Positions 1 to 64,000 of a stretch of DNA of 64,000 bases are shown in pieces. How positions within the stretch are numbered: the stretch's first letter is position 1; the number at the start of each line of letters is the position of its first letter. The translations under genes were made by a program, and so were the position numbers. The stretch lies in NCBI GenBank assembly GCA_964509975.1, contig CAZDZO010000001.1, forward strand, positions 4,006 through 68,005, read 5' to 3'. This DNA comes from an uncultured Candidatus Peribacteria bacterium. Its GTDB lineage: Bacteria > Patescibacteriota > Gracilibacteria > UBA4473. Under the pieces are notes generated by a model. The model did no database searches and was not told where the DNA came from. It worked only from the letters and a program-made list of their open reading frames with translations.

Positions 1-326
1 TGACCTGGGTTGAAATTGCAAAAGTAGCCACCAAGTTACACCAACTCAAACAACAATTTTTATTGTCCGTGTTAACCGACCCCCAAGGTATGGTCGCGCA
101 TCTCAAAAAAACTCTGCCAGACATAATTCCGGCAATTGATCAAACTTGGGAACAGGTTCAAGACCGCATCGCCAATGCTGATGACCGAGAAAAAGGGGCG
201 ATTACTGCTTCTGTGATATTAAGTTTAATTCCTTTGGGAAAGATTGACAAAGCCAGCAAGCTTACTGTTTGGGTCGGCGACATCGCCGGAGCACTTAATA
301 AATTTGTCCCGCAATCCGTTCGTTAA
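1..326 (+). CDS. hypothetical protein, C-terminal fragment entering from the window edge
   Basis: The frame of ORF 63..326 has no stop back to nt 3, so the gene probably begins upstream of the window. No motif recognised. Confidence 0.35.
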   Translation, partial: TWVEIAKVATKLHQLKQQFLLSVLTDPQGMVAHLKKTLPDIIPAIDQTWEQVQDRIANADDREKGAITASVILSLIPLGKIDKASKLTVWVGDIAGALNKFVPQSVR

Positions 327-1423
327 ATCTCAATTTTCTGCACAGGATGGGAGAAGTTTTCGAAATGAGACTCGTGTGTAGTCGTAAAAAATATCTGAGA
401 TTCGTTGCAGAGATTTTCCAAATAATTCTGACGCGATTGGTCAAGTTCTGAAAACACATCATCTAGAAGGAGAATCGGGCTCGGTCCGCCAAGCGCTTTG
501 AGAATGTGCTTTTGTGCGGCCAGCATCGCCAACATCACCGACCGTTCTTCCCCTCGTGAAGCGGTGGAAAGAATGGGTTTGTCACGATAATAAAATACAA
601 AGTCATCACGATGAGGTCCGAAAAGACATTTTCCTGCTGCCTGTTCTCGGGCTGAATTTTTGGTAAAGAAATCGAGTACAAACTCTTTTGTCATTTCTGA
701 AGAAGTAAAAACTTCCGCTATTTCAAGTCTCACCTCGATCGTGTCAGTTGTTCGTGAGAGGCCTTGCAGTTCCTTTTGGAGTAAGGGGTTTAGTTCTGCA
801 AGAAACTCTTGTCTCACCTGCACCAAAAGCGGAATAGTCTCTGCTAGGATTTTGTTCCACGGGGCAAGTAAACTGGGATCCGGATCCCACCCCGGATTCG
901 GATCCGAAGTCGGATCCGGATCCCGAAAGGATTTCAAAAGAGCATTTTTTTGCTTCAAGGCACGATTGAACTTCATGAGATTCTCGCGGTAGTGAGGAGA
1001 GATTTGAAACAAAAATCGATCAAAGAATCGTTGTCGATTTCTTTTGGTTCCCGAGAACAACATCAAGTGCTCAGGGACAAAAAGAAGTGTCGGGATTTTT
1101 CCAAAGTGCTGACGAAGGGAAACTTTCTTAGCGTTTTTTTCAAATACGCGAGAACGGGGCGCTATTTTTGCTTCATATAAGTTTCCATTATCGAGTGTTG
1201 CTTGAATGACTCCTGTTCCAGCCTTGGAATTTTCTCGAATCAAATCTTCGCTACTGGTTTCTCTCCAACTTTTGCCCACACTTAGAATTGAGAGAGCTTC
1301 TAGGATATTCGTTTTTCCTTGTCCGTTCCCCCCATAAAAAACCACATTTTTTTCGGTAAATTCAAAATGTTTTTCTTCGTAATTCCGGAAATCAAAAAGG
1401 GAAAGTTTCTCTATCATTGTCAT
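323..1423 (-). CDS. recF: DNA replication/repair protein RecF, carrying a 16-aa repeat-derived insert
   Basis: N-terminal Walker A 'VVFYGGNGQGKTNILEALS' and C-terminal 'ILLLDDVFSELD', typical of RecF. ATG at 1423. Confidence 0.9.
   Translation of the reverse strand: MTMIEKLSLFDFRNYEEKHFEFTEKNVVFYGGNGQGKTNILEALSILSVGKSWRETSSEDLIRENSKAGTGVIQATLDNGNLYEAKIAPRSRVFEKNAKKVSLRQHFGKIPTLLFVPEHLMLFSGTKRNRQRFFDRFLFQISPHYRENLMKFNRALKQKNALLKSFRDPDPTSDPNPGWDPDPSLLAPWNKILAETIPLLVQVRQEFLAELNPLLQKELQGLSRTTDTIEVRLEIAEVFTSSEMTKEFVLDFFTKNSAREQAAGKCLFGPHRDDFVFYYRDKPILSTASRGEERSVMLAMLAAQKHILKALGGPSPILLLDDVFSELDQSRQNYLENLCNESQIFFTTTHESHFENFSHPVQKIEI
876..923. repeat. GGATCC-family palindromic element, 48-nt long form, in frame inside recF
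   Basis: GGATCCGGATCC-CACCCCGGATTC-GGATCC-GAAGTC-GGATCCGGATCC. 45/48 nt identical to the intergenic copy at 2095-2142. Confidence 0.9.
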
Positions 1424-1442
1424 GCGTAGCGTATCATATTCT

Positions 1443-1469
1443 GAGTTCGAACTCTAAGAGTTCGAACTC
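1443..1469 (+). repeat. REP-like doublet GAGTTCGAACTC-TAA-GAGTTCGAACTC
   Basis: Two perfect 12-nt palindromes separated by TAA, about 10 nt past the RAYT stop. The same doublet occurs at 2023, 7095 and 7592. Confidence 0.85.
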
Positions 1470-1479
1470 GGTATCAGTA

Positions 1480-2013
1480 TTATTCGAAATAGGGATTAAA
1501 TTCCAATTCATTGGGATACGTATCCGGACCATAGATCGCTGGCACATAGGAAGAATATTCCCATTCCTCTGGCTTGCGCACAATGTCATGTTTCACTGCA
1601 TTCCATTCGATGTATTGTTTGAGTTGAAGAATATAGTCTGAATCATCAGCAAGCTTGGCTTTAAATTTTCCTTCAAAGACGAGCCCTTTCCCCTCTTTAT
1701 ACCGGCTACTAAAATACGCTGCATAGGCTTGCTGAAGTTTCCTCATAAATACCGATATTTGTTCTGCTGTTTTGGGATCCGGATCCGGGGTCGGATCCGG
1801 ATCCCGTTCCAGAAGCAAAAAATGAAAATGATTTGGCAATAAACACCAAGCATATATTTCGATGTGTGGACAATTCTTTTTGAAACGGGCGATATTGTCA
1901 TAAAAACGCTCGTAATCTCCATGACGAAAAAAGAGTTTCTGCTTATCACATCCCCTATTGTATATGTGATAGAGATTGTTTTTTTCGAAAACGAGAGTTC
2001 TGTTTGCTGACAT
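1480..2013 (-). CDS. REP-associated tyrosine transposase (RAYT; IS200-like Y1 HUH family, COG1943-like)
   Basis: HUH motif in 'YAWCLLPNHFHFLLLE' and Tyr helix 'QYIEWNAVKHDIVRKPEEWEYSSY'. Single gene flanked by REP doublets. Contains a 10-aa DPDPTPDPDP repeat insert. Confidence 0.8.
   Translation of the reverse strand: MSANRTLVFEKNNLYHIYNRGCDKQKLFFRHGDYERFYDNIARFKKNCPHIEIYAWCLLPNHFHFLLLERDPDPTPDPDPKTAEQISVFMRKLQQAYAAYFSSRYKEGKGLVFEGKFKAKLADDSDYILQLKQYIEWNAVKHDIVRKPEEWEYSSYVPAIYGPDTYPNELEFNPYFE
1514..1525. repeat. 12-nt perfect palindrome GGATACGTATCC (TACGTA-core variant)
   Basis: Identical 12-mer at 7158-7169 and 29225-29236. Here it encodes DTYP near the RAYT C-terminus. Confidence 0.7.
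1775..1804. repeat. GGATCC-family element, 30-nt short form, in frame inside the RAYT gene
   Basis: GGATCCGGATCC-GGGGTC-GGATCCGGATCC. Confidence 0.9.
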
Positions 2014-2022
2014 ATTTACCTA

Positions 2023-2044
2023 CGAACTCTAAGAGTTCAAACTC
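2023..2044 (+). repeat. REP-like doublet, 5'-truncated (CGAACTC-TAA-GAGTTCAAACTC)
   Basis: Lies about 10 nt upstream of the RAYT start and matches the right three quarters of the doublet. Confidence 0.75.
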
Positions 2045-2094
2045 GAGGAAACAACTCTGAGATTTAATAAAAACTTAACAAACCTTTGGAAGGC

Positions 2095-2142
2095 GGATCC
2101 GGATCCCAGCCCGGATTCGGATCCGGGGTCGGATCCGGATCC
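2095..2142. repeat. GGATCC-family element, 48-nt long form, intergenic
   Basis: GGATCCGGATCC-CAGCCCGGATTC-GGATCC-GGGGTC-GGATCCGGATCC. Confidence 0.9.
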
Positions 2143-2160
2143 GAATCTGAACCAAACATC

Positions 2161-2211
2161 AAAAAAACCCCACTCGAGTATATATCCTCGAGCAGGGTTT
2201 CTTCTTTTTTT
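2161..2211. terminator. bidirectional hairpin terminator candidate downstream of the S-layer gene
   Basis: AAACCC..CTCGAG-tatatatc-CTCGAG..GGGTTT stem, flanked by an A-run on one side and a T-run on the other. Confidence 0.45.
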
Positions 2212-2264
2212 CATTCAGCGGAGACATAGTGCTCCTCTCTGACGAAGTAAAGTTTTCTCACCTT

Positions 2265-2294
2265 GGATCCGGATCCCCAAGGGGATCCGGATCC
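2265..2294. repeat. GGATCC-family element, 30-nt short form, intergenic
   Basis: GGATCCGGATCC-CCAAGG-GGATCCGGATCC. Confidence 0.9.
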
Positions 2295-2362
2295 GGCGGA
2301 TGAGAATTGAGTTCATTACTGAACCATGGTCGTTATCTTCTTAAAGAATTAGGCGAACCTAA

Positions 2363-5300
2363 TTATTTTTGAAGACGTTTACCATTTGTATCTACGTCAA
2401 GCAAGTAACCGTTCAACCAGTCAGCTGTAGTGTCTGAGTGAGAAGGATCTGATTCATCAGACCAAGCAACGGTGTCTGTTGATTTTGTAGATTTGATACC
2501 TGGTGCTTCGTAAGCAGTATCTCGTTCGAGAGTCACTGTTACACCATCTGAGTTCTCAGCACTTCCACCAAGTTCGTCTGTTAGACTTGTGAACACGGCG
2601 TAAGTTCGTGATTCACCAGCAGCGAGTCGTTCACCTGTAAGGGTTACTTTAACTACTGCTGAAGTATCGTCATCAGCGATTGCTGAACTTGCAGCTGTCG
2701 TGAATGATTGTTCAACATCAGGTGATCCGTCTACAACTCGTTGAGTTGTAAGAGCAGCAACACCAGAGAATCCCAATCCGTTCAATGACACTGTCATAGT
2801 TACGTGTCCGATTTCAGCGTTATCTGCTGAATCAGCAGTAATAGTGAATCGGTAGAACTCTGTAGAATCTGCAGAAGGCAAATTCATTGAAGGCTGTGTA
2901 GCGGCAGGTGAGATAGACAAAGCAGTGTTGTAAGCAACATATACTTGTCCTACTGCGTCTCCCCATCCAGCTGTTGGTTTGGTGATATCATCACCTGTAG
3001 CAGCTGTAACCGCTTCTACACCAGCGTGAGTAGCATTGTCAGCATCCAAAGCCAGTTGCAATTTAGCACCTGTTTGGTTTGCTTTTGAGATGTTTCGAAT
3101 GTCAGCTTTAACTATTACAAACGTTGAATCATCTTTTGGTACTCGAATTCGATCAGCGTTAGCCATTTCGAAATGCAATGATCCGCCAGCCATTGTTTCT
3201 TCTTGAATCAATTGACCGGCTTCGTTGTACAATTTGAAGTCCATTCGGTCTCCAGCGTATGGAGATGCCGTAAGATCATTCTCAATGTACAAGTCTTTAA
3301 TTTGTACTTCGTCATCAGCAGCGTTGAATCGAACTTTCAATACTTCAACATTTGATTGACCAGCAATCAAAATATCTGAAGCCACTGTAGAGTCCAATGA
3401 CACTGTCAATGTACCAGATGAAACAATTTCAAATGCTGTACCATCTACTTCATTTGAAGTAGAAATTGCAAGTACTCCGTTATCAGTAACGGTAACAACT
3501 TGTCCGTTTTCTACATTGTCTGCATCCACATCTTCCAAATCAAGTTCGAGTTGGTGTTTGAGGGTAGCAGTATGTGCTGTTTCAGTAGCAACACCAGCTG
3601 TGGTGTTAACATCTGTAATCGCACCTGTAGATACGGCAACAGCTGAGTTAACATTTCCAATGATAAACGGTGTAGCGGCTTCTGTGAAGATAACTTCATC
3701 CGTTGCACCAGAAATTGTGTATCCCGTAAGTGTTGCAGCAGCTGCTCGGATAAGTGCTGCATCTGCAGCAACTGTTCCTCCTACTTGCACGGAAGCAACT
3801 CCACCATCACAAGTAGCATCTGAAGTGGCACCTGTTGTAAATGTAATAACACAAAGAGTGTTTGGTACATCATCTGTAAGGGTCACTGTAGTTGTATTTG
3901 CCATGATTGTATCAACAGTCATAGTTGTAACACCAGCTGTACCAGCAACGGCAGCACCGTGAACGGCAACCGTTCCAGTAGTTGTAATAACTCCTGTTGT
4001 AGTATTGATGGCGGTAACAGCCAAAGCTCGGTCTGTTGTTGTCAATGTGCCAACAGCTGTTGTTGGATCTACATTTTCAACTACATCCAAGACATCACCA
4101 ACTGTAAGCAATGCTGCATTAGCCGTAGAAACGGTAACGCTTGTATCTGCTACAGCTGCTGTAGTACTTCCTGTAACGATAGAAGCTGATGCTTCAATCG
4201 TATCTACAACCACAACGAATTCTTTTTGTGAAGCTGATGGAATCACAACAGACAAGTCGTTGAATGTTGCTTTACCAGTGGTTTCATCAAGGTTCTTTGC
4301 AGATCCTTGTTGTGTACCATCTACGAATACAGCCAATGTGAAGTTTTCGTATGATCGAGCTGATCCTGAAACACCGTATGTTGAGTGAACTGTGTTAACA
4401 TCAGTGTTTGCTCCTACTGTCATAGAAGTAACATTTACGTCTCCTGAGTCGTTGTTATCCATAGTCAATTCCATGAATGTAACATCATCAACTCCTGCAA
4501 CGAGTTTGTCACCATCTGATAAACCTGAAGTTTCTGTAACAGTTACAATTGAGTCTTGTACAGTCACGAATGATCCTGTAGCAGATCCCAAAAGTCCTGA
4601 ATCAGCCACTTGGTCTCCAGTAGAAATGTATTCTGGTGATTGGAAGTCAGCAGATGCGATTTCCAATTTCAATTTGTCGCCATCAGCCGCAGCGTCTGCG
4701 ACATTAGCCACTACTTTCAAAATTGACGTTCCCGCAATTTCGAATGTTGTGTTGAAGTTCAATGTGTAGTTTGTCACTACAGCTGTTGTTCCTGATTTGT
4801 AAGCGAAGTCGTTCTCTGTGTCGACCAATTGATCGTTTAAGAACATTCGGAAGTTATCAAACACTGCGTTCATTTGAGCGAGTGTTGTAGCTGATCCGTT
4901 TCCTCCTGTTTCAGATCCTGAAGCAACATCGATGTAAACACCATCCACCAAGAGTGGTTGGTCTACAACCAATCGAGCTGTCAACATAACAACATCATTT
5001 GATCCAGCAGAGTATTCTTGATTTCCAAGTGATGAAGGATCACGTGAAACGTTCAAGTCTCCTGAGTCAATAGTGTATGTAGATAATGTAGCGTAACTAT
5101 CTTCAGCGTTGTTTCCTGATGAATCAATAGCTTTCACTCCGAATGAAGTTCCGATCTCAACTCCTACGATGTCTTCGTAGTTGTCTATCTTAAAGATAAT
5201 AGTATCAGAAGCTTCAGCAGAAACGATGTCTGCACGAAGAGAGAAGATCTTAGAGTCTCCGTCCTCAAGAACGTATCCTCCAGTCACTCCGTTGTCCAAT

Positions 5301-6685
5301 CGGAAAGTCAAGTAGTCACCATCCATGATTGATTCTGCAGATACTTGTTCACCTGAAACGTACAAAGCGACGTTTTCAAGATTATCTTCAAGTTCAGCTG
5401 TACCATCATTTTTGAAAGTAACCGCTCGTAGTTCAACATCTTTGTTCGTGTTAGACCCATTAAGCAATCGGAATTTACCGATCTCAATGAAGTTGTCTCC
5501 CACATCGATAGTTGTGTTTGATCCCAAGCTTGAGAAAGTCAAAGTTGAAACTTCATAGTCAGCAACTTCCATTTCTTCCCCTTCAATTGGAAAGTCTCCT
5601 ACAACGTTAACAGCGCTAGAAGCGACGTCATCCGCACTAACCAAAGCCATTCGACTGTGGTGTCCTACGTTTTTGTCGTCATCTCCTCCTGAGTTACAAC
5701 TACCAACACAAGTGTATTTAGCAGAAGCCACTACATCAGCGATGAGTGTTTGTCCTGCAGGCACTACTACTGGTGGGTTGAATCGAAGCTCAACAATGTC
5801 GTCGTTGTTAATAGATTTGTCGTTTCCAACTTTGAATCCATCAATTTCGAGCCATACATTATCGAAGTCGTCGTTATCTCCCAATCCCAAACGAGTGTAT
5901 GTCATAGAAGAAACTTCTACGTCAGAGTCGTCTGAAGCTGTGAGTTCAACTGTCAAGTAAGGTACTGAAGTTGAGTTGTAAGGAACGTTTGTTCCTCGTG
6001 GAGTCAAATCTGAAAGGGTAACTTCAAGAGTTCCTTCAGATGGTCCAATAATAGGTGCTACAACAAGTTGTGAGTTGTATGTAATGTGTGCAGTTTCAGC
6101 ACGAGTCACAGCGTTAGCTGGACCGAATGTACCGTCACCGTATCCACGCATCAACCCGTTGTTGTATGCTGTTTCAACGTATCCGTAAAACCAGTCGCTA
6201 TCAGAAACATCATCAAAGTGAGGTGCTCCTGAAAGGTCTTGATCAATCTCGAATGCGTTTACAACCATTTTCGCAATTTCAACTCGGTTGATACCAACTC
6301 CTGGTCGGAAAAGTCCGTCCGGGTATCCGTTGATCCATCCGTAGTTGTACATTGTTTCAACATAGTCGTAATACCAAGCGTCTGTTGATACGTCTGGGAA
6401 GTGAGGACCTCCTGTTGTATCAAAGTCTACGCCTGAAGCGAGAACGATGATTTTTGAAACTTCTGCCCGATTCAATTGTCGGTTTGGTGCAAAAGATCCA
6501 TCATCATTTCCGCTCAAAACCCCTTGGTCCATAAGCTCTTCTACAGCTTCTTCGGCCCAAGATGGGATTTCTGCTGCATCAGTGAATGGCAACATCGCAC
6601 TTGCTACTGGAGCAAAGATTGTGAATGCCATAGCTACGAAAGCTACTGATGCAACGCTTTTTTTAAGTTGACTAAATAAGTCCAT
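2363..6685 (-). CDS. S-layer-type surface protein with signal peptide and three N-terminal SLH domains
   Basis: ATG at 6685 gives the signal peptide 'MDLFSQLKKSVASVAFVAMAFTIFAPVASA'. Three SLH repeats follow ('FTDAAEIPSWAEEAVEEL..', 'FPDVSTDAWYYDYVETMY..', 'FDDVSDSDWFYGYVETAY..'), then about 1200 aa rich in T/V/A/D and likely beta-rich. The ORF track starts further upstream at a TTG. Confidence 0.8.
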   Translation of the reverse strand: MDLFSQLKKSVASVAFVAMAFTIFAPVASAMLPFTDAAEIPSWAEEAVEELMDQGVLSGNDDGSFAPNRQLNRAEVSKIIVLASGVDFDTTGGPHFPDVSTDAWYYDYVETMYNYGWINGYPDGLFRPGVGINRVEIAKMVVNAFEIDQDLSGAPHFDDVSDSDWFYGYVETAYNNGLMRGYGDGTFGPANAVTRAETAHITYNSQLVVAPIIGPSEGTLEVTLSDLTPRGTNVPYNSTSVPYLTVELTASDDSDVEVSSMTYTRLGLGDNDDFDNVWLEIDGFKVGNDKSINNDDIVELRFNPPVVVPAGQTLIADVVASAKYTCVGSCNSGGDDDKNVGHHSRMALVSADDVASSAVNVVGDFPIEGEEMEVADYEVSTLTFSSLGSNTTIDVGDNFIEIGKFRLLNGSNTNKDVELRAVTFKNDGTAELEDNLENVALYVSGEQVSAESIMDGDYLTFRLDNGVTGGYVLEDGDSKIFSLRADIVSAEASDTIIFKIDNYEDIVGVEIGTSFGVKAIDSSGNNAEDSYATLSTYTIDSGDLNVSRDPSSLGNQEYSAGSNDVVMLTARLVVDQPLLVDGVYIDVASGSETGGNGSATTLAQMNAVFDNFRMFLNDQLVDTENDFAYKSGTTAVVTNYTLNFNTTFEIAGTSILKVVANVADAAADGDKLKLEIASADFQSPEYISTGDQVADSGLLGSATGSFVTVQDSIVTVTETSGLSDGDKLVAGVDDVTFMELTMDNNDSGDVNVTSMTVGANTDVNTVHSTYGVSGSARSYENFTLAVFVDGTQQGSAKNLDETTGKATFNDLSVVIPSASQKEFVVVVDTIEASASIVTGSTTAAVADTSVTVSTANAALLTVGDVLDVVENVDPTTAVGTLTTTDRALAVTAINTTTGVITTTGTVAVHGAAVAGTAGVTTMTVDTIMANTTTVTLTDDVPNTLCVITFTTGATSDATCDGGVASVQVGGTVAADAALIRAAAATLTGYTISGATDEVIFTEAATPFIIGNVNSAVAVSTGAITDVNTTAGVATETAHTATLKHQLELDLEDVDADNVENGQVVTVTDNGVLAISTSNEVDGTAFEIVSSGTLTVSLDSTVASDILIAGQSNVEVLKVRFNAADDEVQIKDLYIENDLTASPYAGDRMDFKLYNEAGQLIQEETMAGGSLHFEMANADRIRVPKDDSTFVIVKADIRNISKANQTGAKLQLALDADNATHAGVEAVTAATGDDITKPTAGWGDAVGQVYVAYNTALSISPAATQPSMNLPSADSTEFYRFTITADSADNAEIGHVTMTVSLNGLGFSGVAALTTQRVVDGSPDVEQSFTTAASSAIADDDTSAVVKVTLTGERLAAGESRTYAVFTSLTDELGGSAENSDGVTVTLERDTAYEAPGIKSTKSTDTVAWSDESDPSHSDTTADWLNGYLLDVDTNGKRLQK

Positions 6686-7094
6686 TTTAAGCGTTTTTAA
6701 TAAATAGTAATAATCGCCCGCCATAAGCAGGCGAGTGAATTTGTTTTCATTTCTCTCTAGAAAAGAGGTCTTCAAGCGAGTTCTAAATGAGTATCCCAGA
6801 ACTCTCGACTGTCTCTTCCGGCCACGAGTTTCAAAGACCGAGATCTTTTAGCGCGCGATAGAATGGTTATTGAAAGCCCCCTTTCGAACCATTTTACAGG
6901 CGAGACGGGAACCCCGGCTGGGGGCAAGCCGTCTAAATCTTTGGAACCCTACACGGAGAGCGGAAAAAGTCAAGTTTTTCTAACACTCCGCCGCTAGAAA
7001 ATTCCAGTTATTCAAACGGACGATTCGTTACTTTGTTACGCTGTTTTAGACTTTTCTTGTTGACAGGGTCTCTAATTTGTTTTCTGGGACTCTT

Positions 7095-7122
7095 CAGTTC
7101 GAACTCTTTAGAGTTCAAACTG
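7095..7122 (+). repeat. REP-like doublet CAGTTCGAACTC-TTTA-GAGTTCAAACTG
   Basis: Degenerate copy of the doublet. It overlaps the last four codons and the stop of CDS 7108..7578. Confidence 0.75.
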
Positions 7123-7578
7123 TTTGCAAAATTTCTCAATTTCTGTTTTTGAGTTTGGGATACGTATCCACCTCGAATCCGAAATTTCCGACGCTTCCTC
7201 TTCCCCAAAGTTCTCAATAATATCTACGCTCACCTGCACAGACTGTTGCAAGTACTCCAAAGACTGCTTTGTTTCCTTGAGCGCATTCGCCGTTTTCATT
7301 ACCGATCCCTCGATTTTATTAAATCGCCGACTGCCTTCTCCTGCTGTTTGGGATAAATCTGTTTTTAATTTCTGAAGTTTTTTTTCCAAATACACTTGCC
7401 GTTGTTCGAGCTCTCCCACTTTAGTCTTCTCTAAAAATTCCCCCAAAAGTCCCACCTCCTCACGCTCTGGTTCCAAAAATGCTTGCGCTTTCTGCCAAGA
7501 AGACGAAATGTCAATATATTGAGAAAGCACTATTCCAATCGTGATAAAAAAGACAAGCACAAAAAGTCGTTTGATCAT
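7108..7578 (-). CDS. membrane-anchored coiled-coil protein, paralogue A
   Basis: 'MIKRLFVLVFFITIGIVLS' TM anchor followed by a coiled-coil-like body. Paralogous to 7629..7985. The C-terminal ~30 aa are encoded by repeat sequence. Confidence 0.6.
   Translation of the reverse strand: MIKRLFVLVFFITIGIVLSQYIDISSSWQKAQAFLEPEREEVGLLGEFLEKTKVGELEQRQVYLEKKLQKLKTDLSQTAGEGSRRFNKIEGSVMKTANALKETKQSLEYLQQSVQVSVDIIENFGEEEASEISDSRWIRIPNSKTEIEKFCKQFEL
7158..7169. repeat. GGATACGTATCC palindrome inside the 3' end of CDS 7108..7578
   Basis: Exact 12-mer, read as WIRIP. The downstream ~14 nt weakly resemble the long-form GGATCC element. Confidence 0.6.
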
Positions 7579-7591
7579 TCTTATTTTTTAA

Positions 7592-7618
7592 GAGTTCGAA
7601 CTCTAAGAGTTCAAACTC
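7592..7618 (+). repeat. REP-like doublet GAGTTCGAACTC-TAA-GAGTTCAAACTC
   Basis: Sits between the two tandem paralogues. Confidence 0.85.
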
Positions 7619-7628
7619 GAAATGCAAA

Positions 7629-7985
7629 CTAGAATCCCAAACTATCCTTTGTTTTTTCTGTCGATTCTTGCAGGTTTTCAATAGCTTTTTGCGTGTCTTC
7701 GATTGCCTGCTTTGTCTCCATTACAGAAGTTTCTATTTCTTCAAATTTCGCTGTCCCTTCTTCGACTTTTGCCTCAAGAGACTTTGTCAGTGTTGATAAT
7801 TTTTTTTCTAACTTTTCTTTCTGACTCAAAAGTTCTTTAATCTCAATATCTTTAAAAAGCTCCACGCCAAATTCATTTTCCAAAAAAAGCTGAGCCTTTT
7901 TCCAAGCCCCTTCTAAGTCCACATTATTTGACATCAAAATTCCGCCCCCGATCAAAACCAGAAGTACGAATAGTCTTTTTATCAT
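7629..7985 (-). CDS. membrane-anchored coiled-coil protein, paralogue B
   Basis: 'MIKRLFVLLVLIGGGILMS' TM anchor. Alignable with 7108..7578 over the N-terminal ~110 aa. Confidence 0.6.
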   Translation of the reverse strand: MIKRLFVLLVLIGGGILMSNNVDLEGAWKKAQLFLENEFGVELFKDIEIKELLSQKEKLEKKLSTLTKSLEAKVEEGTAKFEEIETSVMETKQAIEDTQKAIENLQESTEKTKDSLGF

Positions 7986-7994
7986 ATAAAAAAA

Positions 7995-8315
7995 TTAAAA
8001 AAGTTCTCGTATATCTCGTCCCCGAAAAGATTGCAAGAGACTTGAAATGTCTTTCACTTTTTTAGGAGAAATTCCTGTTTTTTCTTTTTGAAGCAGTGGT
8101 GTTTCAATGGTTTGATGCACTCGTTGAATAATTTCAATCTGTGCCAGCACCACAACCTCCGCTCCACAATGCGGACACGGAATAAAAAACTCAATATTCT
8201 TAGAACTCACTCTCATGATATCTATTTCGGCTTCATCAAAAAAAGTTCCACATTCTGGACAGGGTACATCTGTTCGTATCCGATCTATGATTTGTTGAAA
8301 ATGTGAAAATTTCAT
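7995..8315 (-). CDS. small zinc-ribbon protein
   Basis: Paired CxxC motifs: 'CPECGTFF' and 'CPHCGAEV'. Confidence 0.5.
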   Translation of the reverse strand: MKFSHFQQIIDRIRTDVPCPECGTFFDEAEIDIMRVSSKNIEFFIPCPHCGAEVVVLAQIEIIQRVHQTIETPLLQKEKTGISPKKVKDISSLLQSFRGRDIRELF

Positions 8316-8366
8316 GCCTTCATAATTGTGAAGGGCAAAAAAACAAAAGGCAAATTCTTTTATTTT

Positions 8367-8396
8367 GGGATCCGGATCCGAGGTCGGATCCGGATC
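8367..8396. repeat. GGATCC-family element, 30-nt short form, intergenic
   Basis: GGATCCGGATCC-GAGGTC-GGATCCGGATCC. Confidence 0.9.
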
Positions 8397-8405
8397 CCAA
8401 AATAT

Positions 8406-10847
8406 CTAATAACTCAACGCATCTCTAAACTCTTGTCGGGTCACTTCTCTTCCAAAATCAACACTTCGTCCTGTCACTTTCTTCACCATCGCCGTTGCAT
8501 CGCGCGGTATCACTCCTGCTGTCGGATGAAAGAATGGAGCAATTGAATACCCATCTCGATAACTCAGCAACGCTGCGGAGAAAAACCAATCTCGAGAACT
8601 GACATCTGAAAAAGGATTTTTTCCGGGCATTATTCTCGCGCGTTCTATTGTATAAACGAATGTCGGGACGCCTTCCATTTTCACGTCCTTGAGTCGAAAG
8701 GTAAGTCCTGACAGATATGGTTCATAAAGAAAATAAAACATTCCCGCCCGTGACAATGTTCTATCAGGAAACGCTATTTTTTCTCCATGCTGTTGTCTCA
8801 TATATCGGTACAACACTTTATTATCAGGTCTGACTTCCGTTGGATGCATTGTCTTTGTATTGGGCTCATACCCAGGATACCATTGAGAAGCAGCGACTCT
8901 TTTTTCATAAGAATCAAGTGACACTGTTCTGTTTTGGTATGTACTATTTGGCGTTGGGTTGTCTTGGGGATTTACTGGATCGGCATTGAGAACATATTTC
9001 GAAACCCACACCGGAAAGTGCAACAAATCCTCATTTCCGAATCGATCAATCACCCGCAAAGAAATTTGTTTTTCTCCGGGAGTTGTAAATGTTTTTTTCA
9101 CTTTCTCAGATCCAACGACCACTTTTACTCCCTTGGAAATCAGATCACTTGTTCCACGATAATCAAAATCCCACGCGTACCTGAGTTCTTGTCCGACACT
9201 GTCAGATGCATCAAATTCAAAAACTGTCTTCGTGTCTCCATATCGTCGATTCGCTTTTACACGAGCTTTAACGGATTGCGTCTCTGGAAACACCGTAACC
9301 ATACGAGCCACAGCGTGTACTTTTCCACTTGAATCTTGTGTTTGCATTCGTGCGACATATTGTCCCGCTTCTCTATATCGCCATTCAAATGAAGTCAGGT
9401 GTCTGAATCGATTATCCCATTTTCCGTCTCCATCAGCGTCGAATCGCACCTTTATTCGAGAGTTTGGTGTTTGAGAATCTTGTATCTTTGGAAAGAAATG
9501 CACTTTTTGCCCTACGTAAATATATCGCTGATCTACGGTAAAATTTCCATGAGGTGCTGTACTCGCCACCACTTGTAGAGGGACTGTTGCATCTGTCGAA
9601 ACAAGATCTCGGTTTTGCACCTGCACAACTGGTTTATATTTCCCTTGTCGAGAGAAGACATGCTCTACTCGTGAGTTATTATGAAAAGGAGTATCCCAAT
9701 TTCCATCTCCTTCAAAATCCCATCGGTAGGTAAACCCACCACTTCCACCACTCTGTTGACGAATGCTGGCAGTGAGCACCACTTTGTCTCCGGCCACTAC
9801 CTTAAAAAAAGTTTGTTTTTCTTGTCCAGAAGTAAAGTACGTTCCTCGTGTTCTATTTTGTACACGTAATTCTGCTCGATAATCGAGCGGGTCTTCTTTC
9901 GTTTCCACAATAACGAGTGTCTCTTCGCATTTTGGTTGTGCTCGATCATAACAAGTCCGCACGCGCACTTCGTGTTTTCCTGGAGCATCAAACTTTTTAA
10001 ATACCACATCTTTTCCTTTGATAAATTGTTCCCCTGCAAAACCCCACTCCATCCATGCATGTGCTGGAACTCGAGAATTTGAAGCATCAAATCGAAACAC
10101 GGTATCCTCCGTAAATCCCTTTTTCCCAGGAGAAACATCTACAATCGGAGCAACTACTACGGGAGATGATATCCTCATTTTTGGCCACGTTTCCCTCAGC
10201 ATTGTTCGACGAATCGCTGCACCTCCCTTTGAAGACAAATTCTCAATTCCTCGTATTCGCTTCACCGTTCCGTCTACAAATTTCACTTCCACCGTCGGTG
10301 AAACCTGTCCCACCTCATGAAGGGAGTAGGTGTGAGTGACAATCTTTTGTCGTGAATAAGATGTATCAAATCGTCCATCAGAATTAAAGTCCCATCGAGC
10401 TTGCACCGTGTCTTTGTCTTCCGTTCTCGGTAATGACACTTTGAGTTCAAAGTACGCTGGTTCTCCGGCCCTAATCTTTGTTGGCCGCACAGAAATCCAC
10501 GCTTTTCTATAAATATCTCCGACAACTTTATACGATCGATATGTTGACTGTATTTGCGACGTGTTTCGTTCTCTCACCTGGAGTCGAGCCCTCTGTGTTC
10601 CAATATTCATTGGAATGTATTTTTGACGAGATTTCGTAGACCAGTCTGTCCATGATTCTCCTCCCTTAAATTGGAATCGATATTCCAGTCCACCTTTGCG
10701 TCCTTGGGAGTTAAGAGAGTCTGACGCATCAAATGCAAACTCCTTGGCAATCTGCCCAGTCGCCGGACTGACGGTTAAATTCGCCGTCGGCAGGGTTGAT
10801 GCCCACGCAGTGTTGCAGAAGAAAAAGGAGAAAATACTCAAAATCAT
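8406..10847 (-). CDS. secreted PKD-repeat protein with C-terminal SLH-like domain
   Basis: Signal peptide 'MILSIFSFFFCNTAWA'. Repeated PKD-type motifs ('FAFDASDSLN', 'FRFDASNSRV', 'YRWDFEGDGNWD', 'FEFDASDSVGQELRYAWDFDY'). C-terminal 'FSDVSSRDWFFSAALLSYRDG'. Confidence 0.7.
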   Translation of the reverse strand: MILSIFSFFFCNTAWASTLPTANLTVSPATGQIAKEFAFDASDSLNSQGRKGGLEYRFQFKGGESWTDWSTKSRQKYIPMNIGTQRARLQVRERNTSQIQSTYRSYKVVGDIYRKAWISVRPTKIRAGEPAYFELKVSLPRTEDKDTVQARWDFNSDGRFDTSYSRQKIVTHTYSLHEVGQVSPTVEVKFVDGTVKRIRGIENLSSKGGAAIRRTMLRETWPKMRISSPVVVAPIVDVSPGKKGFTEDTVFRFDASNSRVPAHAWMEWGFAGEQFIKGKDVVFKKFDAPGKHEVRVRTCYDRAQPKCEETLVIVETKEDPLDYRAELRVQNRTRGTYFTSGQEKQTFFKVVAGDKVVLTASIRQQSGGSGGFTYRWDFEGDGNWDTPFHNNSRVEHVFSRQGKYKPVVQVQNRDLVSTDATVPLQVVASTAPHGNFTVDQRYIYVGQKVHFFPKIQDSQTPNSRIKVRFDADGDGKWDNRFRHLTSFEWRYREAGQYVARMQTQDSSGKVHAVARMVTVFPETQSVKARVKANRRYGDTKTVFEFDASDSVGQELRYAWDFDYRGTSDLISKGVKVVVGSEKVKKTFTTPGEKQISLRVIDRFGNEDLLHFPVWVSKYVLNADPVNPQDNPTPNSTYQNRTVSLDSYEKRVAASQWYPGYEPNTKTMHPTEVRPDNKVLYRYMRQQHGEKIAFPDRTLSRAGMFYFLYEPYLSGLTFRLKDVKMEGVPTFVYTIERARIMPGKNPFSDVSSRDWFFSAALLSYRDGYSIAPFFHPTAGVIPRDATAMVKKVTGRSVDFGREVTRQEFRDALSY

Positions 10848-10913
10848 TCAGGTTATTATACCTTTAATAAAAGAAAAAGTCAACGGTTTTGCAGCTTAAA
10901 ACCGCGTCTCTCC

Positions 10914-10940
10914 TGTCATCCTCGCTTGGCGAGGATCCTG
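10914..10940 (+). repeat. TGTCATCC-type hairpin repeat
   Basis: TGTCATCCTCGCTTGGCGAGGATCCTG, with stem ATCCTCGC/GCGAGGAT. Confidence 0.55.
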
Positions 10941-11024
10941 TTACTTAGTATCGTTCATTTTGAGTAAAACGAATTATTCTGACACAGGTTCTTCAATGCT
11001 TCTGCAAAAACGATAACTCTCCTT

Positions 11025-11073
11025 GGGATTGTTCCCCGACTTGATCGGAGACCGGCTCTCAGCGACAATAACG
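11025..11073 (-). repeat. hairpin repeat in inverse orientation (GTCGCTGAGAGCCGGTCTCCGATCAAGTCGGGGAAC on the minus strand)
   Basis: Same style of terminus plus internal hairpin as the GTCAT family. Assignment to that family is tentative. Confidence 0.35.
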
Positions 11074-11144
11074 ATTTTGTTTTAATATTGTTCGTCTCTC
11101 TCAACTATTTTCTGTAAACTCTATTCGAAATTTTAAAAAAACAC

Positions 11145-12407
11145 ATGAACATCCACACGCGAACACTCAAAAACGGCCTCCAACTTCAAGCCGTTGAAAT
11201 GAAGGGAACCAATGTTATCACTACGTTAATCTTGGTCGGAGCCGGCTCAAGATATGAAGATATGCCGATCGCAGGAATTTCTCACTTTCTCGAGCACATG
11301 TTCTTCAAAGGCGCCAAAAAATACGATACTCCAAAAGCCGTTGCCGAAGCAGTAGACAGTTTTGGGGGAGAATTCAATGCCTTTACCGGCAAAGAATACG
11401 CCGGATACTACGTAAAATCAGGACAAGAAAATTTGAAAAAATCGCTCGATGTACTGTCGGACATGATGCTCCACTCGCGGTTCAATCCCGCTGAAATCGA
11501 CCGAGAACGAGGTGTGATTTTGGAAGAAATGGCGATGTATCTCGATGCCCCAATGTATCAAATCAGTTGGGATTTTGAGCAATTAGTATTTGGGGATCAG
11601 CCCTTGGGTCGTGATCAAATTGGAACCAAGGATTTGATTAATTCAGTCACACAAGAGCAATTCAAACAATATCAAAAAGAGCTTTATGTCCCCGAGAACA
11701 CGGTTATTACCGTTGCCGGAGCAGTAGATGAAAAAAGCCTCGACCTCTTGGAACAATATTTCCAATTTGAAGATTTGAAAAAATCACGAGAGCAACTTCC
11801 TTTTGATACAAAAATTCACACAGAAAAATTCAAAATCCGTGTCAAAAAAACAGAGCAATATCATATTTCTCTCGGGATCAGAGCTCTGAGTGAAGAAGAT
11901 GATCGATTCCCAACTTTGAAAGTTCTCTCAACAATTTTGGGAGGAAATATGAGCGCCAGAATGTTTCAAAATGTACGAGAAAAAAAAGGACTGTGTTACT
12001 CCATTCGTACTCAAGTCGATGAATTTACCGATACGGGCTTATTAACCACTCGTGCAGGAGTGAAGCTGGATGACGTCTTGCGAGCGACGCAAGCGATTCG
12101 TGATGAATACGATGACGTTGTGATGAATGGCGTACTAGAAGAAGAAGTAGCAAAAGCTAAAAATTATTTGTGTGGAAAAATTGATTTGAGCACAGAGGAC
12201 ACTGAAGAAGTCGCTCATCATTTTGGGAAAGATACATTGCTGTATAAAAAGAAAGAAGATTTCGATGAATGGAAAACGCGCGTTCGTGCGGTAACAAAAC
12301 CTGACGTTGATCTACTTGCAAAGGAACTTCTGAAGCCAGAAAATCTTCGTTTTGCCGGCATCGGACCGAAGATTGATGAAGAAAAGTTGTTGGAGATTAT
12401 TTCGTAG
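11145..12407 (+). CDS. M16 family zinc peptidase (insulinase-like)
   Basis: HxxEH zinc site in 'GISHFLEHMFFKG'. Length of 420 aa is typical. Confidence 0.85.
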   Translation: MNIHTRTLKNGLQLQAVEMKGTNVITTLILVGAGSRYEDMPIAGISHFLEHMFFKGAKKYDTPKAVAEAVDSFGGEFNAFTGKEYAGYYVKSGQENLKKSLDVLSDMMLHSRFNPAEIDRERGVILEEMAMYLDAPMYQISWDFEQLVFGDQPLGRDQIGTKDLINSVTQEQFKQYQKELYVPENTVITVAGAVDEKSLDLLEQYFQFEDLKKSREQLPFDTKIHTEKFKIRVKKTEQYHISLGIRALSEEDDRFPTLKVLSTILGGNMSARMFQNVREKKGLCYSIRTQVDEFTDTGLLTTRAGVKLDDVLRATQAIRDEYDDVVMNGVLEEEVAKAKNYLCGKIDLSTEDTEEVAHHFGKDTLLYKKKEDFDEWKTRVRAVTKPDVDLLAKELLKPENLRFAGIGPKIDEEKLLEIIS

Positions 12408-12427
12408 TTCCCTCAAAAAAACAACTC

Positions 12428-12510
12428 CCCCCTAGCCCCCCTCCTTGAGGGAGGAAGTTCCGCAAAGCGGAACGGGGGAGGAATTCCCCCGTTTTAAAAA
12501 AGAGGGAGGG
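12428..12510 (+). terminator. cluster of GC-rich hairpins downstream of the M16 peptidase gene
   Basis: CCCTCC-TTGA-GGGAGG, GTTCCGC-AAA-GCGGAAC and GGGGG..CCCCC, followed by a short T-run (GTTTTAAAAAA). Confidence 0.4.
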
Positions 12511-12521
12511 CAATCTATCAC

Positions 12522-12559
12522 TTGATTTTATTTACTATCTGTGGTATAATTAGGAGATG
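12522..12559 (+). promoter_or_regulatory. promoter-plus-start module TTGATT-17nt-TGTGGTATAAT-TAGGAG-ATG (probably leaderless)
   Basis: Extended -10 at 12541-12550, with the ATG only 6 nt after TATAAT. The 18-nt core GTGGTATAATTAGGAGAT is repeated exactly at 57571-57588; the copy at 24985-25002 differs at one position (TATGAT). Confidence 0.6.
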
Positions 12560-13828
12560 GACGTACTTTTATTTCCAACCGGCCAAATTGCTTCAATTAT
12601 TGTGGCATCTCTTATGGGAGCCTTCCTTGGTCTTTGGAGGGAAATGCAAGACCAAAAAAAACATCGTGACAGTTTCATGGGACTACGAACAATGACATTG
12701 CTCTGTTTACTCGGAGCCCTTTCGACAATTTTTCCACAATTCCCGGCTCTGCCATTAATTCTTTTTGGAGCCATCACGGCACTTGTTGTTATCGGTCATG
12801 CTCACGGAAATTTTGTGATGCAGCGAATTGGAATGACCAGTGAACTCACAGCTCTACTCACCTTCTTCATAGGAGTCTTGGTAGGGTTTGAACAGCAGAT
12901 ATTGGCGCTTCTTTTGACTGTGTTTTTGGGAGGGATTAATGCGTTTCGTGACGTACTTCATAAATTTGCAAAAACACTCGAACCTCAAGAATGGATTGGC
13001 CTTTTGCAGTTAGTTGCTCTTTCTGGTGTAGTCTTGCCATTTTTGCCGCGCGAAGCAATTGATCCATGGGGCGTCTTTGTACCTTTCCATGTCTGGCTAC
13101 TCGTCATGTTGATATCTGGAATTGGATTTGTGGGATATTTTCTCATTAAATATCTTGGTGCACGTGGAGGCATTCCGTTGACAGGATTTTTGGGGGGATT
13201 GGTATCGAGCACTGCCGTGACAATCTCTATGGCGACACGATCTAAAGAAACAAATCTTCCTCGAATTTTTACTGGAGGAATTCTGGTGGCTTTAGCCACA
13301 ATGCAGTTTCGTGTAGTCCTTGAAATTTTATTGTTAGGACCAAAGGAGATTTTCTCCTTTCTCTTTATTCCAATTACAATGTCCGTAGTGAGTTCTCTCT
13401 TTGCTGTATATTTCTTTGTAAAATCAAAAAGCAAAAAAACATCTTTTTTTAAAAAACCAGAACGCGTAAAACTGGAAAATCCTTTTGAGATTATTCCCGC
13501 ATTAAAATTTGGATTTATATTTTTAGTAGTCCTTTTTGCACTCGCTTTGGGAAAACGATACTTCGGAGATTCTGGGGTTTACGTTGCAGCATTTTTGTCT
13601 GGAGTAGTTGATATTGATGCGATTGTGCTTTCCTCTTTAGAGTCCATAAAACTCGGCGAACTAAGTAATCAAGTCGCTTATAACGCCATCGCAATTGCTC
13701 TTTTTACCAACACACTTGTGAAGGTGGGATATGTAGGAATCATGGGATCAAAAAGCGTCTTCCGAAAAGTTTCACTGGCTACTGTCGCCGTAACATTGGT
13801 AGGAATCGGAGTTTTCTTATTGACGTAA
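12557..13828 (+). CDS. MgtC/SapB-family membrane protein with DUF4010-like C-terminal half
   Basis: Polytopic membrane protein. N-terminal 'LMGAFLGLWREMQDQKKHRDSFMGLRTMTLLCLLGAL' resembles the MgtC signature. Confidence 0.55.
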   Translation: MDVLLFPTGQIASIIVASLMGAFLGLWREMQDQKKHRDSFMGLRTMTLLCLLGALSTIFPQFPALPLILFGAITALVVIGHAHGNFVMQRIGMTSELTALLTFFIGVLVGFEQQILALLLTVFLGGINAFRDVLHKFAKTLEPQEWIGLLQLVALSGVVLPFLPREAIDPWGVFVPFHVWLLVMLISGIGFVGYFLIKYLGARGGIPLTGFLGGLVSSTAVTISMATRSKETNLPRIFTGGILVALATMQFRVVLEILLLGPKEIFSFLFIPITMSVVSSLFAVYFFVKSKSKKTSFFKKPERVKLENPFEIIPALKFGFIFLVVLFALALGKRYFGDSGVYVAAFLSGVVDIDAIVLSSLESIKLGELSNQVAYNAIAIALFTNTLVKVGYVGIMGSKSVFRKVSLATVAVTLVGIGVFLLT

Positions 13829-14079
13829 AGGGAATTTCGGGTAGTTTTTAAGTGTTCTTTTTTGACGTATCTAAATCCTGTTGAACGGCTATCCCCCGTG
13901 ATTTCTTCGTCCGAAGAACAGGAGCGCGAAGAACCCTTTTGGGGAAGTAGATCGCGTCGTTTTTGTTTTAACGTTGAACGTTATCAACTAATTAAGTAAC
14001 AATTCGAGATGGTACCGTCCCGCCTGTCGGGGCTCTCGTGAAGATTCCCTTCGCTTATTTTTTGTTTACAATATCTTGT

Positions 14080-17000
14080 ATGAAAAACATTTTTCCCTCG
14101 TTCGACCCTCAAAAATCAATTGCTGAACACGAAACCGATATTTTGAAGTTTTGGAAAGAAAACCAAATTTTTGAAAAATCTGTTAATCGTCGTGCCAAGC
14201 GCAATGAATTCGTGTTTTTTGATGGGCCTCCGTTTGCAACGGGAACACCGCATTATGGACACATACTAGCGGGAGCAATTAAAGATGTGATTCCACGGTA
14301 CAAAACCATGCAAGGATACCGCGTCAATCGAAAATGGGGATGGGATTGCCACGGAGTTCCGGTGGAATTTCAGGTGGAAAAGGAACACCGCATTGGTGGA
14401 AAACCGGGTATTGAAAAAATGGGAGTTGGGAAGTTTAATGAACTCTGTCGAAGTGTCGTCTTGCGATGTGCTGACCAGTGGGAATCAACCGTTGATCGCA
14501 TGGGACGATTTGTGAATTTCAAAGACGATTACAAAACCATGGATCCCGAATTCATGGAATCGGTCTGGTGGGTTTTTGGGGAATTATGGAAAAAGGGACT
14601 CATTTATGAAGGAGAAAAAGTGGTCTCCTATTCTCCGAAGCTCGGAAGTCCTCTTTCTAATTTTGAAGCAAATTTAAATTATAAAGATATTGATGATCCA
14701 GCGGTAACAGTAAAGTTTGAGCTAACAGAAGAATCGAAAACATATTTCTTAGCTTGGACGACGACCCCTTGGACGCTGTTATCGAATTTAGCCTTAGCGG
14801 TGAATCCGAAACTCGAATATGTGAAGGTAAAAAACGAAGAATCTGGAGAAAGTTATTGGCTCGGAAAAGGCGTACTTGAAAAATACGGCATCACTCAAGA
14901 GGGAGAATATACGGAATTTTGGAACGAAGTTGAACGACGAAAAGGAAAAGATCTCATCGGAAAATCTTACACGCCACTTTTTCCTTTCTTCGAGAATCAT
15001 GAGAATGCCTTCCAAGTTCTCTCGGCTGATTACGTGTCGGCAGAAGAGGGGACGGGGATCGTTCATCAGGCCCCGAATTTCGGGGAAGACGATGCCAAGG
15101 CCTGTCATGAAAATAACATTGGACTTCTTGAAAATCCGATTGATGAGCATGGATTTTTTAATGACAAAATTACTGAACTCAAGGGAAAATATTTTCGAGA
15201 TGATCCGGAAGTAGAAGGTTCCGTGGATGACAATGCAAACAAGTGGGTCCTTGATAATTTGGGGACGAAACTCTTTATGAGAAATCAAATTCGACACTCC
15301 TATCCACACTGTTGGAGAACAGATTCTGCATTGATGTATCGAGGAATTAAAACGTGGTTTGTTGATGTGCAGAAAATTAAGAAAACTATTTTAGAACAAA
15401 ACCAAAACATTAATTGGGTGCCAGAACATTTGAAAGATGGTCGATTTGGGAAGATGCTTATTGATGCTCCGGATTGGGCGATTAGTCGAAACAGATACTG
15501 GGGAACTCCAATTCCTGTGTGGCGATGTGACGCGTGTGGAGATATCGAGGTGATGGGATCGCGCGCAGATCTTGAGAAAAAAATTGATAAAAAAGTTGAG
15601 GATCTCCATAAACATTTTGTTGATGATATGGAGTGGGGATGTGCGAAATGTAAGGGGAAAATGAAACGTATCGAGGAAGTGCTCGACTGTTGGTTTGAGT
15701 CTGGGGCGATGCCGTATGCGAGTCAGCATTATCCGTTTGCGAACAAAGAAAAGGATGTTGAACTTCGAGAAGTAAAAACAACGAAAGACTGGGAAACGTA
15801 TCATGAGCTTGTAAAAACCGAACTTTTTGAAAGACTTCTTCCTTCTCTTGTTTATGACAAAAATTATCCTGATGGAATAAACCCAAAGACCGTTTCCAAA
15901 ATCTTGTTTTTGAAAGATGAACCGATTGGAGTTCTTTCCTATGGTCCCGCTGATGCATATAATTCATTGAAAGAATATGCCCCCAAGGATTCTCTCTTTT
16001 TACGATTCATCGCTATCAAGAAAGAGTTTCAAGGCAGAGGATTCGGTCACTCCGCCATAAAAGATTTCAAAAGTTTCGGTTACGAAAATAATTTTGAAAA
16101 TTTAATTTTAAATTCTGCTCCTGGTGCCGTAGGGTTTTATGAAAAACATGGATTTGAAAAGGATTTTTGGACAGGACATGCTGAAACAAATCCTGAAAAC
16201 ACCCCTTTTGGAAAAAAATCTGAAATCGAAAATCTGAAATCGAAAATTGCCGATTTCCCGTCTGCTGACTTCATTGCCGAGGGACTCGATCAAACACGTG
16301 GATGGTTCTACACCCTGCATGTTTTGGGATGCGCGTTGTTTGGAAAAAACATCTTCAAGAACGTGATTACCAATGGAATCGTCTTGGCAGAAGATGGACA
16401 AAAGATGTCCAAGTCCAAGAAGAATTATCCAGATCCAAATATTATTTTTGATAAATACGGAGCGGATGCGATGCGATTTTATATGCTCAATTCTCCAGTT
16501 GTAAGAGGAGAGAATTTCAGGTTCGCCGAGAACGGTGTCGCTGAAGTATTGAAACAAATCATCTTGCCACTGCGTTCGAGTTATCAGTTTTTCTCGACCT
16601 ACGCGAACATCGATAATTGGCAACCAACCAAGTTTCTCTTTGTTCGGCACGGGGAAGGCGACCATAATGTCGCTCATATTTATTCTGGAGATGTGAAGAA
16701 CAAACATCACCTGACAGAGAAGGGTCGAGCACAAATTACCGAAACCGCGAAACACATTCGAAATTTTGATGTCCTTGTTGCATCTCCTTTCATTCGAACA
16801 CAAGAGACCGCTGAGATTCTGAAAAAAGAATGTAAATTTGAAGGCGAAATTATTACTGACGATCGAGTGCGAGAACTCTTTTTTGGAAAACTCGAAGGCA
16901 AGCCCTTCCTTCCAAAAACAGAACGACTCTCAAATAAAGAAACCGAACAACCTGAAGCGGTGGCAAAACGAGTGTCTGAATTCATGTCCGATATGGCGCA

Positions 17001-18219
17001 GAAATATCCAGGAAAAACGATTGCTGTCGCAAGTCACGGAGGTGCTGTTTTGGAAGCGATTGCGATGACCAATCGTGTACCGCACGGGACAGAAGATTAC
17101 TTGCGAGTCTTCCAACCGCCTACGGGAACCGAAACCGTCGTGTTCGCCGAACCCGTTCCTCAGACCGAACTCGATCAATGGATTTTGTCTGAACTACAGA
17201 CCCTCATCGAGCAATACAAAAATCATTTCGATGCCTACGATTTAGAAGGAGCGTTGAAACTGATTCCTGGATTTATTGATAACCTAAACAATTGGTATTT
17301 GCGTCGTTCTCGTCGTCGATTCTGGGCACCTGACATGAGTGAAGAAAAACAATCTGGGTACGAAACGCTTCATCACGTACTCTTCATGGTGTCGAAAATA
17401 TTGGCCCCTGTCTGTCCATTTTTCGCGGAAGATTTGTTTCAGAAACTCGCACATGGAGAATCTGTTCACCTTACCTTTTTCCCTTTTGCGAAAAAAGAAT
17501 GGCAGAATGAAAAGATTGAAGACAAGATTCGTCTTTCTCGAGAAATCGTAAGTTTGGCCGCTGGAATCAGGGCACGAGCAAAGGTAAAACTCCGACAACC
17601 GCTTGAGAAATTACAATTCATGACCACGGACAAGGCGAACCTCGATCTTGATATTTTAAAAGAAGAGGCCAATGTAAAAGCAGTGGAACAACTCACTTCT
17701 GTTGAAGGTTTGGCTGATCGTGTTGTCCGCGTTAATGCCAAAAAAGTTGGCCCACGTCTCGGAAAAAAAGTGCAAGAAATCATTGCGAAAGGAAAATCTG
17801 GCGACTTTGAACTTTTGAAAAATGGAGATGTGAAAATTGCGGATGAGATTCTTACGGGTGAAGAATTTAGTTTTGGATTCGTTTGTGAAGAAGGGGTAGA
17901 AGCCGAAGCCACCGCTCGAACCGTAGTTATTCTCAATACAGAAATTTCTGAAAATTTGAAGTTGGAGGGATTCTCCCGAGAAGTTATTCGAGCCATTCAA
18001 GAGCTTCGAAAGAAAAAAGATTTCGATATCGCTGATCGTATTTCGATCCGGTACGCTACCGACTCGATTGCAATAAAAGACGTGTTCAAAACGTTTGAAT
18101 CGCTCATTGCTGGAGAAACTTTGGCTGAGGAAATAATTCATGGAGAGGTCAGTGATCCACTCGAAGAGCTCGATGTCGATGGGGAGAAACTGACGTTGGA
18201 GATTGCAGTAGTGGAGTAA
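14080..18219 (+). CDS. ileS: isoleucyl-tRNA synthetase with two inserted enzymatic domains
   Basis: HIGH motif 'PHYGHILAG', KMSKS motif 'GQKMSKSKKN', 'WAISRNRYWGTPIPVW' and 'AEGLDQTRGWFYTL'. ATG at 14080 ('MKNIFPSFDPQK') is preferred over the GTG at 14038. Total length about 1379 aa, versus the roughly 1000-1050 aa I expect for this IleRS type. Confidence 0.93.
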   Translation: MKNIFPSFDPQKSIAEHETDILKFWKENQIFEKSVNRRAKRNEFVFFDGPPFATGTPHYGHILAGAIKDVIPRYKTMQGYRVNRKWGWDCHGVPVEFQVEKEHRIGGKPGIEKMGVGKFNELCRSVVLRCADQWESTVDRMGRFVNFKDDYKTMDPEFMESVWWVFGELWKKGLIYEGEKVVSYSPKLGSPLSNFEANLNYKDIDDPAVTVKFELTEESKTYFLAWTTTPWTLLSNLALAVNPKLEYVKVKNEESGESYWLGKGVLEKYGITQEGEYTEFWNEVERRKGKDLIGKSYTPLFPFFENHENAFQVLSADYVSAEEGTGIVHQAPNFGEDDAKACHENNIGLLENPIDEHGFFNDKITELKGKYFRDDPEVEGSVDDNANKWVLDNLGTKLFMRNQIRHSYPHCWRTDSALMYRGIKTWFVDVQKIKKTILEQNQNINWVPEHLKDGRFGKMLIDAPDWAISRNRYWGTPIPVWRCDACGDIEVMGSRADLEKKIDKKVEDLHKHFVDDMEWGCAKCKGKMKRIEEVLDCWFESGAMPYASQHYPFANKEKDVELREVKTTKDWETYHELVKTELFERLLPSLVYDKNYPDGINPKTVSKILFLKDEPIGVLSYGPADAYNSLKEYAPKDSLFLRFIAIKKEFQGRGFGHSAIKDFKSFGYENNFENLILNSAPGAVGFYEKHGFEKDFWTGHAETNPENTPFGKKSEIENLKSKIADFPSADFIAEGLDQTRGWFYTLHVLGCALFGKNIFKNVITNGIVLAEDGQKMSKSKKNYPDPNIIFDKYGADAMRFYMLNSPVVRGENFRFAENGVAEVLKQIILPLRSSYQFFSTYANIDNWQPTKFLFVRHGEGDHNVAHIYSGDVKNKHHLTEKGRAQITETAKHIRNFDVLVASPFIRTQETAEILKKECKFEGEIITDDRVRELFFGKLEGKPFLPKTERLSNKETEQPEAVAKRVSEFMSDMAQKYPGKTIAVASHGGAVLEAIAMTNRVPHGTEDYLRVFQPPTGTETVVFAEPVPQTELDQWILSELQTLIEQYKNHFDAYDLEGALKLIPGFIDNLNNWYLRRSRRRFWAPDMSEEKQSGYETLHHVLFMVSKILAPVCPFFAEDLFQKLAHGESVHLTFFPFAKKEWQNEKIEDKIRLSREIVSLAAGIRARAKVKLRQPLEKLQFMTTDKANLDLDILKEEANVKAVEQLTSVEGLADRVVRVNAKKVGPRLGKKVQEIIAKGKSGDFELLKNGDVKIADEILTGEEFSFGFVCEEGVEAEATARTVVILNTEISENLKLEGFSREVIRAIQELRKKKDFDIADRISIRYATDSIAIKDVFKTFESLIAGETLAEEIIHGEVSDPLEELDVDGEKLTLEIAVVE
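15754..16248 (+). other. GNAT N-acetyltransferase-like domain inserted in the IleRS catalytic core
   Basis: 'LFLRFIAIKKEFQGRGFGHSAIKDF' (the Q/RxxGxG/A acetyl-CoA motif) and 'APGAVGFYEKHGFE', lying between the IleRS blocks 'HYPFANKE' and 'ADFIAEGLDQTRGWFY'. Confidence 0.8.
16627..17166 (+). other. histidine phosphatase (PGAM/cofactor-dependent mutase superfamily) domain inserted in IleRS
   Basis: 'FLFVRHGEGDHN' (RHG motif), 'LTEKGRAQ', 'VASPFIRTQETAEIL', 'ELFFGKLEGKP' and 'IAVASHGGAV', lying between 'FFSTYANIDNW' and 'LDQWILSELQ'. Confidence 0.8.
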
Positions 18220-18275
18220 TAGACTTGATTTTAGCTTTAATTCGTGGTACAATCTCCCGATTTATTAGCTTATTC

Positions 18276-18590
18276 ATGGTAGAATTTAAATTCACAATCG
18301 ACGACACTTCGGATGTTGAGGTATCCGAACCAAAGAAAAAACGAAAACGAAAGCGAATTGAACATGTTAAAGTCGAGAGCACAAAAGAAATTGCCGCACG
18401 TATTGCAGAAAAACAAGGAATCCCTTATGGGAGAGCCTTTGAACTCGCCAAAATCCAAAAGCAAAAAGAGATTGCTGATATGACAAAGTCTCGTGCAGAA
18501 AGATTGATTCCTCCAGATGCCTCACCTGAAATAAGGGCTTTTGCCTTGAGCTTGGTTAAAAATAAAACACAAGAAAAACGCGCGAGTTGA
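18276..18590 (+). CDS. small basic hypothetical protein
   Basis: ATG at 18276 ('MVEFKFTIDD..KKKRKRKRIE'). The ORF track begins at an upstream TTG. TGGTACAAT, an extended -10-like motif, lies at 18245-18253. Confidence 0.45.
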   Translation: MVEFKFTIDDTSDVEVSEPKKKRKRKRIEHVKVESTKEIAARIAEKQGIPYGRAFELAKIQKQKEIADMTKSRAERLIPPDASPEIRAFALSLVKNKTQEKRAS

Positions 18591-20087
18591 TCAGTGTAAA
18601 AACGCCCGCATCTCCGTCAGCACCATCGCCATCCCGAGTTCATCTGTTTTTGCAAACACTTCTGGATCTTTTACCGATCCTCCGGGCTGAATAATTGAGC
18701 TTATTCCTGCAGCTCCCGCCGCCTCCACGGCGTCCGGAAAGGGAAAGAAAGCATCTGATGCCAAGACCGCATCTTTGGCATGTTGACCTGCTTGATCAAG
18801 AGCATTTTTCATCGCATCTACACGTGATGTCTGTCCTCCGTTTGCACCAATGAGTGCTCCATCTTTCACAACAACTATTGCATTTGATTTTACGATTTTC
18901 ACTATCCGCCATGCGGTTTCGAGATCATACCATTCATCGTCAGTTGGTTTTTTTGTAGTGGCTACTTTGAGATTTCCGAAGTCGGGATTTACAATGTCGG
19001 CATCTTGTATCAATGTTCCTCCTCGCACTTTTTTAACGACAATATCGGATGTCCTTTTATCGAAATTCGGAACTTTGAGCACACGTAGATTCTTTTTTGT
19101 TTTCAAAACTTCAAGTGCATCGTCATCGAAATCCGGAGCCAAAACAACTTCGTTAAAGAAGTCGATAATTCCCTCTGCAACCACCTTTGTTACTTTTCGG
19201 TTCAAAGCAATAATGCCTCCAAAAGCAGATACTCGATCTCCCATTTTAAAAGCTTTTTCAAAGGCTTCATCGATATTTTTTCCCATCGCTGCACAACACG
19301 GAGAAGCGTGTTTGATGATGCAGGCAAATGGTTTTTCGAAACTCATCGCAAGTTCCAATGCGCCGTTTGCGTCTCCAAAGTTGTTATAAGAAAGTGGTTT
19401 TCCGTTAAGAAATTCTGCATGTACTAAGTTCGCTCCTGTTGAAAATGGATCTTCTAAAATCACTGCTTTTTGATGTGGATTTTCTCCATATCGTAGTGGC
19501 ATTTTTTCAGAATTTTCATTCCAGAATTTCGCAATGAGAAGATCGTAGTGCGCTGTCATTTCAAATACTTTTGTGGCGAGTAATTTCTTGAATTTCAACG
19601 ACACGTTTTCATTTTTAAATTCCTCCAGAACACTATCATAATCTACTGGATCAACCACTGGTAAACAAAATTCATAGTTCTTTGCCGCGGCACGAATCAT
19701 TGATGGTCCTCCGATATCAATCTGTTCTACTTTGTCTTCAAATGATTTGGAATCGTCTTCGTAATTCTTTTTAAACGGGTATAAATTCACTACTACTAAA
19801 TCAATATTTTCGATGTTGTTTTCTTGGCAAAATTTCTGGTGTTCTGTGTTGTTGCGCAAATTCAAAACCCCTCCAAAAACTTGTGGCGTGAGTGTTTTGA
19901 TTCGCCCCTCAAGTCCTTCTGGAAATCCAGTGAAATCAGCCACTTCGATGAGGTTTTTAACACCCTCTTTTTTCAACTTCTTGAACGTTCCGCCTGTAGA
20001 AATAATCCGGAAGTCCAATGCCTCCAGTCCTTTTGCAAGCTCAACGATTCCTGTTTTATCCGAAACCGAAATCAAAGCATTTTTCAT
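18591..20087 (-). CDS. purH: bifunctional AICAR transformylase / IMP cyclohydrolase PurH
   Basis: 'MKNALISVSDKTGIVELAKGL..ISTGGT' MGS-like N-terminus and an AICARFT body. The upstream ATG at 20105 lies inside the GTCAT repeat, so 20087 is preferred. Confidence 0.9.
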   Translation of the reverse strand: MKNALISVSDKTGIVELAKGLEALDFRIISTGGTFKKLKKEGVKNLIEVADFTGFPEGLEGRIKTLTPQVFGGVLNLRNNTEHQKFCQENNIENIDLVVVNLYPFKKNYEDDSKSFEDKVEQIDIGGPSMIRAAAKNYEFCLPVVDPVDYDSVLEEFKNENVSLKFKKLLATKVFEMTAHYDLLIAKFWNENSEKMPLRYGENPHQKAVILEDPFSTGANLVHAEFLNGKPLSYNNFGDANGALELAMSFEKPFACIIKHASPCCAAMGKNIDEAFEKAFKMGDRVSAFGGIIALNRKVTKVVAEGIIDFFNEVVLAPDFDDDALEVLKTKKNLRVLKVPNFDKRTSDIVVKKVRGGTLIQDADIVNPDFGNLKVATTKKPTDDEWYDLETAWRIVKIVKSNAIVVVKDGALIGANGGQTSRVDAMKNALDQAGQHAKDAVLASDAFFPFPDAVEAAGAAGISSIIQPGGSVKDPEVFAKTDELGMAMVLTEMRAFLH

Positions 20088-20096
20088 GTGAGAAAA

Positions 20097-20124
20097 TTTT
20101 GTCATTCCCGCGAAGGCGGGAACC
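20097..20124 (+). repeat. TTTGTCATTC-type hairpin repeat, solo copy
   Basis: TTTTGTCATTCCCGCGAAGGCGGGAACC, with stem TTCCCGC/GCGGGAA. Confidence 0.6.
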
Positions 20125-20188
20125 TAGAACTACACCTACATTGTAAACATTCCTCCCTTCAAATCAACACTGAACTATGTTCTAAGTT

Positions 20189-21439
20189 CTAAGTTCTGAT
20201 CTGAAAGATCTCTGCCGAATTTGGATTGGCAAGGAGTCTATTTTGTAAAACCTTATCGACCGTTTCTTTTGAAGCTTCTTTGAAGTTCCAGCATCGGAAG
20301 ATACGAACTCTTACCTCTGTATCAAACATTGTTGAAAGCTTCTCACTAAGCGCCACCGCTGAGTCGTCTTCAAAGGGAAGGACTGCATATTTGAATTCAA
20401 CGGATCCGGATCCCGACTCAATAAGCACCTCTTTATTTGGGTTATAAATCAATCCAGATTCAAACAATTTTTTCTTGGGATCCGGATCCCCTTCAACTTC
20501 AATTTCATACAAGAAAGATTTTTCAAATTCTATTTTTTCACCCGCAATATTGCTGGCAGTTTGTGAAACAGAAAAAGCTTCGTTATCCGTGATAAGGAGT
20601 TTCTTTTCCATCACAATCGCAACTTCTTTAAGTTCTAGAGTTGGTGTTTCTGGAACTTCAACTTTACTAAAATCTCCAATTTCAACACTTTCCGGAGAAC
20701 GTCCTGCTTTAATCCATTCGTTCATTGATTTCATAATCTGGTCTCCATCACATGAAGCATAAAACCGCTCAGGATGGGGCATAATCGCACCCACTGTTCC
20801 CTCCTTGTTTACTATCATTGCGGTAGCGAAAAGAGCTCCGTTTGGAGTAATTGGAAAATTTGCGTCGACATTTCCTTCCTCATCACAGTATCGGAACGCC
20901 ACTTGACTTCCTTCTTCAAGAACTCGTAAAGCTGTTTTATCAATTGATGTGAATCGTCCTTCTCCATGTGCCACTGGCACCTTCAATAATTCTGAAACGT
21001 TATGAGAAAACGCCGTATCTTTTCGTTCTGGTTTGATATTTACCCACACATTGTAGTACCCCGTTCCGAGTACTTTTCCTTCCTTGTCTCGGCGAACATT
21101 GTCGGCGAGCGAGAATGGCACAGGGTTGTCTCCGACCGGAATCAATCCTGATTCTACAATCATTTGAGCTCCATTACACACCCCAAGAATCACTTTTCCT
21201 TTCTTGGCTTCTTCTCGAATAGCGTCGAATATTTTTTCTCGTGCGGCAATTGATCCTGATCGTCCTCGATCTTCAAATGAAAATCCTCCAATCAAAAAAT
21301 ATGCATCAAAGTTTCCTATTTTTTCAATTTCGTTCCAAAGCACGAGTTCTGCTTCAAATCCATTTCTTTCTGCCGCACGAATAGATTCTGATTCGCAATT
21401 ATTTCCAGGGAACGTGATAACGGCAAGTTTTGGGGTCAT
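20189..21439 (-). CDS. purQ: FGAM synthase glutaminase PurQ fused to two tandem PurS-like domains
   Basis: ATG at 21439 ('MTPKLAVITFPGNNCE'). 'LGVCNGAQMIV' holds the Cys nucleophile; 'AHGEGRF' and 'MPHPER' are also present. C-terminal ~165 aa contain two PurS-like repeats, ending 'GLIYNPNKEVLIE' and 'LLANPNSAEIFQI'. The longer ORF-track N-terminus overlaps rmuC and is rejected. Confidence 0.8.
   Translation of the reverse strand: MTPKLAVITFPGNNCESESIRAAERNGFEAELVLWNEIEKIGNFDAYFLIGGFSFEDRGRSGSIAAREKIFDAIREEAKKGKVILGVCNGAQMIVESGLIPVGDNPVPFSLADNVRRDKEGKVLGTGYYNVWVNIKPERKDTAFSHNVSELLKVPVAHGEGRFTSIDKTALRVLEEGSQVAFRYCDEEGNVDANFPITPNGALFATAMIVNKEGTVGAIMPHPERFYASCDGDQIMKSMNEWIKAGRSPESVEIGDFSKVEVPETPTLELKEVAIVMEKKLLITDNEAFSVSQTASNIAGEKIEFEKSFLYEIEVEGDPDPKKKLFESGLIYNPNKEVLIESGSGSVEFKYAVLPFEDDSAVALSEKLSTMFDTEVRVRIFRCWNFKEASKETVDKVLQNRLLANPNSAEIFQIRT
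20402..20413. repeat. single GGATCCGGATCC unit in frame (GSGS) in the PurS-like region
   Basis: Exact 12-mer. Confidence 0.8.
20478..20489. repeat. single GGATCCGGATCC unit in frame (DPDP) in the PurS-like region
   Basis: Exact 12-mer, 64 nt from the unit at 20402. Confidence 0.8.
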
Positions 21440-21506
21440 TTGTGAGCGAATTGTAAGGCAAAATGCATTTTTAAAAAAGTAAAAAATCGGTACACTCTTC
21501 GCGCAC

Positions 21507-22553
21507 ATGGAGATAATCTTAATAGTTGTTGGGGTATTAATACTCGCTGGAATTGGGCTGGTTTTTTGGAAGCTAAATTCTTCGGGAGAAAACGGGAACC
21601 TGTTGAATGAATTAAAACAAGACCGAGAAACACGATTTCGAGAAGCCGAAAGTTTGCGAAATGAGATGAGAGAAAGTTCAAAAATACTTCGAGAACAATT
21701 TGATCGAGTGAATAAAACGGTAGATACAAAATTATCAGACTCTTCAAAACAATTGAACGAACGACTCGATAAATCCTCTAATGTGATTGGAAATTTGCAA
21801 AAAGAACTCGGGAAAATGGGAGAAATTGGGTCAAAAATTGAAAATCTCGATAAAATCCTCCGTGCCCCAAAAGGCCGTGGTGGAATGGGAGAAGAGAGTT
21901 TGGAAGAAATTTTGCGATCAGTATTTCCAGCAAATTTATGGGAACGACAATTTAATCTTGGAACGGGACTCGTGGTAGATGCGGTTGTGAAAACTTCCAG
22001 TGGGATTATCCCTATTGATGCCAAATTTCCGCTTCCCGCATTTGAAAGAATTGTACAAGCAGAAAATGATGATGCATTGGAAAAAGCGCAGAAGGAATTT
22101 CAAAAAGATATGAAACTTCGAATTGATGAAGTTGCGAAATATATTCGTCCAGAGAAGGAAACGATGGACTTTGCAATTCTCTTTTTGCCAAACGAAAACG
22201 TGTACTACGAAGCTGCGATTCGTTCTGGGGAAATCAGTGAATACACAAAGAAAAAGAAGGTCCTCCTCACGGGGCCAAACACGATGCTCTACGTACTTCA
22301 AATGTTATTTCAGGCGTATCAAAGTCAAGAATTCGCTCGTGAAGCACAACACGCATTGGCAGAGCTTTCAGGGGTAAAGAAGCAAGCTGAACGACTGGAT
22401 GAAGAAATTGGAGTTTTAGCAAAACACATCGGAAATGCGAACTCGAAAGTGTCTGACGTACAAGGGGAAAACATGAAACTTCAAAATCAAGTCGAACGAG
22501 CGCAAGCGCTTGAATCCGACCTTACACAACCACAACAAGATAAACTTCTTTAA
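21507..22553 (+). CDS. rmuC: DNA recombination protein RmuC
   Basis: N-terminal TM segment, coiled coil, then 'LRAPKGRGGMGEESLEEIL' and 'VDAVVKTSSGIIPIDAKFP', typical of RmuC. Confidence 0.8.
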   Translation: MEIILIVVGVLILAGIGLVFWKLNSSGENGNLLNELKQDRETRFREAESLRNEMRESSKILREQFDRVNKTVDTKLSDSSKQLNERLDKSSNVIGNLQKELGKMGEIGSKIENLDKILRAPKGRGGMGEESLEEILRSVFPANLWERQFNLGTGLVVDAVVKTSSGIIPIDAKFPLPAFERIVQAENDDALEKAQKEFQKDMKLRIDEVAKYIRPEKETMDFAILFLPNENVYYEAAIRSGEISEYTKKKKVLLTGPNTMLYVLQMLFQAYQSQEFAREAQHALAELSGVKKQAERLDEEIGVLAKHIGNANSKVSDVQGENMKLQNQVERAQALESDLTQPQQDKLL

Positions 22554-22556
22554 AAT

Positions 22557-23840
22557 ATGAATCTCGATTTCACCGGATCCGACGCAGCTGAACTCTTGAA
22601 AAAACACAACATTGCCCTAAAACTTTCCGAGGCTTTGGACTTACAAAAACAACTCGGTCGACCAATGACACTCACCGAGGCAACTATTTTTGGAATTCAA
22701 TTGTCCGAACATTGTTCGTACAAAAGTTCTGGAAAGTTTTTGAAAACATTGCCCACCAAGGGACCGAGTGTGATCTTGGGACCAGCGGAGGATTCTGGAA
22801 TTGTGAAAGTCTTTGAAGAAAACGGGGAAAATTATGCGATTGCGGTATCACATGAATCACACAACCACCCCAGTCAAATCGTACCGTACGAAGGTGCTGC
22901 AACGGGAGTCGGAGGGATTGTCCGTGACATTTTGTGCATGGGAGCACGTCCGGTAGGAACACTGGATTCTTTGAGATTTGGAGATCCTAAAAAAAACCTG
23001 CAAAAAAATATTGCGGCTGTAGCCGTGGAAGGAATCGCCGGATATGGAAATCCGCTCGGCGTTCCTAATGCGGGAGGAGATGTGTTCTTCGATAAAAACT
23101 TTGATGAAAACTGTCTGGTCAATGTGACGGCGATGGGCGTTTTGCGCGAATCTGATTTGATTCATTCCTACGTGCCACAATGTGCGGCTGAAGAGAAATG
23201 GGATTTGCTTATTGTGGGAAAACCAACTGATAATTCTGGATTTGGAGGGGCGAGTTTTGCCTCCGATACCTTTGAAGAAGATGATGATATGGAAAGCAAA
23301 AAAGCGGCAGTTCAAGAGCCGAACCCGTTTTTGGAACGACATCTTGTGGCATCATTTCTCGATCTTTTTGAAACACTCAAGAAAGAAGGAACCTTTGATA
23401 AATTTGCGTGTAAAGACTTGGGCGCCGGAGGCGTGGTATGTGCAACAGTTGAAATCGTCGACAGTGCAGGATTTGGAGCTGATGTCTGCATGGACAAACT
23501 CCACACAGTGGGAGATTCCCCTCCTCATGTGGTAGCTTGCAGTGAAACGCAGGAACGATTTTGCGTTGCCTGTCACCCTGATCTCACAGGACAAATTCTC
23601 GACCACTTCAATAAAAAATGGGAACTCGGAAAAGTCGCGGCCAATGCTGGTGCTTCGGTTGTTGGAACGGTACGAGCTGATGGCAAGTACATCGTTAAAT
23701 ATGGGGACGAAGTGCTCTGTGATGCACCGGCAAGCATGGTGACCGAGGGAATTACGTACGATCGTGAATACGAAATTCCAAAGATTGTAGAGAAAAAAAC
23801 AGAAGTAACGTTTGAGAACGGGGAGATTGTTTTCTCTTAA
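22557..23840 (+). CDS. purL: FGAM synthase subunit PurL, N-terminal half only (427 aa)
   Basis: 'SEHCSYKSS', 'SHESHNHPSQIVPYEGAATGVGGIVRDILCMGARP', 'GYGNPLGVPNAGG' and 'SETQERF'. It ends where the second PurM-like half of small PurL would normally begin. Confidence 0.8.
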   Translation: MNLDFTGSDAAELLKKHNIALKLSEALDLQKQLGRPMTLTEATIFGIQLSEHCSYKSSGKFLKTLPTKGPSVILGPAEDSGIVKVFEENGENYAIAVSHESHNHPSQIVPYEGAATGVGGIVRDILCMGARPVGTLDSLRFGDPKKNLQKNIAAVAVEGIAGYGNPLGVPNAGGDVFFDKNFDENCLVNVTAMGVLRESDLIHSYVPQCAAEEKWDLLIVGKPTDNSGFGGASFASDTFEEDDDMESKKAAVQEPNPFLERHLVASFLDLFETLKKEGTFDKFACKDLGAGGVVCATVEIVDSAGFGADVCMDKLHTVGDSPPHVVACSETQERFCVACHPDLTGQILDHFNKKWELGKVAANAGASVVGTVRADGKYIVKYGDEVLCDAPASMVTEGITYDREYEIPKIVEKKTEVTFENGEIVFS

Positions 23841-23850
23841 AAAAATACTT

Positions 23851-24050
23851 TGTCATCCTGGAATTATTTTTGTCATGCCGGAATCCTCTTCGAGCCTGAG
23901 CATTCATTTTTCCCCTCAGAGCCGATGGCCGGAGGGATATCCGGTATCCAGCTATTACAAACACGCCTTGAAAAAGATTCAAAGTAATTTCAAAAACTTA
24001 TTTTTTATGGCTGGGTCCCGGATATTCTTGCAGAATTCCGGGATGACGGG
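23851..24050. mobile_element. MITE-like element bounded by inverted GTCATCCYGGAATT termini
   Basis: The left end TGTCATCCTGGAATT matches the reverse complement of the right end GAATTCCGGGATGAC at 13/14 nt. There is an internal extra terminus at 23871 and a degenerate GGGATATCCGGTATCC at 23934-23949. Confidence 0.5.
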
Positions 24051-24095
24051 AGCAAGCAATTGATAATTATCGATTAATCTCTACACTCCAAAACG

Positions 24096-24743
24096 ATGTC
24101 ACATACCTTTTGGAGTCATGATTTTGGAGCCTTTGTCTTTGGACGGGTAGTTTTAAAAATAGATCCTCAAGCACAACTCGAATTATGCGTTTCGCAGACT
24201 GGTAAAAAAAAGGGGATGAGTGAAAGTGATTTTTGGGAAAAGGGGGTTGGAGAAATTGCGAAATCCCAAACTCGATTTGGACGCGTGAGCCTCTTCTTTG
24301 ATCGTGGAAACAAGGAAGCTGAATCCTTTTGCAAAGAGGTTGCAAAAACGAAATTAGAATATTCACCAAGCGAAACTAAACGCTCTGAAAAAACACTTCA
24401 GCTCACACCATTTCAAACACAAGCCCTTTGCCTTTTGGCAAATGAAGGATTGTCTGACAGTGTGGAATTTAGACGTCTTGCACGAAAATTCATCCGTCCT
24501 GCGAAACATGCCCATTGTGACACGATCTTTTTTCTCGATGCTATTCTGGGCGAAGAAAAGACGCGAAAAATCCTCCAGCACATTGCTGGAACACAAATTA
24601 AACTCTTTTTTCCAGATGATTTCATGGGGAAAGGGAAGCCTTCGGCAACAAAAACACGAGATATAAAAATTGAAAGTGAAGATGATACAGAGTTTACTAA
24701 AGAAATCGCCGAAAAAATCCTTCGAACGAAACTGAAGAACTAG
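24096..24743 (+). CDS. hypothetical protein
   Basis: 215-aa ORF with an ATG start. No motif recognised, and it is not the missing PurL half. Confidence 0.4.
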   Translation: MSHTFWSHDFGAFVFGRVVLKIDPQAQLELCVSQTGKKKGMSESDFWEKGVGEIAKSQTRFGRVSLFFDRGNKEAESFCKEVAKTKLEYSPSETKRSEKTLQLTPFQTQALCLLANEGLSDSVEFRRLARKFIRPAKHAHCDTIFFLDAILGEEKTRKILQHIAGTQIKLFFPDDFMGKGKPSATKTRDIKIESEDDTEFTKEIAEKILRTKLKN

Positions 24744-24764
24744 TACCACTTCCTTATCTCGATT

Positions 24765-24793
24765 TGTCATCCCGACCATAGTGGAGGGATCCC
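24765..24793 (+). repeat. TTTGTCATCC-type repeat, solo copy
   Basis: TGTCATCCCGACCATAGTGGAGGGATCCC. Confidence 0.5.
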
Positions 24794-24840
24794 TTAATCT
24801 GCAAATATTTTAATAACTATCTTTCACACAGGATTCAAAA

Positions 24841-24919
24841 TTTTTGTCATTCATTAGTTCAAACTGGAGAATTGGAAGGGATTCCTCTGTTCCGCTATGC
24901 TTCAATCGGAATGACAAAA
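24841..24919. mobile_element. miniature inverted-repeat element with TTTTGTCATTC termini
   Basis: TTTTGTCATTC at 24841-24851 matches the reverse complement of GAATGACAAAA at 24909-24919 at 11/11 nt. Confidence 0.5.
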
Positions 24920-24965
24920 GGTTTTTTCTTTTGAGTGACAAAAACTCATAATACGCAATTTATCA

Positions 24966-25003
24966 TTGATAATTCTCCTTTTTTGTGGTATGATTAGGAG
25001 ATG
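24966..25003 (+). promoter_or_regulatory. promoter-plus-start module TTGATA-17nt-TGTGGTATGAT-TAGGAG-ATG (probably leaderless)
   Basis: Same architecture as 12522-12559. The ATG of the PilB-like gene lies 6 nt after the -10 hexamer. Confidence 0.55.
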
Positions 25004-26629
25004 GGATCACCTCAATCTGGATTTCTAGAAAATATCGACCGCGAGTTCGAAGAACGCGAGGTTGAAAAAAAATCGCGTGAACTTGGACTTGGATATGTTG
25101 ATTTTACGAAATTCACAGCCAATCCTGATGTTTTGAAACTTGTTTCTTTTGAAGAAGCGAAAGGCACAAACACCTTTCCACTTTTAAAAAAGGGAAAAGT
25201 ACTTCGTATTGCCGTTACTCATCCTGACGAAGAAAAAACGAAATCTTTCTTAAAATCTCTTGTTCAAAAAGGGTTTACTCCTGATACCTATCTTTGTTCT
25301 ATTAGCGGACTCACCGAAGCACTCAAATCGTACGATTCTGATTTTTTGCAAAAGAAAGAAGTGGAGAGAAAAACTAATTTCGAAGAAAAAACCGAAGCTA
25401 ATCTCAAAGAAAAAATCAAAGACTTGTCGGATCTCGAACAAAAACTCGACACGTTACATGCTGAAACAGCACTCAGTGAAATTGAAGTATCAGCCATTAA
25501 TACTGGTGCTTCCGATATCCATTTTCAGCCTAGTAAAAAGAATGTCGAGCTCCGATTTAGAATCGATGGAGTATTGCACGACGTGCTTTCGATGTCAGCA
25601 GAGACGGCTAAAAAAATCGTAACTCGCATCAAGTACGAGGCAAAAATGAAGTCTAATATTTCGAATATTCCTCAGGATGGACATCGAAGTTTCGAAGTAA
25701 ATGGACGTTCTGTTGATTTGAGAATTTCGACACTGCCTACACCTTTCGGTGAATCTGTGGTGATGCGTATTTTGGATGCCAGTCGGGGAATCAAAAGCTT
25801 TACCGAACTTGGGTTCTCGGTACACGCAAAAGATAAAATTGAAAAAGCACTTGAAGAAAAAACTGGATTAATTTTAGTTACTGGACCAACAGGAAGTGGA
25901 AAAACAACTACACTCTATTCCATGTTGGCACAGTTAAATTTACCAGACAGAAAGATTGTAACTCTAGAGGATCCTATTGAATATCACCTTGAAGGTATCT
26001 CCCAATCTCAAGTAGACGAGGAACGGGAGTATAATTTTGAAAATGGATTTGCCGCTCTTTTACGACATGATCCAGATGTCATTCTCGTAGGAGAAATCCG
26101 AAGTCATGATACAGCCCACTTGGCATCTGAAGCCTCTCTCACTGGACATATTGTACTGAGTTCTCTTCATACCAATTCTGCTGTTGGGTCCATCTCAAGA
26201 CTTCGAAATTTGGGAATGGAAAACTTTAATATTGCACCAACTATTGATGCCGTCTTCGCACAACGACTGATACGAAAAATCTGTCCACATTGTGCTTCAA
26301 AAATTACACTTCCTGAAAATCCAAAAGTAAAAACGGCACTCGAAAATATCAAAAAGGCTTTTCCGGAAACTCAAATTCCAACGGAAATTCCAAAAGCGGT
26401 CGGTTGTGAAAAGTGTTCACAAACAGGTTATAAAAACCGAATCGCTATTTGCGAAGCATTTCTCATGACCGATGAAATACGAAAAATGATTTTAGAAGAA
26501 AAGTCAGAAATTGACATTCTCGATACGTTACGAAAAAAAGATCAGTTTGTTTCGCTCTTTGAAGACGGACTTTTGAAAGTCTTGAACGGAGACACGACCC
26601 TCGAAGAACTTTTCCGAGTAACCAGCTAA
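25001..26629 (+). CDS. pilB: type IV pilus assembly / type II secretion ATPase (PilB/GspE family)
   Basis: Walker A 'VTGPTGSGKTTTLYS', plus 'TLEDPIEY' and 'LRHDPDVILVGEIR'. C-terminal tetracysteine 'CPHC..CEKC'. Confidence 0.8.
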   Translation: MGSPQSGFLENIDREFEEREVEKKSRELGLGYVDFTKFTANPDVLKLVSFEEAKGTNTFPLLKKGKVLRIAVTHPDEEKTKSFLKSLVQKGFTPDTYLCSISGLTEALKSYDSDFLQKKEVERKTNFEEKTEANLKEKIKDLSDLEQKLDTLHAETALSEIEVSAINTGASDIHFQPSKKNVELRFRIDGVLHDVLSMSAETAKKIVTRIKYEAKMKSNISNIPQDGHRSFEVNGRSVDLRISTLPTPFGESVVMRILDASRGIKSFTELGFSVHAKDKIEKALEEKTGLILVTGPTGSGKTTTLYSMLAQLNLPDRKIVTLEDPIEYHLEGISQSQVDEEREYNFENGFAALLRHDPDVILVGEIRSHDTAHLASEASLTGHIVLSSLHTNSAVGSISRLRNLGMENFNIAPTIDAVFAQRLIRKICPHCASKITLPENPKVKTALENIKKAFPETQIPTEIPKAVGCEKCSQTGYKNRIAICEAFLMTDEIRKMILEEKSEIDILDTLRKKDQFVSLFEDGLLKVLNGDTTLEELFRVTS

Positions 26630-26731
26630 TGAAATTTTCGATTTCAGATTTCCGATTTAAAGTCTTTTGGTTTTTTAATTCTCCGACTTTTTGACTTTTC
26701 AACTTGTTTAAAAAGATGATAATACTTCCCG

Positions 26732-27610
26732 ATGGAAGGATTACTTGTGGTAGCACTCTTTTGGGAACAGATCATAGAAGCACAATCGTCGCCTCATGTT
26801 CGACCGGCGCCAACCGCTGTTATATCTCAAGAAATTGTAGAAAAAAATCCAAACTACTTTTCTGAACCAAAGACGAAAAATGAAAAAAATAGAGATTTTT
26901 TTATGAGTTTGTCTTTCAAAAAAAATTCTGCTCCGTCTCAAAAACCCGAAGCAACACTCATATTTGCACCTCATCCAGACGATGAAATTTTGTGTTGTTC
27001 AAATTTAATTTCAGAAAAAATTAAAAACAAGGAGAATGTAAAAATAATTTTTACAACCAATGGCGATGGACTTGAGAATAGTAATTATGAAAAAGCACGT
27101 GAATATGGACGATTGAGAAAAGATGAATCTAAAAAAGCTTCTTTTTATTTAGGACTTGAAAAATCAGATCTCTTTTTTCTAAATTTCCCTGACGGGCAAC
27201 TCCATCAACTTGATATAGTTGAACAAGTACGAAGCAAATTTACCGATCAAAATAAAAGTCTCGGTGGACAGGCTTTTCCTTATTCTCCGTACACGAGACA
27301 ACGTTTGAAACAAAATTTCGGAGAACTTCTCAAGCGCTGGAACGCAACAGAGGTCTACATTCCTTCTCTACAGGATAATCATGCTGACCACCGTGTAACC
27401 GCACAACTCGTTCGAGAGGTGCTCAATGAACGAGAACTCGCTCCACAAATTCACACGTATCGTGTTCATGGAATGGCACTCAAACCAAATGGGCACACTG
27501 TAAACGAACAAAAACTTAAACTTATTCGCCTCTTTAAATCTCAATTTTGGACACCTGCACATACGCAATTCATGGAACAGTTTGCGAAGATGGAGGAAAT
27601 TTTTGAATAG
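26732..27610 (+). CDS. PIG-L/LmbE family deacetylase
   Basis: 'LIFAPHPDDEILCCS' and 'HADHRVT'. An alternative start at ATG 26903 would give a more typical short N-terminus. Confidence 0.7.
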   Translation: MEGLLVVALFWEQIIEAQSSPHVRPAPTAVISQEIVEKNPNYFSEPKTKNEKNRDFFMSLSFKKNSAPSQKPEATLIFAPHPDDEILCCSNLISEKIKNKENVKIIFTTNGDGLENSNYEKAREYGRLRKDESKKASFYLGLEKSDLFFLNFPDGQLHQLDIVEQVRSKFTDQNKSLGGQAFPYSPYTRQRLKQNFGELLKRWNATEVYIPSLQDNHADHRVTAQLVREVLNERELAPQIHTYRVHGMALKPNGHTVNEQKLKLIRLFKSQFWTPAHTQFMEQFAKMEEIFE

Positions 27611-27664
27611 CGTAAAGACAGGAATAAATTATTCCTGCCTTTAGATTTCTGTTTTGTGGAAAAT

Positions 27665-27985
27665 TTAATTTTCCTTTTTTAAACTTTTCACTAGAGACGT
27701 TACTATCTCCTTGGCCTCTGGTTCTGTTAATGGAAAAGCACTTCCATTTTTTAATACTGCAACAGCACTTGTGTCTTCGATATTATCAAAATCATCGATA
27801 AACTCCTTGTGGACTATAACTTGCTGAAAATCCCCGTCAAAAACTCTTCTAAATCCTAAAAGTTTTTCTAAGTGAATCTCAAGTTTCCACTCTCTTGTTG
27901 CTAAATTCTTGCTAACATCTCCGGCTCCCTGTGGAATCGGAAGTTCTTCCAAAAGCTCAAAAAGCTTTTTAATCACATCTGTCAT
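27665..27985 (-). CDS. hypothetical protein
   Basis: 106-aa ORF with an ATG start. No motif recognised. Confidence 0.4.
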   Translation of the reverse strand: MTDVIKKLFELLEELPIPQGAGDVSKNLATREWKLEIHLEKLLGFRRVFDGDFQQVIVHKEFIDDFDNIEDTSAVAVLKNGSAFPLTEPEAKEIVTSLVKSLKKEN

Positions 27986-28232
27986 AGGTACTCTATTTTA
28001 GTTTGAAAAATAAAAAAAGAATCCACTTTGAATCCTCATACTTCCCTCCGAAAAAAGAGAAATAGGAGAACCCAAAGCATTAATTTTTTCCGACAAATCA
28101 AACAACCAAGAATTGTATCGTTCCTATGAGAAGAAGATAAAATTCATGAATCCACTCTACTCGGGAAATGACTTTTGTCAATGGTGGGGTACTTCAAAGA
28201 GAGCATTGCGACGCAATACTCTCTCTGTTCTT

Positions 28233-28976
28233 TTAAGCAGGAACGGAAACTTTCTTCTGTTTTTTGAATAATTGTTTTTCAAGTGACACAATCATCTCCT
28301 CTCTCAATTCATCATTTGCTGCGTGGGCATCATCACCAACAAGTTGCGTATTTTTGTCACTATAAAAATAAACTGATCCTTTTATTCTTCTACTTTCTTC
28401 GTACCGCAATACCACAATTGTTCTCTCTTTTTCTTTATGAGAGACCTCACAATACCAATTTTCTGAAATCTCCTGATCACTTTCTTTGCAAAGTTTAAAC
28501 ACCTCTGCTTGTATTTTTATGAGTCGCAATTCATCAACTTTGCCAAGTGCAAGTGTAGCATTTTGATGCTTTGGAATTTTTCTCCTTGGCACTTTTACTT
28601 CCTCGACAGATGCAACTCCTTTCCCTTTTTTTCGGTGTTCACTGGATTTTGCTCGATAAGCCTTAATCGCTTTTTGAAGAGCGATTTTTCGTTGGTTTTC
28701 GTCATTCCAGGGTTTTCCATTGAATAAAATAGAAATGTCGGTTTTTCCTCTTTGAACAGATATTTTTATTTCAGGCACCTTTCGATGTTTGTTCCCCGGA
28801 ATAAAAAATTCCACGAAATCACTCTCGTTTGAGGCAGAAATTTTAATATCTCCCTTTAGTTTTTTTACACTTGGAAAATGTTCATGATTGATCATTTCCA
28901 AAAAACTCTGTTCACCTTTCGATGAGGTTGGAGCAGGTGCACAATCGGCATCACCCTCTGAAGTTTTTTTCGTCAT
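28233..28976 (-). CDS. hypothetical protein, lysine-rich
   Basis: 247-aa ORF with an ATG start. No motif recognised. Confidence 0.4.
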   Translation of the reverse strand: MTKKTSEGDADCAPAPTSSKGEQSFLEMINHEHFPSVKKLKGDIKISASNESDFVEFFIPGNKHRKVPEIKISVQRGKTDISILFNGKPWNDENQRKIALQKAIKAYRAKSSEHRKKGKGVASVEEVKVPRRKIPKHQNATLALGKVDELRLIKIQAEVFKLCKESDQEISENWYCEVSHKEKERTIVVLRYEESRRIKGSVYFYSDKNTQLVGDDAHAANDELREEMIVSLEKQLFKKQKKVSVPA

Positions 28977-29224
28977 ACTTCTTTCAATTTTTAATTAAAA
29001 AATAATTAATGATTTATCTTTGTCTTTCGTCCGGACCGCGGACTTATATTTCGATAAAATGGAAACACAAGTTACGATCCAGACCATTCCCGTTGCCGTA
29101 AAAGAACTGAGAATTCTCGTTTTCCTTTGGAAAAGAATAAATTCTACTGATGCCCAAGTTACACTTTTTCATAGAAAAGTCAATACAGGGAAAAGGTACT
29201 ACATTACATAGCAACTACCAATGG

Positions 29225-29236
29225 GGATACGTATCC
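29225..29236. repeat. GGATACGTATCC palindrome immediately downstream of the lepA stop
   Basis: GGGATACGTATCCC lies 3 nt past the lepA stop codon. Confidence 0.6.
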
Positions 29237-29239
29237 CTA

Positions 29240-31048
29240 TTATTTTTTCATCATAGCAAAAAATGCATCTTGGGGGATTGTCACCTTCCCAAACTGTTTC
29301 AGTCGCTTTTTTCCTTTCTTTTGTTTCTTAAGAAGTTTATTTTTTCGAGTCACATCACCTCCGTACAACTTCGCCGTCACATCTTTTCGCATGGCAGAAA
29401 TTGTCGTTCTCGCCAGAATCCGCGCTCCAATAGTCGCCTGAATCGCAATTGCAAACTGTGCTTTTGGAATAATTTCCTTGAGTCGCTGACACCATTCTAA
29501 ACCAATGTTGTACGCTCCATCTTTATGCACGATCTGACTCAGTGCGTCTACTCGGTCTCCCGCAACTAATATATCAAGTCTCACTAGATCTTCCGTACGA
29601 AGCTCAATTGGCTCGTATGACATGGAGGCATATCCAGACGTGAGTGATTTCAGGTCATCATAAAAGTCCGTGATAATTGAAGCGAGTGGAATTTCAAAAA
29701 AGAGTTCTACTCTCGTTGGGTCTGTGTACTGAAGGTTTTTGTGTATCCCCCGACGCTGTGCGCAAAGTTCCATGATCGCACCAACGAAGTCTGAAGGGGT
29801 AAGAATCACAATCTTCATCCACGGCTCTTGTATCTCTAAATAATGTCCAGCCTCAGGCAATTCTCCAGGGTTTGAAATTGTTTTTTTCGTTTTGTCGTTC
29901 AGCACAACATCATAAGAAACCGACGGCGCCGTTACCAAAAGATCAAGGTCAAATTCTCGTTCGAGTCGCTCCTGAACAATGTCGAGATGAAGTAAACCCA
30001 AAAATCCCACTCGAAATCCATGTCCCAAAGCGCCAGAATGTTCTGGAGTAAATTGCAATGACGCATCATTGAGAGCGAGTTTTTCCAATGCTTTCCGAAG
30101 GAGTGAAAAATCATCTCCACTCGTTGGGTAAATACCGGCAAATACAAAAGGCGTCACTTCTTTATATCCGGGAAGTGGCATAATTTTATCGCCTTCTTTT
30201 TCTTTCCCTTGCCAGAGCGTTTCTCCTACTTTTGCGTCAACAACGTTCTTCAGCCCCGTGACAACATATCCCACTTCGCCTTCTTTGAGAGACTGGGTTG
30301 GGGAATATTGCGGATTTAGAAATCCTACTTCGATTGCTTCGATTTGGCGTCCTGTTTTTAGCAACCGAAGCTTGTCTCCTTTTTTAATTTCCCCTTGAAA
30401 CACGCGCACACTCGATACCACTCCTCGATAGGAATCAAAAGTGGAATCAAAAATGAGCGCTTTTGTTTCTCCTTCTGTGAAAACATTGTCCGCATTCTCA
30501 AAGACTTCGTTTTTGTCCGGGAGTGGAACACGCTCAATAATTCTGTCAAGCAAGGCAGGTACTCCTGTCCCTTCTTTTCCTGACACTTGCAGGATATCTT
30601 CTGCGGTAAATCCCAGAAGCTTTTCTATTTCCATGGCACGACGTTCTGGTTCTGCAGCAGGAAGATCAATTTTATTAAGTACCGGAATAATGGTAAGTCC
30701 GTGTTCGAGTGCAAGAAATACATTTGCCAATGTTTGTGCTTCAATTCCCTGTGTGGCATCTACCACAAGAATCGCTCCCTCACACGCTGCCAAAGAGCGT
30801 GAAACTTCATAAGAAAAATCCACATGCCCCGGAGTATCAATCAAATTAAGTTGTGTACCCTTCCAACCCATTCGAACAGGTTGGAGCTTGATTGTAATTC
30901 CTCGTTCTCGCTCCAAATCCATCGTATCAAGCAACTGTTCTTTCATCTCTCTTTTGTCGATGGTTCCAGTTGTTTCCAAAAATCTGTCGGCAAGTGTTGA
31001 TTTCCCGTGATCGATATGCGCAATGATGCAAAAATTTCGTATATCCAT
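29240..31048 (-). CDS. lepA: translation elongation factor 4 (LepA)
   Basis: ATG at 31048 gives 'MDIRNFCIIAHIDHGKSTLADR'. 'DTPGHVDF' and 'NKID' are present, along with the LepA C-terminal domain. Confidence 0.93.
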   Translation of the reverse strand: MDIRNFCIIAHIDHGKSTLADRFLETTGTIDKREMKEQLLDTMDLERERGITIKLQPVRMGWKGTQLNLIDTPGHVDFSYEVSRSLAACEGAILVVDATQGIEAQTLANVFLALEHGLTIIPVLNKIDLPAAEPERRAMEIEKLLGFTAEDILQVSGKEGTGVPALLDRIIERVPLPDKNEVFENADNVFTEGETKALIFDSTFDSYRGVVSSVRVFQGEIKKGDKLRLLKTGRQIEAIEVGFLNPQYSPTQSLKEGEVGYVVTGLKNVVDAKVGETLWQGKEKEGDKIMPLPGYKEVTPFVFAGIYPTSGDDFSLLRKALEKLALNDASLQFTPEHSGALGHGFRVGFLGLLHLDIVQERLEREFDLDLLVTAPSVSYDVVLNDKTKKTISNPGELPEAGHYLEIQEPWMKIVILTPSDFVGAIMELCAQRRGIHKNLQYTDPTRVELFFEIPLASIITDFYDDLKSLTSGYASMSYEPIELRTEDLVRLDILVAGDRVDALSQIVHKDGAYNIGLEWCQRLKEIIPKAQFAIAIQATIGARILARTTISAMRKDVTAKLYGGDVTRKNKLLKKQKKGKKRLKQFGKVTIPQDAFFAMMKK

Positions 31049-31115
31049 TCGGGCGCGATAGTACCCAAAAACCGCTGACTTGCAACTTCTGCCCCCTCCT
31101 TCTACAATAAATCTG

Positions 31116-31637
31116 ATGCAAAAAAAGAACGGATTCTCCCTTCTTGAACTCCTCATTGTAACGGGGATTGTTGCCTTACTCGCTGCTATCTCTGTACCAA
31201 ACTACATGAGAATGCGAAGTTTTTCATCTTTCAATGACGAAGTAAATCTCATCTTTGATCAATTTTTGGAAGTGCGCACAAATGCACTCACTGGAAAAAT
31301 GTGTAACAACAGTCCTAGTTTAAAATGGATTTTCACATTAGATCAAAATTCTTCTCAAATCTTGTGTCAAAACAGTGCTGAAGAGATTGCTACAGCAGAT
31401 TATGATGTCATTTGGCGCAATACACAACAAATAGAGCTCGATGATGGGGTTGCTTATTATGCACGTGTAGAATTCCTCCCTGACACGACTCAAGCCACTA
31501 TACCTGTCGAATCTGTTCAATACACTGATTTAAAAATTTTATTAGAACATTCTTCCGGTCGTCAGCGAACTATTTGTTTTAATCGCATCGCAGGAATTCC
31601 TGAAATTTCTTCTGGAAACATTGATTGCACCCCCTAG
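31116..31637 (+). CDS. type IV pilin-like protein (prepilin N-terminal motif)
   Basis: 'MQKKNGFSLLELLIVTGIVALLAAI', a class III signal peptide. Confidence 0.75.
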   Translation: MQKKNGFSLLELLIVTGIVALLAAISVPNYMRMRSFSSFNDEVNLIFDQFLEVRTNALTGKMCNNSPSLKWIFTLDQNSSQILCQNSAEEIATADYDVIWRNTQQIELDDGVAYYARVEFLPDTTQATIPVESVQYTDLKILLEHSSGRQRTICFNRIAGIPEISSGNIDCTP

Positions 31638-31639
31638 AA

Positions 31640-32296
31640 ATGAATTTTTTAAAAAAACAACCTGGTGAAAGTATTGTCGAAGTACTCGTTGCGGCAACGC
31701 TTTTGGTAGTTGTTTTAAGTACTGCTTTTATTTCTCTCAATAGAGCTGCTCAAACTAGTATAAACGTTGAAAATCGAATTGCAGCCATTAATCTTGCTCG
31801 TGAAGGAATGGAAGCCGTTCGTAATATTCGAGATACAAATTGGTTAAAATACTCTGGAAACAAACGCGAAAAATGGCTTTGCCTTGATAGTGTTGCCAGT
31901 CCTAATGAATGTACCCCTTCTTCTTATCTCACAATTTCTAATGGATACTATCTAGTAAATTTTTCCGAAACAGCGAATCGCTATTACCTTTCGGAAGTGG
32001 CAGGAGCTGATGAACTCGATATTCCGAACGATTCTGCTGACCGAGAATCTTTTCGTCTTTATTTCGATAGTAGTAACCGATTCACTCATGACGATGACTT
32101 TGGCGCAAATCCAGCAACAGCTTTTTACCGACAAATAGAGATTGTTGTTATTTCTGATGATGTCTGTGGAACTGATGGATGTATTGAAGAAAAAATGGTA
32201 GTCACAAGTCGCGTCGGATGGATTGAGGGCGACTCGACGAAAAACGTAGTTCTTGAGACTCATCTTTTTGATTTTTACCAACGTGATGAATACTAA
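31640..32296 (+). CDS. minor pilin / pseudopilin-like protein
   Basis: 'MNFLKKQPGESIVEVLVAATLLVVV'. Confidence 0.6.
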   Translation: MNFLKKQPGESIVEVLVAATLLVVVLSTAFISLNRAAQTSINVENRIAAINLAREGMEAVRNIRDTNWLKYSGNKREKWLCLDSVASPNECTPSSYLTISNGYYLVNFSETANRYYLSEVAGADELDIPNDSADRESFRLYFDSSNRFTHDDDFGANPATAFYRQIEIVVISDDVCGTDGCIEEKMVVTSRVGWIEGDSTKNVVLETHLFDFYQRDEY

Positions 32297-33224
32297 AAAA
32301 TCTGGTTATTCGCTTCTTGAAATACTCATTGCCATAACCTTGGCAGCCATTGTTATTACGGCTGCCGTGAGAAGTGTTGGTAGTGTTTATTTTTCTCAGA
32401 AAAAAATTCATGTCACGCAAAGTTTTTCCACAGAAACACAATTTCTCATGGAACGATTGGTACAACTTGTTCGCACGAATACCATTGATTATGACCGATT
32501 TTTCGTAGAAGTGGGACCTAATGGAACTGATTGTGCCACTTTTGATGATAAACAAACCCCTGAAAGTGAGGGGGCTTTGGATAATACGGATGAGAATCGT
32601 GCTGATCTTGGATATGGAAACATTTTCTTTTGGGATACAAACAATGACGACATTCTTGATCGAAACCTCGGAGGACTAATGCTCGATGGGAACACTGATT
32701 TTTGTACACAAGCTTGGGATAAAGAGGACGAACAATCAACACTCTATCTTATTAACAGTAGTCGAACCTTGCGAATGGCTGTCCATGAAGGAGCAAACTC
32801 TACTATTGAAATCGAACAACAGCTCGGAGCAGACCTTGATGGAGATGGAATTGTTGATATCTGGGATGATCTTGGTGTTTGGGATTCTGGAAACAGTATT
32901 TGCCAAATTCGTGATGGAGGCGTTGGACCGTTTTACGATATTCTTGGAGAGCATTCGCAAGAGTTTTGCCTTCAGGCACACGAATGGACAGTTGTATCTC
33001 CCAATAATATTGCTATTGAAAACCTTTCTTTTTCACCAGCTCCAAATCAAGACCCATTTTTAAGTTTCGCCCTTGATGATGCACAGGTCCATCCCCATGT
33101 GATAGTCTTCCTTGAAACCACACTACGAAATCCAGAGAACTTTGGAATGACTCTCTCCGAAATTCCAAATATTTCACTGCAAACAGCGGCTTCTTCTCGT
33201 GTCTTTGGAAACATTAGAAAGTAA
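32286..33224 (+). CDS. minor pilin-like protein
   Basis: 'MNTKKSGYSLLEILIAITLAAIVI'. Overlaps the preceding gene by 11 nt. Confidence 0.65.
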   Translation: MNTKKSGYSLLEILIAITLAAIVITAAVRSVGSVYFSQKKIHVTQSFSTETQFLMERLVQLVRTNTIDYDRFFVEVGPNGTDCATFDDKQTPESEGALDNTDENRADLGYGNIFFWDTNNDDILDRNLGGLMLDGNTDFCTQAWDKEDEQSTLYLINSSRTLRMAVHEGANSTIEIEQQLGADLDGDGIVDIWDDLGVWDSGNSICQIRDGGVGPFYDILGEHSQEFCLQAHEWTVVSPNNIAIENLSFSPAPNQDPFLSFALDDAQVHPHVIVFLETTLRNPENFGMTLSEIPNISLQTAASSRVFGNIRK

Positions 33225-33283
33225 ACCTCCGCTTCCCTCTTTTGTCAGAATTCTTACAATGGAAACGATTTTATATTTTTTTT

Positions 33284-34702
33284 ATGTCTGAAATTGTTGT
33301 TCGTATGCCACCATCACCCACCGGAGGACTTCATCTCGGGACTGCTCGGACAGCCCTTTTTAATTATTTATTTGCCAAACATCATGGTGGAAAAATTATA
33401 TTTCGATGGGAAGACACCGACAAAGAACGCAGTAAAAAAGAATTCGAAACTGAAATTCTAGAAGGATTGAAATGGTTGGGAATGGATTTCGAAACTCAAT
33501 CAGATCATTTTTTTAGACAGACTGAAAATATTAAAACTCATAAAGAATGGCTCCTAAAATTATGGGAAGCCGAGAAAATATTCCCTTGTTTTGTAACTCC
33601 TGAAGAGATCGCTCACATGCGAACAGAGGCGACCAAACAAAAAACTAATTTTGTCTTTTGGTCTCCTTTTCGAGAGGAATCTAGGGAAATATTGGATGAA
33701 AAAATGAAATCTGGGGAATCTTTCGTATGGAGACTTCGTGTTCCGCGGGATAAAGACGTTCGTTTTAAAGACCTTATTCGTGGGGATATTTCTGTAAATA
33801 CAAATACGCTTGGTGATTTTGTAATCGCTCGTTCTGATAACTCGGTGCTCTATCTTTTGGCAAACGTAGTGGATGATTGGACACAAGGAGTCACTCATGT
33901 CCTCCGAGGAGAGGATCATATTTCTAATACCCCAAAACAAATCCTTCTCTATAAAGCGCTTGGTGCTGACATACCTCAATTTGGACACATTCCTCTCGTG
34001 CTAGATGCACAAAAACGAAAACTCTCTAAGCGAAATGTAGACCCTGATACCTGTGTGCTTATCAAAGACTTTCAAGAAAAAGGATTTTTGCCTGAAGCCG
34101 TGGTTAATGGATTAGTACTCTTGGGTTGGAATCCAAAATCAACAGATGAAGTGTTCTCTTTTGAAAAATTAATAAAAATATTTGCACTCGAAAACGTAAA
34201 TCCTGGAGCAGCACAATACAATTTCGAAAAAATGAAATGGTTCAATACTCACTGGATTCGAACTATTGAGCTTTCAAAATTAAATGAACATTTCAAAGGA
34301 TTTTCAGGACAAGATTGTGAGAAACGAATACTGGAAGTAGCACGCGAAAAGAGTCGCGATTTACATGATATCGTTGCACAACTTGAATATCTCACACAAG
34401 ATCCTGACATTACTCGCGAACTCCTTTTGAGTGAAAAGATGAATATTGATCAAGCCATGGCGCAAAGGGTGCTGAAAGAAATTCAAAATATGTTAGAGAC
34501 ACTGAATGAGAATGAATGGAATCGCGAAAAACTCAGAGAACTTTCTACCGAAAAAATCACCGAACTCTGTTTGAAGAATGGACAATTCCTTTCTCCTTTT
34601 CGAATTGCGTTGTCTAATAGGCCCGTATCCGTAGGACCTTTTGAAATCGCTGAAATACTCGGAAAGAACGAAACACTTCGTCGAATCAAGCGTGCTCAAT
34701 AA
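33284..34702 (+). CDS. gltX: glutamyl-tRNA synthetase
   Basis: 'RMPPSPTGGLHLGTARTALFNY' (HIGH region) and 'KLSKR'. Confidence 0.9.
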   Translation: MSEIVVRMPPSPTGGLHLGTARTALFNYLFAKHHGGKIIFRWEDTDKERSKKEFETEILEGLKWLGMDFETQSDHFFRQTENIKTHKEWLLKLWEAEKIFPCFVTPEEIAHMRTEATKQKTNFVFWSPFREESREILDEKMKSGESFVWRLRVPRDKDVRFKDLIRGDISVNTNTLGDFVIARSDNSVLYLLANVVDDWTQGVTHVLRGEDHISNTPKQILLYKALGADIPQFGHIPLVLDAQKRKLSKRNVDPDTCVLIKDFQEKGFLPEAVVNGLVLLGWNPKSTDEVFSFEKLIKIFALENVNPGAAQYNFEKMKWFNTHWIRTIELSKLNEHFKGFSGQDCEKRILEVAREKSRDLHDIVAQLEYLTQDPDITRELLLSEKMNIDQAMAQRVLKEIQNMLETLNENEWNREKLRELSTEKITELCLKNGQFLSPFRIALSNRPVSVGPFEIAEILGKNETLRRIKRAQ

Positions 34703-34707
34703 TTATT

Positions 34708-37700
34708 TTATTCTCGAAGAATCTTTGGTTTTTCCATTCGTTTAATTTTTACGTCATTTTCATTATCCAATTTGATTTGTTCTCGACCAGAATTTGGATC
34801 AAGTGGGTTCCATGAATTTCGTGTTGGATAGTAATATGGAGCAACCTCTTTTTGATCATAATATTCTCGCGTTCTCAGATATGTCTCAATATCTGAACTC
34901 TTCATCCGTCGTGTTCCAAGTCGTCCCTGTTCTTCTTTTTCTTCTCCTCTGAATTTCAAAAGGAAACGCTTGAAAGCGTTTTCTGGTGTAAATGTTTCTT
35001 TTTTATGATTTACCGCTTGCACAAACCATGTTGCAAACTCTCCTCGGGTGATTTTTTTGTTATGGTAAAAGAATCGACCAGAAGCAAATGTTTTAAACCA
35101 TCCCGCTTGCTTTGCGGCAACAAGCATCGGTGCAAGTGGATCATTTTTAAGAACGTCACTGTAAGACGTTGTTTTTGCTTTTGGATTAATATCAAGCGGA
35201 AATACTGAAGACATTGCTAAAAGAACCTCTTCTCTTGTCGGTGGCTCTTCTGGTAATATTTTGAGATCAATAATCCCCTCCTTCATGGCCGTATAAAAGA
35301 GAAGGCTTTCCAATTTATTTTGAAGTGGAAAGTCTAAAATTTCTGGAAGCTGCGCTTTTTTGAGTGTCGGATAATCTTCTGTCGGAATACAGTTTGCCGC
35401 AAAAAGAAGTTGCAGTACCTGACTCCATGTTACCGTATCGTTGGGTTTAAATTTGTTTTCCTCATCAATATGAATAACTCCATATGAATCCATTATCATA
35501 ATATCTTCAACGTAGAGATGTCTCTGAGAAACATCGCTACAGTATTCTAAGCGTGGTTTTTCATTTAAACAAATCCCTTCTTTTTTTGCTGATGCAAGAT
35601 AGCTTTCTCCCCCATCAAGTGTTCTTCGCTCTGCCCCCAAAAGTCCAGTTACTCGCTGTGCCACATACGGTTGAACTTTGAATTCATCAACTGCCAGTCG
35701 ACCTGATTTATATCCGACAAAGAGGTCTCGTCCATATGCATCTGTTCTCGTAACAATTTCACCTTCTACTCCTTCATTAAGTTGTTTTACTTGTTCAAGG
35801 GCGAATTTATATCCTTTCTCTGCAATTCGAAGCAATTCATCTTGCTTCATTCCTGCCCACCGAAGAGCAATCTTCCCGCTCGGATCAATATCAATAAGTC
35901 CATACTCTCCTTGAATTTTTCCAGGATCCGTAAGGAGTTCTAGTATCGGAGAAATTCTCAAGTCTTCTCTTTCAAGGGCAATTGTTTCTTCGTATTTTAA
36001 ATACATTGGATTGTACATTCGCACCAAATATTCACTATCTCCTGGGATATTAAGAGAATACTCTCCTTGCCAATCTGTTGTTGTTTCGAAGGAGTATCCT
36101 CCATCAATAAATTTCACAATAACTCCTTGAACAGGTTCGCTATTCGTATTAAGAAGCTGTCCTGTTACGTGCACTCCTCGCTGAACATCAATGATTTGAG
36201 AAGTGAGGGCATTTGTTTGATCAAGTACCAGTATTTGTCCTTCCAAGAAGGTATTCGGGAAAGTGATTATTCCAAGTCCGACTGCTGTTGTATCGTCTTG
36301 TGTGAGTGAATTTAAGTTGCCATCTTTAATTTCAAAGATTTCTAACTTCGCACTTGCTTTTCCATTGAGTGTAAGATCAATAAATCCCTGAATGAAAAGT
36401 TGGTCATCAATAAGGTTGTTGAATACTGGATTTTCTCCATCCTCTGCTACATAAAAAACAAATCCTGGAGCTTTCACAACTTGCCCATCTGTATGGATAA
36501 ATTCCGCAGAAAGCGTATGTGTTCCTGCTTCAAGCGGAAGTTCGATAAAAGTGCGTCCAGAAGCATCTGCAACTCCTGTTGCAATCACTTCTCCTGAAGC
36601 ATTTTTTACTGCTACATGTCTTCCTACTGGTGCTTTTGCAATGAAAGTAAATGGGGTATCTGTTGTTTTTTCAGATGTTGTTTGTGGAAAAAGAAGGAGA
36701 ACTCTATGATCACTCGAATCACTTGGATCAGTTCCATCTGTTGATTCTGTTCCGTCAAAAACACTGTCCCCATCTGAATCTGTTTTTGTTGGATTCGTAT
36801 TGGCTTGATATTCTTGCAGGTTTGTTAGTGTATCAGAATCCACATCAGTGCTAGCATCGCTCGGATTATTTTTATCTAGTCCGTACAAATCCTCCCACCA
36901 ATCTGGCATCAAGTCTGAATCCGTATCTGTTGGCTGATTAGTTGCTGTTTTTACATTTTCTGCATTCCCAAGATTATCAACTGAGAAATATTTCACCGTA
37001 TAATAATCTCCATCAAACGTAATATTCTCTGACAGAATAGATGTTCCCGTTGTACTTTCTGTTGTTGGTGTAGTTCCATCTGTTGTGTAGTACGTTTGAG
37101 CAACCCCCGAACTCACTGGTGCATCGCTTGGCGTAAGTGTTATGGTAAAAGGTGTCGTTGGTGGTATCTCTGTTGGAGCGTCATGCATTGTTACCGGAAC
37201 CGTTCTATCTACTTTTACAATAACCACTGTGCTCTCCCTTGTGTTTCCCGCTAAATCGGTAGAAATAACTTTAAAACTATATTCTCCATCTTGATTCGTT
37301 CCGTCAGCTGTTCCGTCATCAGTGAAATAATACGTACCTGTGTCTGGAGATGTCTCAGTAGTTGATATTTGAGTAAAATCAAAATCATTGTCTCCAGAAA
37401 GCGCCTCATCTCCGTTTTGATCAAATCGCGCATATGTCACAATCGAATCAATCCCCGAATTAACATCCACCCCTGTTGAAGTGAAGGCTGTGGAGTTGGC
37501 TGCTACAAATCCATTATTTGTCGTCAAATCAAGTGCTAAAGCAAAAGTTGCCGTTGGTGCAAGCGAGTCTACTTTTACTTCAATATCTTGTGGCGTTTCC
37601 GAATTCCCGGCTTTATCTATTGAGAAAACACTGAGAGTGTTTACACCATTCATGTTAAATAAAATCGGAACTACGTAAGGCGCTATCCCTGCTGAATTTT

Positions 37701-40700
37701 TATTGAAGAGCGTTTCGGATACTCCAGACTCATCATCCGTTGCGCCAAGCGTTGCTATTACAGGAACAGAATACCACCCTCCCTCACTTGGCGTTCCTGA
37801 AATTGAAGAAGTTGTTACGGGATCCGTTTTGTCTATAAGAACCGACATGATCACCGATTTTCCACCGGTTTCTGTTGCGCTCTTCGCACGAACGGTATAA
37901 TTATAAGATTGTCCGTCGACTTTTGCTTCTGTGTCTGTATACACCGTCGTATCTGCATCGACCGTTGTATGGATGACTACATCGTCTCGTAACACCTCGT
38001 AGGCGGTAATGTTCGAAATATCATCTGCCGTTAACCAGTCCACTACTACCGTATCTGTTGTGGAATAGGAAACAGCGTTCTCAAAAGCTGGTGGATAAGT
38101 TTCTGTAGAACTTACATGAAATTGCATTGTGGCCGTTTCTGTCTCGATTCCAGCATTATTGGTTGCGATAATTTTGTACACATAAAATTCATCATCCACT
38201 GTTGTAGTGTCGATAAATGTCGTTGTTGTGGTTGTTCCCATCGAATGCATTGGCACTGAAAGCTGTACATTTCGCGATGCATCAAAAATATTATCTTCCC
38301 TAAAGATTTCATACTGCTGAATTCCTGATTCCCCGTCAGTTGATGCAGACCAAGTAATAATTTGATCTCCCACTGGTGCCGGATGTTGATGCACATCAAG
38401 AGCGAATTCTGTTGGTGCTGTTGTATCAATTGTTGTTCCATCGCTGTAAACAAAATCTGATTTTAGGGCGACTCCATCGACCGCTTTTACTCGGGCATAA
38501 TAAGTCTCTCCCTGTGTTCCCGCATATGTATGGTTAACTCGTATATAATGATTATCTTCAAAGACAATATTTGAAAAATTATTTTCATCTGAAATTTGAA
38601 CTTCATAGTGATCTACGCCTGATCCTCCAGTATCCGTAAAGTTGTTCCAAGAAAATATAATGTTTGTTTCTGCTGAATACGCAGACTGATTGGCAACTGT
38701 TCCTTCTACTGGCGCCTGAGTATCAATAGTGGTAGAGACTATTTCAGAAAAGATTGTTTCTTCCCCCCCCGCATCACGAAGTTTCACTCGATAATAATAC
38801 ATCGTTCCATTTGATAAATTTTGAAAATCATACGATGTCTCTGGAATCCATCCTGAGTTTTGAGTGATAGTTTCAAAGTTTTCATCCATCGACATTTCTG
38901 CATAAAACTGTGCCGATGGAACCTCTGAAGCCCAGGTGAAAGAAACACTATTGGATCCCACAAATGTTGGAAGGGTGTTTACCGTTGGTGGTCCTGCTTC
39001 AATAGTAACAACTTCAAAAGCCGTTTCTTCCGAATCTACGTTTGAAGCATTTTCTCCCACATACGCACGAACAAAGATCGTATGTTCTCCCACGACAAAC
39101 GTAAGAGCCTCACTTTGCCATGTTCCCACAGTCTCCGTAATATCAAAAAAATCTCTCGGAGCCTCTTCTCCTTCTACAAATATCGCTACACGCGTCGGAA
39201 CCGTTCCTTTCCAAAGAGGGTCTCCTGTTCCTGATATAGTGTATTCATAGCTATCTTCGGAATCTCGAACAACTGAGACAATCACCGGTGTTTGAATTGG
39301 AATATTGGCATCATTATCATGATCCTCTCCTTTAATTTCACCTTCCTCGTCTTCATATAAATTTGCCAATCCATCTCCGTCTAAGTCAGGAACACCTGAT
39401 TCGTAGATATAAAAAGATCTATCAGAAGAAACCACTGTGGACGCATTGGCCCCCATGTACGTTCTCGCAAACACTGTATGACTTCCTGGATTAATAGTAG
39501 CACTACATTCCCAATTACTGATATAAGTAGGTGCAATACTTGTAAGACTAGCTTGACTAAGGATTTCTGAGGTAGCGAGCGTAGAAGTATTAAGTTCTGT
39601 AATTCCGCTCTCAGACAATATGTATGCTTTATTCCGAAGACTATCTTGTACTACATCAACAACTACTTCCGAAGTCGATTGAAGGAACATTTTCGTATTT
39701 TCAGAAAACCAGTTGGTTGTGGTGTTATAGAGAGAAAGAATTTGATCACTGGAGTAGGCTTCATTTACTACAAAAGGAAGCGCTACTGATCCTGAAAAAT
39801 ATTCTGAGTCATATCCATATCCGATACGCAAGTCTTCCGTCACACTGACAATGTTTCCAGTGTGTGAATTTACTTCTTCCAAGGCACCGTTTCTATAGAT
39901 GCGCACATTCGTTCCATCATACGTTCCCACAATAAATTCCCACGTATCAGCCGCAGGAGTTGTTTGTATCGATGCAGCTTGGAATCCTTGATCCGTTCTA
40001 ATTCCAAAAAAGTAAGGATCTTCTGCAAACGGATAATTAAAAAAATTGTCTCCCGCTGACAAGAAATAACTTCTGGTCTCAATCGAAGTTCCGTGTGTTA
40101 ATATTTTTTGATACGGTCCCGTCCCCCCTGTCGTAGGTCGTTTAATCCACATTCCAACTGTAATTTCATCACCCGTAATGTTGAAATCTGTATCACTAGA
40201 ACTGAGATAATTTGAAGTTCCATTAAAAGTGAATTGTTGCATTTCTGCTCCCGAAGCCACCGCACTTATGGTAACGCTTCCGTTGTTTGTAAGATTATTT
40301 CCAGATCCACTTCTATCGGTTCCCCCGTCAAGCCACACTCCCTGTTCTGCTCCCAACATAGAAAATGTTGTGTATGTTGGCGTGAGATACTTATATGATA
40401 GAAAAGCCGTTCCTCCATTTGCAAAGGATGTCGCCACTTCAGAAGCGGAAAGAACGCGATTGTAAAATCGAATATCCTTCATTTTCCCCTGAAAAAAATC
40501 TGTTTCTTTTCCTATCGTGGCATTACTAAGGGTGATCCCTGTATCTGTTGTAATAACAACGTGTCGCAAGTTCGTATCAATAGTAGTGCTAATTTCCCCG
40601 TCAACATACATTGATGGTGTATCAAATCCCGTGGCACTTACCGTTCCTGAGGTTACTTCAATTGTATGTGTTCCTTCGTCAAAATCGAAAATATCCTCTG

Positions 40701-42075
40701 TCAACGTCTCTGCTTCTATCCAAAAACTCACTGTTTTTATTTCAGATCTAAGCGAATTGAGTGTTATATAATCTGTCGTTCCATTGAGTGTTATTTCATT
40801 ATTTAAAATCGTGGGCCCCCCTTGTACGGTTCCACTTTGATACACATTTGACGTAATTCCTGACAAGCTTTCAAAAAATTCACGATAGACCAATCCGTCT
40901 TCAATATTTTTGTATCCACTTGAAATTTGTGTTAGCCCTTCAGAGTGTCCAACAAAGTCTTCATATACTGTATTGACTATTCCTCCTTCAAAATTCACAT
41001 TCGCTGAAATTCCCTCTTCTTCTGTCCAATTGTTGCCAAGACTCACTACCGAAACGGTAGAAATAAACGTTGTATCATCTATTGCGTAGAGCAGTTTATT
41101 GTCACTCGTAATAGAAATTCCATCAATCGCTGATGTTGTTTTCGAAACGACCGAACCGTCTGTAATATTATAAATCGTAATCCCTCCCCCTGTTCCAATA
41201 ACAATGTAATCCTTATCCTCGATTGTTTTGGCATAGATATCCGTAACACTGTTATGAATAATTGCAGGAGAAGAAGCTGTTGTCAGCACGTCAACAAAAG
41301 AATCATTTACAAAATCATACACCGAAAATCCATTCGCTGTTCCTGCAAAAATAACTCCATTATTTGCGGCAAGAGTCACTCCTCCCGACAGTGAAAAACT
41401 TTTCCAAAAGATTTGTTTTTCCGCGTCGAAGAGTGAGAGCTTTCCTGTCGTTGCGAAAAGAAGGACTTGTGCTGGAAAATCTGTTGATCCACACCGATCA
41501 TCAGATCCACCTCTCGGATCATCATCTTCATCAATATCCCCATCGCTATTGTCATCATCTCCTGTTCGATAATCACAAGCGCTATCGGCTCCATCATCTT
41601 TTGTTTCATTGTACCAAGTCACCCCCGCGCCACGATCGGTTCTCCACGTATTACTCAAAGAATCCTGTCTCGTGTCGTAAAATAATTGTGCCGAAATATT
41701 CTCCGCCAAAAATTCAATTGTATCCACTTTTCCATACGATCCGTCTCCAATAGAAATTCCATTTCCCGAGACTGCCCCCGTACAAACCTGCGTCCCTTCT
41801 TCAAAAATTTTTGTTGTTGTTCCTACTTCTGCAGTTCCCCAGAACGGCGCTAAAAGATTTTCATCAAATACGGCTTGTCTTTCTTTTGGAAAAGAAATAA
41901 TCGGTGTTGCTAATACTATCGAATCCGTGTTATCAATTTCACTTGCAAGTCCGTCTCCATCTAGATCTATCGCAAATACTGGAAAAACAAAAAATCCACA
42001 CAAAAAAACAAATCCCGAAAAGACAAGGGTCTTCTTGTTCCTCCAAGGGGTCTTTTTTATTTTGTGGAAAATCAT
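34708..42075 (-). CDS. giant surface protein with LamG, FN3, TSP3-like calcium-binding repeats, carboxypeptidase-regulatory-like and C-terminal SLH-like domains
   Basis: ATG at 42075 gives the signal peptide 'MIFHKIKKTPWRNKKTLVFSGFVFLCGFFVFPVFA'. Two LamG-like blocks ('FWIEAETL..FQGKMKDIRFYNRVLS' and 'VGMWIKRP..VRIYRNGAL'). FN3-like repeats. 'DTDSDLMPDWWEDLYGLDKNNPSD..DSDGDSVFDG'. C-terminal 'SYSDVLKNDPLAPMLVAAKQAGW'. The start is uncertain (alternative ATG at 42129). Confidence 0.75.
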   Translation of the reverse strand: MIFHKIKKTPWRNKKTLVFSGFVFLCGFFVFPVFAIDLDGDGLASEIDNTDSIVLATPIISFPKERQAVFDENLLAPFWGTAEVGTTTKIFEEGTQVCTGAVSGNGISIGDGSYGKVDTIEFLAENISAQLFYDTRQDSLSNTWRTDRGAGVTWYNETKDDGADSACDYRTGDDDNSDGDIDEDDDPRGGSDDRCGSTDFPAQVLLFATTGKLSLFDAEKQIFWKSFSLSGGVTLAANNGVIFAGTANGFSVYDFVNDSFVDVLTTASSPAIIHNSVTDIYAKTIEDKDYIVIGTGGGITIYNITDGSVVSKTTSAIDGISITSDNKLLYAIDDTTFISTVSVVSLGNNWTEEEGISANVNFEGGIVNTVYEDFVGHSEGLTQISSGYKNIEDGLVYREFFESLSGITSNVYQSGTVQGGPTILNNEITLNGTTDYITLNSLRSEIKTVSFWIEAETLTEDIFDFDEGTHTIEVTSGTVSATGFDTPSMYVDGEISTTIDTNLRHVVITTDTGITLSNATIGKETDFFQGKMKDIRFYNRVLSASEVATSFANGGTAFLSYKYLTPTYTTFSMLGAEQGVWLDGGTDRSGSGNNLTNNGSVTISAVASGAEMQQFTFNGTSNYLSSSDTDFNITGDEITVGMWIKRPTTGGTGPYQKILTHGTSIETRSYFLSAGDNFFNYPFAEDPYFFGIRTDQGFQAASIQTTPAADTWEFIVGTYDGTNVRIYRNGALEEVNSHTGNIVSVTEDLRIGYGYDSEYFSGSVALPFVVNEAYSSDQILSLYNTTTNWFSENTKMFLQSTSEVVVDVVQDSLRNKAYILSESGITELNTSTLATSEILSQASLTSIAPTYISNWECSATINPGSHTVFARTYMGANASTVVSSDRSFYIYESGVPDLDGDGLANLYEDEEGEIKGEDHDNDANIPIQTPVIVSVVRDSEDSYEYTISGTGDPLWKGTVPTRVAIFVEGEEAPRDFFDITETVGTWQSEALTFVVGEHTIFVRAYVGENASNVDSEETAFEVVTIEAGPPTVNTLPTFVGSNSVSFTWASEVPSAQFYAEMSMDENFETITQNSGWIPETSYDFQNLSNGTMYYYRVKLRDAGGEETIFSEIVSTTIDTQAPVEGTVANQSAYSAETNIIFSWNNFTDTGGSGVDHYEVQISDENNFSNIVFEDNHYIRVNHTYAGTQGETYYARVKAVDGVALKSDFVYSDGTTIDTTAPTEFALDVHQHPAPVGDQIITWSASTDGESGIQQYEIFREDNIFDASRNVQLSVPMHSMGTTTTTTFIDTTTVDDEFYVYKIIATNNAGIETETATMQFHVSSTETYPPAFENAVSYSTTDTVVVDWLTADDISNITAYEVLRDDVVIHTTVDADTTVYTDTEAKVDGQSYNYTVRAKSATETGGKSVIMSVLIDKTDPVTTSSISGTPSEGGWYSVPVIATLGATDDESGVSETLFNKNSAGIAPYVVPILFNMNGVNTLSVFSIDKAGNSETPQDIEVKVDSLAPTATFALALDLTTNNGFVAANSTAFTSTGVDVNSGIDSIVTYARFDQNGDEALSGDNDFDFTQISTTETSPDTGTYYFTDDGTADGTNQDGEYSFKVISTDLAGNTRESTVVIVKVDRTVPVTMHDAPTEIPPTTPFTITLTPSDAPVSSGVAQTYYTTDGTTPTTESTTGTSILSENITFDGDYYTVKYFSVDNLGNAENVKTATNQPTDTDSDLMPDWWEDLYGLDKNNPSDASTDVDSDTLTNLQEYQANTNPTKTDSDGDSVFDGTESTDGTDPSDSSDHRVLLLFPQTTSEKTTDTPFTFIAKAPVGRHVAVKNASGEVIATGVADASGRTFIELPLEAGTHTLSAEFIHTDGQVVKAPGFVFYVAEDGENPVFNNLIDDQLFIQGFIDLTLNGKASAKLEIFEIKDGNLNSLTQDDTTAVGLGIITFPNTFLEGQILVLDQTNALTSQIIDVQRGVHVTGQLLNTNSEPVQGVIVKFIDGGYSFETTTDWQGEYSLNIPGDSEYLVRMYNPMYLKYEETIALEREDLRISPILELLTDPGKIQGEYGLIDIDPSGKIALRWAGMKQDELLRIAEKGYKFALEQVKQLNEGVEGEIVTRTDAYGRDLFVGYKSGRLAVDEFKVQPYVAQRVTGLLGAERRTLDGGESYLASAKKEGICLNEKPRLEYCSDVSQRHLYVEDIMIMDSYGVIHIDEENKFKPNDTVTWSQVLQLLFAANCIPTEDYPTLKKAQLPEILDFPLQNKLESLLFYTAMKEGIIDLKILPEEPPTREEVLLAMSSVFPLDINPKAKTTSYSDVLKNDPLAPMLVAAKQAGWFKTFASGRFFYHNKKITRGEFATWFVQAVNHKKETFTPENAFKRFLLKFRGEEKEEQGRLGTRRMKSSDIETYLRTREYYDQKEVAPYYYPTRNSWNPLDPNSGREQIKLDNENDVKIKRMEKPKILRE

Positions 42076-42217
42076 ATTTTTCCTTAATTTTAGATGCAAA
42101 AACGCATCTTTTATTGTATGGGTCTCCATCCAAAAACGCAAAAAATATCATTTAAAAAGATTTGACATTGCCCCTAAAGAGCAGAAGAATAAAATGCGTT
42201 TTTATCCCTTTCGTAAT

Positions 42218-42787
42218 ATGAAAAAGAAAATCTTTATTATTCTCGGAATTGTCGCAATTGGAGCGACTCTTTATTTCTCTGGCATGGGACAATATCTCAA
42301 GACCAGTCTTATTCAGTCACCAAGTACAGTAATACTTGAAACGAATCTTGGTAATATAACCATCAAATTACTTCCCGAAGAAGCCCCTACGCTTGTTCGA
42401 AACTTTGCTGAACTCGCAAAGGAAGATAAATACGATGGCACCATCTTTCACCGAGTGATTAATGGATTTATGATCCAAGGAGGAGATTATGAAAATGCAA
42501 ATGGAACAGGAGGGATGTCTTCTGTAGGAGAATTACTGGAAGATGAATTTTCACAGAATCTTTCTCACGTACGAGGAGTTGTTTCTATGGCGAATCGCGG
42601 ACCAAACACCAATGGTTCTCAATTCTTTATTGTGCAACAAGATGCTCCCTTTCTTGATGGACGACACTCAATTTTTGGACAAGTTATTGAGGGCATGGAA
42701 ACCGTTGATAAAATCGCTCAAGTAAAAACTGGGCCGAACGACGCCCCTATTGAAAAAGTCGTCCTTTTTGATGTTGTATTTAAATAA
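42218..42787 (+). CDS. cyclophilin-type peptidyl-prolyl cis-trans isomerase, membrane-anchored or secreted
   Basis: 'FHRVINGFMIQGGD' and 'MANRGPNTNGSQFFI', with an N-terminal hydrophobic segment. Confidence 0.88.
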   Translation: MKKKIFIILGIVAIGATLYFSGMGQYLKTSLIQSPSTVILETNLGNITIKLLPEEAPTLVRNFAELAKEDKYDGTIFHRVINGFMIQGGDYENANGTGGMSSVGELLEDEFSQNLSHVRGVVSMANRGPNTNGSQFFIVQQDAPFLDGRHSIFGQVIEGMETVDKIAQVKTGPNDAPIEKVVLFDVVFK

Positions 42788-42797
42788 TTTTTTAAAA

Positions 42798-43265
42798 ATG
42801 AACCTCTTTCACCACAAAACGAAAACCATTGGTCGCCGAATGTTTGTTGCAAAAGTTTGCGGACTTTTAATAGGAATTGTCGGATACCTTTTTGCACCAG
42901 CATTCTTAGGTGTATACATCTCTCCATATCTTCAGTGGGGAATTCTACTTTGGGGACTCACTTTCGGAACGATTATCGGACTCATGGGAGTTTTTACCGA
43001 ATGCCCTTTTTGGAAACACTGCCCAATTTACCGATGGAATGCGCTTCGTCCTATTCTCCGAGGGGGATTCGTTGGAGCCTGGCTTGAATTTATGTTGGCT
43101 ATTCTTCTCTACGATTCGATCACTGAGCTCGCACTCTATTTGAACTGGGGAACTTTTTTTGAGGCAAATATTCTCGTACTTGCTGCTGTAGAAGGATTCT
43201 TGATTGGAGCCATTATTGACTCCCTCTCTACAAAAATCGGCGGAGATGGTAAAAAAATATTGTAA
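42798..43265 (+). CDS. hypothetical integral membrane protein
   Basis: ATG at 42798. Four hydrophobic segments. Confidence 0.5.
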   Translation: MNLFHHKTKTIGRRMFVAKVCGLLIGIVGYLFAPAFLGVYISPYLQWGILLWGLTFGTIIGLMGVFTECPFWKHCPIYRWNALRPILRGGFVGAWLEFMLAILLYDSITELALYLNWGTFFEANILVLAAVEGFLIGAIIDSLSTKIGGDGKKIL

Positions 43266-43315
43266 CAAACCCTTTTTCTTTTCGTTTCAGTAATTGATGC
43301 GAAAATATACACACT

Positions 43316-44653
43316 ATGGGATTTGAAGATTTAGAAAAAATTATTCGTGCACTCTTTAAAAATGCGGACATTCCGCAGAAATCTCTTCAAAAAGAGCGCA
43401 TCCGATTTCAGGCATTAGAAACTTTTTCAGAACAAAAAAAAGCGACTCCCTTTTGGAAAAAACTCTTTGCCCCTCGTGTTTCAACTACTGCGTTTGCTGC
43501 TGTCGCTTTTTTGGTACTCTTTAATATTGCTCCCGGAAACTTTCTTTCAGCCGGAGAAATCCATCCCAAGTTCGGTCCTGTAGAGGTTTTGAGAGGAAAT
43601 GACATTATTCTTGTAGACAAAGCGTTTTCTTTAAAAAAAGGAGACGTCATTCGCGTCGGAAACAATTCCGAAGCAGAAATAATTTTCCCTAATAAATCGA
43701 CATCAATCGTTAAATCAAGCACACAGTTAAAAATAGTAAAGAAAGATTCTCTCTTTTTGGAAAAGGGAACCATTGAAAGTGTAAGCGAAGAGAAAGGAAA
43801 TATTTCTACCCAACGGGGACTTATTTCGAGTCCTTCGCAATCAATATATCGAGTGCTCGTTTCTGAAAGCGGAGAAACTCATGTTATTAATCTCTCACAA
43901 GAAAATCCTCTCACTATTTTTGACTGGAAAGACGGAGAAATGAAATTACTTGCTGGGGAAGAATTACGACTGAGAACAGATACCGCGCTCGTTGATAACG
44001 ACATTCCAGACGACCTCAAGCTTTCTTTGACACAAGTTCAAGCCATTCAGGCAAAACTTATTATCACCCGAACAAAAATTCTTACGGGAACGGAAAAGAT
44101 TCTCGCAGGAAACAAACGAGAAGCTGAAAAGGATCTTGCTTCTGCAAAGAAAAGTTTTCAGTCTATCGTACAAGTTCTCGAGGCCTCTCGAAACCTTCAA
44201 ATTGTAAAACGAAAATACATCGACAATATTCCGCTTACCGAAGTCGTGCAACGAGTAGCGGAAAAAACTAATGATCTTGCTCTTCTTCAGGAAGCACGCT
44301 CAGTAGAAGTCCTGTGGAAACTTGTTGAACGGAACAAGACAAACCTTAGTTTTGGATTCGAAAAAACAGGTGTCCAGGCCTTTGATAGGTTTGTATTACT
44401 AGATTATCTCTTTTCTTTGGGAACAGAAAAAGAGCCTTACTTCGGAGAAATCCTAAAACAAAAATATGCCATCTCGTTCCTACAACGAATACAAAATAAT
44501 GAGCTTCGTATAGATCAAATAACTTTATTAAACAAAGAGATCGAGCAACTTCCGACAAACGAGCTCACTCAAGATTTCCTTCAACGCGTAGCCAACCTTT
44601 TTCCTCCAGATCTCAGCACCATGCTTGAGGAAAAAATTGAAAGTTTATTCTAA
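43316..44653 (+). CDS. hypothetical membrane-anchored protein (possible FecR-like domain)
   Basis: One TM segment, 'TTAFAAVAFLVLFNI', then 'GDVIRVGNNSEAEIIFPNKSTSIV', which resembles FecR-type sensors. The resemblance is weak. Confidence 0.4.
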   Translation: MGFEDLEKIIRALFKNADIPQKSLQKERIRFQALETFSEQKKATPFWKKLFAPRVSTTAFAAVAFLVLFNIAPGNFLSAGEIHPKFGPVEVLRGNDIILVDKAFSLKKGDVIRVGNNSEAEIIFPNKSTSIVKSSTQLKIVKKDSLFLEKGTIESVSEEKGNISTQRGLISSPSQSIYRVLVSESGETHVINLSQENPLTIFDWKDGEMKLLAGEELRLRTDTALVDNDIPDDLKLSLTQVQAIQAKLIITRTKILTGTEKILAGNKREAEKDLASAKKSFQSIVQVLEASRNLQIVKRKYIDNIPLTEVVQRVAEKTNDLALLQEARSVEVLWKLVERNKTNLSFGFEKTGVQAFDRFVLLDYLFSLGTEKEPYFGEILKQKYAISFLQRIQNNELRIDQITLLNKEIEQLPTNELTQDFLQRVANLFPPDLSTMLEEKIESLF

Positions 44654-45345
44654 ACCATTCCTACAAAAGCTTCTTGCAGAGAAATTTCTTTTTTGTCGAA
44701 CAAAACCTTACCCTCTTCAAGTCTTATAACACGCGGTCGAAGTTCTTGTACGAGAATAGGATCGTGTGTAGCAAAAAGAATTGTAAGTTTTTTTTCTTTA
44801 TAAAGTGTCTGCATAAGTGCTGCAATTTCTTTTGAATTCTGCGGATCAAGATTCCCTGTGGCTTCATCAGCAATAAGAAGTTTTGGATTGTGAACTAATG
44901 CCCGCGCAATAGCGGTTCTTTGTTTTTCTCCTCCCGAAAGCGAATCTGGAAATTGATTTTTCTTATCCCAAAGTCCCACCAACTTAAGAAGTTCTGGAAC
45001 TTTTTTAGAAATTTCATCTTCTTCTCCACAAACCTCCAAGGCAAAAGCTACATTTTCATACACTGTTTTTTGGGGAAGTAATTGGAAATCTTGAAATACA
45101 ACTCCAATCTGACGACGATATTTTTGAAGATTGGAATAGGAAAGTTTCTCAAGGGCAAAATTATCAAGCTGAATTGACCCAAGCGTCGGCTTAAGTTCTC
45201 CAAGCAGGAGTCTAAAAATCGATGTTTTTCCCGTCCCTGACGCCCCAAGGATAGCAACTATCTCTCCTGGATTAATAATGAAGTTCACATTTTTGAGTAC
45301 TTCTTTTTTTTGGAGAGAAAGAGAAACGTTTTGGAATTCCAACAT
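44650..45345 (-). CDS. ftsE: ABC ATPase, FtsE-like
   Basis: 'LGASGTGKTS', 'LSGGEKQRTAIARAL' and 'LLIADEATGNLD'. 231 aa. No ftsX is adjacent. Confidence 0.65.
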   Translation of the reverse strand: MLEFQNVSLSLQKKEVLKNVNFIINPGEIVAILGASGTGKTSIFRLLLGELKPTLGSIQLDNFALEKLSYSNLQKYRRQIGVVFQDFQLLPQKTVYENVAFALEVCGEEDEISKKVPELLKLVGLWDKKNQFPDSLSGGEKQRTAIARALVHNPKLLIADEATGNLDPQNSKEIAALMQTLYKEKKLTILFATHDPILVQELRPRVIRLEEGKVLFDKKEISLQEAFVGMV

Positions 45346-45487
45346 TGAGTTTATTATTATTGTTCCTTCCTTTTTTTACAATAGTTCTTTAAAACGGAAG
45401 TGAAACGGCGCCATCTCACCTGAACTTTCTAACTATTTATTTGCAATACTCTTGCATTTTCCAAAAACTTTGCTAGGTTCGATTTCG

Positions 45488-45913
45488 ATGGATTTTTTAA
45501 CCCAATCCGAACTGGCTTTTGTGCAAAAGAGATGGCGACTCACTGCCGGTGTTCGCAATGTTGTACAAATTCTTTCACTTGCGACAACCCCCTTGTCGGT
45601 GCAGGATGTTGGGAACATATTAAAGGAACAAAATCATCCCGTTGATGCGACTACAATTTATCGTATTTTCGAGCGACTCAAAAAATGCCATCTTATTCAC
45701 ACACTTCATGAAGGTCGCTTTGTAAAATGTTCTGATATAACAAACCAAAAAGCACATCATTTTTTACGTTGCACAAAATGTAATGGGGTAGAAGAAATTT
45801 TTCTTGATTATCAAAAATCCATTGCTTCTCAATTAGCTACTGAAAAAAACTTTTTATTAATTGATGTCGATCTCGAATTTTGGGGAATCTGTCAGGGTTG
45901 TACACAAAAATAG
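45488..45913 (+). CDS. Fur-family metalloregulator
   Basis: 'TIYRIFERLKKCHLIH', 'HHFLRCTKCNGVEEI' and a C-terminal 'CQGC'. Confidence 0.75.
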   Translation: MDFLTQSELAFVQKRWRLTAGVRNVVQILSLATTPLSVQDVGNILKEQNHPVDATTIYRIFERLKKCHLIHTLHEGRFVKCSDITNQKAHHFLRCTKCNGVEEIFLDYQKSIASQLATEKNFLLIDVDLEFWGICQGCTQK

Positions 45914-46099
45914 TTCAACCATCGCATTGACTTTTGCGAAGTCTTTTGTAGAATACCTTTAGAGAATTTACCTTTTTCTCAAGATACGACTTAGATTATG
46001 AAAAACTTACCTTCCTTTCTCCTCATCTCTTTGCATGCAGGAGGATAATTTTCAGTGACGTATTTGAGAGAGAGGGTTTTTATTTACACCCTTTTCTCC

Positions 46100-47641
46100 A
46101 TGGAAATGATTATTGCCGGAATCGGCGGTTTATTGCTCGGAGGCGGGATCAGCTTCGCTGTTTTTCGTCCCAAAACCAAGCAAATAGAATCGCACGCTCG
46201 ACAGGAAGCTGATCGAGTACGAAAAAGGGCAGAGCAAGAAAGTGATCGAACTCTTTCTGATGCTCGTGCGCATGCCCAAAAATTGCGCCAACAAGCTCAA
46301 GATGAAGAGACAAAATCTCGTCAACGAATTGACAATCTGCAAGCACAGGCTGATGAACGTGTTTCTAAACGAGAACAGGTTCTCGAACAAAAAGTAGAAC
46401 GAACAGAAGAAGCAAAAGAAAAATACGACCACGCCATTGAGCAATACGCAAAACAAAAAGAAGAGTTTCAAAAAGGGCTCGACAAACAAAATGAGGAACT
46501 TGAACGAGTTGCTAAATTGTCCAAAGACGAGGCAAAAAAAGAACTTTTTGATCGAATGGAAAAACAAGTCGATGAAGAACTTGCTGATACTCTTCATAAA
46601 AAAGTCGAACTCATGAGACAAAATGCGGACGAAGAAGCCGCGAATGTTATCGTACAATCCGTTCAACGGTTTGCCTCTACAACAACAAATGAAAATACCA
46701 CTACTGTTGTGAAAATTGATAGCGAAGATATCAAAGGAAAAATAATCGGTCGGGAAGGTCGAAATATTAATGCCTTTGAAATGATGACGGGAGTCGATGT
46801 TATTATCGATGATGCCCCCGGAACCGTAACAATTTCAAGTTTCGATATGTTCCGTCGGTACATCGCCAAAATTGCTTTGGAAAACTTAATCAAGGACGGT
46901 CGAATTCACCCATCACGAATTGAGGAATCTGTTAAAAAAGCTCAAGACAGTGCCGACAAGCTTATTTTAGAAATTGGACAAAAAGCCTGCCAAGACTTGG
47001 GAATTGCAAACTTATATTCAGAGCCTATTTTGAAATTGATTGGACGACTTCGGTTTCGAACATCCTACGGACAAAATGTTTTGAGCCACTCTATTGAAGT
47101 GGCTTACATTTCCGAAGCTATTGCAACTCAGCTTGGAGGAAGTGTTGATCCAGAAGTTTGTAAAAAAGCAGGACTCTTGCACGATATCGGAAAAGCCGTT
47201 TCTCATGAAGTCGAAGGGGGACACGCTATTATCGGAACTGAAATTCTTGAGAAGTTTGGCGTCGATAAACGGGTTATCACTGCCATGAAATCTCATCATG
47301 AAGATTTTCCTTATGAATCAATTGAAGCAAGAATCTTGCAAGCCGCCGATGCGATTAGTGCCTCTCGACCAGGCGCTCGACGAGAAACTTTGGAGAAATA
47401 CATTAAACGTCTGAAGGAACTCGAATCAATCGCTGGAAGCTTCTCAGGTGTTGAGAAGGTGTATGCCATTCAAGCAGGGCGCGAAGTACGTGTGTTTGTG
47501 AATGCCAAAGAAGTCGACGACAAAAAAGCAGAAAAACTTGCCTACGAAGTCGCTCGAAAAATTGAAAAAGATTGTGATTACCCAGGAGAGGTAAAAGTTG
47601 CCATTTTGCGCGAAAATCGATTCGAAGGAATCGCGAAGTAA
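46100..47641 (+). CDS. rny: ribonuclease Y
   Basis: N-terminal TM segment, coiled coil, KH domain ('IIGREGRNINAFE') and HD domain ('LLHDIGKA'). Confidence 0.9.
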   Translation: MEMIIAGIGGLLLGGGISFAVFRPKTKQIESHARQEADRVRKRAEQESDRTLSDARAHAQKLRQQAQDEETKSRQRIDNLQAQADERVSKREQVLEQKVERTEEAKEKYDHAIEQYAKQKEEFQKGLDKQNEELERVAKLSKDEAKKELFDRMEKQVDEELADTLHKKVELMRQNADEEAANVIVQSVQRFASTTTNENTTTVVKIDSEDIKGKIIGREGRNINAFEMMTGVDVIIDDAPGTVTISSFDMFRRYIAKIALENLIKDGRIHPSRIEESVKKAQDSADKLILEIGQKACQDLGIANLYSEPILKLIGRLRFRTSYGQNVLSHSIEVAYISEAIATQLGGSVDPEVCKKAGLLHDIGKAVSHEVEGGHAIIGTEILEKFGVDKRVITAMKSHHEDFPYESIEARILQAADAISASRPGARRETLEKYIKRLKELESIAGSFSGVEKVYAIQAGREVRVFVNAKEVDDKKAEKLAYEVARKIEKDCDYPGEVKVAILRENRFEGIAK

Positions 47642-47649
47642 GTTATTTA

Positions 47650-47679
47650 GGATCCGGATCCCCCTAGGGATCCGGATCC
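47650..47679. repeat. GGATCC-family element, 30-nt short form, between convergent rny and trmB (likely a bidirectional terminator hairpin)
   Basis: GGATCCGGATCC-CCCTAG-GGATCCGGATCC. Its last base overlaps the trmB stop codon. Confidence 0.85.
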
Positions 47680-48275
47680 TATTTTTTGAATCGCATCCTC
47701 CATACATCCGCCCCCTCCTTTGTCTTGGCCTGCTCCCAGTCTGTTTGAGTTTCGTAAGGTGAAACTGAGAACTTTTCAATTTTTGAATAAGGAGACGCTT
47801 CTACCACTTCCAAAGTTTCATTAAAAAGAAACTCTTGATCTGTCTGGAAGATAAATTCTGTTTTGTCATTCAACCAGCTCGAACAATTTGTAAGGAATTT
47901 TGAATTAATAAATCGTCGTTTCTTGTGTTTTTCTTTGAACCATGGATCGGGGAAGTTGACGAAAATCTCCTCAACGAACGCTTTTTCTTTTTGGCATGGC
48001 TCGACGATCGCACGAAAGTTTCGCCCTGCGTCTCCGTCGAACACGACGACATTTTTTGAATCGGCGAACTTTGTTCTGAGTTTCTCCGCGAGAGGAACTC
48101 TAATCTCAAAGACGATGAAATTTTTCTCAGGAAATCTCTCAATCAAAGCTTCTACGAATTCTCCCTTGCACGCTCCGACGTCGATAATAATGGGCTTATC
48201 ATTTCCAAACCCCGCAAAGGAAAATTCCTTTGTGATCGCGAGTGGATTTACATGAGGACGAATTCGTTTTGGCAT
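47679..48275 (-). CDS. trmB: tRNA (guanine-N7)-methyltransferase
   Basis: 'IIDVGACKGEFV' and 'FPDPWFKEKHKKRR'. Confidence 0.85.
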   Translation of the reverse strand: MPKRIRPHVNPLAITKEFSFAGFGNDKPIIIDVGACKGEFVEALIERFPEKNFIVFEIRVPLAEKLRTKFADSKNVVVFDGDAGRNFRAIVEPCQKEKAFVEEIFVNFPDPWFKEKHKKRRFINSKFLTNCSSWLNDKTEFIFQTDQEFLFNETLEVVEASPYSKIEKFSVSPYETQTDWEQAKTKEGADVWRMRFKK

Positions 48276-48427
48276 CGGGGAGAGTGTAAGAATTTTGACA
48301 AAAAAGAAAACCTCGCTACCCTTCTCCTCGATGAATAATTTAATTGCGACCTATAGTTGGTGGACAGACGAAACGTCTGAGGTCGCAGTGAATATTTAAA
48401 TCCCCCACACAAATCTAAATATTTTCT

Positions 48428-48450
48428 CCGGCCTCTGGCTGGTTTTTTTT
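48428..48450 (+). terminator. intrinsic terminator candidate
   Basis: CCGGCC-TCT-GGCTGG (one G.U pair) followed by T8. Confidence 0.55.
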
Positions 48451-48547
48451 GATCTGAATCAAGGCACAGCCTTCGTTTCCGGTCTTGCTCTTTTTGTTAT
48501 CGGAGTCAATTAAGAAATTTTTTAGAAACCTTTTAAATAATATTGTT

Positions 48548-48778
48548 ATGAATCTTACACAAAATCAATCTCTTCAAATTGCTACGAAATTTAACGTTTC
48601 AAAAGAAGAAGTTTTTAATCTTTTTAATCAGGGAAACATTGAACGAACTCAATTTTTCCAAATGGCACAACGCAGATCAATGACAAGTTGGGAACGATTT
48701 TTGCAAAAAATTACAATTGCAAGTTCTCACTCAAACAACATCAAACCTATTTTAAACACTGCCTGGCTCCTCGATTAA
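48548..48778 (+). CDS. small hypothetical protein
   Basis: ATG at 48548 ('MNLTQNQSLQIATKF'). Confidence 0.35.
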   Translation: MNLTQNQSLQIATKFNVSKEEVFNLFNQGNIERTQFFQMAQRRSMTSWERFLQKITIASSHSNNIKPILNTAWLLD

Positions 48779-48995
48779 CAAAAATGCATGGTCCTCGTAT
48801 TCTTTCACAAGAACAACGGGGGCCTTTTTTATTGACGAGAAATCGCTCTCGCAGTACGATAAAAATGAAATGATAACAACTTCTCTTGGAAATCGACCAG
48901 TCGGAAAAGGACGAAAAGAAGTTTAAAAAAACTCGAATTTTTTGTATTCTCTCGTAGCGAAACTACGAGATTTTCGTTTATTACTTCTCTCAATT

Positions 48996-50273
48996 ATGAC
49001 AACTCAACAATCAATACCTTTTCTCGAAAAAAGCGATCCCCAAATCGCCGATGCCATCCGTGGCGAAGAACAAAGAGAATCCGAAGGACTCGAGCTCATC
49101 CCCAGTGAAAACTATGTTTCCAGGGCCGTGCTTGAAGCCGACGGGTCCGTCTTTACAAACAAATACTCTGAAGGATACCCAGGACGTCGATATTATGGCG
49201 GACAGGACTACACAGACGTCATTGAACGTCTTGCAATTGAACGAGCGTGTAAATTGTTTAATTGTAAATTTGCCAATGTGCAACCACTCTCTGGAGCGCC
49301 AGCGAATGTAGCCATGTATTTTGCACTCCTTGAACCAGGAGACACTATTCTTGGCATGGATCTCAGTCATGGGGGGCACCTCACTCATGGTCATCCTGTG
49401 ACACATCTGGCGAAGATTTTTAACTTCGTGCGATATAAAATGAAAGATCCTGATACAGGAGAAATCGATTACGAAGCTCTTCGCAAAACAGCACTCAAAG
49501 AAAAACCAAAAATGATTCTCGCTGGGTTTTCTGCCTACAGCCGAGAACTCGATTACAAGAAGTTTGTTGATATTGCGAAAGAAGTGGGAGCGGTTACGGT
49601 TGCCGATATGGCACATATTGCAGGACTGATTGCCGGAAAAGCTGTACGAAATCCTTTTGATGATGGATTTGATGTTATTACAACAACTACTCATAAAACA
49701 TTGCGTGGTCCTCGTGGAGGAATGATTCTTACAAGAGAGAGTGAAGAAATTGCAAAAAAAATTGATAAATCGGTATTTCCAGGATTTCAAGGGGGACCAC
49801 ACATGCATCTGATTGCGGCGAAAGCTGTGGCCTTCGGAGAAGCTTTGACTCCTGCCTTTGCAGAATATGCACAACAGATTTTGAAGAATGCAAAAGCCAT
49901 GGAAAAGGTTTTCTTGGATAATGGAGTACGACTTTTGGGAGGAGGGACGTCTAATCACTTGCTTTTAGCTGATGTATTTGGAAGTTTAGGCGTAACTGGA
50001 AAAGAAGCGCAAACCGTGCTTGATGAAGTTGGAATGACACTCAATATGAATTCTATTGCCGATGATCCACGAAAGCCACTCGATCCATCTGGGATTCGCT
50101 TTGGAACTCCTGCAATTACAACACGAGGGCTTAAAGAACCACATTGTGCTCGCGTCGCTGAACTCATGATTGAAGTGTTGAAAGACAAAGACAATCCGAT
50201 ACTGAAAAAACGTGTTCGTGAAGAAATCAGAGATCTCTGTCTCAGGTTTCCGATTCCAGACACGATGATTTAA
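48996..50273 (+). CDS. glyA: serine hydroxymethyltransferase
   Basis: 'LELIPSENY', 'GYPGRRYYGG' and 'TTTTHKTLRGPRGG' (the PLP lysine). Confidence 0.93.
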   Translation: MTTQQSIPFLEKSDPQIADAIRGEEQRESEGLELIPSENYVSRAVLEADGSVFTNKYSEGYPGRRYYGGQDYTDVIERLAIERACKLFNCKFANVQPLSGAPANVAMYFALLEPGDTILGMDLSHGGHLTHGHPVTHLAKIFNFVRYKMKDPDTGEIDYEALRKTALKEKPKMILAGFSAYSRELDYKKFVDIAKEVGAVTVADMAHIAGLIAGKAVRNPFDDGFDVITTTTHKTLRGPRGGMILTRESEEIAKKIDKSVFPGFQGGPHMHLIAAKAVAFGEALTPAFAEYAQQILKNAKAMEKVFLDNGVRLLGGGTSNHLLLADVFGSLGVTGKEAQTVLDEVGMTLNMNSIADDPRKPLDPSGIRFGTPAITTRGLKEPHCARVAELMIEVLKDKDNPILKKRVREEIRDLCLRFPIPDTMI

Positions 50274-50282
50274 AGAAAGTTT

Positions 50283-50819
50283 TTACTTCTCGTATACATA
50301 AATCTTATCCTTTCCAACCTGCACAACATGTGTAGGTTGTAAGGATGTAAATGGGAATCCATGTGAAATGATTCGACACCCCGTGGGAAGTTCGGCCCAT
50401 TTTTCTGTATAGATTTTATCTATCACTTTGGGAAACAAGTAGCAAAAAATTACATCCGCATCCGATAAGTTTGCTGTGAAAAAATCCTGCGAGTAAAACT
50501 GAATATTCTTTTTGAGAAAGAAATTTTTTATTCGCGCGAACCAAATCGCTGGTCTCACAAGATCGTATCCGAAACATTTCACGTCTCCTGAAGAATTTTT
50601 TGCAACTTCAAACAAAATCGCCCCCACTCCACATCCTAAGTCATATATTGTCTTCCCTGGATGGATAGCTGCAAGTTCAACCATTTTTTGCGCAGTTTTT
50701 TTTGAAGTGGAAACAAGCGGTGCTCCGTAATGGAAAAATCCCCACAGCATCCAAACACTAAAAATAAGTGCTCCGAGGAGAATGATTCCGAAAATCAGTA
50801 AGAAAATATTTGTTATCAT
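50283..50819 (-). CDS. class I SAM-dependent methyltransferase with N-terminal TM segment
   Basis: 'IYDLGCGVGAILF' (motif I). ATG at 50819 overlaps the upstream stop as ATGA. Confidence 0.6.
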   Translation of the reverse strand: MITNIFLLIFGIILLGALIFSVWMLWGFFHYGAPLVSTSKKTAQKMVELAAIHPGKTIYDLGCGVGAILFEVAKNSSGDVKCFGYDLVRPAIWFARIKNFFLKKNIQFYSQDFFTANLSDADVIFCYLFPKVIDKIYTEKWAELPTGCRIISHGFPFTSLQPTHVVQVGKDKIYVYEK

Positions 50820-53770
50820 TGTCCAAAATTTTGCCAATAATCAATTTCTGTATCGTTCTCAACGTTGGAAACAAATGGGAATTCTAAATTCTGTACTTTT
50901 TGGTGTGCTTTTTTTAGCTCTCCAATAACTTGCGCTCGATCTTCTTCTGATACTTCCAATTGCCGTTGTCCAATTTTTCCCGTGTGGTCACCTGCAGTAA
51001 GAAATTCAAGTTCGCAGACATCAACGTTCCACCCAAGGTCTTTGCTGTTGCGTGCTAAAAGATCGTAAAAAACAAGCTGTCTCCACAAAGATTCTCCTTT
51101 GGTAATGGCTCGTGGTTTCCCTGATTTGTAGTCGACGATTTTGACTTTCGTTTTTTCTGAATTAAAAAAATCAACGCGATCTATTTTTCCAGTGATCCGA
51201 ATATCATCTATTGCAGGAGAATATTTACTGAACGCAAACTCAATCAAAGAATCTTCTTTGAAGGTTTCTTTTCGTTTCTCGTGATAATTCTCCAAGACTT
51301 CTTTTCCGTGGTCTAACCATTTTTCAAATTCCTTTTTTTCTAAATTTTGCCCTCGCAATGCTCGTTCAAATTCGTTGATAAGAAATTCTTGTGTGGGCAA
51401 TTCTTTCGTTCGTTTATAATTTTCCAAGAAACGTTCAAGTGCTTCATGGAGAGCCACTCCGAGTGCAAGCTGAGGAAGCGGGCGACGCGGAAATCGAAGT
51501 AATCTTTGATAGAGGAATTTCCGTGGACAATCCAAATAGGTCTGCAAACTCGTTGCCGACCAAACGAAATCTTTCACTCTTGCTTGAAGAATTTCTTTTT
51601 CTTGAGCAGTAAAAAGCGGTTGTTCCTTTGTCGAAAGAAAAACCGGAATTAGTTTTTGAACCAACTCTTCTGTTTCATCTCGCGGAAGCATTTCACAGAT
51701 TGAATCAGGGATTTCGTGCCAAAATTGTGATGGATTTTTTTCTCGTCCTGAGAAATCTGTCACACTGTAGGACAAGAAAATTTCTTTTCTCGCTCGGGTC
51801 ATCGCTACAAAAAACAAACGTCGTTCATCCTCATTCTCGTCGTGCTCTTCGTGAAAAAGTTGTGGCAATGCAATACCGTTTCTGGCTCTATTATTCCCCC
51901 ATACTCGATCAAGCAATCCTGGAAGAAAGACCACATCAAACTCTCGCCCCTTCGATCCATGGGCAGTAAGAATGTGAACCGCTCTTTGATCAGCGGGAAG
52001 GGAATTTGGTCGAACCGGAATATTTAATTGTGCATGAAGTTCAATCCGCTCAAGAAGTGTTGGAAGATTTTCGCATTTTTGTTCCCGCGCCCATTCGATG
52101 AATTTCCGAATCATCTGCCAATCTTCTGATGATGTTTCGTTGTCTTTTTGTGAAAGAAATTCAGCGAGTCCTGATTCGTATAATAATTTTTCAATCAACA
52201 CTTCTGGACGACAGTGCCAGAATTGTTGACGAGCATTTATGATGAGATCAAAGATTCTTTTCAATGATTCGTCTCTCTTCGATTCCTCTTCTAGGAGCGC
52301 AATAACAGAGTCTTTCTCCTTGTCCCGTTTGAGTGAAAGTTGCAGTAATTTTTCTCCCGAAATCCCAAAGAATTGTGTATGCAGAAGCTCCATCATTTTT
52401 TCGTCATTTCGCGGATCGGCGAATATTTCCAGCATGAGGATTAGAATCCTGATCCATTGATCTTCAAATATGTTTTGAAAAATTTGAGCCGAAACCGGAA
52501 TCCCAAACTTCGGGAGTTCACGTGCGATTTCCAAAACCTCTGCATTTTTTCTGCACAAAATAGCAATTTCCCCAGGAGGTATTCCGTTTTTTAAAGCCCC
52601 CTGAATGCGTTCTACGAGAAAACCAAGCTCACTTAATCGTGCCCCAAACACTGCCTTGTGAATCGTGCCTGTGAAATCTTTATTTGTTCCACTCGCGGTT
52701 AATTTTTTATCCGCATCGGCTCGGGTTTTATTATTGGCAATGGAGGCAAAAGCTCCGTCTAAGATAGTTTGAGCGGATCGGTAATTTTCAGTGAGGGTTA
52801 TTTGCTGGTGAGAAGGGAATTGTTTTTGGAATTCAAAAATGTTCTCCACACTTGCTCCCTGAAACCGATAAATAGCCTGATCATCGTCTCCCACGGCGAA
52901 AATATTGGGGTCGTCCTGAAAATCACTGAGCGCCCATAGGAGCTCGTTTTGTACAGAATTGGTGTCTTGGTACTCATCGATCAAAACCCATTGAAATCGC
53001 TCCGCTAAATCGAGTCTCAAATTTTCATTTTTCTTCACTTCGCCAATCACCCACATGAGCTGATCATCAAAATCAAAGAAGCCTTTTTCTTTCATCTTCG
53101 CTTCGTACACATCCCAGAAGTCAGCCAACTCTTCCATTCTTCGAATCTTTCGATCAATCTCTTCTCGTTTTTTGGGTTTGAAATCCCCAACATTAAATTC
53201 TCCGAATTTTCGTTTGTAGAAATTTTCTGGATCTTCTTCGAGTCGTTTCTTTTCATCGGGAATCAGTGTACGAAGAGTCTGTGCGGAAATGTTTTCTCGT
53301 TTGAGCTTTGAAATAGCCATGAGAATGTCGTGTCTAAATATAAAGTCATCCCAGACACTGGAGAAAAATTCCCATTTTTTTGATCGTACTGCATCTTGAA
53401 AAGCGAGTGCTTTTTGCAGATCGTCAGCGATTTCTCGGGTTCCTCGTAGGTTTTCAAAATACTCTGGATATTCATCCATTACCCACTGACAAAACCCATG
53501 AAATGTTGAAATTTTTACCTTGTACGCTTCATTCCCGATGCCTGATTGAAGCCGATCTCGCATTTCGGTCGCTCCAGCTTCAGTGAAAGTAAGGCACAAA
53601 ATATTATGCGCGTGCGCCCCCACGTCTTGCTGGAGGAGGTGCGCGATGCGTGCTGTTAAAAGGTGTGTTTTCCCTGTTCCTGGACCCGCTAAAACCAAAA
53701 CCTGTCCGTAGACTTTTTCCACCGCTTTGCGTTGGGCGGGATTAAGGTTTTTGAGAAAATCATTCTTCAT
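50816..53770 (-). CDS. UvrD/PcrA-type SF1 helicase fused to a C-terminal PD-(D/E)XK (RecB/AddB-like) nuclease domain
   Basis: 'LVLAGPGTGKTHLL', 'LIDEYQDTN', 'VGDDDQAIYRFQGA'. C-terminal 'YLDCPRKFLY', 'GKIDRVD' and 'IVDYKSGK'. Confidence 0.8.
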   Translation of the reverse strand: MKNDFLKNLNPAQRKAVEKVYGQVLVLAGPGTGKTHLLTARIAHLLQQDVGAHAHNILCLTFTEAGATEMRDRLQSGIGNEAYKVKISTFHGFCQWVMDEYPEYFENLRGTREIADDLQKALAFQDAVRSKKWEFFSSVWDDFIFRHDILMAISKLKRENISAQTLRTLIPDEKKRLEEDPENFYKRKFGEFNVGDFKPKKREEIDRKIRRMEELADFWDVYEAKMKEKGFFDFDDQLMWVIGEVKKNENLRLDLAERFQWVLIDEYQDTNSVQNELLWALSDFQDDPNIFAVGDDDQAIYRFQGASVENIFEFQKQFPSHQQITLTENYRSAQTILDGAFASIANNKTRADADKKLTASGTNKDFTGTIHKAVFGARLSELGFLVERIQGALKNGIPPGEIAILCRKNAEVLEIARELPKFGIPVSAQIFQNIFEDQWIRILILMLEIFADPRNDEKMMELLHTQFFGISGEKLLQLSLKRDKEKDSVIALLEEESKRDESLKRIFDLIINARQQFWHCRPEVLIEKLLYESGLAEFLSQKDNETSSEDWQMIRKFIEWAREQKCENLPTLLERIELHAQLNIPVRPNSLPADQRAVHILTAHGSKGREFDVVFLPGLLDRVWGNNRARNGIALPQLFHEEHDENEDERRLFFVAMTRARKEIFLSYSVTDFSGREKNPSQFWHEIPDSICEMLPRDETEELVQKLIPVFLSTKEQPLFTAQEKEILQARVKDFVWSATSLQTYLDCPRKFLYQRLLRFPRRPLPQLALGVALHEALERFLENYKRTKELPTQEFLINEFERALRGQNLEKKEFEKWLDHGKEVLENYHEKRKETFKEDSLIEFAFSKYSPAIDDIRITGKIDRVDFFNSEKTKVKIVDYKSGKPRAITKGESLWRQLVFYDLLARNSKDLGWNVDVCELEFLTAGDHTGKIGQRQLEVSEEDRAQVIGELKKAHQKVQNLEFPFVSNVENDTEIDYWQNFGQ

Positions 53771-53834
53771 CGCGAGGACAATATCAAAAATTTTAAATTA
53801 TAACACCCCCCAACCCCCTCTTAAAAACCCCTTG

Positions 53835-53969
53835 GTCATTCTAGCTTGCCCAGAATCGGTTCAGTTTATATCATGCTTTCAGAGAATACGAAGAATTTTT
53901 GTCCGTTTCGCGCTAACGCTTAATCACTACTTCCAAGTATTCATCCAATTCCGGTCAAGCCGGAATGAC
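53835..53969. mobile_element. possible miniature element bounded by GTCATTC / GAATGAC termini
   Basis: GTCATTCTAGCTTGCCCAGAAT on the left and ATTCCGGTCAAGCCGGAATGAC on the right. Only the terminal 7 nt match. Confidence 0.35.
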
Positions 53970-53985
53970 TGAATTTACCCCACAC

Positions 53986-54435
53986 ATGAAACGTTTTAAT
54001 TTTCTCCTTCTCCTCGCTATACTTCCACTAATGGGATGTGAACATACCACTTCAGAAATTCTTCACATTTCGCACGAGCTGGGCCGATCCATTGTGCAAA
54101 TCGGCGAGCAATCGTGGAATGTAGAGGTGGCAAAAACACCAGAACAACGACAACAAGGGCTCATGCTGCGAGAGAAACTTGAGCCGAGCGCTGGAATGTT
54201 ATTCGTTTTTGAAGAAGAAGATTTTCACGCTTTCTGGATGAAAAACACTCTCATTCCACTCGATGTGATTTGGATTGGGGAAGATTTAAAAGTAGTGGAC
54301 GTACAAACGCTCACTCCGTGTGTAGCTGAAGAATGCCTAAACTTTCGCCCATCTGAAAAAGCAAAATACGTGCTTGAAGTAGCTGCCGGAACGTTTAAAG
54401 GGCTGGTTAGTGACGAGTTACTCTTTGTCGAGTAA
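53986..54435 (+). CDS. DUF192-like secreted protein
   Basis: 'MKRFNFLLLLAILPLMGC' lipoprotein-like signal, plus 'GMLFVF' and 'FWMKNTLIPLDVIWI'. The upstream ATG at 53965 lies in the GAATGAC repeat terminus. Confidence 0.6.
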   Translation: MKRFNFLLLLAILPLMGCEHTTSEILHISHELGRSIVQIGEQSWNVEVAKTPEQRQQGLMLREKLEPSAGMLFVFEEEDFHAFWMKNTLIPLDVIWIGEDLKVVDVQTLTPCVAEECLNFRPSEKAKYVLEVAAGTFKGLVSDELLFVE

Positions 54436-54822
54436 ATCTTTCACCTTCCCTTTTATTAGCACAATATATTCTACACAACCCACAAAGGTTACATCCCTTT
54501 CTCCGTCTAATTGTTTTTTTACTTTTGGGGGAAGAATAATCCTAGCTGTCTTATCTTTCCGAGGTTCGTAAAGTCTTGAATAAACGTCGTCAAAAAAATT
54601 ATTTCCTGCATAAATTGTTCGTAGTATTTTTTCACTCGGAACAATGATAGCCAAGATCTCTTGTTTTGAATTCTTTAACTCTTCAATTAGATGTTCCTGT
54701 TCCCCTATCCACACAAGAAAATCCTTTTCCTTCCCCCATTCTACTGGAATCGAAATTCTATATTTTGTATCAACCCTTCTTTCCAGGCTTCCTACATATT
54801 GCTCGTTTCCTTCTTTTTTCAT
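54418..54822 (-). CDS. MraZ-like double SpoVT/AbrB-domain protein
   Basis: Two 'D.K.R..iP' type repeats: 'VDTKYRISIPVEW' and 'KDKTARIILPPKV'. Not followed by rsmH or fts genes. Confidence 0.5.
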   Translation of the reverse strand: MKKEGNEQYVGSLERRVDTKYRISIPVEWGKEKDFLVWIGEQEHLIEELKNSKQEILAIIVPSEKILRTIYAGNNFFDDVYSRLYEPRKDKTARIILPPKVKKQLDGERDVTFVGCVEYIVLIKGKVKDLLDKE

Positions 54823-54925
54823 ATTGACAAAGTACAAAGTTTTAAAAATTCGTCAACCACCCTTTTACTTCTTTTTTTCATTTCAATTCGCTTTCTGTGA
54901 GCGAGTTTTTTACAATACCCCCGAC

Positions 54926-57532
54926 ATGGATAAAGCTTACGATCATAATTCAACAGAAGACGGGATTTATAAATCTTGGGAAGACTCTGGAAATATGCGT
55001 GCCGACAGTGATTCTGCAAAAGATCCTTTTACTATTGTACTGCCTCCTCCTAATGTGACAGGGCAGTTACACCTCGGACACGCAGCAATGCTAGCCATAG
55101 AGGATATCATGATCCGATACCAAAAGATGACCGGCAAAGAAGTGCTCTGGTTGCCTGGAACCGATCACGCCGCAATTGCAACCGAGAATGTGGTACTCAA
55201 GCACTTGGGAATTGCGAGCCGAGAAGAAATGGGACGAGAAGAATTTTTGGGAGAATGCCGAAAATTTGCCCAAGAAAAACATGATCGCATCGTGCATCAG
55301 ATCAAGAAAATGGGAGCGTGGCTTGATTGGTCGCGAGAAGCTTACACATTTGATGACGAACGAAATCATTCGGTAAATACGATCTTCAAGCAATTGTACG
55401 ACGATGGACTTATTGTTCGTGGACACAGAATGATCAATTGGTCAGTGGGAGCACAATCCGTGATTGCTGATGACGAAGTTGAATGGGACGATAACGAAGG
55501 TGAATTCTACGACATTCAATGTGGACCATTTATCATTGGAACATCTCGTCCTGAAACAAAATGTGCTGACAGTCCGGTAGTATTAAATCCAGCAGCTGAT
55601 TATGTGAAAGCGGAAAAAAAGAGTGACAAATCTCCGCTCATTATTTCCAAACACAAATGGGATGATGGGGTGCATTTTCCGAATGAATATGATTTGAAAG
55701 AAGTAATAAAAGGAAAGAACCTCGAAGGCATGGAGTTTGAATTTGAAACGTATGCGGGAAAGAGAAAGTTCTATGTGTTGGTGGATGAGTGCATCGATCC
55801 AAAGTTTGGAACGGGAGCCATGACGATTTCAACATCACACTCATTGGAAGATTATGAGCTTGCTCAGAGACACGATTTACCGATGTTACAAAAGATTGAT
55901 TTCGAAGGAAAAATGACGGCTGTTTCTGGTCCGTGTGAAGGCATGACCGTGGCGCAGGCGCGGAAAGAGTCTGTAAAACACATGGAGAAAAAAGGACTCT
56001 TGGTTTCTCGAATTCCATATTCTAATCGTGTACCAAAGTGTTACCGAAGTGGGTGTGTTATTGAGCCGATGATTTCTCCGCAGTGGTTTGTAAGTGTGGA
56101 GAAAGAATTTACGGACAAATTTACAGGGAAAGAAACGACCCTCAAGAAGCTCACACAAGAAGCGATTCGAGAAGGTGATGTAAAAATTATTCCGAAGCAA
56201 TTTGAAAAGACCTATTTCCAATGGATCGACAACTTGCGCGATTGGTGTATCTCTCGACAGATTTGGTGGGGCCATCAAATTCCGGTGTGGTATGACGAGA
56301 AAGGAGGAATTGCGGCCGTTGGCGAAGCGCCTGCTGATACGAAGCTAAAACAAGACAAAGACACTCTCGACACATGGTTCTCAAGCGCCCTGTGGCCCTT
56401 TTCAACACTCGGTTGGCCTAATGAAGAAGCTGAAGATTTGAAGAAATTTTATCCAACATCTGTTCTTGAAACCGGACACGATATTCTCTTTTTCTGGGTC
56501 GCGCGAATGATTATGTTCGGACGATATGCGACAGGGAAATATCCATTTGATACTGTGTATTTACACGGAATGGTGACCGATGAGCATGGGAAAAAAATGT
56601 CAAAATCGAGGAACAATGGAATCGATCCGCTCGAAATGATTGACGAGTTTGGGGCTGATGCCGTTCGTTTATCACTGGTAATTGGAACGAGTCCAGGAAA
56701 TCCTATCCCAATTGGAAAAGCCAAGATTGGAGGATATCGAAACTTCGTAAACAAGCTCTGGAATGCGGGACGGTTTGTGCAGATGCAGATGGAAGAAAGG
56801 GAATCTGGAAGCACTGAACCAAAAAGTTTGGCTGATAAATGGATTGCATCTCGGTTTTCTGCTGTTTCAAAAGAAATTGCAACACACTTGCAAAAACATG
56901 AAATATCCATTGCGGGAGATAAAATTTATCACTTCGTATGGGACGAATTCTGCGACTGGTACATCGAAGCGAGCAAGGTAGAAAAAAATCCTGCTTTCTT
57001 GAAACACATCTTCTTAGAAATACTCAAACTCACTCACCCGCTCTGTCCATTTATCACGGAGAAGCTGTGGGGAGAACTCGCTGATGATGGATTTTTGGTG
57101 AACCAAGCATTTCCAGTTTCCAATTTCACGGACAATACAGCTGAAAAGACCTTCTCAATGACACAAGAAATTGTAACCGAAATTCGTCGCGTACGCGCTG
57201 ACAATCAATTGAATCCAAAAGAAAAGCTCTCCATTCAACTCTCTGGAGAGGTGGACGAAAGATTGATAACAACACTTGCTGGAGTGAAATTTGAAGATGT
57301 AGACAAAGCTTCTGCTACAAAAATTGTTGTAGGAAAATTGGATATATTTGTTCAAATCCCAATTGATGAAAAACGTATTGCTCGTGAAAAATCTGCTCTC
57401 GAAGCCCAAATCAAATCTCTTGAAGTTCGTCTTGGAAATAAAGGCTATGTCGACAAAGCACCAGCGCATCTAATCGAGCAAACCAAGAAAGAACTTGAAG
57501 ACGCACAAGAAAAACTACAAAAGCTTTTGTGA
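54926..57532 (+). CDS. valS: valyl-tRNA synthetase
   Basis: ATG at 54926. 'PPPNVTGQLHLGHA' (HIGH), 'KMSKSRNN' (KMSKS) and a C-terminal coiled coil. Confidence 0.93.
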   Translation: MDKAYDHNSTEDGIYKSWEDSGNMRADSDSAKDPFTIVLPPPNVTGQLHLGHAAMLAIEDIMIRYQKMTGKEVLWLPGTDHAAIATENVVLKHLGIASREEMGREEFLGECRKFAQEKHDRIVHQIKKMGAWLDWSREAYTFDDERNHSVNTIFKQLYDDGLIVRGHRMINWSVGAQSVIADDEVEWDDNEGEFYDIQCGPFIIGTSRPETKCADSPVVLNPAADYVKAEKKSDKSPLIISKHKWDDGVHFPNEYDLKEVIKGKNLEGMEFEFETYAGKRKFYVLVDECIDPKFGTGAMTISTSHSLEDYELAQRHDLPMLQKIDFEGKMTAVSGPCEGMTVAQARKESVKHMEKKGLLVSRIPYSNRVPKCYRSGCVIEPMISPQWFVSVEKEFTDKFTGKETTLKKLTQEAIREGDVKIIPKQFEKTYFQWIDNLRDWCISRQIWWGHQIPVWYDEKGGIAAVGEAPADTKLKQDKDTLDTWFSSALWPFSTLGWPNEEAEDLKKFYPTSVLETGHDILFFWVARMIMFGRYATGKYPFDTVYLHGMVTDEHGKKMSKSRNNGIDPLEMIDEFGADAVRLSLVIGTSPGNPIPIGKAKIGGYRNFVNKLWNAGRFVQMQMEERESGSTEPKSLADKWIASRFSAVSKEIATHLQKHEISIAGDKIYHFVWDEFCDWYIEASKVEKNPAFLKHIFLEILKLTHPLCPFITEKLWGELADDGFLVNQAFPVSNFTDNTAEKTFSMTQEIVTEIRRVRADNQLNPKEKLSIQLSGEVDERLITTLAGVKFEDVDKASATKIVVGKLDIFVQIPIDEKRIAREKSALEAQIKSLEVRLGNKGYVDKAPAHLIEQTKKELEDAQEKLQKLL

Positions 57533-57550
57533 GTATTCTCGCTTATAGAC

Positions 57551-57589
57551 TTGACAAACCACTGCCAAGTGTGGTATAATTAGGAGATA
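57551..57589 (+). promoter_or_regulatory. orphan copy of the promoter-plus-start module (TTGACA-18nt-TATAAT-TAGGAG-ATA), firing antisense into the next gene
   Basis: Core GTGGTATAATTAGGAGAT is identical to 12541-12558, but ATG is replaced by ATA and no plus-strand gene follows. Confidence 0.5.
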
Positions 57590-57601
57590 GGGGTAAATAC
57601 T

Positions 57602-59263
57602 TTATTCCGTAATAAGCTCATGCACCTTTTGCATCATCTTTGCCGCTTCGGCTCGGAGAATTGAGTTTTTTGGTTGAAATGTTCCGTCAGGATATCCATT
57701 AATGATGCCCAGTTTTTTTCCGTGCTGGATGATGTGAATGTCTGGAGAATGATAGTCAACATCGATAAAAGAACTTCTCACAATTACATCTGGAACATCT
57801 ACATGAAACACTTCAAAGATAGCACGAAGAACTTCAACTCTATCTGCTTTTTTGTCTGGATTTGGATGACCTGCCCACATCGTCATCCCAAGAGATTCTC
57901 CCATCGCAATTTCATCATGTGCCCAGTGATTCTCTGCATATGAATTGGCTGGTATTAAGGCTGGATCGAATGGCATATTTGCCAGTTGAAAAAGCATATT
58001 TGTAATTTCTGCTTTTGTTACCGGATCCCCAGGACCAAAGAGTCCTGTTTCGTTTCCGTTGTCATCAAGATAACCGCCAATGATACCCAAGTTTTGAAGG
58101 AACCTCACAGGTCCCAAGAACCACGCTTCTTCATCAACATCGATAAATGGAATTTCTCCTACCCGAAATTTTTCGCGTGCAGAACTCGTCCGTGCCTCAA
58201 CCACAAGGGAGTTCAATAATTCAATTTCCTGCTCTAGTCGCGTTCTATCTGAAAGCATCTGTGTAAATTCCAAAAAGTTCTCGATGTATTGAATAAGGTT
58301 TCGTCGCGGTGTTGGTTTAAAATTATATTGATGAAGTACAAAAGAAAGTTCTGTAAGTCTGTCAGCCCCTTTGTCACTAATTCGTGGACGCAAGGCGTTC
58401 AGTTCAACATGTTTCACATCAAAGAGTTCTACCGCTTGTTTGAAGTTTGCAATACGAGGCACTTCCTCTGGAAAACACTCCCCATCATACTGCCAAAAAA
58501 CATCTTTCTTTTTGTTGAGATAACACATGTTACTATAGATTTTTCCATCGCTCCCACATACGGGATCGTAATCATCCGTACAAGCCGTTTCTTCTGGAAA
58601 ACTCCAGTGCTGACAAGCCCCTTCGTGGACAATTTCCATTCCTTTTTGAAAAGGAAAACAGCGATTATAGTATGTTTTCCCGTCGCTTCCGCACACAGGT
58701 TCTTCGCGTAAATTACATTCTGGCGAAGGACTTTCAATATGATTTCCAAGTAATATTTTGTTAGCCGTAATAGGAAAGTCTCCCATGAACCACGTATCAG
58801 GATCGCGGAAATCGTCTTCTTCGAGAACAAGAAATTCTGGGTTGGGAATAGAGAACTGGTGTTCCCCTGAAAATGTTCCCATGGAAGTGTCGGCTAAAAT
58901 ACGAAACTCCGTTGTTTTGTTGTCTGGCAACCAGACATTTAAGTTTGAAAATTGCATTACATCACTGTCTGCCAATGCCATTTTTCCGAGTGATTTATTC
59001 CCTTGCATAAGTTCATACCGCACAAATTGATCGCGATTATCTCCTTGATGAAGAAAGCGAAATTTCTTTAATGTTACTCCTTCTGCATTATGGTTTGATG
59101 CCGTCATCCAAACGCGAAAAACTTCCACGTTTTCTACTCCCGGTTCCATTCTTTGGGTAGGTAAGTTACTCGGACTGAGACGAACCTCAAGTTCAGGACG
59201 AACAGCTGCAAAGGTGCTTGAAAAAAGAAAAAGAAAACCGAATGCAATCACGTATTTTTTCAT
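57602..59263 (-). CDS. secreted protein with two Kazal-type inhibitor domains and C-terminal SLH domains
   Basis: Signal peptide 'MKKYVIAFGFLFLFSSTFAA'. 'CNLREEPVCGSDGKTYYNRC' and 'CTDDYDPVCGSDGKIYSNMC'. C-terminal 'FIDVDYHSPDIHIIQHGKKLGIINGYPDGTFQPKNSILRAEAAKMM'. Confidence 0.75.
   Translation of the reverse strand: MKKYVIAFGFLFLFSSTFAAVRPELEVRLSPSNLPTQRMEPGVENVEVFRVWMTASNHNAEGVTLKKFRFLHQGDNRDQFVRYELMQGNKSLGKMALADSDVMQFSNLNVWLPDNKTTEFRILADTSMGTFSGEHQFSIPNPEFLVLEEDDFRDPDTWFMGDFPITANKILLGNHIESPSPECNLREEPVCGSDGKTYYNRCFPFQKGMEIVHEGACQHWSFPEETACTDDYDPVCGSDGKIYSNMCYLNKKKDVFWQYDGECFPEEVPRIANFKQAVELFDVKHVELNALRPRISDKGADRLTELSFVLHQYNFKPTPRRNLIQYIENFLEFTQMLSDRTRLEQEIELLNSLVVEARTSSAREKFRVGEIPFIDVDEEAWFLGPVRFLQNLGIIGGYLDDNGNETGLFGPGDPVTKAEITNMLFQLANMPFDPALIPANSYAENHWAHDEIAMGESLGMTMWAGHPNPDKKADRVEVLRAIFEVFHVDVPDVIVRSSFIDVDYHSPDIHIIQHGKKLGIINGYPDGTFQPKNSILRAEAAKMMQKVHELITE
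58475..58717 (-). other. tandem Kazal-like domains (aa 184-264 in ORF-track numbering)
   Basis: Cys spacing and the 'PVCGSDGKxY.N.C' core, present twice. Confidence 0.7.
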
Positions 59264-59318
59264 CAAGTTTTACTTTACACCCTTTCTTGAAAAAGAAAAA
59301 TCGAGCCTTCTTCTTTTT

Positions 59319-59354
59319 ATAAAAAATACCCCACCGCCCTGTAACGGGGGTGGG
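59319..59354 (-). terminator. intrinsic terminator candidate for CDS 59370..59861
   Basis: Minus-strand hairpin CCCACCCCCG-TTACA-GGGCGGTGGG followed by a T-run. Confidence 0.55.
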
Positions 59355-59369
59355 ATATACCGGATACTT

Positions 59370-59861
59370 TTACTCTTTCTCCGGCGGAAAAAATTCGTTT
59401 ATCAACATTCTTACCATTCCTGTTAAAACTGCCAATTGGTACTGAGAAAAAATACAAGTCCCAATGGCACCCGGTTTCAGCTTTGTGTCCATATAGACCA
59501 ATTGCATCTTCCCTTCTCCTTCTCCTATGTGAATAGATCGTTCCTCAGCTCCCAAAACAATTGAAAACTGAGAAAAAGAGAGTGATTGAAGTTTCTGCGA
59601 ACCACATTTTCCCAGAATAAAATCAGAATAAACACTGATAAAATTTCTTTTCTTTTCTTGACCAAGAAACACTGTGTGTTCTGTTTTTCTCACTTCCGTT
59701 TTTTTTTCATTTGTGATCGAAAAAATAAAATTTACGATCGTGTTAAAAATTTCGTTTGCATCTTTGATAAACTCATCCCCCGCTGATTTCTTCTGTAAAG
59801 AGAAATAAGGATTTTCTTTGCTTAATAGAGGATATTCACACGCTTTTTGTTGTGTTTTCAT
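59370..59861 (-). CDS. hypothetical protein
   Basis: 163-aa ORF with an ATG start. No motif recognised. Confidence 0.4.
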   Translation of the reverse strand: MKTQQKACEYPLLSKENPYFSLQKKSAGDEFIKDANEIFNTIVNFIFSITNEKKTEVRKTEHTVFLGQEKKRNFISVYSDFILGKCGSQKLQSLSFSQFSIVLGAEERSIHIGEGEGKMQLVYMDTKLKPGAIGTCIFSQYQLAVLTGMVRMLINEFFPPEKE

Positions 59862-60051
59862 GATTCCTTTTGTTTAGGTTAACTTAATATATTTACTCGA
59901 CAATGATTTATCCAAATTTCATGAACAAATCACTGTCGAGCATGGTAAGAAATGTAAAAGATCGAATTTTTCGGTAGACACGATAAAAATTATCGTGCAT
60001 ACACACTTGCTATATAGCCCAAAAACCGGACAGTGTCAATGCCTCTTTCTC

Positions 60052-60342
60052 CTAAAAGGGCAAATCCTCAGCAGATGGTTCTCCCAAATCAGCCGGCGCC
60101 TCCTTCGCAGGAGCGGCCTCTTTTTTTTCTTGGTTTGGTTTCCAGTCATCCACTTGTAGGTAGTGTGTCATTCCACTCGCACTGGGTTCTCGTCGTTCGC
60201 AAACTTTTACGTTTACCCATCCATTGTCGAGATTCTGTTGCATCGCTTGTATGTCACTCTCTGAGATACTCAGCTTCATCATGTCTCCGAAGCGCGTTGT
60301 TATTTTCTTTCCGTTTCCGCAGTAAACTTTTTCTTCACTCAT
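60052..60342 (-). CDS. small hypothetical protein with SSB-like acidic C-terminal tip (..EPSAEDLPF)
   Basis: 96 aa with an ATG start. A Pro/Ala/Glu-rich linker leads to a terminal 'DLPF', resembling the SSB 'DDDIPF' tip. Confidence 0.45.
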   Translation of the reverse strand: MSEEKVYCGNGKKITTRFGDMMKLSISESDIQAMQQNLDNGWVNVKVCERREPSASGMTHYLQVDDWKPNQEKKEAAPAKEAPADLGEPSAEDLPF

Positions 60343-60491
60343 GTTTAAAAAATTAATCGAAAAGAGTGTAGTTGTTTTTATAAAATTCTCTAGTCAAAAT
60401 ATTAAAATAGTTCAAAAGTCGAAGAGTCCAAGAGTTAAAGAGAAATTACTTTTAGACTTTTATACTCTTCTACTCTTTAACTTGTAATTTT

Positions 60492-61472
60492 TTAAACTTT
60501 CTCTCGACAGTTTTCGACCCACTCTTTGTTTTCAAGGTACCATTTAATTGTCATCGGAAGAGCTTCTTCGAACGTGTGACGCGGTTTCCACCCAAGCTTC
60601 TTTTCAATCTTGCTCGCATCCATGGCGTAACGTTCATCGTGCGCTTTTCTGTCGGTGATGAATGTGATTTTAGATGTTGAATCCGGAACGTTTTCGAGAA
60701 TAAGGTTTGTAATTTCAATGTTTGATTTTTCATTGTGTCCTCCGATATTCCAGACTTCTCCTGGGTCTGATTTCTCGAAAGCCAACAAGATTGCTTCGCA
60801 GTGATCCTCTACATAGAGCCAATCGCGAACATTGGTTCCATCTCCGTATAAAGACAGGTCTTCGTTTCCCATTGCCCGAAAGAGGAAGAAGGGGATCAAT
60901 TTTTCAGGGAATTGGTAGGGTCCGTAATTATTAGAACATCGTGTAATAATTGCATCGAGTCCATAGGTCTCGTGCCACGAAAGAACAAGAAGATCTGCTG
61001 CTGCTTTGGCTGCTGCATACGGACAATTAGGAGCAATGGGCGTCTCTTCTGTGAAATAATTTGTCGACCCTTCTCCCAAATCTCCATACACCTCATCTGT
61101 CGAAACTTGATGATATCGCTTGATCTCATATTTTCTCGACGCCTCAAGCAACGTATGCGTCCCAACAATGTTTGTTTGAATAAAGGGGTTGGAATCCTCA
61201 ATAGATCTGTCTACGTGTGTCTCTGCCGCAAAATGAATCACTCCGTCGAACTGTTCTTTTGCGAAGAGTTGATCAACAAAATCCACATCCGCAATATCTC
61301 CTTCGACAAATGTATACCGAGGGTCATCTTCAATATCTCGTAGGTTCTCAAGGTTTCCAGCATAGGTGAGCTTGTCGAGGTTCACAATTTCGTATTCTCT
61401 GTTTTCCAAAATATGGTGAATAAAGTTTGATCCAATGAATCCAGCGCCACCAGTGACAAGTATCTTTTTCAT
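60492..61472 (-). CDS. rfbB: dTDP-glucose 4,6-dehydratase
   Basis: 'MKKILVTGGAGFIGSNF', 'YAAAKAA' (YxxxK) and 'RCSNNYGPYQFPEKLIP'. Confidence 0.9.
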   Translation of the reverse strand: MKKILVTGGAGFIGSNFIHHILENREYEIVNLDKLTYAGNLENLRDIEDDPRYTFVEGDIADVDFVDQLFAKEQFDGVIHFAAETHVDRSIEDSNPFIQTNIVGTHTLLEASRKYEIKRYHQVSTDEVYGDLGEGSTNYFTEETPIAPNCPYAAAKAAADLLVLSWHETYGLDAIITRCSNNYGPYQFPEKLIPFFLFRAMGNEDLSLYGDGTNVRDWLYVEDHCEAILLAFEKSDPGEVWNIGGHNEKSNIEITNLILENVPDSTSKITFITDRKAHDERYAMDASKIEKKLGWKPRHTFEEALPMTIKWYLENKEWVENCREKV

Positions 61473-61656
61473 CGCCGGCAACCTACCATATTTTCAAAAA
61501 AAAATCTTTGAAATTTTCAAGAATTTCCGTATAACCTTTTCGCTGTTTTCCAAAAGATTATGAGCGCAGGGTGGCGCAGGACGAATAGGGTTGAATGAGT
61601 GTAGCGAATGAAATCCGTTAAATGAGTCCGAGAACTCTGTGCGAATAAAGAGGAGC

Positions 61657-61719
61657 GATCACGAAGTATGACGCCCTTCGTCGAAGACGAAGAAGTCCAA
61701 CGAAGTGATCCAGCGACGA
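61657..61719 (+). ncRNA. conserved structured 5' leader immediately upstream of tRNA-Thr
   Basis: 55/63 nt identical to 63206-63268. Nested stems GATCAC/GTGATC and CTTCGTC/GACGAAG, each with one compensatory change in the other copy. Confidence 0.6.
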
Positions 61720-61794
61720 GCCGTCATAGCTCAGTGGTAGAGCACGACCATGGTAAGGTCGGGGTCTTGGGTTCAAATCCCAATGACGGCTCCA
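61720..61794 (+). tRNA. tRNA-Thr (anticodon GGU), CCA encoded
   Basis: Hand-folded cloverleaf: acceptor GCCGTCA/TGACGGC, D arm GCTC..GAGC, anticodon stem CGACC/GGTCG with loop ATGGTAA, T arm TTGGG-TTCAAAT-CCCAA. Confidence 0.92.
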
Positions 61795-61894
61795 GCCTTC
61801 GCCCGAAGAGCTTCGGCTGGCAAGCCAAGCGATTCGTTTCGCGAAGTGCTGTCCTCCGAATCCCGATTTATCGGGAGAAGGGGGACCTTTTGAA

Positions 61895-63124
61895 TTGCTT
61901 TTAAACTTGATTTCCAGTAAACACTCACCCGTGAAAACCTACCTCTTCGTTCTCGGCAGAAACCCAATTCTCTCTCGAACAGAGTTACTGCCTTTTTGTG
62001 ATGAACTGTTTTATGCAGAAGATAAATCATTAATGTTGGCAGAGAATATAAAATTCGAAAACCCACGAGATTTACCCAAATCTCCCGAACAAATTTTCCT
62101 CGACAGACTCGGTGGAACGATTCGGATGGGAGAAGTTTTGGGGGAATTTCGAAGTGAGAAAGAAGTGCAAGATGAGATTGTGAAGCAGGTTCAAACCGAC
62201 AAACCCGAGGGAAAAGTGCAACTTGGGGTGTCAGCATGGGGATGCGGAAAGACCTTTCTCCGACACTTCTTACCTGAGATGAAGAATGCTCTTCGTGCCC
62301 AACACGATCGGAACTGTCGTATCGTGAATGCGCCTGGAAAAAATCTTGATTCTGGAAAAATCTTTGGCGAAAAACTTTTGAAAAAAGGTTTTGAATTTCT
62401 CGTTTGGAAACGAAAAGACACTTTCCTCTTGGCAAAAACAGCGGCTAATCAAAATCTGAGAAACTATGTTTTGAGAGATCGCGATAAGGATTTCCGAGAT
62501 GCGCGTATGGGAATGCTCCCTCCGAAGGTGGCTCAAATCTTGCTCAACCTTGCCAGCCCTTCGTGGGACGACGTTGTCATTGATCCGTTTTGCGGAAGTG
62601 GAACGGTTAACATTGAAGCGGCCATTACAGGATTCAAGACAATCGGTTCTGATCTCGACGAAAAACGAACCAAAAAAGCCAAAGAGAATTTTGAACAAAT
62701 GGCAGAAAAATTTCGATATGAAAAAGATTCTGGTGAGTTTTTTGCGGGTGATGCACTTAAATTTCCTCTCAAGAAAGCTACGGGTGTCTTTGTAACAGAG
62801 GGATTTTTGGGGGATGTATTTGAGAAGCATGCCACGGTGCAATCAATCGCTGATGCTAGTCGATTCATTCTCCACATGTGGGAAAAAACAATAGCCCACC
62901 TTGAAGATTCGTCTGTGCACACCATTGCCCTTTGTCTTCCCGCATGGAAATTTAAAGGAAAAACAATTTCGATAAGCGAAGATTTATTTGCTAAAATAGC
63001 GAAAAGTTCTTATATTCCGTCCGCTCTTTTTGATGGGAAAAAAACATTTATTTATTCCAGACCTGATAGTTTTGTGGGAAGGGAAATATGCGTTCTTTCT
63101 AAAAACCCTCCGAATGAGGGGTAG
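61895..63124 (+). CDS. putative RNA methyltransferase (UPF0020/Trm11-like class I SAM MTase)
   Basis: 'GMLPPKVAQILLNLA' and 'VIDPFCGSGTVNIEAA'. The start is non-ATG (TTG at 61895 or GTG at 61931). Confidence 0.6.
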   Translation: MLLNLISSKHSPVKTYLFVLGRNPILSRTELLPFCDELFYAEDKSLMLAENIKFENPRDLPKSPEQIFLDRLGGTIRMGEVLGEFRSEKEVQDEIVKQVQTDKPEGKVQLGVSAWGCGKTFLRHFLPEMKNALRAQHDRNCRIVNAPGKNLDSGKIFGEKLLKKGFEFLVWKRKDTFLLAKTAANQNLRNYVLRDRDKDFRDARMGMLPPKVAQILLNLASPSWDDVVIDPFCGSGTVNIEAAITGFKTIGSDLDEKRTKKAKENFEQMAEKFRYEKDSGEFFAGDALKFPLKKATGVFVTEGFLGDVFEKHATVQSIADASRFILHMWEKTIAHLEDSSVHTIALCLPAWKFKGKTISISEDLFAKIAKSSYIPSALFDGKKTFIYSRPDSFVGREICVLSKNPPNEG

Positions 63125-63205
63125 CTGAGTGCGAGTAAGATGCGCGAGTGTAACGAGCGAATCTGTTAAGCGAGCACGAAGACCTCCTTATGAGGAAAGA
63201 TGAGT

Positions 63206-63268
63206 GGTCACGAAGTCTGACGCCCTTCGCCAAAGGCGAAGAAGTCCAACGCAGTGACCCAACGACGA
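63206..63268 (+). ncRNA. conserved structured 5' leader immediately upstream of tRNA-Asn
   Basis: Homologue of 61657-61719, with stems GGTCAC/GTGACC and CTTCGCC/GGCGAAG. Confidence 0.6.
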
Positions 63269-63343
63269 TCCCGGGTAGCTCAGTGGTAGAGCAATTGGCT
63301 GTTAACCAATTGGCCGCCGGTTCGAATCCGGCCCCGGGAGCCA
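63269..63343 (+). tRNA. tRNA-Asn (anticodon GUU), CCA encoded
   Basis: Hand-folded cloverleaf: acceptor TCCCGGG/CCCGGGA, anticodon stem ATTGG/CCAAT with loop CTGTTAA, T arm GCCGG-TTCGAAT-CCGGC. Confidence 0.92.
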
Positions 63344-63354
63344 TTTGAAAAAGA

Positions 63355-63379
63355 ACAAACCCTTGCGGTTTGTTTTTTT
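63355..63379 (+). terminator. intrinsic terminator after tRNA-Asn
   Basis: ACAAACC-CTTGC-GGTTTGT followed by a T-run. Confidence 0.7.
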
Positions 63380-63410
63380 CGAATTTGCACGCGAAGCGTG
63401 TCGAACCGAA

Positions 63411-63451
63411 GGTTCGATTTATAGCGAAGCGTCATCCGGCTCCGGGAGCCA
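63411..63451 (+). pseudogene. duplicated 3' fragment of tRNA-Asn (T arm plus acceptor plus CCA), interrupted by about 16 nt
   Basis: GGTTCGA[tttatagcgaagcgtc]ATCCGGCTCCGGGAGCCA compared with the tRNA 3' end GGTTCGAATCCGGCCCCGGGAGCCA. It is followed by a second terminator-like hairpin and the same ATTTGCAC word. Confidence 0.6.
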
Positions 63452-63514
63452 TAAAAAAATCATCGACCCTTGTGGTTGATTATTTTTTTATTTGCACAAT
63501 AGGCACTCTTCTCT

Positions 63515-63691
63515 TCACCCTTCCCAATCCTCAATAATTAACTTTTTTCCTCTTTTTTTAACCACCACTTTTTGGTGTTCTCTCCACTTAAGTTCGCGAA
63601 TATAATCCAAAGGAATAGTAACATAGTAACTGCTTGCTCCAACTCGAGTAAGCTTTCGAACCGGTTCTGATGCTGTTCTTGGTCGTGCCAT
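63515..63691 (-). CDS. SpoVT/AbrB-family DNA-binding protein (antitoxin-like), 58 aa
   Basis: My own translation, below the ORF-track size cut-off: MARPRTASEPVRKLTRVGASSYYVTIPLDYIRELKWREHQKVVVKKRGKKLIIEDWEG. 'YYVTIPLDYIREL' is the AbrB looped-hinge-helix motif. Confidence 0.6.
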   Translation of the reverse strand: MARPRTASEPVRKLTRVGASSYYVTIPLDYIRELKWREHQKVVVKKRGKKLIIEDWEG

Positions 63692-63702
63692 GGGATTTTG
63701 CT

Positions 63703-63738
63703 AAGTACGTACACGAATACGTATTCGAATACGTACTT
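63703..63738. promoter_or_regulatory. three tandem 12-nt TACGTA-core units (near-palindromic 36-mer) upstream of the AbrB-like gene
   Basis: AAGTACGTACAC-GAATACGTATTC-GAATACGTACTT, 12 nt upstream of the start codon. The middle unit is a perfect palindrome. Confidence 0.5.
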
Positions 63739-63911
63739 AAGGATAACAGAAAAAACTACGAATTAAGAGTTTTTTTATTGCACCCCTTTCCCCTTGCTTA
63801 TTTTCCGTACTTCTTTACCCTCCTCTTGCAGTACGTCGTGTTTTAGAGGGTTTTGAAAATAAATTCCTACAATGCAGAACTTGCAAATTTATTTCATAAC
63901 CTCTTCTAATC

Positions 63912-64000
63912 ATGAAAGGTTCAATCAAAAAGCTTTTAAACGGCTTTGGATTCATCACTCCAGAAGGAAGTGATAAAGATGTTTTCTTTCACGCTAGCGA
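63912..64000 (+). CDS. cold-shock protein (CspA family), 5' part; runs off the window
   Basis: 'MKGSIKKLLNGFGFITPEGSDKDVFFHAS', which contains the RNP1 'GFGFI' and RNP2-like 'VFFH' motifs. Confidence 0.85.
   Translation, partial: MKGSIKKLLNGFGFITPEGSDKDVFFHAS

Follow-up and report, generated by a model that had tools for sequence, protein, structure and literature searches.

The recF gene in the window, by which we mean the whole 64-kb stretch of DNA analysed, contains a 48-nt palindromic element that adds 16 residues to RecF, very likely as a repeat-derived, translated and tolerated insertion. The 48-mer would belong to a lineage-specific family of very short hairpins resembling REPs and Rickettsia palindromic elements (RPEs). 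The whole reading, a REP/RPE-like hairpin element, probably mobilised by a Y1 transposase and kept in a permissive loop of the protein, we consider likely.

An in-frame insert in recF

The ORF carrying the element (Table 1) scores 284 bits against the equivalog profile TIGR00611 of NCBIfam, whose cutoff is 172, and its product has the RecF fold together with the Walker A (GGNGQGKT), signature and Walker B/D-loop (LLLDDVFSELD) motifs. The closest named relatives of this RecF belong to Candidatus Gracilibacteria/Peribacteria. The element is composed, in order, of the modules GGATCCGGATCC, CACCCC, GGATTCGGATCC, GAAGTC and GGATCCGGATCC. The minus-strand reading frame crosses it without stops (...NALLKSFR-DPDPTSDPNPGWDPDP-SLLAPWNKIL...), and its translation, DPDPTSDPNPGWDPDP, forms residues 168-183 of RecF. 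Sequence and translation are exactly as quoted in an earlier note on this DNA, which had described a GGATCC-rich 48-mer lying in frame in recF and encoding a 16-residue block. The dN/dS values of recF, 0.05-0.09 against seven relatives (Nei-Gojobori), indicate strong purifying selection. As far as its sequence tells, the gene is intact and still in use despite the insert; profile score, motifs, dN/dS and a confident structural model all agree with the earlier description of a gene that is interrupted, not inactivated. Read with table 11, the long ORFs of the window are unbroken; the standard code is therefore in use, and the alternative code of Gracilibacteria (code 25) was rejected.

An AlphaFold2 model of RecF, built on 27 homologues, has a mean pLDDT of 90.5 and superposes on the solved RecF structures 5Z67, 5Z69 and 2O5V at TM 0.82-0.87 (Foldseek). 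The model has helices at 143-167 and 183-223, and the coil that connects them (168-182) corresponds to the insert; it is the sole low-confidence block (pLDDT ~58 vs 90 elsewhere). The insert is therefore predicted to form the turn joining the long antiparallel helices of lobe II (the RecF arm). As in RPE-bearing genes, the insertion is in frame, in a conserved and still functional gene, and at a surface position. RecF has been described as an SMC/Rad50-like head without the coiled coil (PMC12192639). By analogy, we infer that the turn corresponds to the topological point at which the SMC/Rad50 arm emerges, which would make it a naturally permissive place.

Assemblers can be misled by short perfect palindromes, and assembly error had been a worry when the block was first noticed. 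The identical 16-aa block occurs in RecF proteins on 9, 2 and 1 contigs from four independent sources (NCBI, JGI, ENA and Logan assemblies), and these records include a 98%-identical variant and a 360-kb contig, which excludes a chimera or artefact at the repeat. The reading frame and the codons flanking the loop are, moreover, conserved across eight species. We give an assembly artefact a negligible chance.

Copies of the element in the window

The 12-mer GGATCCGGATCC, hereafter family A, is self-palindromic and occurs in 14 exact copies in the window. Allowing up to one mismatch, 16 matches were retrieved, vs 0.07 expected from shuffles, and none of 100 shuffled sequences reached 16. Units are laid out as 12+6+12 (30 nt) or 12+6+12+6+12 (48 nt), and solo 12-mers are also present. 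The second 48-nt copy, reported in the earlier note as lying in non-coding DNA with 45 of 48 positions identical to the recF copy, was recovered as described: it is outside any credible gene, its three mismatches all fall inside the two 6-nt spacers, and it shares with the recF copy the GGATTC variant of the middle module. Two more self-palindromic 12-mer families were found in the window, B (GGATACGTATCC) and C (GAGTTCGAACTC), with units of 12+TAA+12 (27 nt). Four of seven family-A loci are intergenic.

Table 1. Genes and palindromic elements discussed in the text, in window coordinates
Position	Strand	Feature	Context and reading
323..1423	-	recF, 366 aa	Pfam SMC_N; TIGR00611; intact
876..923		48-nt family-A element, 12-mer + 6 nt + variant 12-mer + 6 nt + 12-mer	In frame in recF
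1443..1469		Family-C doublet GAGTTCGAACTC-TAA-GAGTTCGAACTC	Between Y1 stop codon and recF start codon
1480..2013	-	Y1 (HUH) tyrosine transposase, RAYT-like, 177 aa	Pfam Y1_Tnp
1514..1525		Solo family-B 12-mer GGATACGTATCC	Near 3' end of Y1 gene (DTYP)
1775..1804		30-nt family-A element	In frame inside Y1 gene; DPDPTPDPDP right after HUH motif
2024..2044		Degenerate family-C doublet GAACTC-TAA-GAGTTCAAACTC	~10 nt upstream of Y1 start codon
2095..2142		48-nt family-A element	Intergenic; 45/48 identical to recF copy
2265..2294		30-nt family-A element	Intergenic; 3' of SLH-domain gene
7592..7618		Family-C doublet	Intergenic
8364..8401		Family-A element with complementary TTTG and CAAA flanks	Intergenic; directly 3' of PKD-domain gene
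20402..20413		Solo family-A 12-mer	Within PurQ/PurS-like gene (GSGS)
20478..20489		Solo family-A 12-mer	Within PurQ/PurS-like gene (DPDP)
47650..47679		30-nt family-A element	Intergenic, between convergent RNase Y and TrmB-like genes; T run after it

All these elements are strong potential hairpins. The recF 48-mer folds as RNA into a nested 22-bp hairpin of -43.7 kcal/mol (z = -5.3), the family-A 30-mers reach -30 to -36 kcal/mol, and the hairpins of the window overall range from -30 to -44 kcal/mol, with z about -5 to -9. Rfam searches at gathering and E-value thresholds returned no family covering the element, the only matches being sub-threshold, hairpin-shaped chance hits. The frequency of GGATCC outside the repeats is close to expectation (~10 observed vs 9.8), and no restriction-modification signal is evident; avoidance or enrichment of BamHI sites was accordingly rejected.

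Scanning a genome collection for the 12-N6-12 layout gave 66 matches, 65 of which are low-complexity coding sequences of high-GC actinomycetes and myxobacteria; the only relevant one is L025, a Peribacteria MAG. A metagenome scan with a GRRGTC spacer retrieved three loci, two of them unrelated (GGATCC)n-rich contigs (L072 and L074). In the third, L073, a 79.5-kb contig that is not syntenic with the window, a stretch is identical at 38 of 38 positions to the element at 8364-8401, TTTG/CAAA flanks included; copying has thus carried a discrete unit to unrelated locations. Scans of viral contigs for families A and C yielded nothing relevant, hence no phage link.

The RecF loop in orthologues

Between KQKNALLK and PWNEIL, the RecF alignment is hypervariable. 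Orthologues at ≤65% identity have a short, non-repetitive loop of 9-12 ordinary residues, the solved RecF structures align across the insert with a 6-10-residue loop, and the loop of Thermoanaerobacter RecF is short. We fetched the DNA of seven recF genes at 78-86% identity (L068, L070, L071, L075, L076, L077 and L078); the codon-level comparison of the loop covers eight orthologues. The flanking codons are kept in all fetched orthologues (AAA TCY TTT CAR ... ATY GCN CCN TGG), and four different families or remnants lie between these conserved flanks. L070 and L071 carry GAGTTCGAACTC-TAA-GAGTTCGAACTC (SSNSKSSNS), L077 carries GGATACGTATCC-TAA-GGATACGTATCC (DTYPKDTYP), and in L078 two copies of AACCCGGGTT are separated by 23 nt. 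L076 combines AGTTCGAACTCGAGTTCGAACT with a 51-nt tandem duplication including the loop. The degenerate GATCCAGATTCGATTCCAGACCC of L068 (DPDSIPDP) resembles a decayed family-A doublet, and L075 has the shortest version (ERPVDPSL). Up to three or four palindromes per recF gene were counted in relatives.

In all eight close orthologues, then, the loop is occupied by differing palindrome families or by their decayed remnants, which makes this site a recurrent hot spot; it was probably occupied already in the common ancestor of the eight genomes. The earlier note had expected a clean 16-aa indel on a surface loop. The position in a loop turn is borne out by the model, but an empty site is absent among close relatives, and the indel is not a clean one. 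Judged by these alignments, the block is repeat-derived and not ancestral RecF sequence, as first proposed: the distant orthologues have a short plain loop, and the refuting case named in the earlier note, the same block in genomes without this repeat family, did not turn up among the orthologues compared.

The block could instead have arisen locally within recF, with no connection to the other copies: a GGATCC hexamer microsatellite may have slipped during replication or expanded, or a hairpin may have templated repair. Tandem GGATCC runs do exist elsewhere (the metagenome contigs L072 and L074, high-GC genomes, viruses), and the duplication in L076 spans the recF loop. Such an origin would leave unexplained why the recF 48-mer and its 45/48 intergenic copy share the three-module layout, the spacer classes and the single GGATTC variant, and why the 30-nt form recurs with a fixed 12+6+12 layout at four loci besides recF. 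Other families also have conserved non-repetitive spacers, as in a 43-nt family-D element that recurs at different loci. We consider local origin very unlikely, and copying of a dispersed unit into recF accounts for these features.

Palindrome families across the clade

Several families of short perfect palindromes were recognised clade-wide: GGATCCGGATCC (A), GGATACGTATCC (B), GAGTTCGAACTC (C), AACCCGGGTT (D) and AACCCCGGGGTT (E). The dominant family differs by genome, being D in L068, C in L070/L079 and L071, E in L075/L080 and B in L077. Elements reach a density near 1 per kb in some relatives, and family D alone has 20 copies in 21 kb of L068. The loci of the relatives are all centred on recF or purQ, and the counts describe those regions: among 65 elements in 112 kb (90.8% coding), 32 are intragenic, 28 intergenic and 5 overlap gene ends. 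Intergenic DNA makes up 9% of the total but has 28 of the 65 elements, an enrichment of ~8-fold per nucleotide. Some lineages have decayed copies, such as the DPDSIPDP copy of L068, and most copies have no U-run after them.

Intragenic copies are always free of stops and keep the frame. Where real genes are concerned, essentially a single reading frame is used per family (SSNS, DTYP, NPGS or DPDP), namely the one giving hydrophilic, turn-forming residues; this single hydrophilic frame per family is a signature of selection on the translated peptide. It also bears on the idea that the recF element is never translated, with ribosome hopping or removal from the mRNA yielding a RecF that lacks the 16 residues. 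Ribosome-hopping systems exist (T4 gene 60 and the mitochondrial 'byp' elements), and the very stable hairpin (-43.7 kcal/mol) has identical GAT CCG codons at both ends that could serve as take-off and landing sites. Neither bypass nor excision, however, requires copies to be stop-free, in frame and confined to one hydrophilic frame per family, and decayed copies unable to form a hairpin stay in frame nonetheless (L068). Bypass seems hardly credible to us, and we take the element to be translated.

A further hot spot at which families differ between genomes lies in non-coding DNA. At the junction between the PKD-domain gene and the next gene (znr), L075 is empty, with ~6 nt between the stop codon and a conserved GTTTGC... 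block. The same junction is filled by family A in the window, a C doublet in L070, a D doublet in L068, and a solo C plus a solo D in L071. One narrow junction that is empty in one genome and holds differing families in four others implies independent insertions. No target-site duplication is evident at this junction. Nor did the comparisons of the recF loop and the PKD|znr junction reveal a common insertion motif or defined target motif, and the elements do not have the structure of MITEs (terminal inverted repeats plus target-site duplication), flank duplications being absent at both sites. We also sought GTAG/CGTC tags in 84 element flanks and found GTAG twice, GACG once, and CTAC and CGTC not at all.

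A neighbouring RAYT-like transposase gene

The Y1 ORF lies 57 nt upstream of recF on the same strand; neither this neighbour nor the clade-wide palindrome system figured in the earlier note. Its product matches PF01797 with 31.4 bits (cutoff 23) and has the Y1_Tnp fold with HUH motif and catalytic tyrosine; H62 and H64 (HUH), Y134 and N138 are invariant in 23 homologues. The best and only NCBIfam match is the REP-associated tyrosine transposase NF047646, over the full length, at 54.5 bits, which is below the cutoff of 80. A profile of the 23 homologues searched against the PDB had 4ER8 (E. coli TnpA-REP) as its sole match (E = 8e-10), with no IS608 or ISDra2 TnpA, which places the protein closer to TnpA-REP than to IS200/IS605 TnpA. 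More distant homologues are named RayT by JGI.

RAYTs are single-copy, vertically inherited and behave like housekeeping genes (PMC5581495). The Y1 gene fits this description: it is single-copy in the 64-kb window and adjoins recF in L068, L070, L071 (as a tandem pair), L075, L076 and L077. The ORF at 7108..7578, which has family-C repeats on its flanks, was considered as a second Y1 transposase and rejected, since it encodes an unrelated small coiled-coil protein.

The transposase gene itself carries palindromes. Its post-HUH loop, another hot spot with differing families, is DPDPTPDPDP in the window, reads SSNSKSSN, DTYPKDTYP, NPGSENGEPG or QPRGSEDPGV in orthologues, and is short in the distant RayT-labelled homologues and in 4ER8. 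An internal palindrome was found in the Y1 gene of all five genomes compared (window, L068, L070, L071 and L075). In four of the five (all except L068, where palindromes lie upstream of and inside the gene), palindromes also bracket it tightly. This arrangement of a transposase gene flanked by repeats corresponds to a 'REPtron', with the brackets in the window (1443-1469 and 2024..2044) belonging to family C, not A. Taking the five genomes together, 33 of 59 elements are no more than 1.5 kb away from the Y1 gene, vs 11.3 expected, and the excess is significant in each of the five genomes. For family A in the window, four of eight loci are this close (P = 5e-4, or 0.005 without the recF copy), and this clustering is the sole link between family A and the Y1 enzyme.

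Mobile elements or host signals

Arms and loops of the elements differ sharply in conservation, with 2 differences in 192 arm positions vs 17 in 48 loop positions (P = 1e-11). Such near-invariant arms point to sequence-specific recognition that goes beyond base pairing. Perfect arms with diverged loops could also mark the binding site of a host protein instead of a sequence recognised by a transposase. More broadly, the palindromes might be host-selected DNA or RNA signals (sites for dimeric proteins, uptake-signal or HIP1-like motifs, terminators or mRNA-stabilising hairpins) and not selfish mobile DNA. Selection or biased gene conversion would then keep them perfect, with the copies in coding DNA as by-products.

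Besides the arm invariance, this explanation would suit the intergenic copies directly 3' of genes, some with T runs after them, and the density reached in some relatives. It would also suit the solo GGGATCCGGATCCC of purQ/S, which L079 has without a single base change even though synonymous recF sites between the two lineages are saturated. The solo 12-mer at 20478..20489 matches the orthologous site of L079 base for base, and L080 lacks it. A conserved host factor does not, however, predict that close genomes use wholly different 12-mers at orthologous sites. The clustering of elements around the Y1 gene, the decay of copies such as that of L068 and the lack of U-runs after most copies likewise speak against host signals, which we judge unlikely. 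We favour mobile hairpins.

A proposed origin of the recF insert

The family-A unit comprises two or three GGATCCGGATCC palindromes with 6-nt loops between them. We propose that copying brought such a unit into recF, where it entered the turn connecting the long helices of the arm. There it would be translated in a hydrophilic, Pro/Asp-rich coil frame (DPDP...), and would persist because the loop tolerates extra residues. The Y1 enzyme may recognise the hairpins on single-stranded DNA and copy them, preferentially nearby, so that recF, its immediate neighbour, would be hit repeatedly. Selection would then purge the copies, except for those that are intergenic or that sit in a permissive loop in a benign frame. 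For mobilisation by a RAYT-like Y1 mechanism, we see the chances as even or slightly better. The data contained no transposition event, nor any site at which filled and empty states coexist within a population.

A bolder idea, which we hold to be doubtful, is that palindromes and RAYT-like enzyme form a long-lived, vertically inherited system of Peribacteria-like CPR bacteria that repeatedly overwrites the same hairpin-occupied sites with the currently active family. Existing hairpins would then serve as landing pads, and the pattern would reflect targeted replacement, not random hits followed by selection. If so, loops of orthologous proteins, including essential ones and the transposase, would be continually rewritten at the DNA level.

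Novelty and comparison with known systems

In-frame palindromic repeats in genes, including repair genes, are already known, and the general phenomenon is not new. Our literature search found no report of such elements for Peribacteria. What is new is the host lineage, which belongs to the CPR, and several traits of the elements: they are extremely short, with arms that are doubly palindromic; a very large share of them is intragenic; at orthologous sites, coding as well as non-coding, one family systematically gives way to another; and the RAYT-like gene itself bears them. The candidate phyla radiation, whose genomes are ~90% coding and offer little intergenic space, thereby joins Rickettsia and some proteobacteria as a group with in-frame palindromic "selfish DNA in genes". 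In CPR proteins, many short indels rich in Pro, Asp, Ser or Asn may stem from repeats and not from functional adaptation, which affects how these organisms are aligned, placed in phylogenies and modelled structurally. Perfect and lineage-specific, the 12-mers lend themselves to use as strain markers, and the tight neighbourhood of RAYT-like gene and palindromes offers a compact natural system for studying how Y1/HUH enzymes choose hairpin substrates and targets.

The HIP1 of cyanobacteria (highly iterated palindrome, GCGATCGC) is a short, perfect and dense palindrome that is also found in coding regions with a frame preference, features that it shares with the elements described here. It is, however, a single 8-mer and not a hairpin-forming doublet; we know of no association of HIP1 with a Y1 transposase and of no discrete HIP1 insertions relative to orthologues.

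RPEs are in-frame inserts in housekeeping genes (Ogata et al. 2000, as summarised in PMC10969869 and PMC3733652). As those summaries describe them, they resemble the present elements in being palindromes dispersed in frame in conserved genes of a small-genome bacterium, the genes remaining functional with an extra surface peptide. The two are set apart by their described length: RPE-1-type elements measure ~100-150 bp and add 30-50 residues in these summaries, whereas the elements here span 12-48 nt and add 4-16 residues, short of RPE length. Unlike in RPEs, each arm is itself a perfect palindrome, and sister species have exchanged one family for another at a given codon position. Further differences are the adjoining RAYT-like gene, itself decorated, and the host, a CPR (Peribacteria-like) bacterium.

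The other parallel is with the REP/REPIN and RAYT systems (Nunvar 2010; Bertels and Rainey 2011, PMC3116915; Di Nocera 2013, PMC3733652; PMC5581495). The elements here differ from REPs in having no unpaired GTAG/CGTC tag, in arms that are perfect self-palindromic 12-mers where REPs are imperfect palindromes, and in that about half of the copies are intragenic, compared with a small minority in proteobacteria. The Y1 protein differs from RAYTs in scoring below the curated cutoff (54.5 vs 80 bits). The likeness lies in stem-loops of 20-40 nt (27-48 nt for the units here) that are palindromic, present in many copies and grouped in species-specific families, and in a single-copy, vertically inherited Y1 transposase gene flanked by repeats. 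REPs lie mostly outside genes, near their 3' ends; here intergenic DNA is enriched per nucleotide, but about half of the copies are intragenic. The likeness extends to genes: in-frame intragenic GTAG/CGTC REPs are documented from several phyla, many of them in replication and repair genes (Di Nocera et al., PMC3733652; PMC10969869), although the main text of PMC3733652 does not mention RecF. Two Xanthomonas species have different REPs inserted at roughly the same point of recB (PMC3733652; PMC10969869).

A conserved RNA-like element beside the Y1 gene

An RNA-like element of ~95 nt lies next to the gene for the RAYT-like Y1 transposase and has conserved counterparts in four loci from relatives (table below). 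Its 5' stem-loop (CUUCGUCAGAGAGGAG...CUCC.CUG) is invariant across the window and these four loci, and the element contains an intrinsic-terminator hairpin with three compensatory pairs. Palindromic repeats bracket it in all genomes examined. The element matched no Rfam family; the sole Rfam matches in the window at the gathering threshold were two tRNA genes.

Coordinates of features in the window, in loci from relatives (L068, L070, L071, L075, L076, L079) and in an unrelated contig (L073)
Feature	Location	Strand	Remark
RNA-like element, ~95 nt	window 2158-2253	minus	flanked by the SLH-domain and Y1 genes
Counterparts of the RNA-like element	L068:9249-9344; L070:9183-9279; L071:8452-8549; L075:8265-8358		conserved
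Tandem duplication in recF	L076:1271-1345		51 nt
Two solo family-A 12-mers, PurQ/PurS-like gene	window 20402-20489; L079:10951-11038		spacing 76 nt
Isoleucyl-tRNA synthetase-like protein	window 14038-18219	+	1393 aa
Two tRNA genes	window 61720-61791; 63269-63340	+	Rfam, gathering threshold
Y1/HUH gene	L073:7151-7731		gene and its palindromes

Palindromes within and between genes

In the related locus L076, the recF loop and its palindrome, flanking codons included, are duplicated in tandem and encode ELLKSFQDS-SSNSSSNS twice, showing that this site is unstable in a further way. The PurQ/PurS-like gene holds two solo 12-mers of the self-palindromic family A, read in different frames (DPDP versus GSGS). 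The DPDP-read copy (GGGGATCCGGATCCC) is base-identical at the orthologous site of L079, despite saturation of recF synonymous sites between that genome and the window, which suggests that this 12-mer is maintained at the DNA level.

Among the regular intergenic doublets of family C, the loop reads TTA on the recF-sense strand in all six from L070/L079 (42 kb contiguous) and TAA in none, and three of the four window doublets agree; a strand or orientation bias may be at work, with counts that are not independent, some sites being orthologous.

Domain insertions in an isoleucyl-tRNA synthetase-like protein

In the isoleucyl-tRNA synthetase-like protein, two inserted domains, one a GNAT acetyltransferase (aa 609-708) and the other a histidine phosphatase (aa 867-1014), split the catalytic domain in two. 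Relatives carry different inserts, including DUF559 in L079, and the protein reaches 1744 aa in L080.

Similar repeats in unrelated contigs

Two lake-metagenome contigs (L072 and L074; GC 0.43-0.45) are dense in GGATCCGGATCC and (GGATCC)n runs, with 10 copies within 3.8 kb in L072, and share no DNA similarity with the window beyond these repeats. L073, the unrelated contig that also has the 38-nt family-A element, carries a Y1/HUH gene of its own. Directly upstream of this gene stands a perfect palindrome of 26 nt (TAGGCGCGGTCACGTGACCGCGCCTA), and the coding sequence itself contains a related palindrome of 24 nt, in frame: the same theme, with a different palindrome family.

What the first reader, a model, noticed from the sequence alone, without database searches (positions are those of the whole stretch)
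1443..2044. RAYT-type HUH tyrosine transposase bracketed by REP doublets made of 12-nt perfect palindromes
ORF 1480..2013(-) has the IS200-like Y1 signature: HUH in 'YAWCLLPNHFHFLLLE' and a tyrosine helix 'QYIEWNAVKHDIVRKPEEWEYSSY'. It stands alone, with no IS ends. About 10 nt beyond each end lies the same doublet, GAGTTCGAACTC-TAA-GAGTTC(G/A)AACTC (1443-1469, and a 5'-truncated copy at 2023-2044). Further copies occur at 7095-7122 and 7592-7618. All four have the same polarity: spacer TAA/TTTA on the plus strand and, in three of them, an asymmetric second half containing TTCAAA. A domesticated RAYT flanked by its REP/REPIN hairpins is the established arrangement in Proteobacteria. Here it sits in what looks like a reduced CPR-like genome, next to a second palindrome family that invades coding sequence. 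That makes it a candidate self-contained repeat-dispersal system in a lineage where I am not aware of one being described.
Basis: partly seen in the sequence, partly recalled or inferred. Interest (0 to 1): 0.8.

Follow-up and report, generated by a model that had tools for sequence, protein, structure and literature searches.

The report
Domesticated transposase ringed by hairpin repeats
A small uncultured bacterium of the candidate phyla radiation keeps a single-copy, REP-associated-type tyrosine transposase gene, and short palindromic DNA hairpins cluster around and inside that gene and even sit in frame in the neighbouring repair gene recF, so a repeat system known from large genomes also exists, in a miniature form, in this reduced lineage.

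Summary
ORF 1480-2013(-) is an intact Y1 HUH transposase of the RAYT/TnpA-REP type. Its best sequence and fold match is E. coli TnpA-REP (4ER8). GAGTTCGAACTC doublets lie about 10 nt from both ends and at 7095 and 7592.

Comparison with 12 related genomes (Peribacteria/Gracilibacteria) shows:
- The gene sits at a fixed position (SLH protein - RAYT - recF) and is under purifying selection (dN/dS 0.07-0.15).
- It is always accompanied by 27-30-nt hairpins with a 12-bp stem and a CG centre.
- A relative without the gene has none of these hairpins in the syntenic 21 kb.

The interpretation needs three corrections.
1. The window holds three families. Eleven of 15 element loci lie within 8.4 kb of the gene (P = 1.6e-7). 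This is a local cloud, not genome-wide dispersal.
2. In 13 of 14 related genes a hairpin sits in frame in the loop after the HUH strand. The loop family is the locus's dominant family in 11 of 12 genomes. By that rule the probable current partner here is GGATCCGGATCC. GAGTTCGAACTC looks like an older, conserved flank.
3. In-frame REPs inside RAYT genes and inside repair genes are already described.

Verdict: a new variant of a known kind, in an undescribed lineage.

The parts
1480..2013 (-). RAYT/TnpA-REP-type Y1 HUH tyrosine transposase gene, 177 aa (HUH = H62/H64, catalytic Tyr = Y134)
   Evidence: Pfam Y1_Tnp 31.4 bits against a cut-off of 23. NCBIfam REP_Tyr_transpos 54.5 bits, below the cut-off of 80. 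Best PDB sequence hit 4ER8. AF2 model pLDDT 86.4; best fold match 4ER8, E 9.4e-9. Catalytic residues invariant in 26 homologues.
1443..1469 (.). F1 hairpin doublet GAGTTCGAACTC-TAA-GAGTTCGAACTC between the transposase stop codon and the recF start
   Evidence: Folds as a 12-14-bp stem, dG -12 to -13 kcal/mol, z -6.3 to -6.6. Same position and same 3' flank (AGAATATGATA) as in relative L019.
2023..2044 (.). 5'-truncated F1 doublet (CGAACTC-TAA-GAGTTCAAACTC), 9 nt upstream of the transposase ATG
   Evidence: It folds only weakly: dG -3.9, z -1.2.
1775..1804 (-). F2 hairpin doublet GGATCCGGATCC-GACCCC-GGATCCGGATCC, in frame in the transposase (peptide DPDPTPDPDP). It lies in the loop between the HUH strand and the following helix.
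   Evidence: dG -18.5 kcal/mol. The loop is the lower-confidence stretch of the model. 13 of 14 related genes carry palindrome units at the same loop.
1514..1525 (.). Single F3 unit GGATACGTATCC in the C-terminal tail of the transposase (peptide DTYP)
   Evidence: The C-terminal tail is a second hot spot in relatives.
876..923 (-). F2 triplet in frame in recF (peptide DPDPTSDPNPGWDPDP), at a hot-spot linker that holds other families in relatives
323..1423 (-). recF, the conserved downstream neighbour and recipient of in-frame hairpin insertions
   Evidence: Pfam SMC_N/AAA_23 on the called gene. Homologues are named RecF by their sources.
2095..2142 (.). F2 triplet, intergenic, upstream of the transposase
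   Evidence: dG -23.8.
2265..2294 (.). F2 doublet, intergenic, downstream of the SLH-protein gene
7095..7122 (.). F1 doublet whose loop supplies the stop codon of ORF 7108..7578 (…QFEL*)
   Evidence: dG -9.3.
7158..7169 (.). Single F3 unit inside ORF 7108..7578
7592..7618 (.). F1 doublet between ORF 7629..7985 and ORF 7108..7578
   Evidence: dG -8.8.
8368..8397 (.). F2 doublet, intergenic between the PKD-protein gene and the 106-aa ORF. Relatives hold F1 or F4 at the same intergenic site.
   Evidence: dG -23.7.
20402..20489 (-). Two single F2 units in frame in ORF 20189..22024 (peptides GSGS and DPDP); distal copies
29225..29236 (.). Single F3 unit just 3' of gene 29240..31156; distal copy
47650..47679 (.). 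F2 doublet between convergent genes; distal copy

Best explanation
The ORF is a domesticated, vertically inherited Y1 HUH transposase of the RAYT/TnpA-REP kind, in a Peribacteria-like CPR bacterium. It is the hub of a local REPtron: a cloud of 27-30-nt hairpin cassettes. Each cassette is two 12-nt arms around a 3-6-nt loop, and every stem is centred on CG.

Proposed mechanism, by analogy with E. coli TnpA-REP and IS608/ISDra2 TnpA: the protein binds these hairpins when the DNA is single-stranded, cuts and rejoins at their feet, and so copies or moves them. Movement is mostly over short distances, about 10 kb or less.

Insertions survive in two kinds of place: in intergenic spacers next to gene 3' ends, and in permissive protein loops, in the reading frame that gives hydrophilic peptides. 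The permissive loops seen here are the recF linker and the transposase's own loop and tail.

Stem sequences turn over between sister genomes while the architecture stays the same.

In this window the family most likely in current use is GGATCCGGATCC (F2), which derives from GGATACGTATCC (F3) by one symmetric base-pair change. GAGTTCGAACTC (F1), which directly brackets the gene, is an older and partly decayed flank, shared with distant relatives.

Shown: protein identity and conservation, hairpin structure, association, local clustering, and occupancy of orthologous sites.
Inferred: catalysis on these hairpins, the mode of spread, and which family is the present substrate.
For: Protein:
- Pfam Y1_Tnp above its cut-off.
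- TnpA-REP is the best sequence and fold match.
- HUH motif NHFH and Tyr motif Y---N are the class-2 (RAYT) signatures, not IS200's DH[VI]H and Y---Q (PMC6006769).
- dN/dS is 0.07-0.15 among orthologues.

Domestication:
- One copy in the window.
- Same slot, SLH - RAYT - recF - der - mur ligase, in more than 10 genomes.

Association:
- Every one of 14 related genes in 12 genomes has palindrome units within 150 nt and/or in frame in its loop.
- Arrays of 7-11 units lie directly upstream in L007/L029, L017 and L027.
- L055 and L057 have the palindrome only at the gene itself, within 12-20 kb of sequence.
- L056 keeps the downstream synteny but lacks the gene. It has no repeated palindrome in 21 kb.

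Local cloud:
- 11 of 15 loci lie in the first 8.4 kb of 64 kb, P = 1.6e-7.
- 5 of 5 strict F1 doublets on a 112-kb contig lie within 7 kb of the gene.

The hairpin is the selected unit:
- In L026 the arms are not self-palindromic (GGATTCGTATCC / GGATACGAATCC) but stay complementary.
- The outermost F1 pair covaries, G-C in 21 and C-G in 5 of 33 doublets, and pairing falls to chance outside the stem.
- dG is -9 to -24 kcal/mol.

Mobility:
- A clean presence/absence difference at POTRA|M17.
- Different families at identical intergenic and recF sites.

F2 as partner:
- It is in the loop, the most abundant family (14 exact units against 4 F1 and 3 F3) and the least decayed.
- F2 copies share the loop GAC(C/T)(C/T)C.
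Against: - No biochemical data exist for any member of this clade.
- No insertion or deletion at any palindrome between strains at 98.4-100% identity over 12 kb, so there is no sign of recent activity.
- Copy numbers are small, and whole-genome counts could not be made.
- The immediate flanks of this particular gene are F1, not F2.
- The link between transposase lineage and repeat family is loose. Two transposases that are 80% identical (L029_1, L027_1) carry different families, and an NJ tree gives no clean clade-to-family map.
- The protein lacks the Pro of Y---NP.
- On a weak alignment it also lacks the E. coli residues that read GTAG, and the repeats have no GTAG tag.
- The negative control is a single genome locus.
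Confidence: 0.62

Rival explanations
1. The transposase's cognate repeat is GAGTTCGAACTC (F1), which brackets it. GGATCCGGATCC is an unrelated second family that happens to invade coding sequence, including this gene.
For: - F1 lies about 10 nt from both ends.
- The F1 doublet between the gene and recF is conserved in position in L019 and resembles the one in Gracilibacteria locus L017.
- F1 flanks orthologues in L007/L029, L019, L024 and L017.
Against: - In those relatives F1 is also in the gene's loop. Here the loop holds F2.
- F1 in the window is decayed: 3 perfect 12-mers of about 7.6 units, one copy truncated. It is absent from the other 56 kb.
- The nearest relatives by sequence (L025, L027_2, L029_2, 62-66% identity) carry F3 in the loop, and F3 is one symmetric pair away from F2. 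L025 is surrounded by F3, not F1.
Confidence: 0.2
2. The palindromes are spread or maintained by something other than this protein. Candidates are DNA-uptake-type signal sequences, binding sites of a dimeric protein, or RNA hairpins selected at gene ends. On this view the transposase gene is only a tolerant landing site or has another cellular role.
For: - Families differ between sister genomes like 'dialects', and they occur in both coding and non-coding DNA.
- Intergenic copies sit at gene 3' ends with a fixed loop polarity.
- One transposase coexists with three families.
- There is no strain-level polymorphism.
Against: - An 18-fold excess near the gene instead of an even spread.
- Arrays abut the gene, and in L055 and L057 units occur only at the gene.
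- The elements are absent from the gene-less relative L056.
- A separate canonical hairpin-plus-T-run terminator follows the SLH gene at about 2150-2200(-), so the palindromes are not needed as terminators.
Confidence: 0.12
3. An ordinary active IS200/IS605 insertion sequence.
For: Pfam family Y1_Tnp is named 'Transposase IS200 like'. IS608 and ISDra2 transposases are secondary fold matches.
Against: - Single copy, with no tnpB.
- Same chromosomal slot across genomes whose dS is 0.6 or more.
- Class-2 motifs (NHFH, Y---N) instead of DH[VI]H and Y---Q.
- The two flanks are the same symmetric hairpin, not distinct left and right ends.
Confidence: 0.02

Closest known systems
E. coli TnpA-REP (RAYT, YafM) with its REP/BIME 'REPtron' (PDB 4ER8)
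   Same: - Best sequence and fold match.
- HUH plus a single catalytic Tyr.
- Single-copy gene flanked on both sides by the hairpin repeats.
- Repeats mostly at gene 3' ends. Repeat ends can supply stop codons (PMC3733652; window 7107-7110).
   Different: - Only about 19% identity, and below the NCBIfam equivalog cut-off.
- Y---NA instead of Y---NP.
- No GTAG tag on the repeats, and the GTAG-reading residues are apparently not conserved.
- The repeats are perfect 12-bp-stem hairpins without a bulge. They are low-copy and concentrated within about 10 kb of the gene rather than spread over the chromosome.
- The host genome is small. Class-2 genes are reported mainly from large genomes (PMC6006769).
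TnpA-Y1 subclass 2.4 of Quentin et al. 2018 (Bertels group 4; Cyanobacteria, Bacteroidetes and others)
   Same: - HuH motif NH[IFV]H.
- Variable insertion between beta3 and alphaC.
[quoted passage not shown]
- 'Double-foot' symmetric REPs (PMC6006769).
   Different: - The W motif is FE rather than WQ, and the Y motif is YIEWNA rather than YIxNNP.
- The repeats have no GT[AG]G feet.
- Membership could not be tested by phylogeny because no reference sequences were available. No CPR members are mentioned in the paper.
REPINs and RAYTs of Pseudomonas/Enterobacteria (Bertels and Rainey)
   Same: - The mobile unit is a doublet that folds into one long hairpin.
- One family per transposase paralogue, with several paralogues per genome (tandem pairs in L029 and L027).
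- The transposase is single-copy and vertically inherited (PMC5581495 abstract).
   Different: - The units here are much shorter (27-30 nt in total).
- Each arm is usually itself a palindrome.
- Tens of copies at most seen per locus, against hundreds per genome.
- Frequent in-frame coding insertions.
Rickettsia palindromic elements (RPE) and intragenic REPs in repair genes
   Same: Palindromic repeats inserted in frame in functional genes. Many lie in replication and repair genes (PMC3733652); here the gene is recF.
   Different: RPEs are longer, and a RAYT partner in Rickettsia was not looked into here. In this case a transposase gene lies at the centre of the cloud.
IS200/IS605 TnpA (IS608, ISDra2)
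   Same: Same fold and catalytic chemistry. Hairpin recognition on single-stranded DNA is the model for the mechanism proposed here.
   Different: Not an insertion sequence: single copy, fixed locus, no tnpB, class-2 motifs.

Membership tests
Y1 HUH transposase superfamily (Pfam PF01797) | Profile match above the curated cut-off | tested here: met
   31.4 bits against a cut-off of 23; residues 14-136 cover profile positions 6-119 of 121.
Y1 HUH transposase superfamily (Pfam PF01797) | HUH motif and a single catalytic Tyr on the C-terminal helix | tested here: met
   H62-F-H64 and Y134 are invariant in 26 homologues. They align with HMH and Y115 of 4ER8.
Y1 HUH transposase superfamily (Pfam PF01797) | Fold | tested here: met
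   AF2 model pLDDT 86.4. Foldseek top hit 4ER8, E 9.4e-9, TM 0.61/0.65, followed by ISDra2, IS608 and IS200 TnpA.
RAYT / TnpA-REP (class 2 of Quentin et al. 2018) | Y-motif signature Y---NP, as opposed to Y---Q in IS200 | tested here: inconclusive
   The motif is YIEWNA. Y and N are invariant, but Pro is replaced by Ala in most of this clade; a few relatives have NP. It is not Y---Q.
RAYT / TnpA-REP (class 2 of Quentin et al. 2018) | Low copy number and vertical inheritance; no IS ends and no tnpB | tested here: met
   One copy in 64 kb. Same slot in more than 10 genomes. dN/dS 0.07-0.15.
RAYT / TnpA-REP (class 2 of Quentin et al. 2018) | Gene flanked by copies of a hairpin repeat that also occurs elsewhere in the genome (REPtron) | tested here: met
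   Flanks at 1443-1469 and 2023-2044, with further copies at 7095 and 7592. The same holds for orthologues. Dispersed copies without the gene occur in relatives.
RAYT / TnpA-REP (class 2 of Quentin et al. 2018) | NCBIfam equivalog NF047646 (REP_Tyr_transpos) cut-off | tested here: not met
   54.5 bits against a cut-off of 80, although it is the only NCBIfam hit.
RAYT / TnpA-REP (class 2 of Quentin et al. 2018) | Cleavage and joining of cognate REP single-stranded DNA | not testable with these tools
   Needs purified protein and oligonucleotides.
Canonical REP sequences | Conserved 5' GT[AG]G (or CGTC) tag at the foot of the hairpin | tested here: not met
   In 33 non-redundant F1 doublets there is no conserved tetranucleotide. 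Pairing and conservation end at the 12-bp stem.
Canonical REP sequences | High copy number spread over the chromosome | tested here: inconclusive
   Only 64 kb of this genome could be read, holding 15 loci of which 11 are within 8.4 kb of the gene. Relatives show the same local bias. Whole-genome counts were not possible.
Canonical REP sequences | 20-40-nt palindromic unit, mostly extragenic, near gene 3' ends | tested here: met
   27-30-nt hairpins. 8 of 15 loci are intergenic or at a gene's 3' end; the rest are in frame.
REPIN (doublet forming one long hairpin) | Two units in inverted orientation that pair with each other | tested here: met
   L026 arms GGATTCGTATCC / GGATACGAATCC are complementary but not self-palindromic. 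Predicted 12-20-bp stems. Covariation of the outer pair.
IS200/IS605 insertion sequence | Multiple near-identical copies, distinct left and right subterminal hairpins, often tnpB; motifs DH[VI]H and Y---Q | tested here: not met

The most novel reading that the evidence does not exclude
In Peribacteria-like CPR bacteria the domesticated transposase keeps a copy, perhaps the master copy, of its current hairpin substrate inside its own reading frame, in the loop after the HUH strand. From there it seeds a short-range cloud of hairpin cassettes, about 10 kb or less in reach. These cassettes overwrite one another at fixed intergenic sites and at in-frame sites such as recF. The stem sequence can therefore switch between sister genomes (GAGTTC…, GGATAC…, GGATCC…, AACCCGGGTT, AACCCCGGGGTT) while the 12-bp, CG-centred architecture and the sites stay the same. 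That would make this a compact natural series for studying how RAYT specificity and REP families are born, replaced and lost.
Probability: 0.3. Interest if true: 0.75.

Novelty: new variant of a known kind. Interest (0 to 1): 0.6.

Why it matters
How REPs spread is still unresolved even in E. coli. This clade offers a miniature version that should be easier to work with:
- The hairpins are 27-30 nt and have no GTAG tag.
- There are only a few tens of copies.
- The copies show a steep gradient around the transposase gene.
- Sister genomes hold different stem sequences at the same sites.

Together these make substrate specificity, cis-preference and family replacement directly testable with short oligonucleotides and a 177-aa protein.

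The finding also extends RAYT/REP systems to the candidate phyla radiation. Those genomes are about 1 Mb, whereas non-IS Y1 genes were reported to favour large genomes (PMC6006769).

On the practical side, annotators of CPR genomes should expect DPDP, DTYP, SSNSKSSN and NPG/EPGF peptide inserts and spurious N-terminal extensions caused by these elements.

Tried and rejected
- Strain-level polymorphism. Five contigs are 100% identical. A 98.4% strain differs only inside the SLH-protein gene and has no indel at any palindrome. No evidence of recent movement.
- A clean map from transposase clade to repeat family. My provisional A/B/C grouping by N-terminus did not survive an NJ tree and identity matrix. 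L029_1 (F1) and L027_1 (F4) are 80% identical. I replaced it with the empirical rule 'loop family = dominant family'.
- Origin or terminus proximity as an explanation for the clustering. GC skew simply follows gene orientation, so it was uninformative.
- Intrinsic terminators. Flanking A and T runs only extend the palindrome, no T-run follows the hairpins, and a separate canonical terminator exists at about 2150-2200(-).
- Known RNA families. Only two tRNAs were found in the window.
- Whole-genome copy counts for this organism. Not possible. All contigs carrying the gene end about 3.7-3.9 kb beyond the window start, and collection scans return only 8-kb stretches. The metagenome scan did not return this organism's own contigs.
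- Literature search for RAYT/REP in CPR. Nothing relevant was found.
Full report
1. WHAT IS IN THE SEQUENCE

The ORF at 1480..2013(-) encodes 177 aa with LPNHFHFLLLE and QYIEWNAVKH. A perfect doublet GAGTTCGAACTC-TAA-GAGTTCGAACTC lies at 1443-1469, 10 nt past the stop codon. A 5'-truncated copy, CGAACTC-TAA-GAGTTCAAACTC, lies at 2023-2044, 9 nt before the ATG. Further doublets lie at 7095-7122 and 7592-7618. All four have the same polarity, and three share the TTCAAA arm.

The 12-mer with up to one mismatch occurs 6 times against 0.21 expected. GGATCCGGATCC occurs 16 times at 8 loci against 0.07 expected. I call these families F1 (GAGTTC…), F2 (GGATCC…) and F3 (GGATAC…). F2 differs from F3 by a single symmetric pair: GGAT[C/A]CG[G/T]ATCC.

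Five independent ENA/JGI contigs match the region at 100%. It is not an assembly artefact.

2. THE PROTEIN

- Pfam Y1_Tnp scores 31.4 bits, above its cut-off of 23.
- The only NCBIfam hit is REP_Tyr_transpos at 54.5 bits, below the equivalog cut-off of 80.
- The best PDB sequence hit is E. coli TnpA-REP, 4ER8. The HUH motif and Y134/Y115 are aligned.
- An AlphaFold2 model built on 26 homologues has mean pLDDT 86.4. Its best structural match is again 4ER8 (E 9.4e-9, TM 0.61/0.65), ahead of ISDra2, IS608 and IS200 transposases.
- H62, H64, Y134 and N138 are invariant in the family.

In the classification of Quentin et al. 2018 (PMC6006769), NHFH and Y---N are class-2 (RAYT-like) signatures. IS200 has DH[VI]H and Y---Q. 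Two details depart from class 2. The Pro of Y---NP is Ala here. On the weak alignment, the E. coli residues that read the GTAG tag are not conserved.

3. NOT AN INSERTION SEQUENCE BUT A FIXED HOST GENE

The window has one copy and no tnpB. In every related contig I could fetch, the gene or a tandem pair of paralogues sits in the same slot: M16 peptidase / PKD protein / small ORFs / SLH protein / transposase / recF / der / mur ligase / RRF. Among close orthologues dS is 0.6-0.8 and dN/dS is 0.07-0.15. This is the signature of a domesticated transposase (PMC5581495 abstract).

Record titles name the relatives as Candidatus Peribacteria and Gracilibacteria. Sources name recF homologues as Gracilibacteria. 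The CPR assignment therefore holds.

4. THE REPEATS ARE HAIRPINS

Each doublet folds on single-stranded DNA into one 12-14-bp stem with a 3-4-nt loop. F1 gives dG -9 to -13 kcal/mol and F2 gives -18 to -24, with z-scores of -3.3 to -8.5. Three observations show that the long hairpin is the selected unit, rather than two small ones.

- In relative L026 the arms are GGATTCGTATCC and GGATACGAATCC. They are not self-palindromic but are complementary to each other.
- In 33 non-redundant F1 doublets the outermost pair covaries (G-C 21, C-G 5), and pairing falls to chance immediately outside the stem.
- The TTCAAA variant gives a G·T wobble on the minus strand but a C·A mismatch on the plus strand.

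No GTAG or CGTC tag is present. All families seen in the clade are centred on CG: F1, F2, F3, AACCCGGGTT, AACCCCGGGGTT, GGGTCCGGACCC, AAGTCCGGACTT, GCTCCGGAGC and GGTGACGTCAC.

5. ASSOCIATION WITH THE GENE

A scan of one genome per species found the strict F1 doublet in 12 stretches. Ten were from CPR bins and two looked like chance hits in Kribbella and a Nannocystaceae bin. In L007 and L017 the doublets and arrays of 7 single units bracket transposase orthologues that are 59%, 52% and 44% identical to the window's protein.

The table covers 14 transposase genes in 12 genomes.
- Every gene has palindrome units within 150 nt and/or inside it.
- 13 of the 14 carry one or two units in frame at residues 68-94, the loop between the HUH strand and the next helix.
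- In 11 of 12 genomes the loop family is the most abundant family of the locus.

Two loci, L055 and L057, have AACCCCGGGGTT only at the gene (upstream, in the loop, in the tail and downstream) and nowhere else in 12-20 kb. One relative, L056, comes from a 1.02-Mb contig. It keeps recF-der-mur-RRF-M17 but has a tRNA synthetase gene directly upstream of recF in place of the transposase. It has no repeated palindrome in 21 kb.

6. A LOCAL CLOUD, NOT GENOME-WIDE DISPERSAL

In the window 11 of 15 element loci lie in the first 8.4 kb. That is 13 per 10 kb against 0.7 per 10 kb elsewhere (binomial P = 1.6e-7). F1 is absent from the other 56 kb. In assembly FLOH01 all five strict F1 doublets of a 112-kb contig lie within 7 kb of the gene, and a second 124-kb contig has one. 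The metagenome scan returned only 25 stretches in all, most of them single distal copies. The repeats therefore do occur away from the gene, but they are few.

7. TURNOVER AND CODING INSERTIONS

Orthologous intergenic sites carry different families in different genomes. PKD|106-aa ORF has F2 in the window, F1 in L019 and L024, and F4 in L021. recF|der and M17|next gene have F4 in L021 and F3 in L025 and L019. POTRA|M17 is empty in L021 and holds an F3 doublet in L025.

recF has two hot-spot sites. At the second, the window has an F2 triplet (DPDPTSDPNPGWDPDP), L029 and L019 have F1 doublets (SSNSKSSN), L023 has F3 (DTYPKDTYP), L026 has a single F1 unit, and L024 has nothing.

The transposase loop shows the same variety. 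Family counts per locus are nearly exclusive in some genomes: L021 has F4 22 times, and L025 has F3 17 times.

8. WHICH FAMILY BELONGS TO THIS GENE?

For F1:
- It directly brackets the gene.
- The doublet upstream of recF is positionally conserved with L019 and resembles the one in Gracilibacteria.

For F2:
- It fills the gene's own loop.
- It is the most abundant family (14 exact units against 4 and 3) and the best preserved (14 of 16 perfect).
- It was seen only in this organism among the loci I hold.
- Its copies share the loop GAC(C/T)(C/T)C.
- The nearest relatives by sequence (62-66% identity) carry F3 in the loop, and L025 is surrounded by F3.

By the 'loop = dominant family' rule, F2 is the present partner and F1 is an older flank. 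F1 may be left over from a lost upstream paralogue, since L029 has such a tandem pair. I hold this at roughly even odds, because lineage-to-family mapping is loose. Two transposases that are 80% identical carry F1 and F4. One protein may also accept any CG-centred hairpin.

9. COMPARISON WITH WHAT IS KNOWN

REPtrons, multiple RAYT paralogues each with its own REP family, and doublets as the mobile unit are all established (PMC6006769; PMC5581495). [quoted passage not shown] Intragenic REPs, many in repair genes, and REP ends that supply stop codons are described by Di Nocera et al. (PMC3733652).

What differs here:
- The lineage. I found no report for CPR. Non-IS Y1 genes were found to favour large genomes.
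- The repeat anatomy: untagged, perfect 12-bp stems, each arm usually itself a palindrome.
- The steep concentration around the gene.
- The replacement of one family by another at the same sites.

10. VERDICT

I classify this as a new variant of a known kind. Catalysis on these hairpins, the mode of spread and the reason for the fixed loop polarity of intergenic copies remain inferred or unexplained.

Noticed in passing
window 1443-1469, 2023-2044, 7592-7618; L019 and L025 intergenic doublets; coding doublets in L007, L019, L023, L025, L027: Loop polarity rule. Intergenic F1 and F3 doublets carry TTA on the sense strand of the surrounding co-directional genes (L019 6/6, L025+L023 6/6, window 3/4). 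Copies inside coding sequence carry TAA on the sense strand, out of frame (F1 4/4, F3 7/7). Peptide selection can explain the coding polarity. The intergenic polarity is unexplained.
   Followed up: partly
window 7095-7122 and ORFs 7108..7578, 7629..7985: Two tandem paralogous small ORFs, both starting MIKRLFVL, are each followed by an F1 doublet. The loop of the first doublet supplies the stop codon of ORF 7108..7578 (…QFEL*).
   Followed up: partly
window 20402-20413 and 20478-20489: Two single GGATCCGGATCC units lie in frame in ORF 20189..22024. They are read in two different frames (GSGS and DPDP).
   Followed up: partly
window 63714-63735: Overlapping palindromes CGAATACGTATTCG / TACGTATTCGAATACGTA (an F3-like GAATACGTATTC core) lie about 370 nt downstream of tRNA-Asn (63269-63343). 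Seen once only.
   Followed up: no
window about 5000-6500 (SLH-protein gene 2363..6775): All 138 mismatches and three indels (21, 3 and 24 nt) between this strain and the 98.4% strain L001 fall in this stretch of the surface-protein gene. The remaining 10 kb are identical. This points to a recombining or hypervariable surface-protein segment.
   Followed up: no
window about 2150-2200 (- strand): A canonical intrinsic-terminator-like hairpin followed by a T-run (AAACCCTGCTCGAGGATATATACTCGAGTGGGGTTTTTTTG) lies downstream of the SLH-protein gene. It is separate from the palindromic repeats. A similar structure opens locus L007.
   Followed up: no
L001 and L002 (beyond window start); L019 16174-16470: All contigs carrying this gene end about 3.7-3.9 kb beyond the window's first base, which suggests an assembly-breaking repeat there. 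Small stand-alone GIY-YIG ORFs occur near the locus in this organism and in L019.
   Followed up: no
L021 10001-10108; L024 10001-10117; L057 7869-8030: Gene callers gave several transposase orthologues spurious N-terminal extensions of 36-54 aa that read through the upstream palindromic doublet. P0007 at 216 aa and P0013 at 248 aa are examples.
   Followed up: partly
L008 (contig CAZTXE010000001.1, labelled Candidatus Saccharibacteria): Two strict F1 doublets and one AACCCGGGTT doublet occur in a bin labelled Saccharibacteria. Either the repeats reach beyond Gracilibacteria/Peribacteria or the contig is mis-binned.
   Followed up: no

Follow-up and report, generated by a model that had tools for sequence, protein, structure and literature searches.

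The 64-kb stretch of DNA analyzed here (hereafter, the window), from an uncultured, ultra-small bacterium, carries short palindromes built on GGATCC that lie partly between genes and partly inside intact ones, which raises the question of what these repeats are and what moves them. We propose that the GGATCCGGATCC repeats are probably a REP-like hairpin family of the REPtron type, mobilized by a RAYT-like enzyme. A REPtron is a gene for a RAYT (REP-associated tyrosine transposase) flanked by its repeats, and the RAYT-like neighbor of the present repeats is the key to the mechanism that we consider most likely.

Abundance and build of the repeats

We found 14 exact matches of GGATCCGGATCC in the window and none in 100 dinucleotide-preserving shuffles, which bears out the over-representation suspected in the preliminary description of this DNA. 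GGATCC itself was matched 39 times against an expectation of 13.2 ± 3.1; 30 of the 39 matches lay within elements, and the remaining nine single sites were at chance level, neither enriched nor avoided. The elements comprised four 30-nt short forms (unit-N6-unit), two 48-nt long forms, in which the middle unit is GGATTCGGATCC, and two single units, making up seven loci. Their coordinates agreed with those first reported, except that the short form placed at 8367 starts at 8368. The elements and the genes around them are as follows:

323..1423, minus strand: recF, host gene of the element at 876
876..923, minus strand: long element (48 nt), unit-CACCCC-GGATTCGGATCC-GAAGTC-unit, in frame in recF, encoding DPDPTSDPNPGWDPDP
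1480..2013, minus strand: RAYT-like HUH/Tyr (Y1) transposase gene, single-copy, between the S-layer-homology protein gene and recF
1775..1804, minus strand: short element (30 nt) within the RAYT-like gene, encoding DPDPTPDPDP in the loop after the HUH motif
2095..2142, no strand: long element (48 nt), intergenic, 82 nt upstream of the RAYT-like ATG
2265..2294, no strand: short element (30 nt, spacer CCAAGG), intergenic, 69 nt downstream of the stop codon of the S-layer-homology protein gene
8368..8397, no strand: short element (30 nt, spacer GAGGTC), intergenic, starting 9 nt past the stop codon of the PKD-domain protein gene
8406..10847, minus strand: PKD-domain protein gene, neighbor of the element at 8368
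20189..21439, minus strand: purQ-purS fusion gene, host of two single units
20402..20413, minus strand: single 12-nt unit, GSGS frame in the purQ-purS fusion
20478..20489, minus strand: single 12-nt unit, DPDP frame in the purQ-purS fusion
47650..47679, plus strand: short element (30 nt, spacer CCCTAG), occupying the space between rny and trmB, which are convergent

Thus, three of the seven loci lie within intact genes (recF, the purQ-purS fusion, and the RAYT-like gene) and four are non-coding. No tetranucleotide was common to the flanks of the seven loci, all of which were inspected.

The two units of an element had been proposed to pair with each other, and when folded as DNA, the short forms indeed gave a 13-bp stem with a 4-nt loop (−15 to −16 kcal/mol), whereas the long forms gave nested hairpins (−18 and −23 kcal/mol; −17.8 for the recF copy at 876). 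An Rfam search of the window and of positions 2000–2400 returned only two tRNAs above threshold and nothing significant at the elements.

Two further features had been singled out, namely the absence of stop codons in all six frames and lengths that are always multiples of three. The former does not hold for every element, as the spacer CCCTAG at 47650 contains TAG in one frame per strand. It is also weak evidence of special design because roughly 60% of random sequences of such a form would be equally free of stops: this is the case for 58% of all 12-nt palindromes and, between two units, for 63% of all possible 6-nt spacers, counted over six frames. The lengths of 12, 30, and 48 nt follow from a 12+6 hexamer-based build, which also occurs in three loci of other assemblies (L026, L118, and L149), and at the unit level the rule is broken by related families, whose units are spaced by 14, 22, 23, and 24 nt, genic copies included. 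Both features are therefore largely trivial, reflecting the hexamer build plus purifying selection.

A RAYT-like gene amid the repeats

The preliminary description overlooked the RAYT-like gene at 1480..2013, which sits amid four of the seven loci. Its product matches Pfam Y1_Tnp and scores 54.5 bits against NCBIfam REP_Tyr_transpos; this is under the 80-bit equivalog cutoff, and we accordingly treat the protein as a divergent relative. REP_Tyr_transpos was the sole NCBIfam match of all 21 homologues (21/21). The only PDB match of the family profile was 4ER8 (TnpA_REP; E = 5.8e-9), in an alignment that matched up both HUH motif and Tyr helix, and Foldseek ranked 4ER8 first (TM 0.64/0.68), with IS200/IS608-type transposases (IS608 and ISDra2 TnpA) at 0.42–0.49. 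The catalytic residues H62, H64, and Y134 were invariant among the homologues. Judged by profile and modeled fold, the gene is of the RAYT type, with E. coli TnpA_REP as its closest solved relative.

This was the only Y1 gene in the 64 kb. In six related loci (L070, L074, L075, L076, L077, and L198), it likewise lies between recF and the S-layer-homology protein gene; these loci represent five related genomes and, with L070, a strain of the window's own organism, and L076 carries two adjacent RAYT-like genes. RAYTs are known to stay in the same genomic position across related genomes (10.1101/2021.07.10.451892). In the window, four of the seven GGATCC loci (876–2294) lie around or inside the gene, within about 1.5 kb of it.

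The window also contains palindromes that had gone unnoticed, namely units of GGATACGTATCC and doublets of GAGTTCGAACTC. Together with GGATCC, the families GAGTTCGAACTC, GGATACGTATCC, AACCC(C)GGGGTT, and AGCCCGGGCT make up a set of at least five sister families in related Peribacteria/Peregrinibacteria-type genomes, all perfect palindromes of 10–12 nt; the cores of these five are CG-centered. In the window, the sister elements are as follows:

1443..1469, no strand: perfect doublet GAGTTCGAACTC-TAA-GAGTTCGAACTC, starting 11 nt downstream of the RAYT-like stop codon
1514..1525, minus strand: GGATACGTATCC unit in the C-terminal tail of the RAYT-like protein (PDTYP)
2018..2044, no strand: decayed GAGTTC doublet directly upstream of the RAYT-like ATG; the orthologous doublets are perfect in L075 and L076
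7095..7122, no strand: decayed GAGTTC doublet overlapping the 3' end of a small ORF (7108..7578)
7158-7169 and 29225-29236: further GGATACGTATCC units
7592..7618, no strand: GAGTTC doublet with one mismatch, between paralogous small ORFs

The GAGTTC units in the window are mostly imperfect, and two of the four doublets lie within about 1.5 kb of the RAYT-like gene. These doublets are also its nearest flanks, with GGATCC elements at least 82 nt upstream and inside; hence, the GGATCC family might depend on another enzyme encoded outside the window.

In all eight loci compared (the window, L074, L075, L076, L077, L198, L202, and L203), the RAYT-like gene was flanked by recurrent palindromes of its own genome, and in seven of the eight it carried an in-frame copy in the post-HUH loop. 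L202 (beside dnaJ) and L203 hold distant RAYT-like homologues in different gene neighborhoods, each with its own family. Conversely, L197, a single control locus with no RAYT-like gene beside recF, had no recurrent palindrome in 21 kb. Unit density in the relatives was 0.2–1.9 units per kb; the window has 14 units (seven loci) in 64 kb. The comparison loci were all retrieved via recF, RAYT, or purQ homologues, which biases the sample on which enrichment around the RAYT gene is measured. When the RAYT proteins were compared without the loop, their similarity did not sort cleanly by palindrome family.

Copies inside protein-coding genes

The claim that copies lie in frame within intact genes held for recF, the RAYT-like ORF, and the purQ-purS fusion, as did the use of hydrophilic DP or GS frames (at 1775, 20478, and 20402). 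Frame use was restricted to DPDP and GSGS in the GGATCC family; in the GAGTTC family, SSNS occurred 18 times, EFEL 6 times, and VRT twice. Comparison of orthologues with and without inserts, as had been suggested, showed that the lengths of RecF, PurQS, and RAYT differ exactly at the insert loops. In AlphaFold models, the recF insert caps a helical hairpin as a low-confidence coil, with the lowest pLDDT of the model, and the insert of the RAYT-like protein is a coil after the HUH strand (residues 70–79). Further in-frame hosts were RibD in L149 and, in relatives, a multidomain class-I (Ile-type, by Pfam) tRNA-synthetase gene. In all, about half of the copies of such repeats appear to lie in frame in surface loops of intact genes. 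In the relatives, where coding density is 90%, 48 of 101 units (48%) fell in annotated coding sequence (p = 1.5e-26), which is thus depleted of units relative to random placement.

Orthologous protein loops and intergenic spots were occupied by different families in different genomes, a turnover exemplified by recF: in its orthologues, other palindrome families occupy that loop as well as two additional ones. Individual units had various fates: the 20402 unit has decayed to GGATCCGGATTC at the orthologous site in L195 and is absent in L196, while the 14-nt GGGATCCGGATCCC at 20478 is preserved unchanged at the orthologous position of a genome with an 80% identical protein. In the recF doublet, nine of nine codons were identical between L075 and L076 (baseline 0.49, p = 0.0016), suggesting that DNA identity exceeds what the protein level requires.

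In-frame copies in intact genes recall the Rickettsia palindromic elements (RPEs), a likeness that was aptly drawn at the outset and extends to tolerance at protein surfaces. RPEs are longer (about 100–150 bp for RPE-1), have no linked transposase, and are confined to Rickettsia; the present elements measure 12–48 nt, are unrelated to them in sequence, and reside in a Peribacteria-type CPR host. It is conceivable, though in our judgment unlikely, that the repeats are nonetheless an RPE-like selfish element whose spread is unrelated to the Y1 gene (through another transposase, or hairpin recombination or repair), the RAYT-like gene being a tolerant hot spot. Besides the in-frame copies, this would accommodate the absence of a GTAG tag, the presence of another family at the immediate flanks of the window gene, and RAYT similarity that does not follow palindrome family; moreover, CGTC-type REPs are also without a dedicated transposase (PMC3733652). 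However, the flanking-plus-internal layout recurs in every RAYT-like locus (8/8), even in the distant L202 and L203 with families of their own, and one would not expect a passive hot spot to travel with the gene into new surroundings.

The conservation of units at synonymous sites across species, together with their perfection, could also point to the sites of a dimeric DNA-binding system with species-specific "dialects", such as an uptake signal, a restriction-modification or methylation system, or a nucleoid or partition protein; selection or a drive based on uptake would then maintain them. Lineage-specific variants at orthologous positions and inverted pairs just past stop codons fit such sites, as do the copies in a DNA-repair gene, which resemble the reported bias of Neisseria uptake sequences, and the fact that GGATCC is the BamHI site. 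Still, we find this explanation quite improbable. The copies are 27–48 nt insertions relative to orthologues rather than motifs arising by point mutation, and orthologues differ by 9–16 codons at the sites; such changes in length, along with the empty and filled states of one intergenic spot, set them apart from DUS, USS, and HIP1. One genome can contain several unrelated families, single GGATCC sites are as frequent as expected by chance, and the families are tightly linked to the RAYT-like gene. The idea of a restriction-modification system, raised earlier, found no footing: single sites are neutral, the cores of the sister families are unrelated, and a regex search for methyltransferase motifs in the window ORFs gave nothing convincing, although such a gene may lie elsewhere in the genome.

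Intergenic copies and terminators

The copy at 47650 forms 15 pairs followed by TTTTTT on the plus strand after rny; it is the best terminator-like site of the region and looks like the rny terminator. A T-run also follows the GGATACGTATCC unit at 29225. Of the intergenic GGATCC copies, 47650 alone qualifies as an intrinsic terminator, whereas 2095, 2265, and 8368 do not, and coding copies cannot.

One may therefore ask whether the repeats are functional RNA or DNA structures (terminators or mRNA stabilizers) selected site by site, with repetition due to convergence or local duplication. The locations of 8368 and 2265 just downstream of stop codons would agree with this, and REPs are known to act in this way (PMC3733652). 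Yet only one of the four intergenic GGATCC copies has a T-run, nearly half of the units are genic, and convergence leaves identical 12-mers at unrelated loci unexplained, so that we regard this origin as very improbable.

Possible signs of mobility

Insertion is suggested, at the sequence level, by the length differences of orthologues at loops and by the intergenic spot at 8368, which is empty in L077 and filled in the others, with other palindrome families in L074, L075, and L076. Copying is suggested by the 48-nt form with the same GGATTC variant, its GGATTCGGATCC center being common to the recF copy, the intergenic copy at 2095, and the copy in the RibD gene of L149. Conversely, a comparison of four assemblies from identical or nearly identical strains revealed no presence/absence difference, with no gain or loss of elements, and the only indels were located in the gene of the S-layer-homology protein. 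We could not define a target-site duplication or a conserved target, and no copy was flanked by direct repeats. Cleavage by E. coli TnpA_REP requires a GTAG (or CGTC) head, and the elements have none. Nor do they resemble MITEs, as the whole element is a hairpin and the associated gene is HUH/Y1.

We scanned other genomes for the 30-nt pattern. Among species representatives, which do not include the window's own genome, 69 stretches were found, nearly all in high-GC Actinomycetota or Myxococcota, where they are probably DP/GS-coding repeats; a true element was present in one Peribacteria genome (L026). The metagenome scan gave at least 117 loci, and among the matches listed, only L118 and L149 were relevant; both are from the same sample series, carry GGATCC copies, and do not align to the window. 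Low-GC metagenome matches, mostly contigs rich in GGATCC and almost or entirely devoid of ORFs under code 11, were set aside as an unrelated phenomenon, as were three viral loci (53–71% GC).

Hexamer periodicity, the pattern's presence in many high-GC genomes, and a literature in which the string occurs only in synthetic GS linkers and BamHI primers might suggest a (GGATCC)n microsatellite produced by slippage, DP/GS linkers favored by selection on the protein, or a cloning-linker artefact, but these are hardly credible and effectively refuted already, given a fixed build of two perfect units and a variable loop with no pure tandem array, four of seven loci that are non-coding, the same DNA read in two frames, and non-hexameric sister families that behave alike. 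A BamHI-linker artefact in particular is excluded because four independent assemblies agree on identical positions and another species shares one copy at the orthologous site.

Comparison with known systems

The closest parallel is the REP/REPIN-RAYT system of Proteobacteria, for which 4ER8 shows E. coli TnpA_REP bound to a REP hairpin. Both have short hairpin repeats occurring as singlets and dimers, a position-conserved, single-copy HUH/Tyr gene flanked by its own repeats, the possibility of several families and more than one RAYT per genome (here, L076), intergenic copies at the 3' ends of genes, and apparent decay of a non-dominant family (here, GAGTTC). In contrast, the present elements lack a GTAG or CGTC head, their units are perfect 10–12-nt palindromes, each symmetric in itself, and whole elements span just 27–48 nt. 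About half of the units are intragenic, whereas REPs are "almost exclusively extragenic", and the RAYT-like gene nearly always has an in-frame copy after the HUH motif. Furthermore, the host is a CPR bacterium, and the protein is under the NCBIfam equivalog cutoff.

Intragenic REPs of the GTAG and CGTC types have been described in Opitutus terrae, Thauera, and Xanthomonas recB (Di Nocera et al. 2013, PMC3733652), and our finding is therefore less unprecedented than first implied. There, too, known proteins contain in-frame monomers and dimers, replication or repair genes account for many of the hosts, insertion into flexible loops was argued, and different REPs occupy about the same site of orthologous recB genes. 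The intragenic copies in that study are a minority of large extragenic families with tetranucleotide tags, whereas 43–48% are intragenic here and families turn over at several orthologous sites.

The "peel-and-paste" elements of IS200/IS605 also employ a Y1 HUH transposase acting on subterminal single-stranded hairpins, with hairpins on both sides of the gene; however, the present gene is syntenic and single-copy, neither multi-copy nor mobile, and its fold is nearer to TnpA_REP. The GC-rich double-PstI palindromes of Neurospora mitochondrial DNA are likewise dispersed and built of two adjacent restriction-site-like hexamers, but they are organellar and are not known to be associated with a transposase or to be translated.

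Proposed mechanism and implications

Each family is physically linked to a RAYT-like HUH/Tyr gene that is single-copy and vertically inherited. In the REPtron-type mechanism, the product of this gene would recognize the hairpins in single-stranded DNA and copy or re-insert them, favoring the vicinity of its own gene. Such preferential local insertion would produce the cluster at 876–2294, with copies inside the RAYT-like gene and in the adjacent recF. In genomes that are about 90% coding, most insertions would land in genes, and the survivors would be stop-free, frame-keeping insertions in surface loops, giving DP, GS, SSNS, DTYP, and NPG linker peptides; intergenic copies would remain mostly just past stop codons, a few being co-opted as terminators. 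We infer both the role of the RAYT-like protein as the mobilizing enzyme and ongoing movement.

A speculative variant, which we doubt, is that the in-frame post-HUH copy is not an accident of local hopping but the master copy of the family or an autoregulatory target. If so, the repeat family would be seeded from, and co-evolve with, a translated segment of the transposase gene, so that every daughter copy would be stop-free and codon-phased by construction. Replacement targeted to hairpins would let new families supplant old ones at the same sites, and in reduced genomes this self-referential system would continually add short linker peptides to loops of housekeeping proteins.

Intragenic REPs and RPEs being already known, our finding would extend a known kind of bacterial repeat system, REP-RAYT, to a new lineage; we found no description in the literature of the present family, nor of RAYTs in CPR. 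It would carry REP-RAYT-type systems, characterized mainly in Proteobacteria, into the candidate phyla radiation, where in a 90%-coding genome the "extragenic" repeats turn into mainly intragenic ones. The clade provides a set of natural replicates, with several families in varying proportions and the same sites holding different families, and because its genomes have one, two, or no RAYT-like gene at the locus, family birth, turnover, and decay would be directly testable. The repeats would be a steady source of short insertions for the loops of essential proteins (RecF, PurQS, RibD, and the class-I tRNA synthetase), and such inserts would account for lineage-specific low-complexity loops in CPR proteins.

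Results

The 64-kb window contains 14 copies of the palindrome GGATCCGGATCC, which was absent from 100 dinucleotide-preserving shuffles, and GGATCC occurs at 39 sites against 13.2 ± 3.1 expected. Because 30 of the 39 sites fall within elements, the nine isolated sites represent chance level. The unit arrangement given in a preliminary description stands, except that one element starts at 8368, not 8367. All 14 units are perfect, with variable 6-nt loops. As single-stranded DNA, short forms fold into a 13-bp stem with a 4-nt loop (−15 to −16 kcal/mol) and long forms into nested hairpins (−18 and −23 kcal/mol). No target-site duplication was visible at the elements.

GGATCC elements of the window
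876: 48 nt, central GGATTCGGATCC; within recF (TIGR00611, E = 1.6e-84)
1775: 30 nt, unit-N6-unit; within the gene of a 177-aa Y1_Tnp protein
2095: 48 nt, central GGATTCGGATCC; intergenic, between the S-layer-homology protein gene and the Y1 gene
2265: 30 nt, unit-N6-unit; intergenic, in the same gap
8368: 30 nt, unit-N6-unit; intergenic, starting 9 nt past a stop codon
20402 and 20478: single units, 76 nt apart; within a purQ-purS fusion
47650: 30 nt, unit-N6-unit; intergenic, occupying the gap between convergent rny and trmB

We found that the ORF in the middle of the cluster at 876-2294 (1480-2013, minus strand), overlooked in the preliminary description, is a REP-associated tyrosine transposase (RAYT)-like gene, the only gene of its type in the window. 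Among NCBIfam models, this ORF and each of the 20 homologues aligned with it hit NF047646 (REP-associated tyrosine transposase) and no other, although the match (54.5 bits) falls short of the 80-bit equivalog cutoff. The sole PDB match of the family profile is 4ER8 (E. coli TnpA_REP with a REP hairpin; E = 5.8e-9), with the HUH strand and tyrosine helix aligned, and H62, H64, and Y134 are invariant across the alignment. Additionally, 4ER8 was the structure nearest to the AlphaFold model (pLDDT 84.6), with TM scores of 0.64/0.68, against 0.42–0.49 for the IS200, IS608, and ISDra2 transposases.

We also found further 12-nt palindromes that the preliminary description had missed: GAGTTCGAACTC doublets (1443, 2018, 7095, and 7592), two of which directly flank the RAYT-like gene, and GGATACGTATCC units (1514, 7158, and 29225). 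Searching with RecF, PurQS, and the RAYT-like protein led through their homologues to orthologous loci, in genomes that the sources label Peribacteria, Peregrinibacteria, or "Gracilibacteria". Four marine assemblies contain the window's own organism. Every genome compared has recurrent palindromes in differing proportions, except at locus L197, where aspartyl-tRNA synthetase lies beside recF in place of the RAYT-like gene and a search over 21 kb found no recurrent palindromes. In L070 (a strain of the window's organism), L074, L075, L076, L077, and L198, the gene keeps its position, with the S-layer-homology protein gene on one side and recF on the other. All eight RAYT-like loci examined, including the distant homologues L202 (beside dnaJ) and L203, are flanked by their own genome's palindromes, and seven of the eight genes carry an in-frame palindrome in the loop after the HUH motif, usually a doublet of that genome's dominant family. 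Local hopping, a master copy, and autoregulation are candidate explanations for this copy. An extra copy lies near the C-terminus in the window, L077, and L203.

Palindromes at RAYT-like loci: 10-nt cores with counts, and in-frame copies after the HUH motif
Window: GATCCGGATC 14, AGTTCGAACT 4, GATACGTATC 3; copy at 1775-1804
L074: AACCCGGGTT 20; copy at 9670-9701
L075: AGTTCGAACT 19, GATACGTATC 7; copy at 9615-9639
L076: AGTTCGAACT 17, AACCCGGGTT 7; copies at 8989 and 9648-9674
L077: ACCCCGGGGT 5; copy at 8651-8678
L198: AGTTCGAACT 12; copy at 9638-9663
L202 (distant): palindrome AGCCCGGGCT; copy at 483-523
L203 (distant): palindrome AACCCCGGGGTT

Five family cores are all CG-centred (GGATC-CG-GATCC, GAGTT-CG-AACTC, GGATA-CG-TATCC, AACCC-CG-GGGTT, and AGCC-CG-GGCT), and three of the five share the outline G-R-R-T-N-CG-N-A-Y-Y-C; this form may reflect recognition or cleavage needs of the enzyme.

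In RecF and PurQS alignments, the same protein loops hold different families in different genomes. The pattern seen in one RecF loop recurs in two more RecF loops and two PurQS loops.

RecF loop after KQKNALLKSF
Window: DPDPTSDPNPGWDPDP, GGATCC long form
P0123 (RecF homologue): DTYPKDTYP, inferred GGATACGTATCC
L075 and L076: SSNSKSSNS, AGTTCGAACTCTAAGAGTTCGAACTC
P0126 (RecF homologue): SNPGSTRDFSGQNPG, without family assignment
L077 and all more distant orthologues: no insert

In the RecF orthologue P0128, the loop after KQKNALLK reads SFQDSSSNSSSNSELLKSFQDSSSNSSSNSE, in which the palindrome-derived peptide is doubled along with the flanking host residues LLKSFQDS, a possible trace of how the elements duplicate locally. 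The intergenic spot right after the PKD-protein stop is empty in L077 and filled in the four other genomes, with four different arrangements. The same GGATTC variant marks the 48-nt form at three places, in recF, upstream of the RAYT-like gene, and in a RibD gene of L149 (between the HAE and PCxxC motifs), which favours copying over independent origin.

At the orthologous site of L195 (protein 80% identical), purQS unit GGGATCCGGATCCC is unchanged and its partner unit has decayed; both units are absent in L196. The GGATCC family is therefore older than the split, and in L195 it is a relic. Between L075 and L076, 9 of 9 codons of the recF doublet are identical (conserved-residue baseline 0.49, p = 0.0016); for the purQS unit, the figure is 5 of 5 (p = 0.055). 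Such identity means that the DNA itself is constrained or that the copies were recently renewed.

As stated in the preliminary description, the intragenic copies of the window read in the DP or GS frame with host ORFs intact. Hydrophilic, turn-forming frames prevail among intragenic copies (GGATCC, DPDP and GSGS only; GAGTTC, SSNS 18, EFEL 6, VRT 2; GGATAC, DTYP more than GYVS). In a RecF model (pLDDT 90.6), the insert is predicted as a coil between helices 143-165 and 185-221, at the confidence minimum. Conversely, the absence of stops and lengths in multiples of three, proposed as special features, are not: among all 12-nt palindromes, 58% are stop-free in six frames, as are 63% of the possible spacers between two units (about 60% of comparable sequences by chance), TAG occurs in the spacer of intergenic copy 47650, and a 12+6 build, found also at three loci of other assemblies (L026, L118, and L149), accounts for the lengths 12, 30, and 48. 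Sister-family units are spaced by 14, 22, 23, or 24 nt, also within genes, where the two units of such a pair read in different frames (e.g., NPGS...GTRV). Frame preservation is therefore a result of selection on whole insertions and is not built in. Annotated CDS contains 48 of the 101 units found across seven related loci, against 90% coding density (p = 1.5e-26); units are rarer in genes than under random placement, yet far more intragenic than classical REPs.

Other features were observed in the window and relatives. A conserved non-coding element of ~90 nt (2161-2245, minus strand) lies between the S-layer-homology protein gene and the RAYT-like gene, with orthologous stretches in L074, L075, L076, and L077. 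Its first hairpin is nearly invariant (ACUUCGUCAGAGAGGAG...CUCC.CUGAAUG). Next come a terminator hairpin, three of whose pairs show compensatory changes, and a U-run. Rfam gave no match; candidate identities are a small RNA, a 3' UTR element, and a leader of the RAYT-like gene. At 7108-7578 and 7629-7985 (minus strand), two small paralogous ORFs stand in tandem; both start with MIKRLFVL and have coiled-coil-like composition. A GAGTTC doublet follows each of them, and one of the doublets provides the final codons and stop of the first ORF. A 1407-aa class-I tRNA synthetase gene (Ile-type by Pfam; window 13996-18219, plus strand; L195 14472-18605; L196 8078-13312) carries GNAT acetyltransferase (residues 623-722) and histidine-phosphatase (residues 881-1028) domains inserted between the catalytic-domain halves, and orthologues have an additional DUF559 (Vsr-like endonuclease) match. 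Stand-alone GIY-YIG genes of 74–99 aa (L075 15584-15880 and 20189-20488; L070 14905-15129) are scattered among housekeeping genes, and because their positions differ between relatives, they suggest mobile, homing-endonuclease-like genes. Dozens of metagenome contigs (within L078-L194, e.g., L085, L157, L103, and L139; many from Ga0164295, Ga0068872/6/7, and Ga0194121/3) with GC of 0.36–0.47 are full of GGATCC-based repeats, with up to 86 sites in 6.6 kb, often adjoining GCAACACTG, and little or no ORF content under code 11. These are an unrelated repeat landscape, possibly eukaryotic, that shares the 12-mer by coincidence.

Discussion

The layout of the RAYT-like gene and its palindromes matches a REPtron, i.e., a vertically inherited single-copy RAYT with hairpin repeats on its flanks (10.1101/2021.07.10.451892; PMC3733652). 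E. coli TnpA_REP needs a GTAG head, whereas window elements lack one, and the nearest flanks of the window gene are of the GAGTTC family, not GGATCC. No gain or loss of elements was found among four strain-level assemblies. All comparison loci were reached through a few marker genes, so the enrichment near the gene applies to this set of loci.

The main rival is a Rickettsia palindromic element (RPE)-like sequence spreading without a transposase, which leaves unexplained why the layout follows the RAYT-like gene into new neighbourhoods. Models in which the palindromes act as uptake signals, methylation sites, or binding sites agree with the synonymous-site conservation and the lineage "dialects" but conflict with length differences relative to orthologues, the coexistence of unrelated families, and the neutral count of single GGATCC sites. 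Terminator function of the hairpins fits one copy only; copy 47650, whose 15 pairs precede a TTTTTT run, is the best terminator-like site of its region. Because some copies are non-coding, two frames are used, and the elements recur across independent assemblies and species, slippage, linker selection, and a cloning artefact are excluded.

REPtrons, RPEs, and intragenic REPs are already known; examples of the last include REP dimers within genes for replication and repair, and one site of Xanthomonas recB that is occupied by different REPs (PMC3733652). The literature searched yielded no description of RAYT-linked repeats from the candidate phyla radiation or of this GGATCCGGATCC family. Compared with known REP systems, the units here are untagged and perfectly symmetric, the intragenic share is very high, families turn over at orthologous sites, and an in-frame copy within the RAYT gene is near-constant. 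Under the REPtron reading, the RAYT-like enzyme would act on palindrome hairpins in single-stranded DNA, favouring nearby DNA, and purifying selection in a gene-dense genome would leave only copies that are in frame, stop-free, and located in loops.
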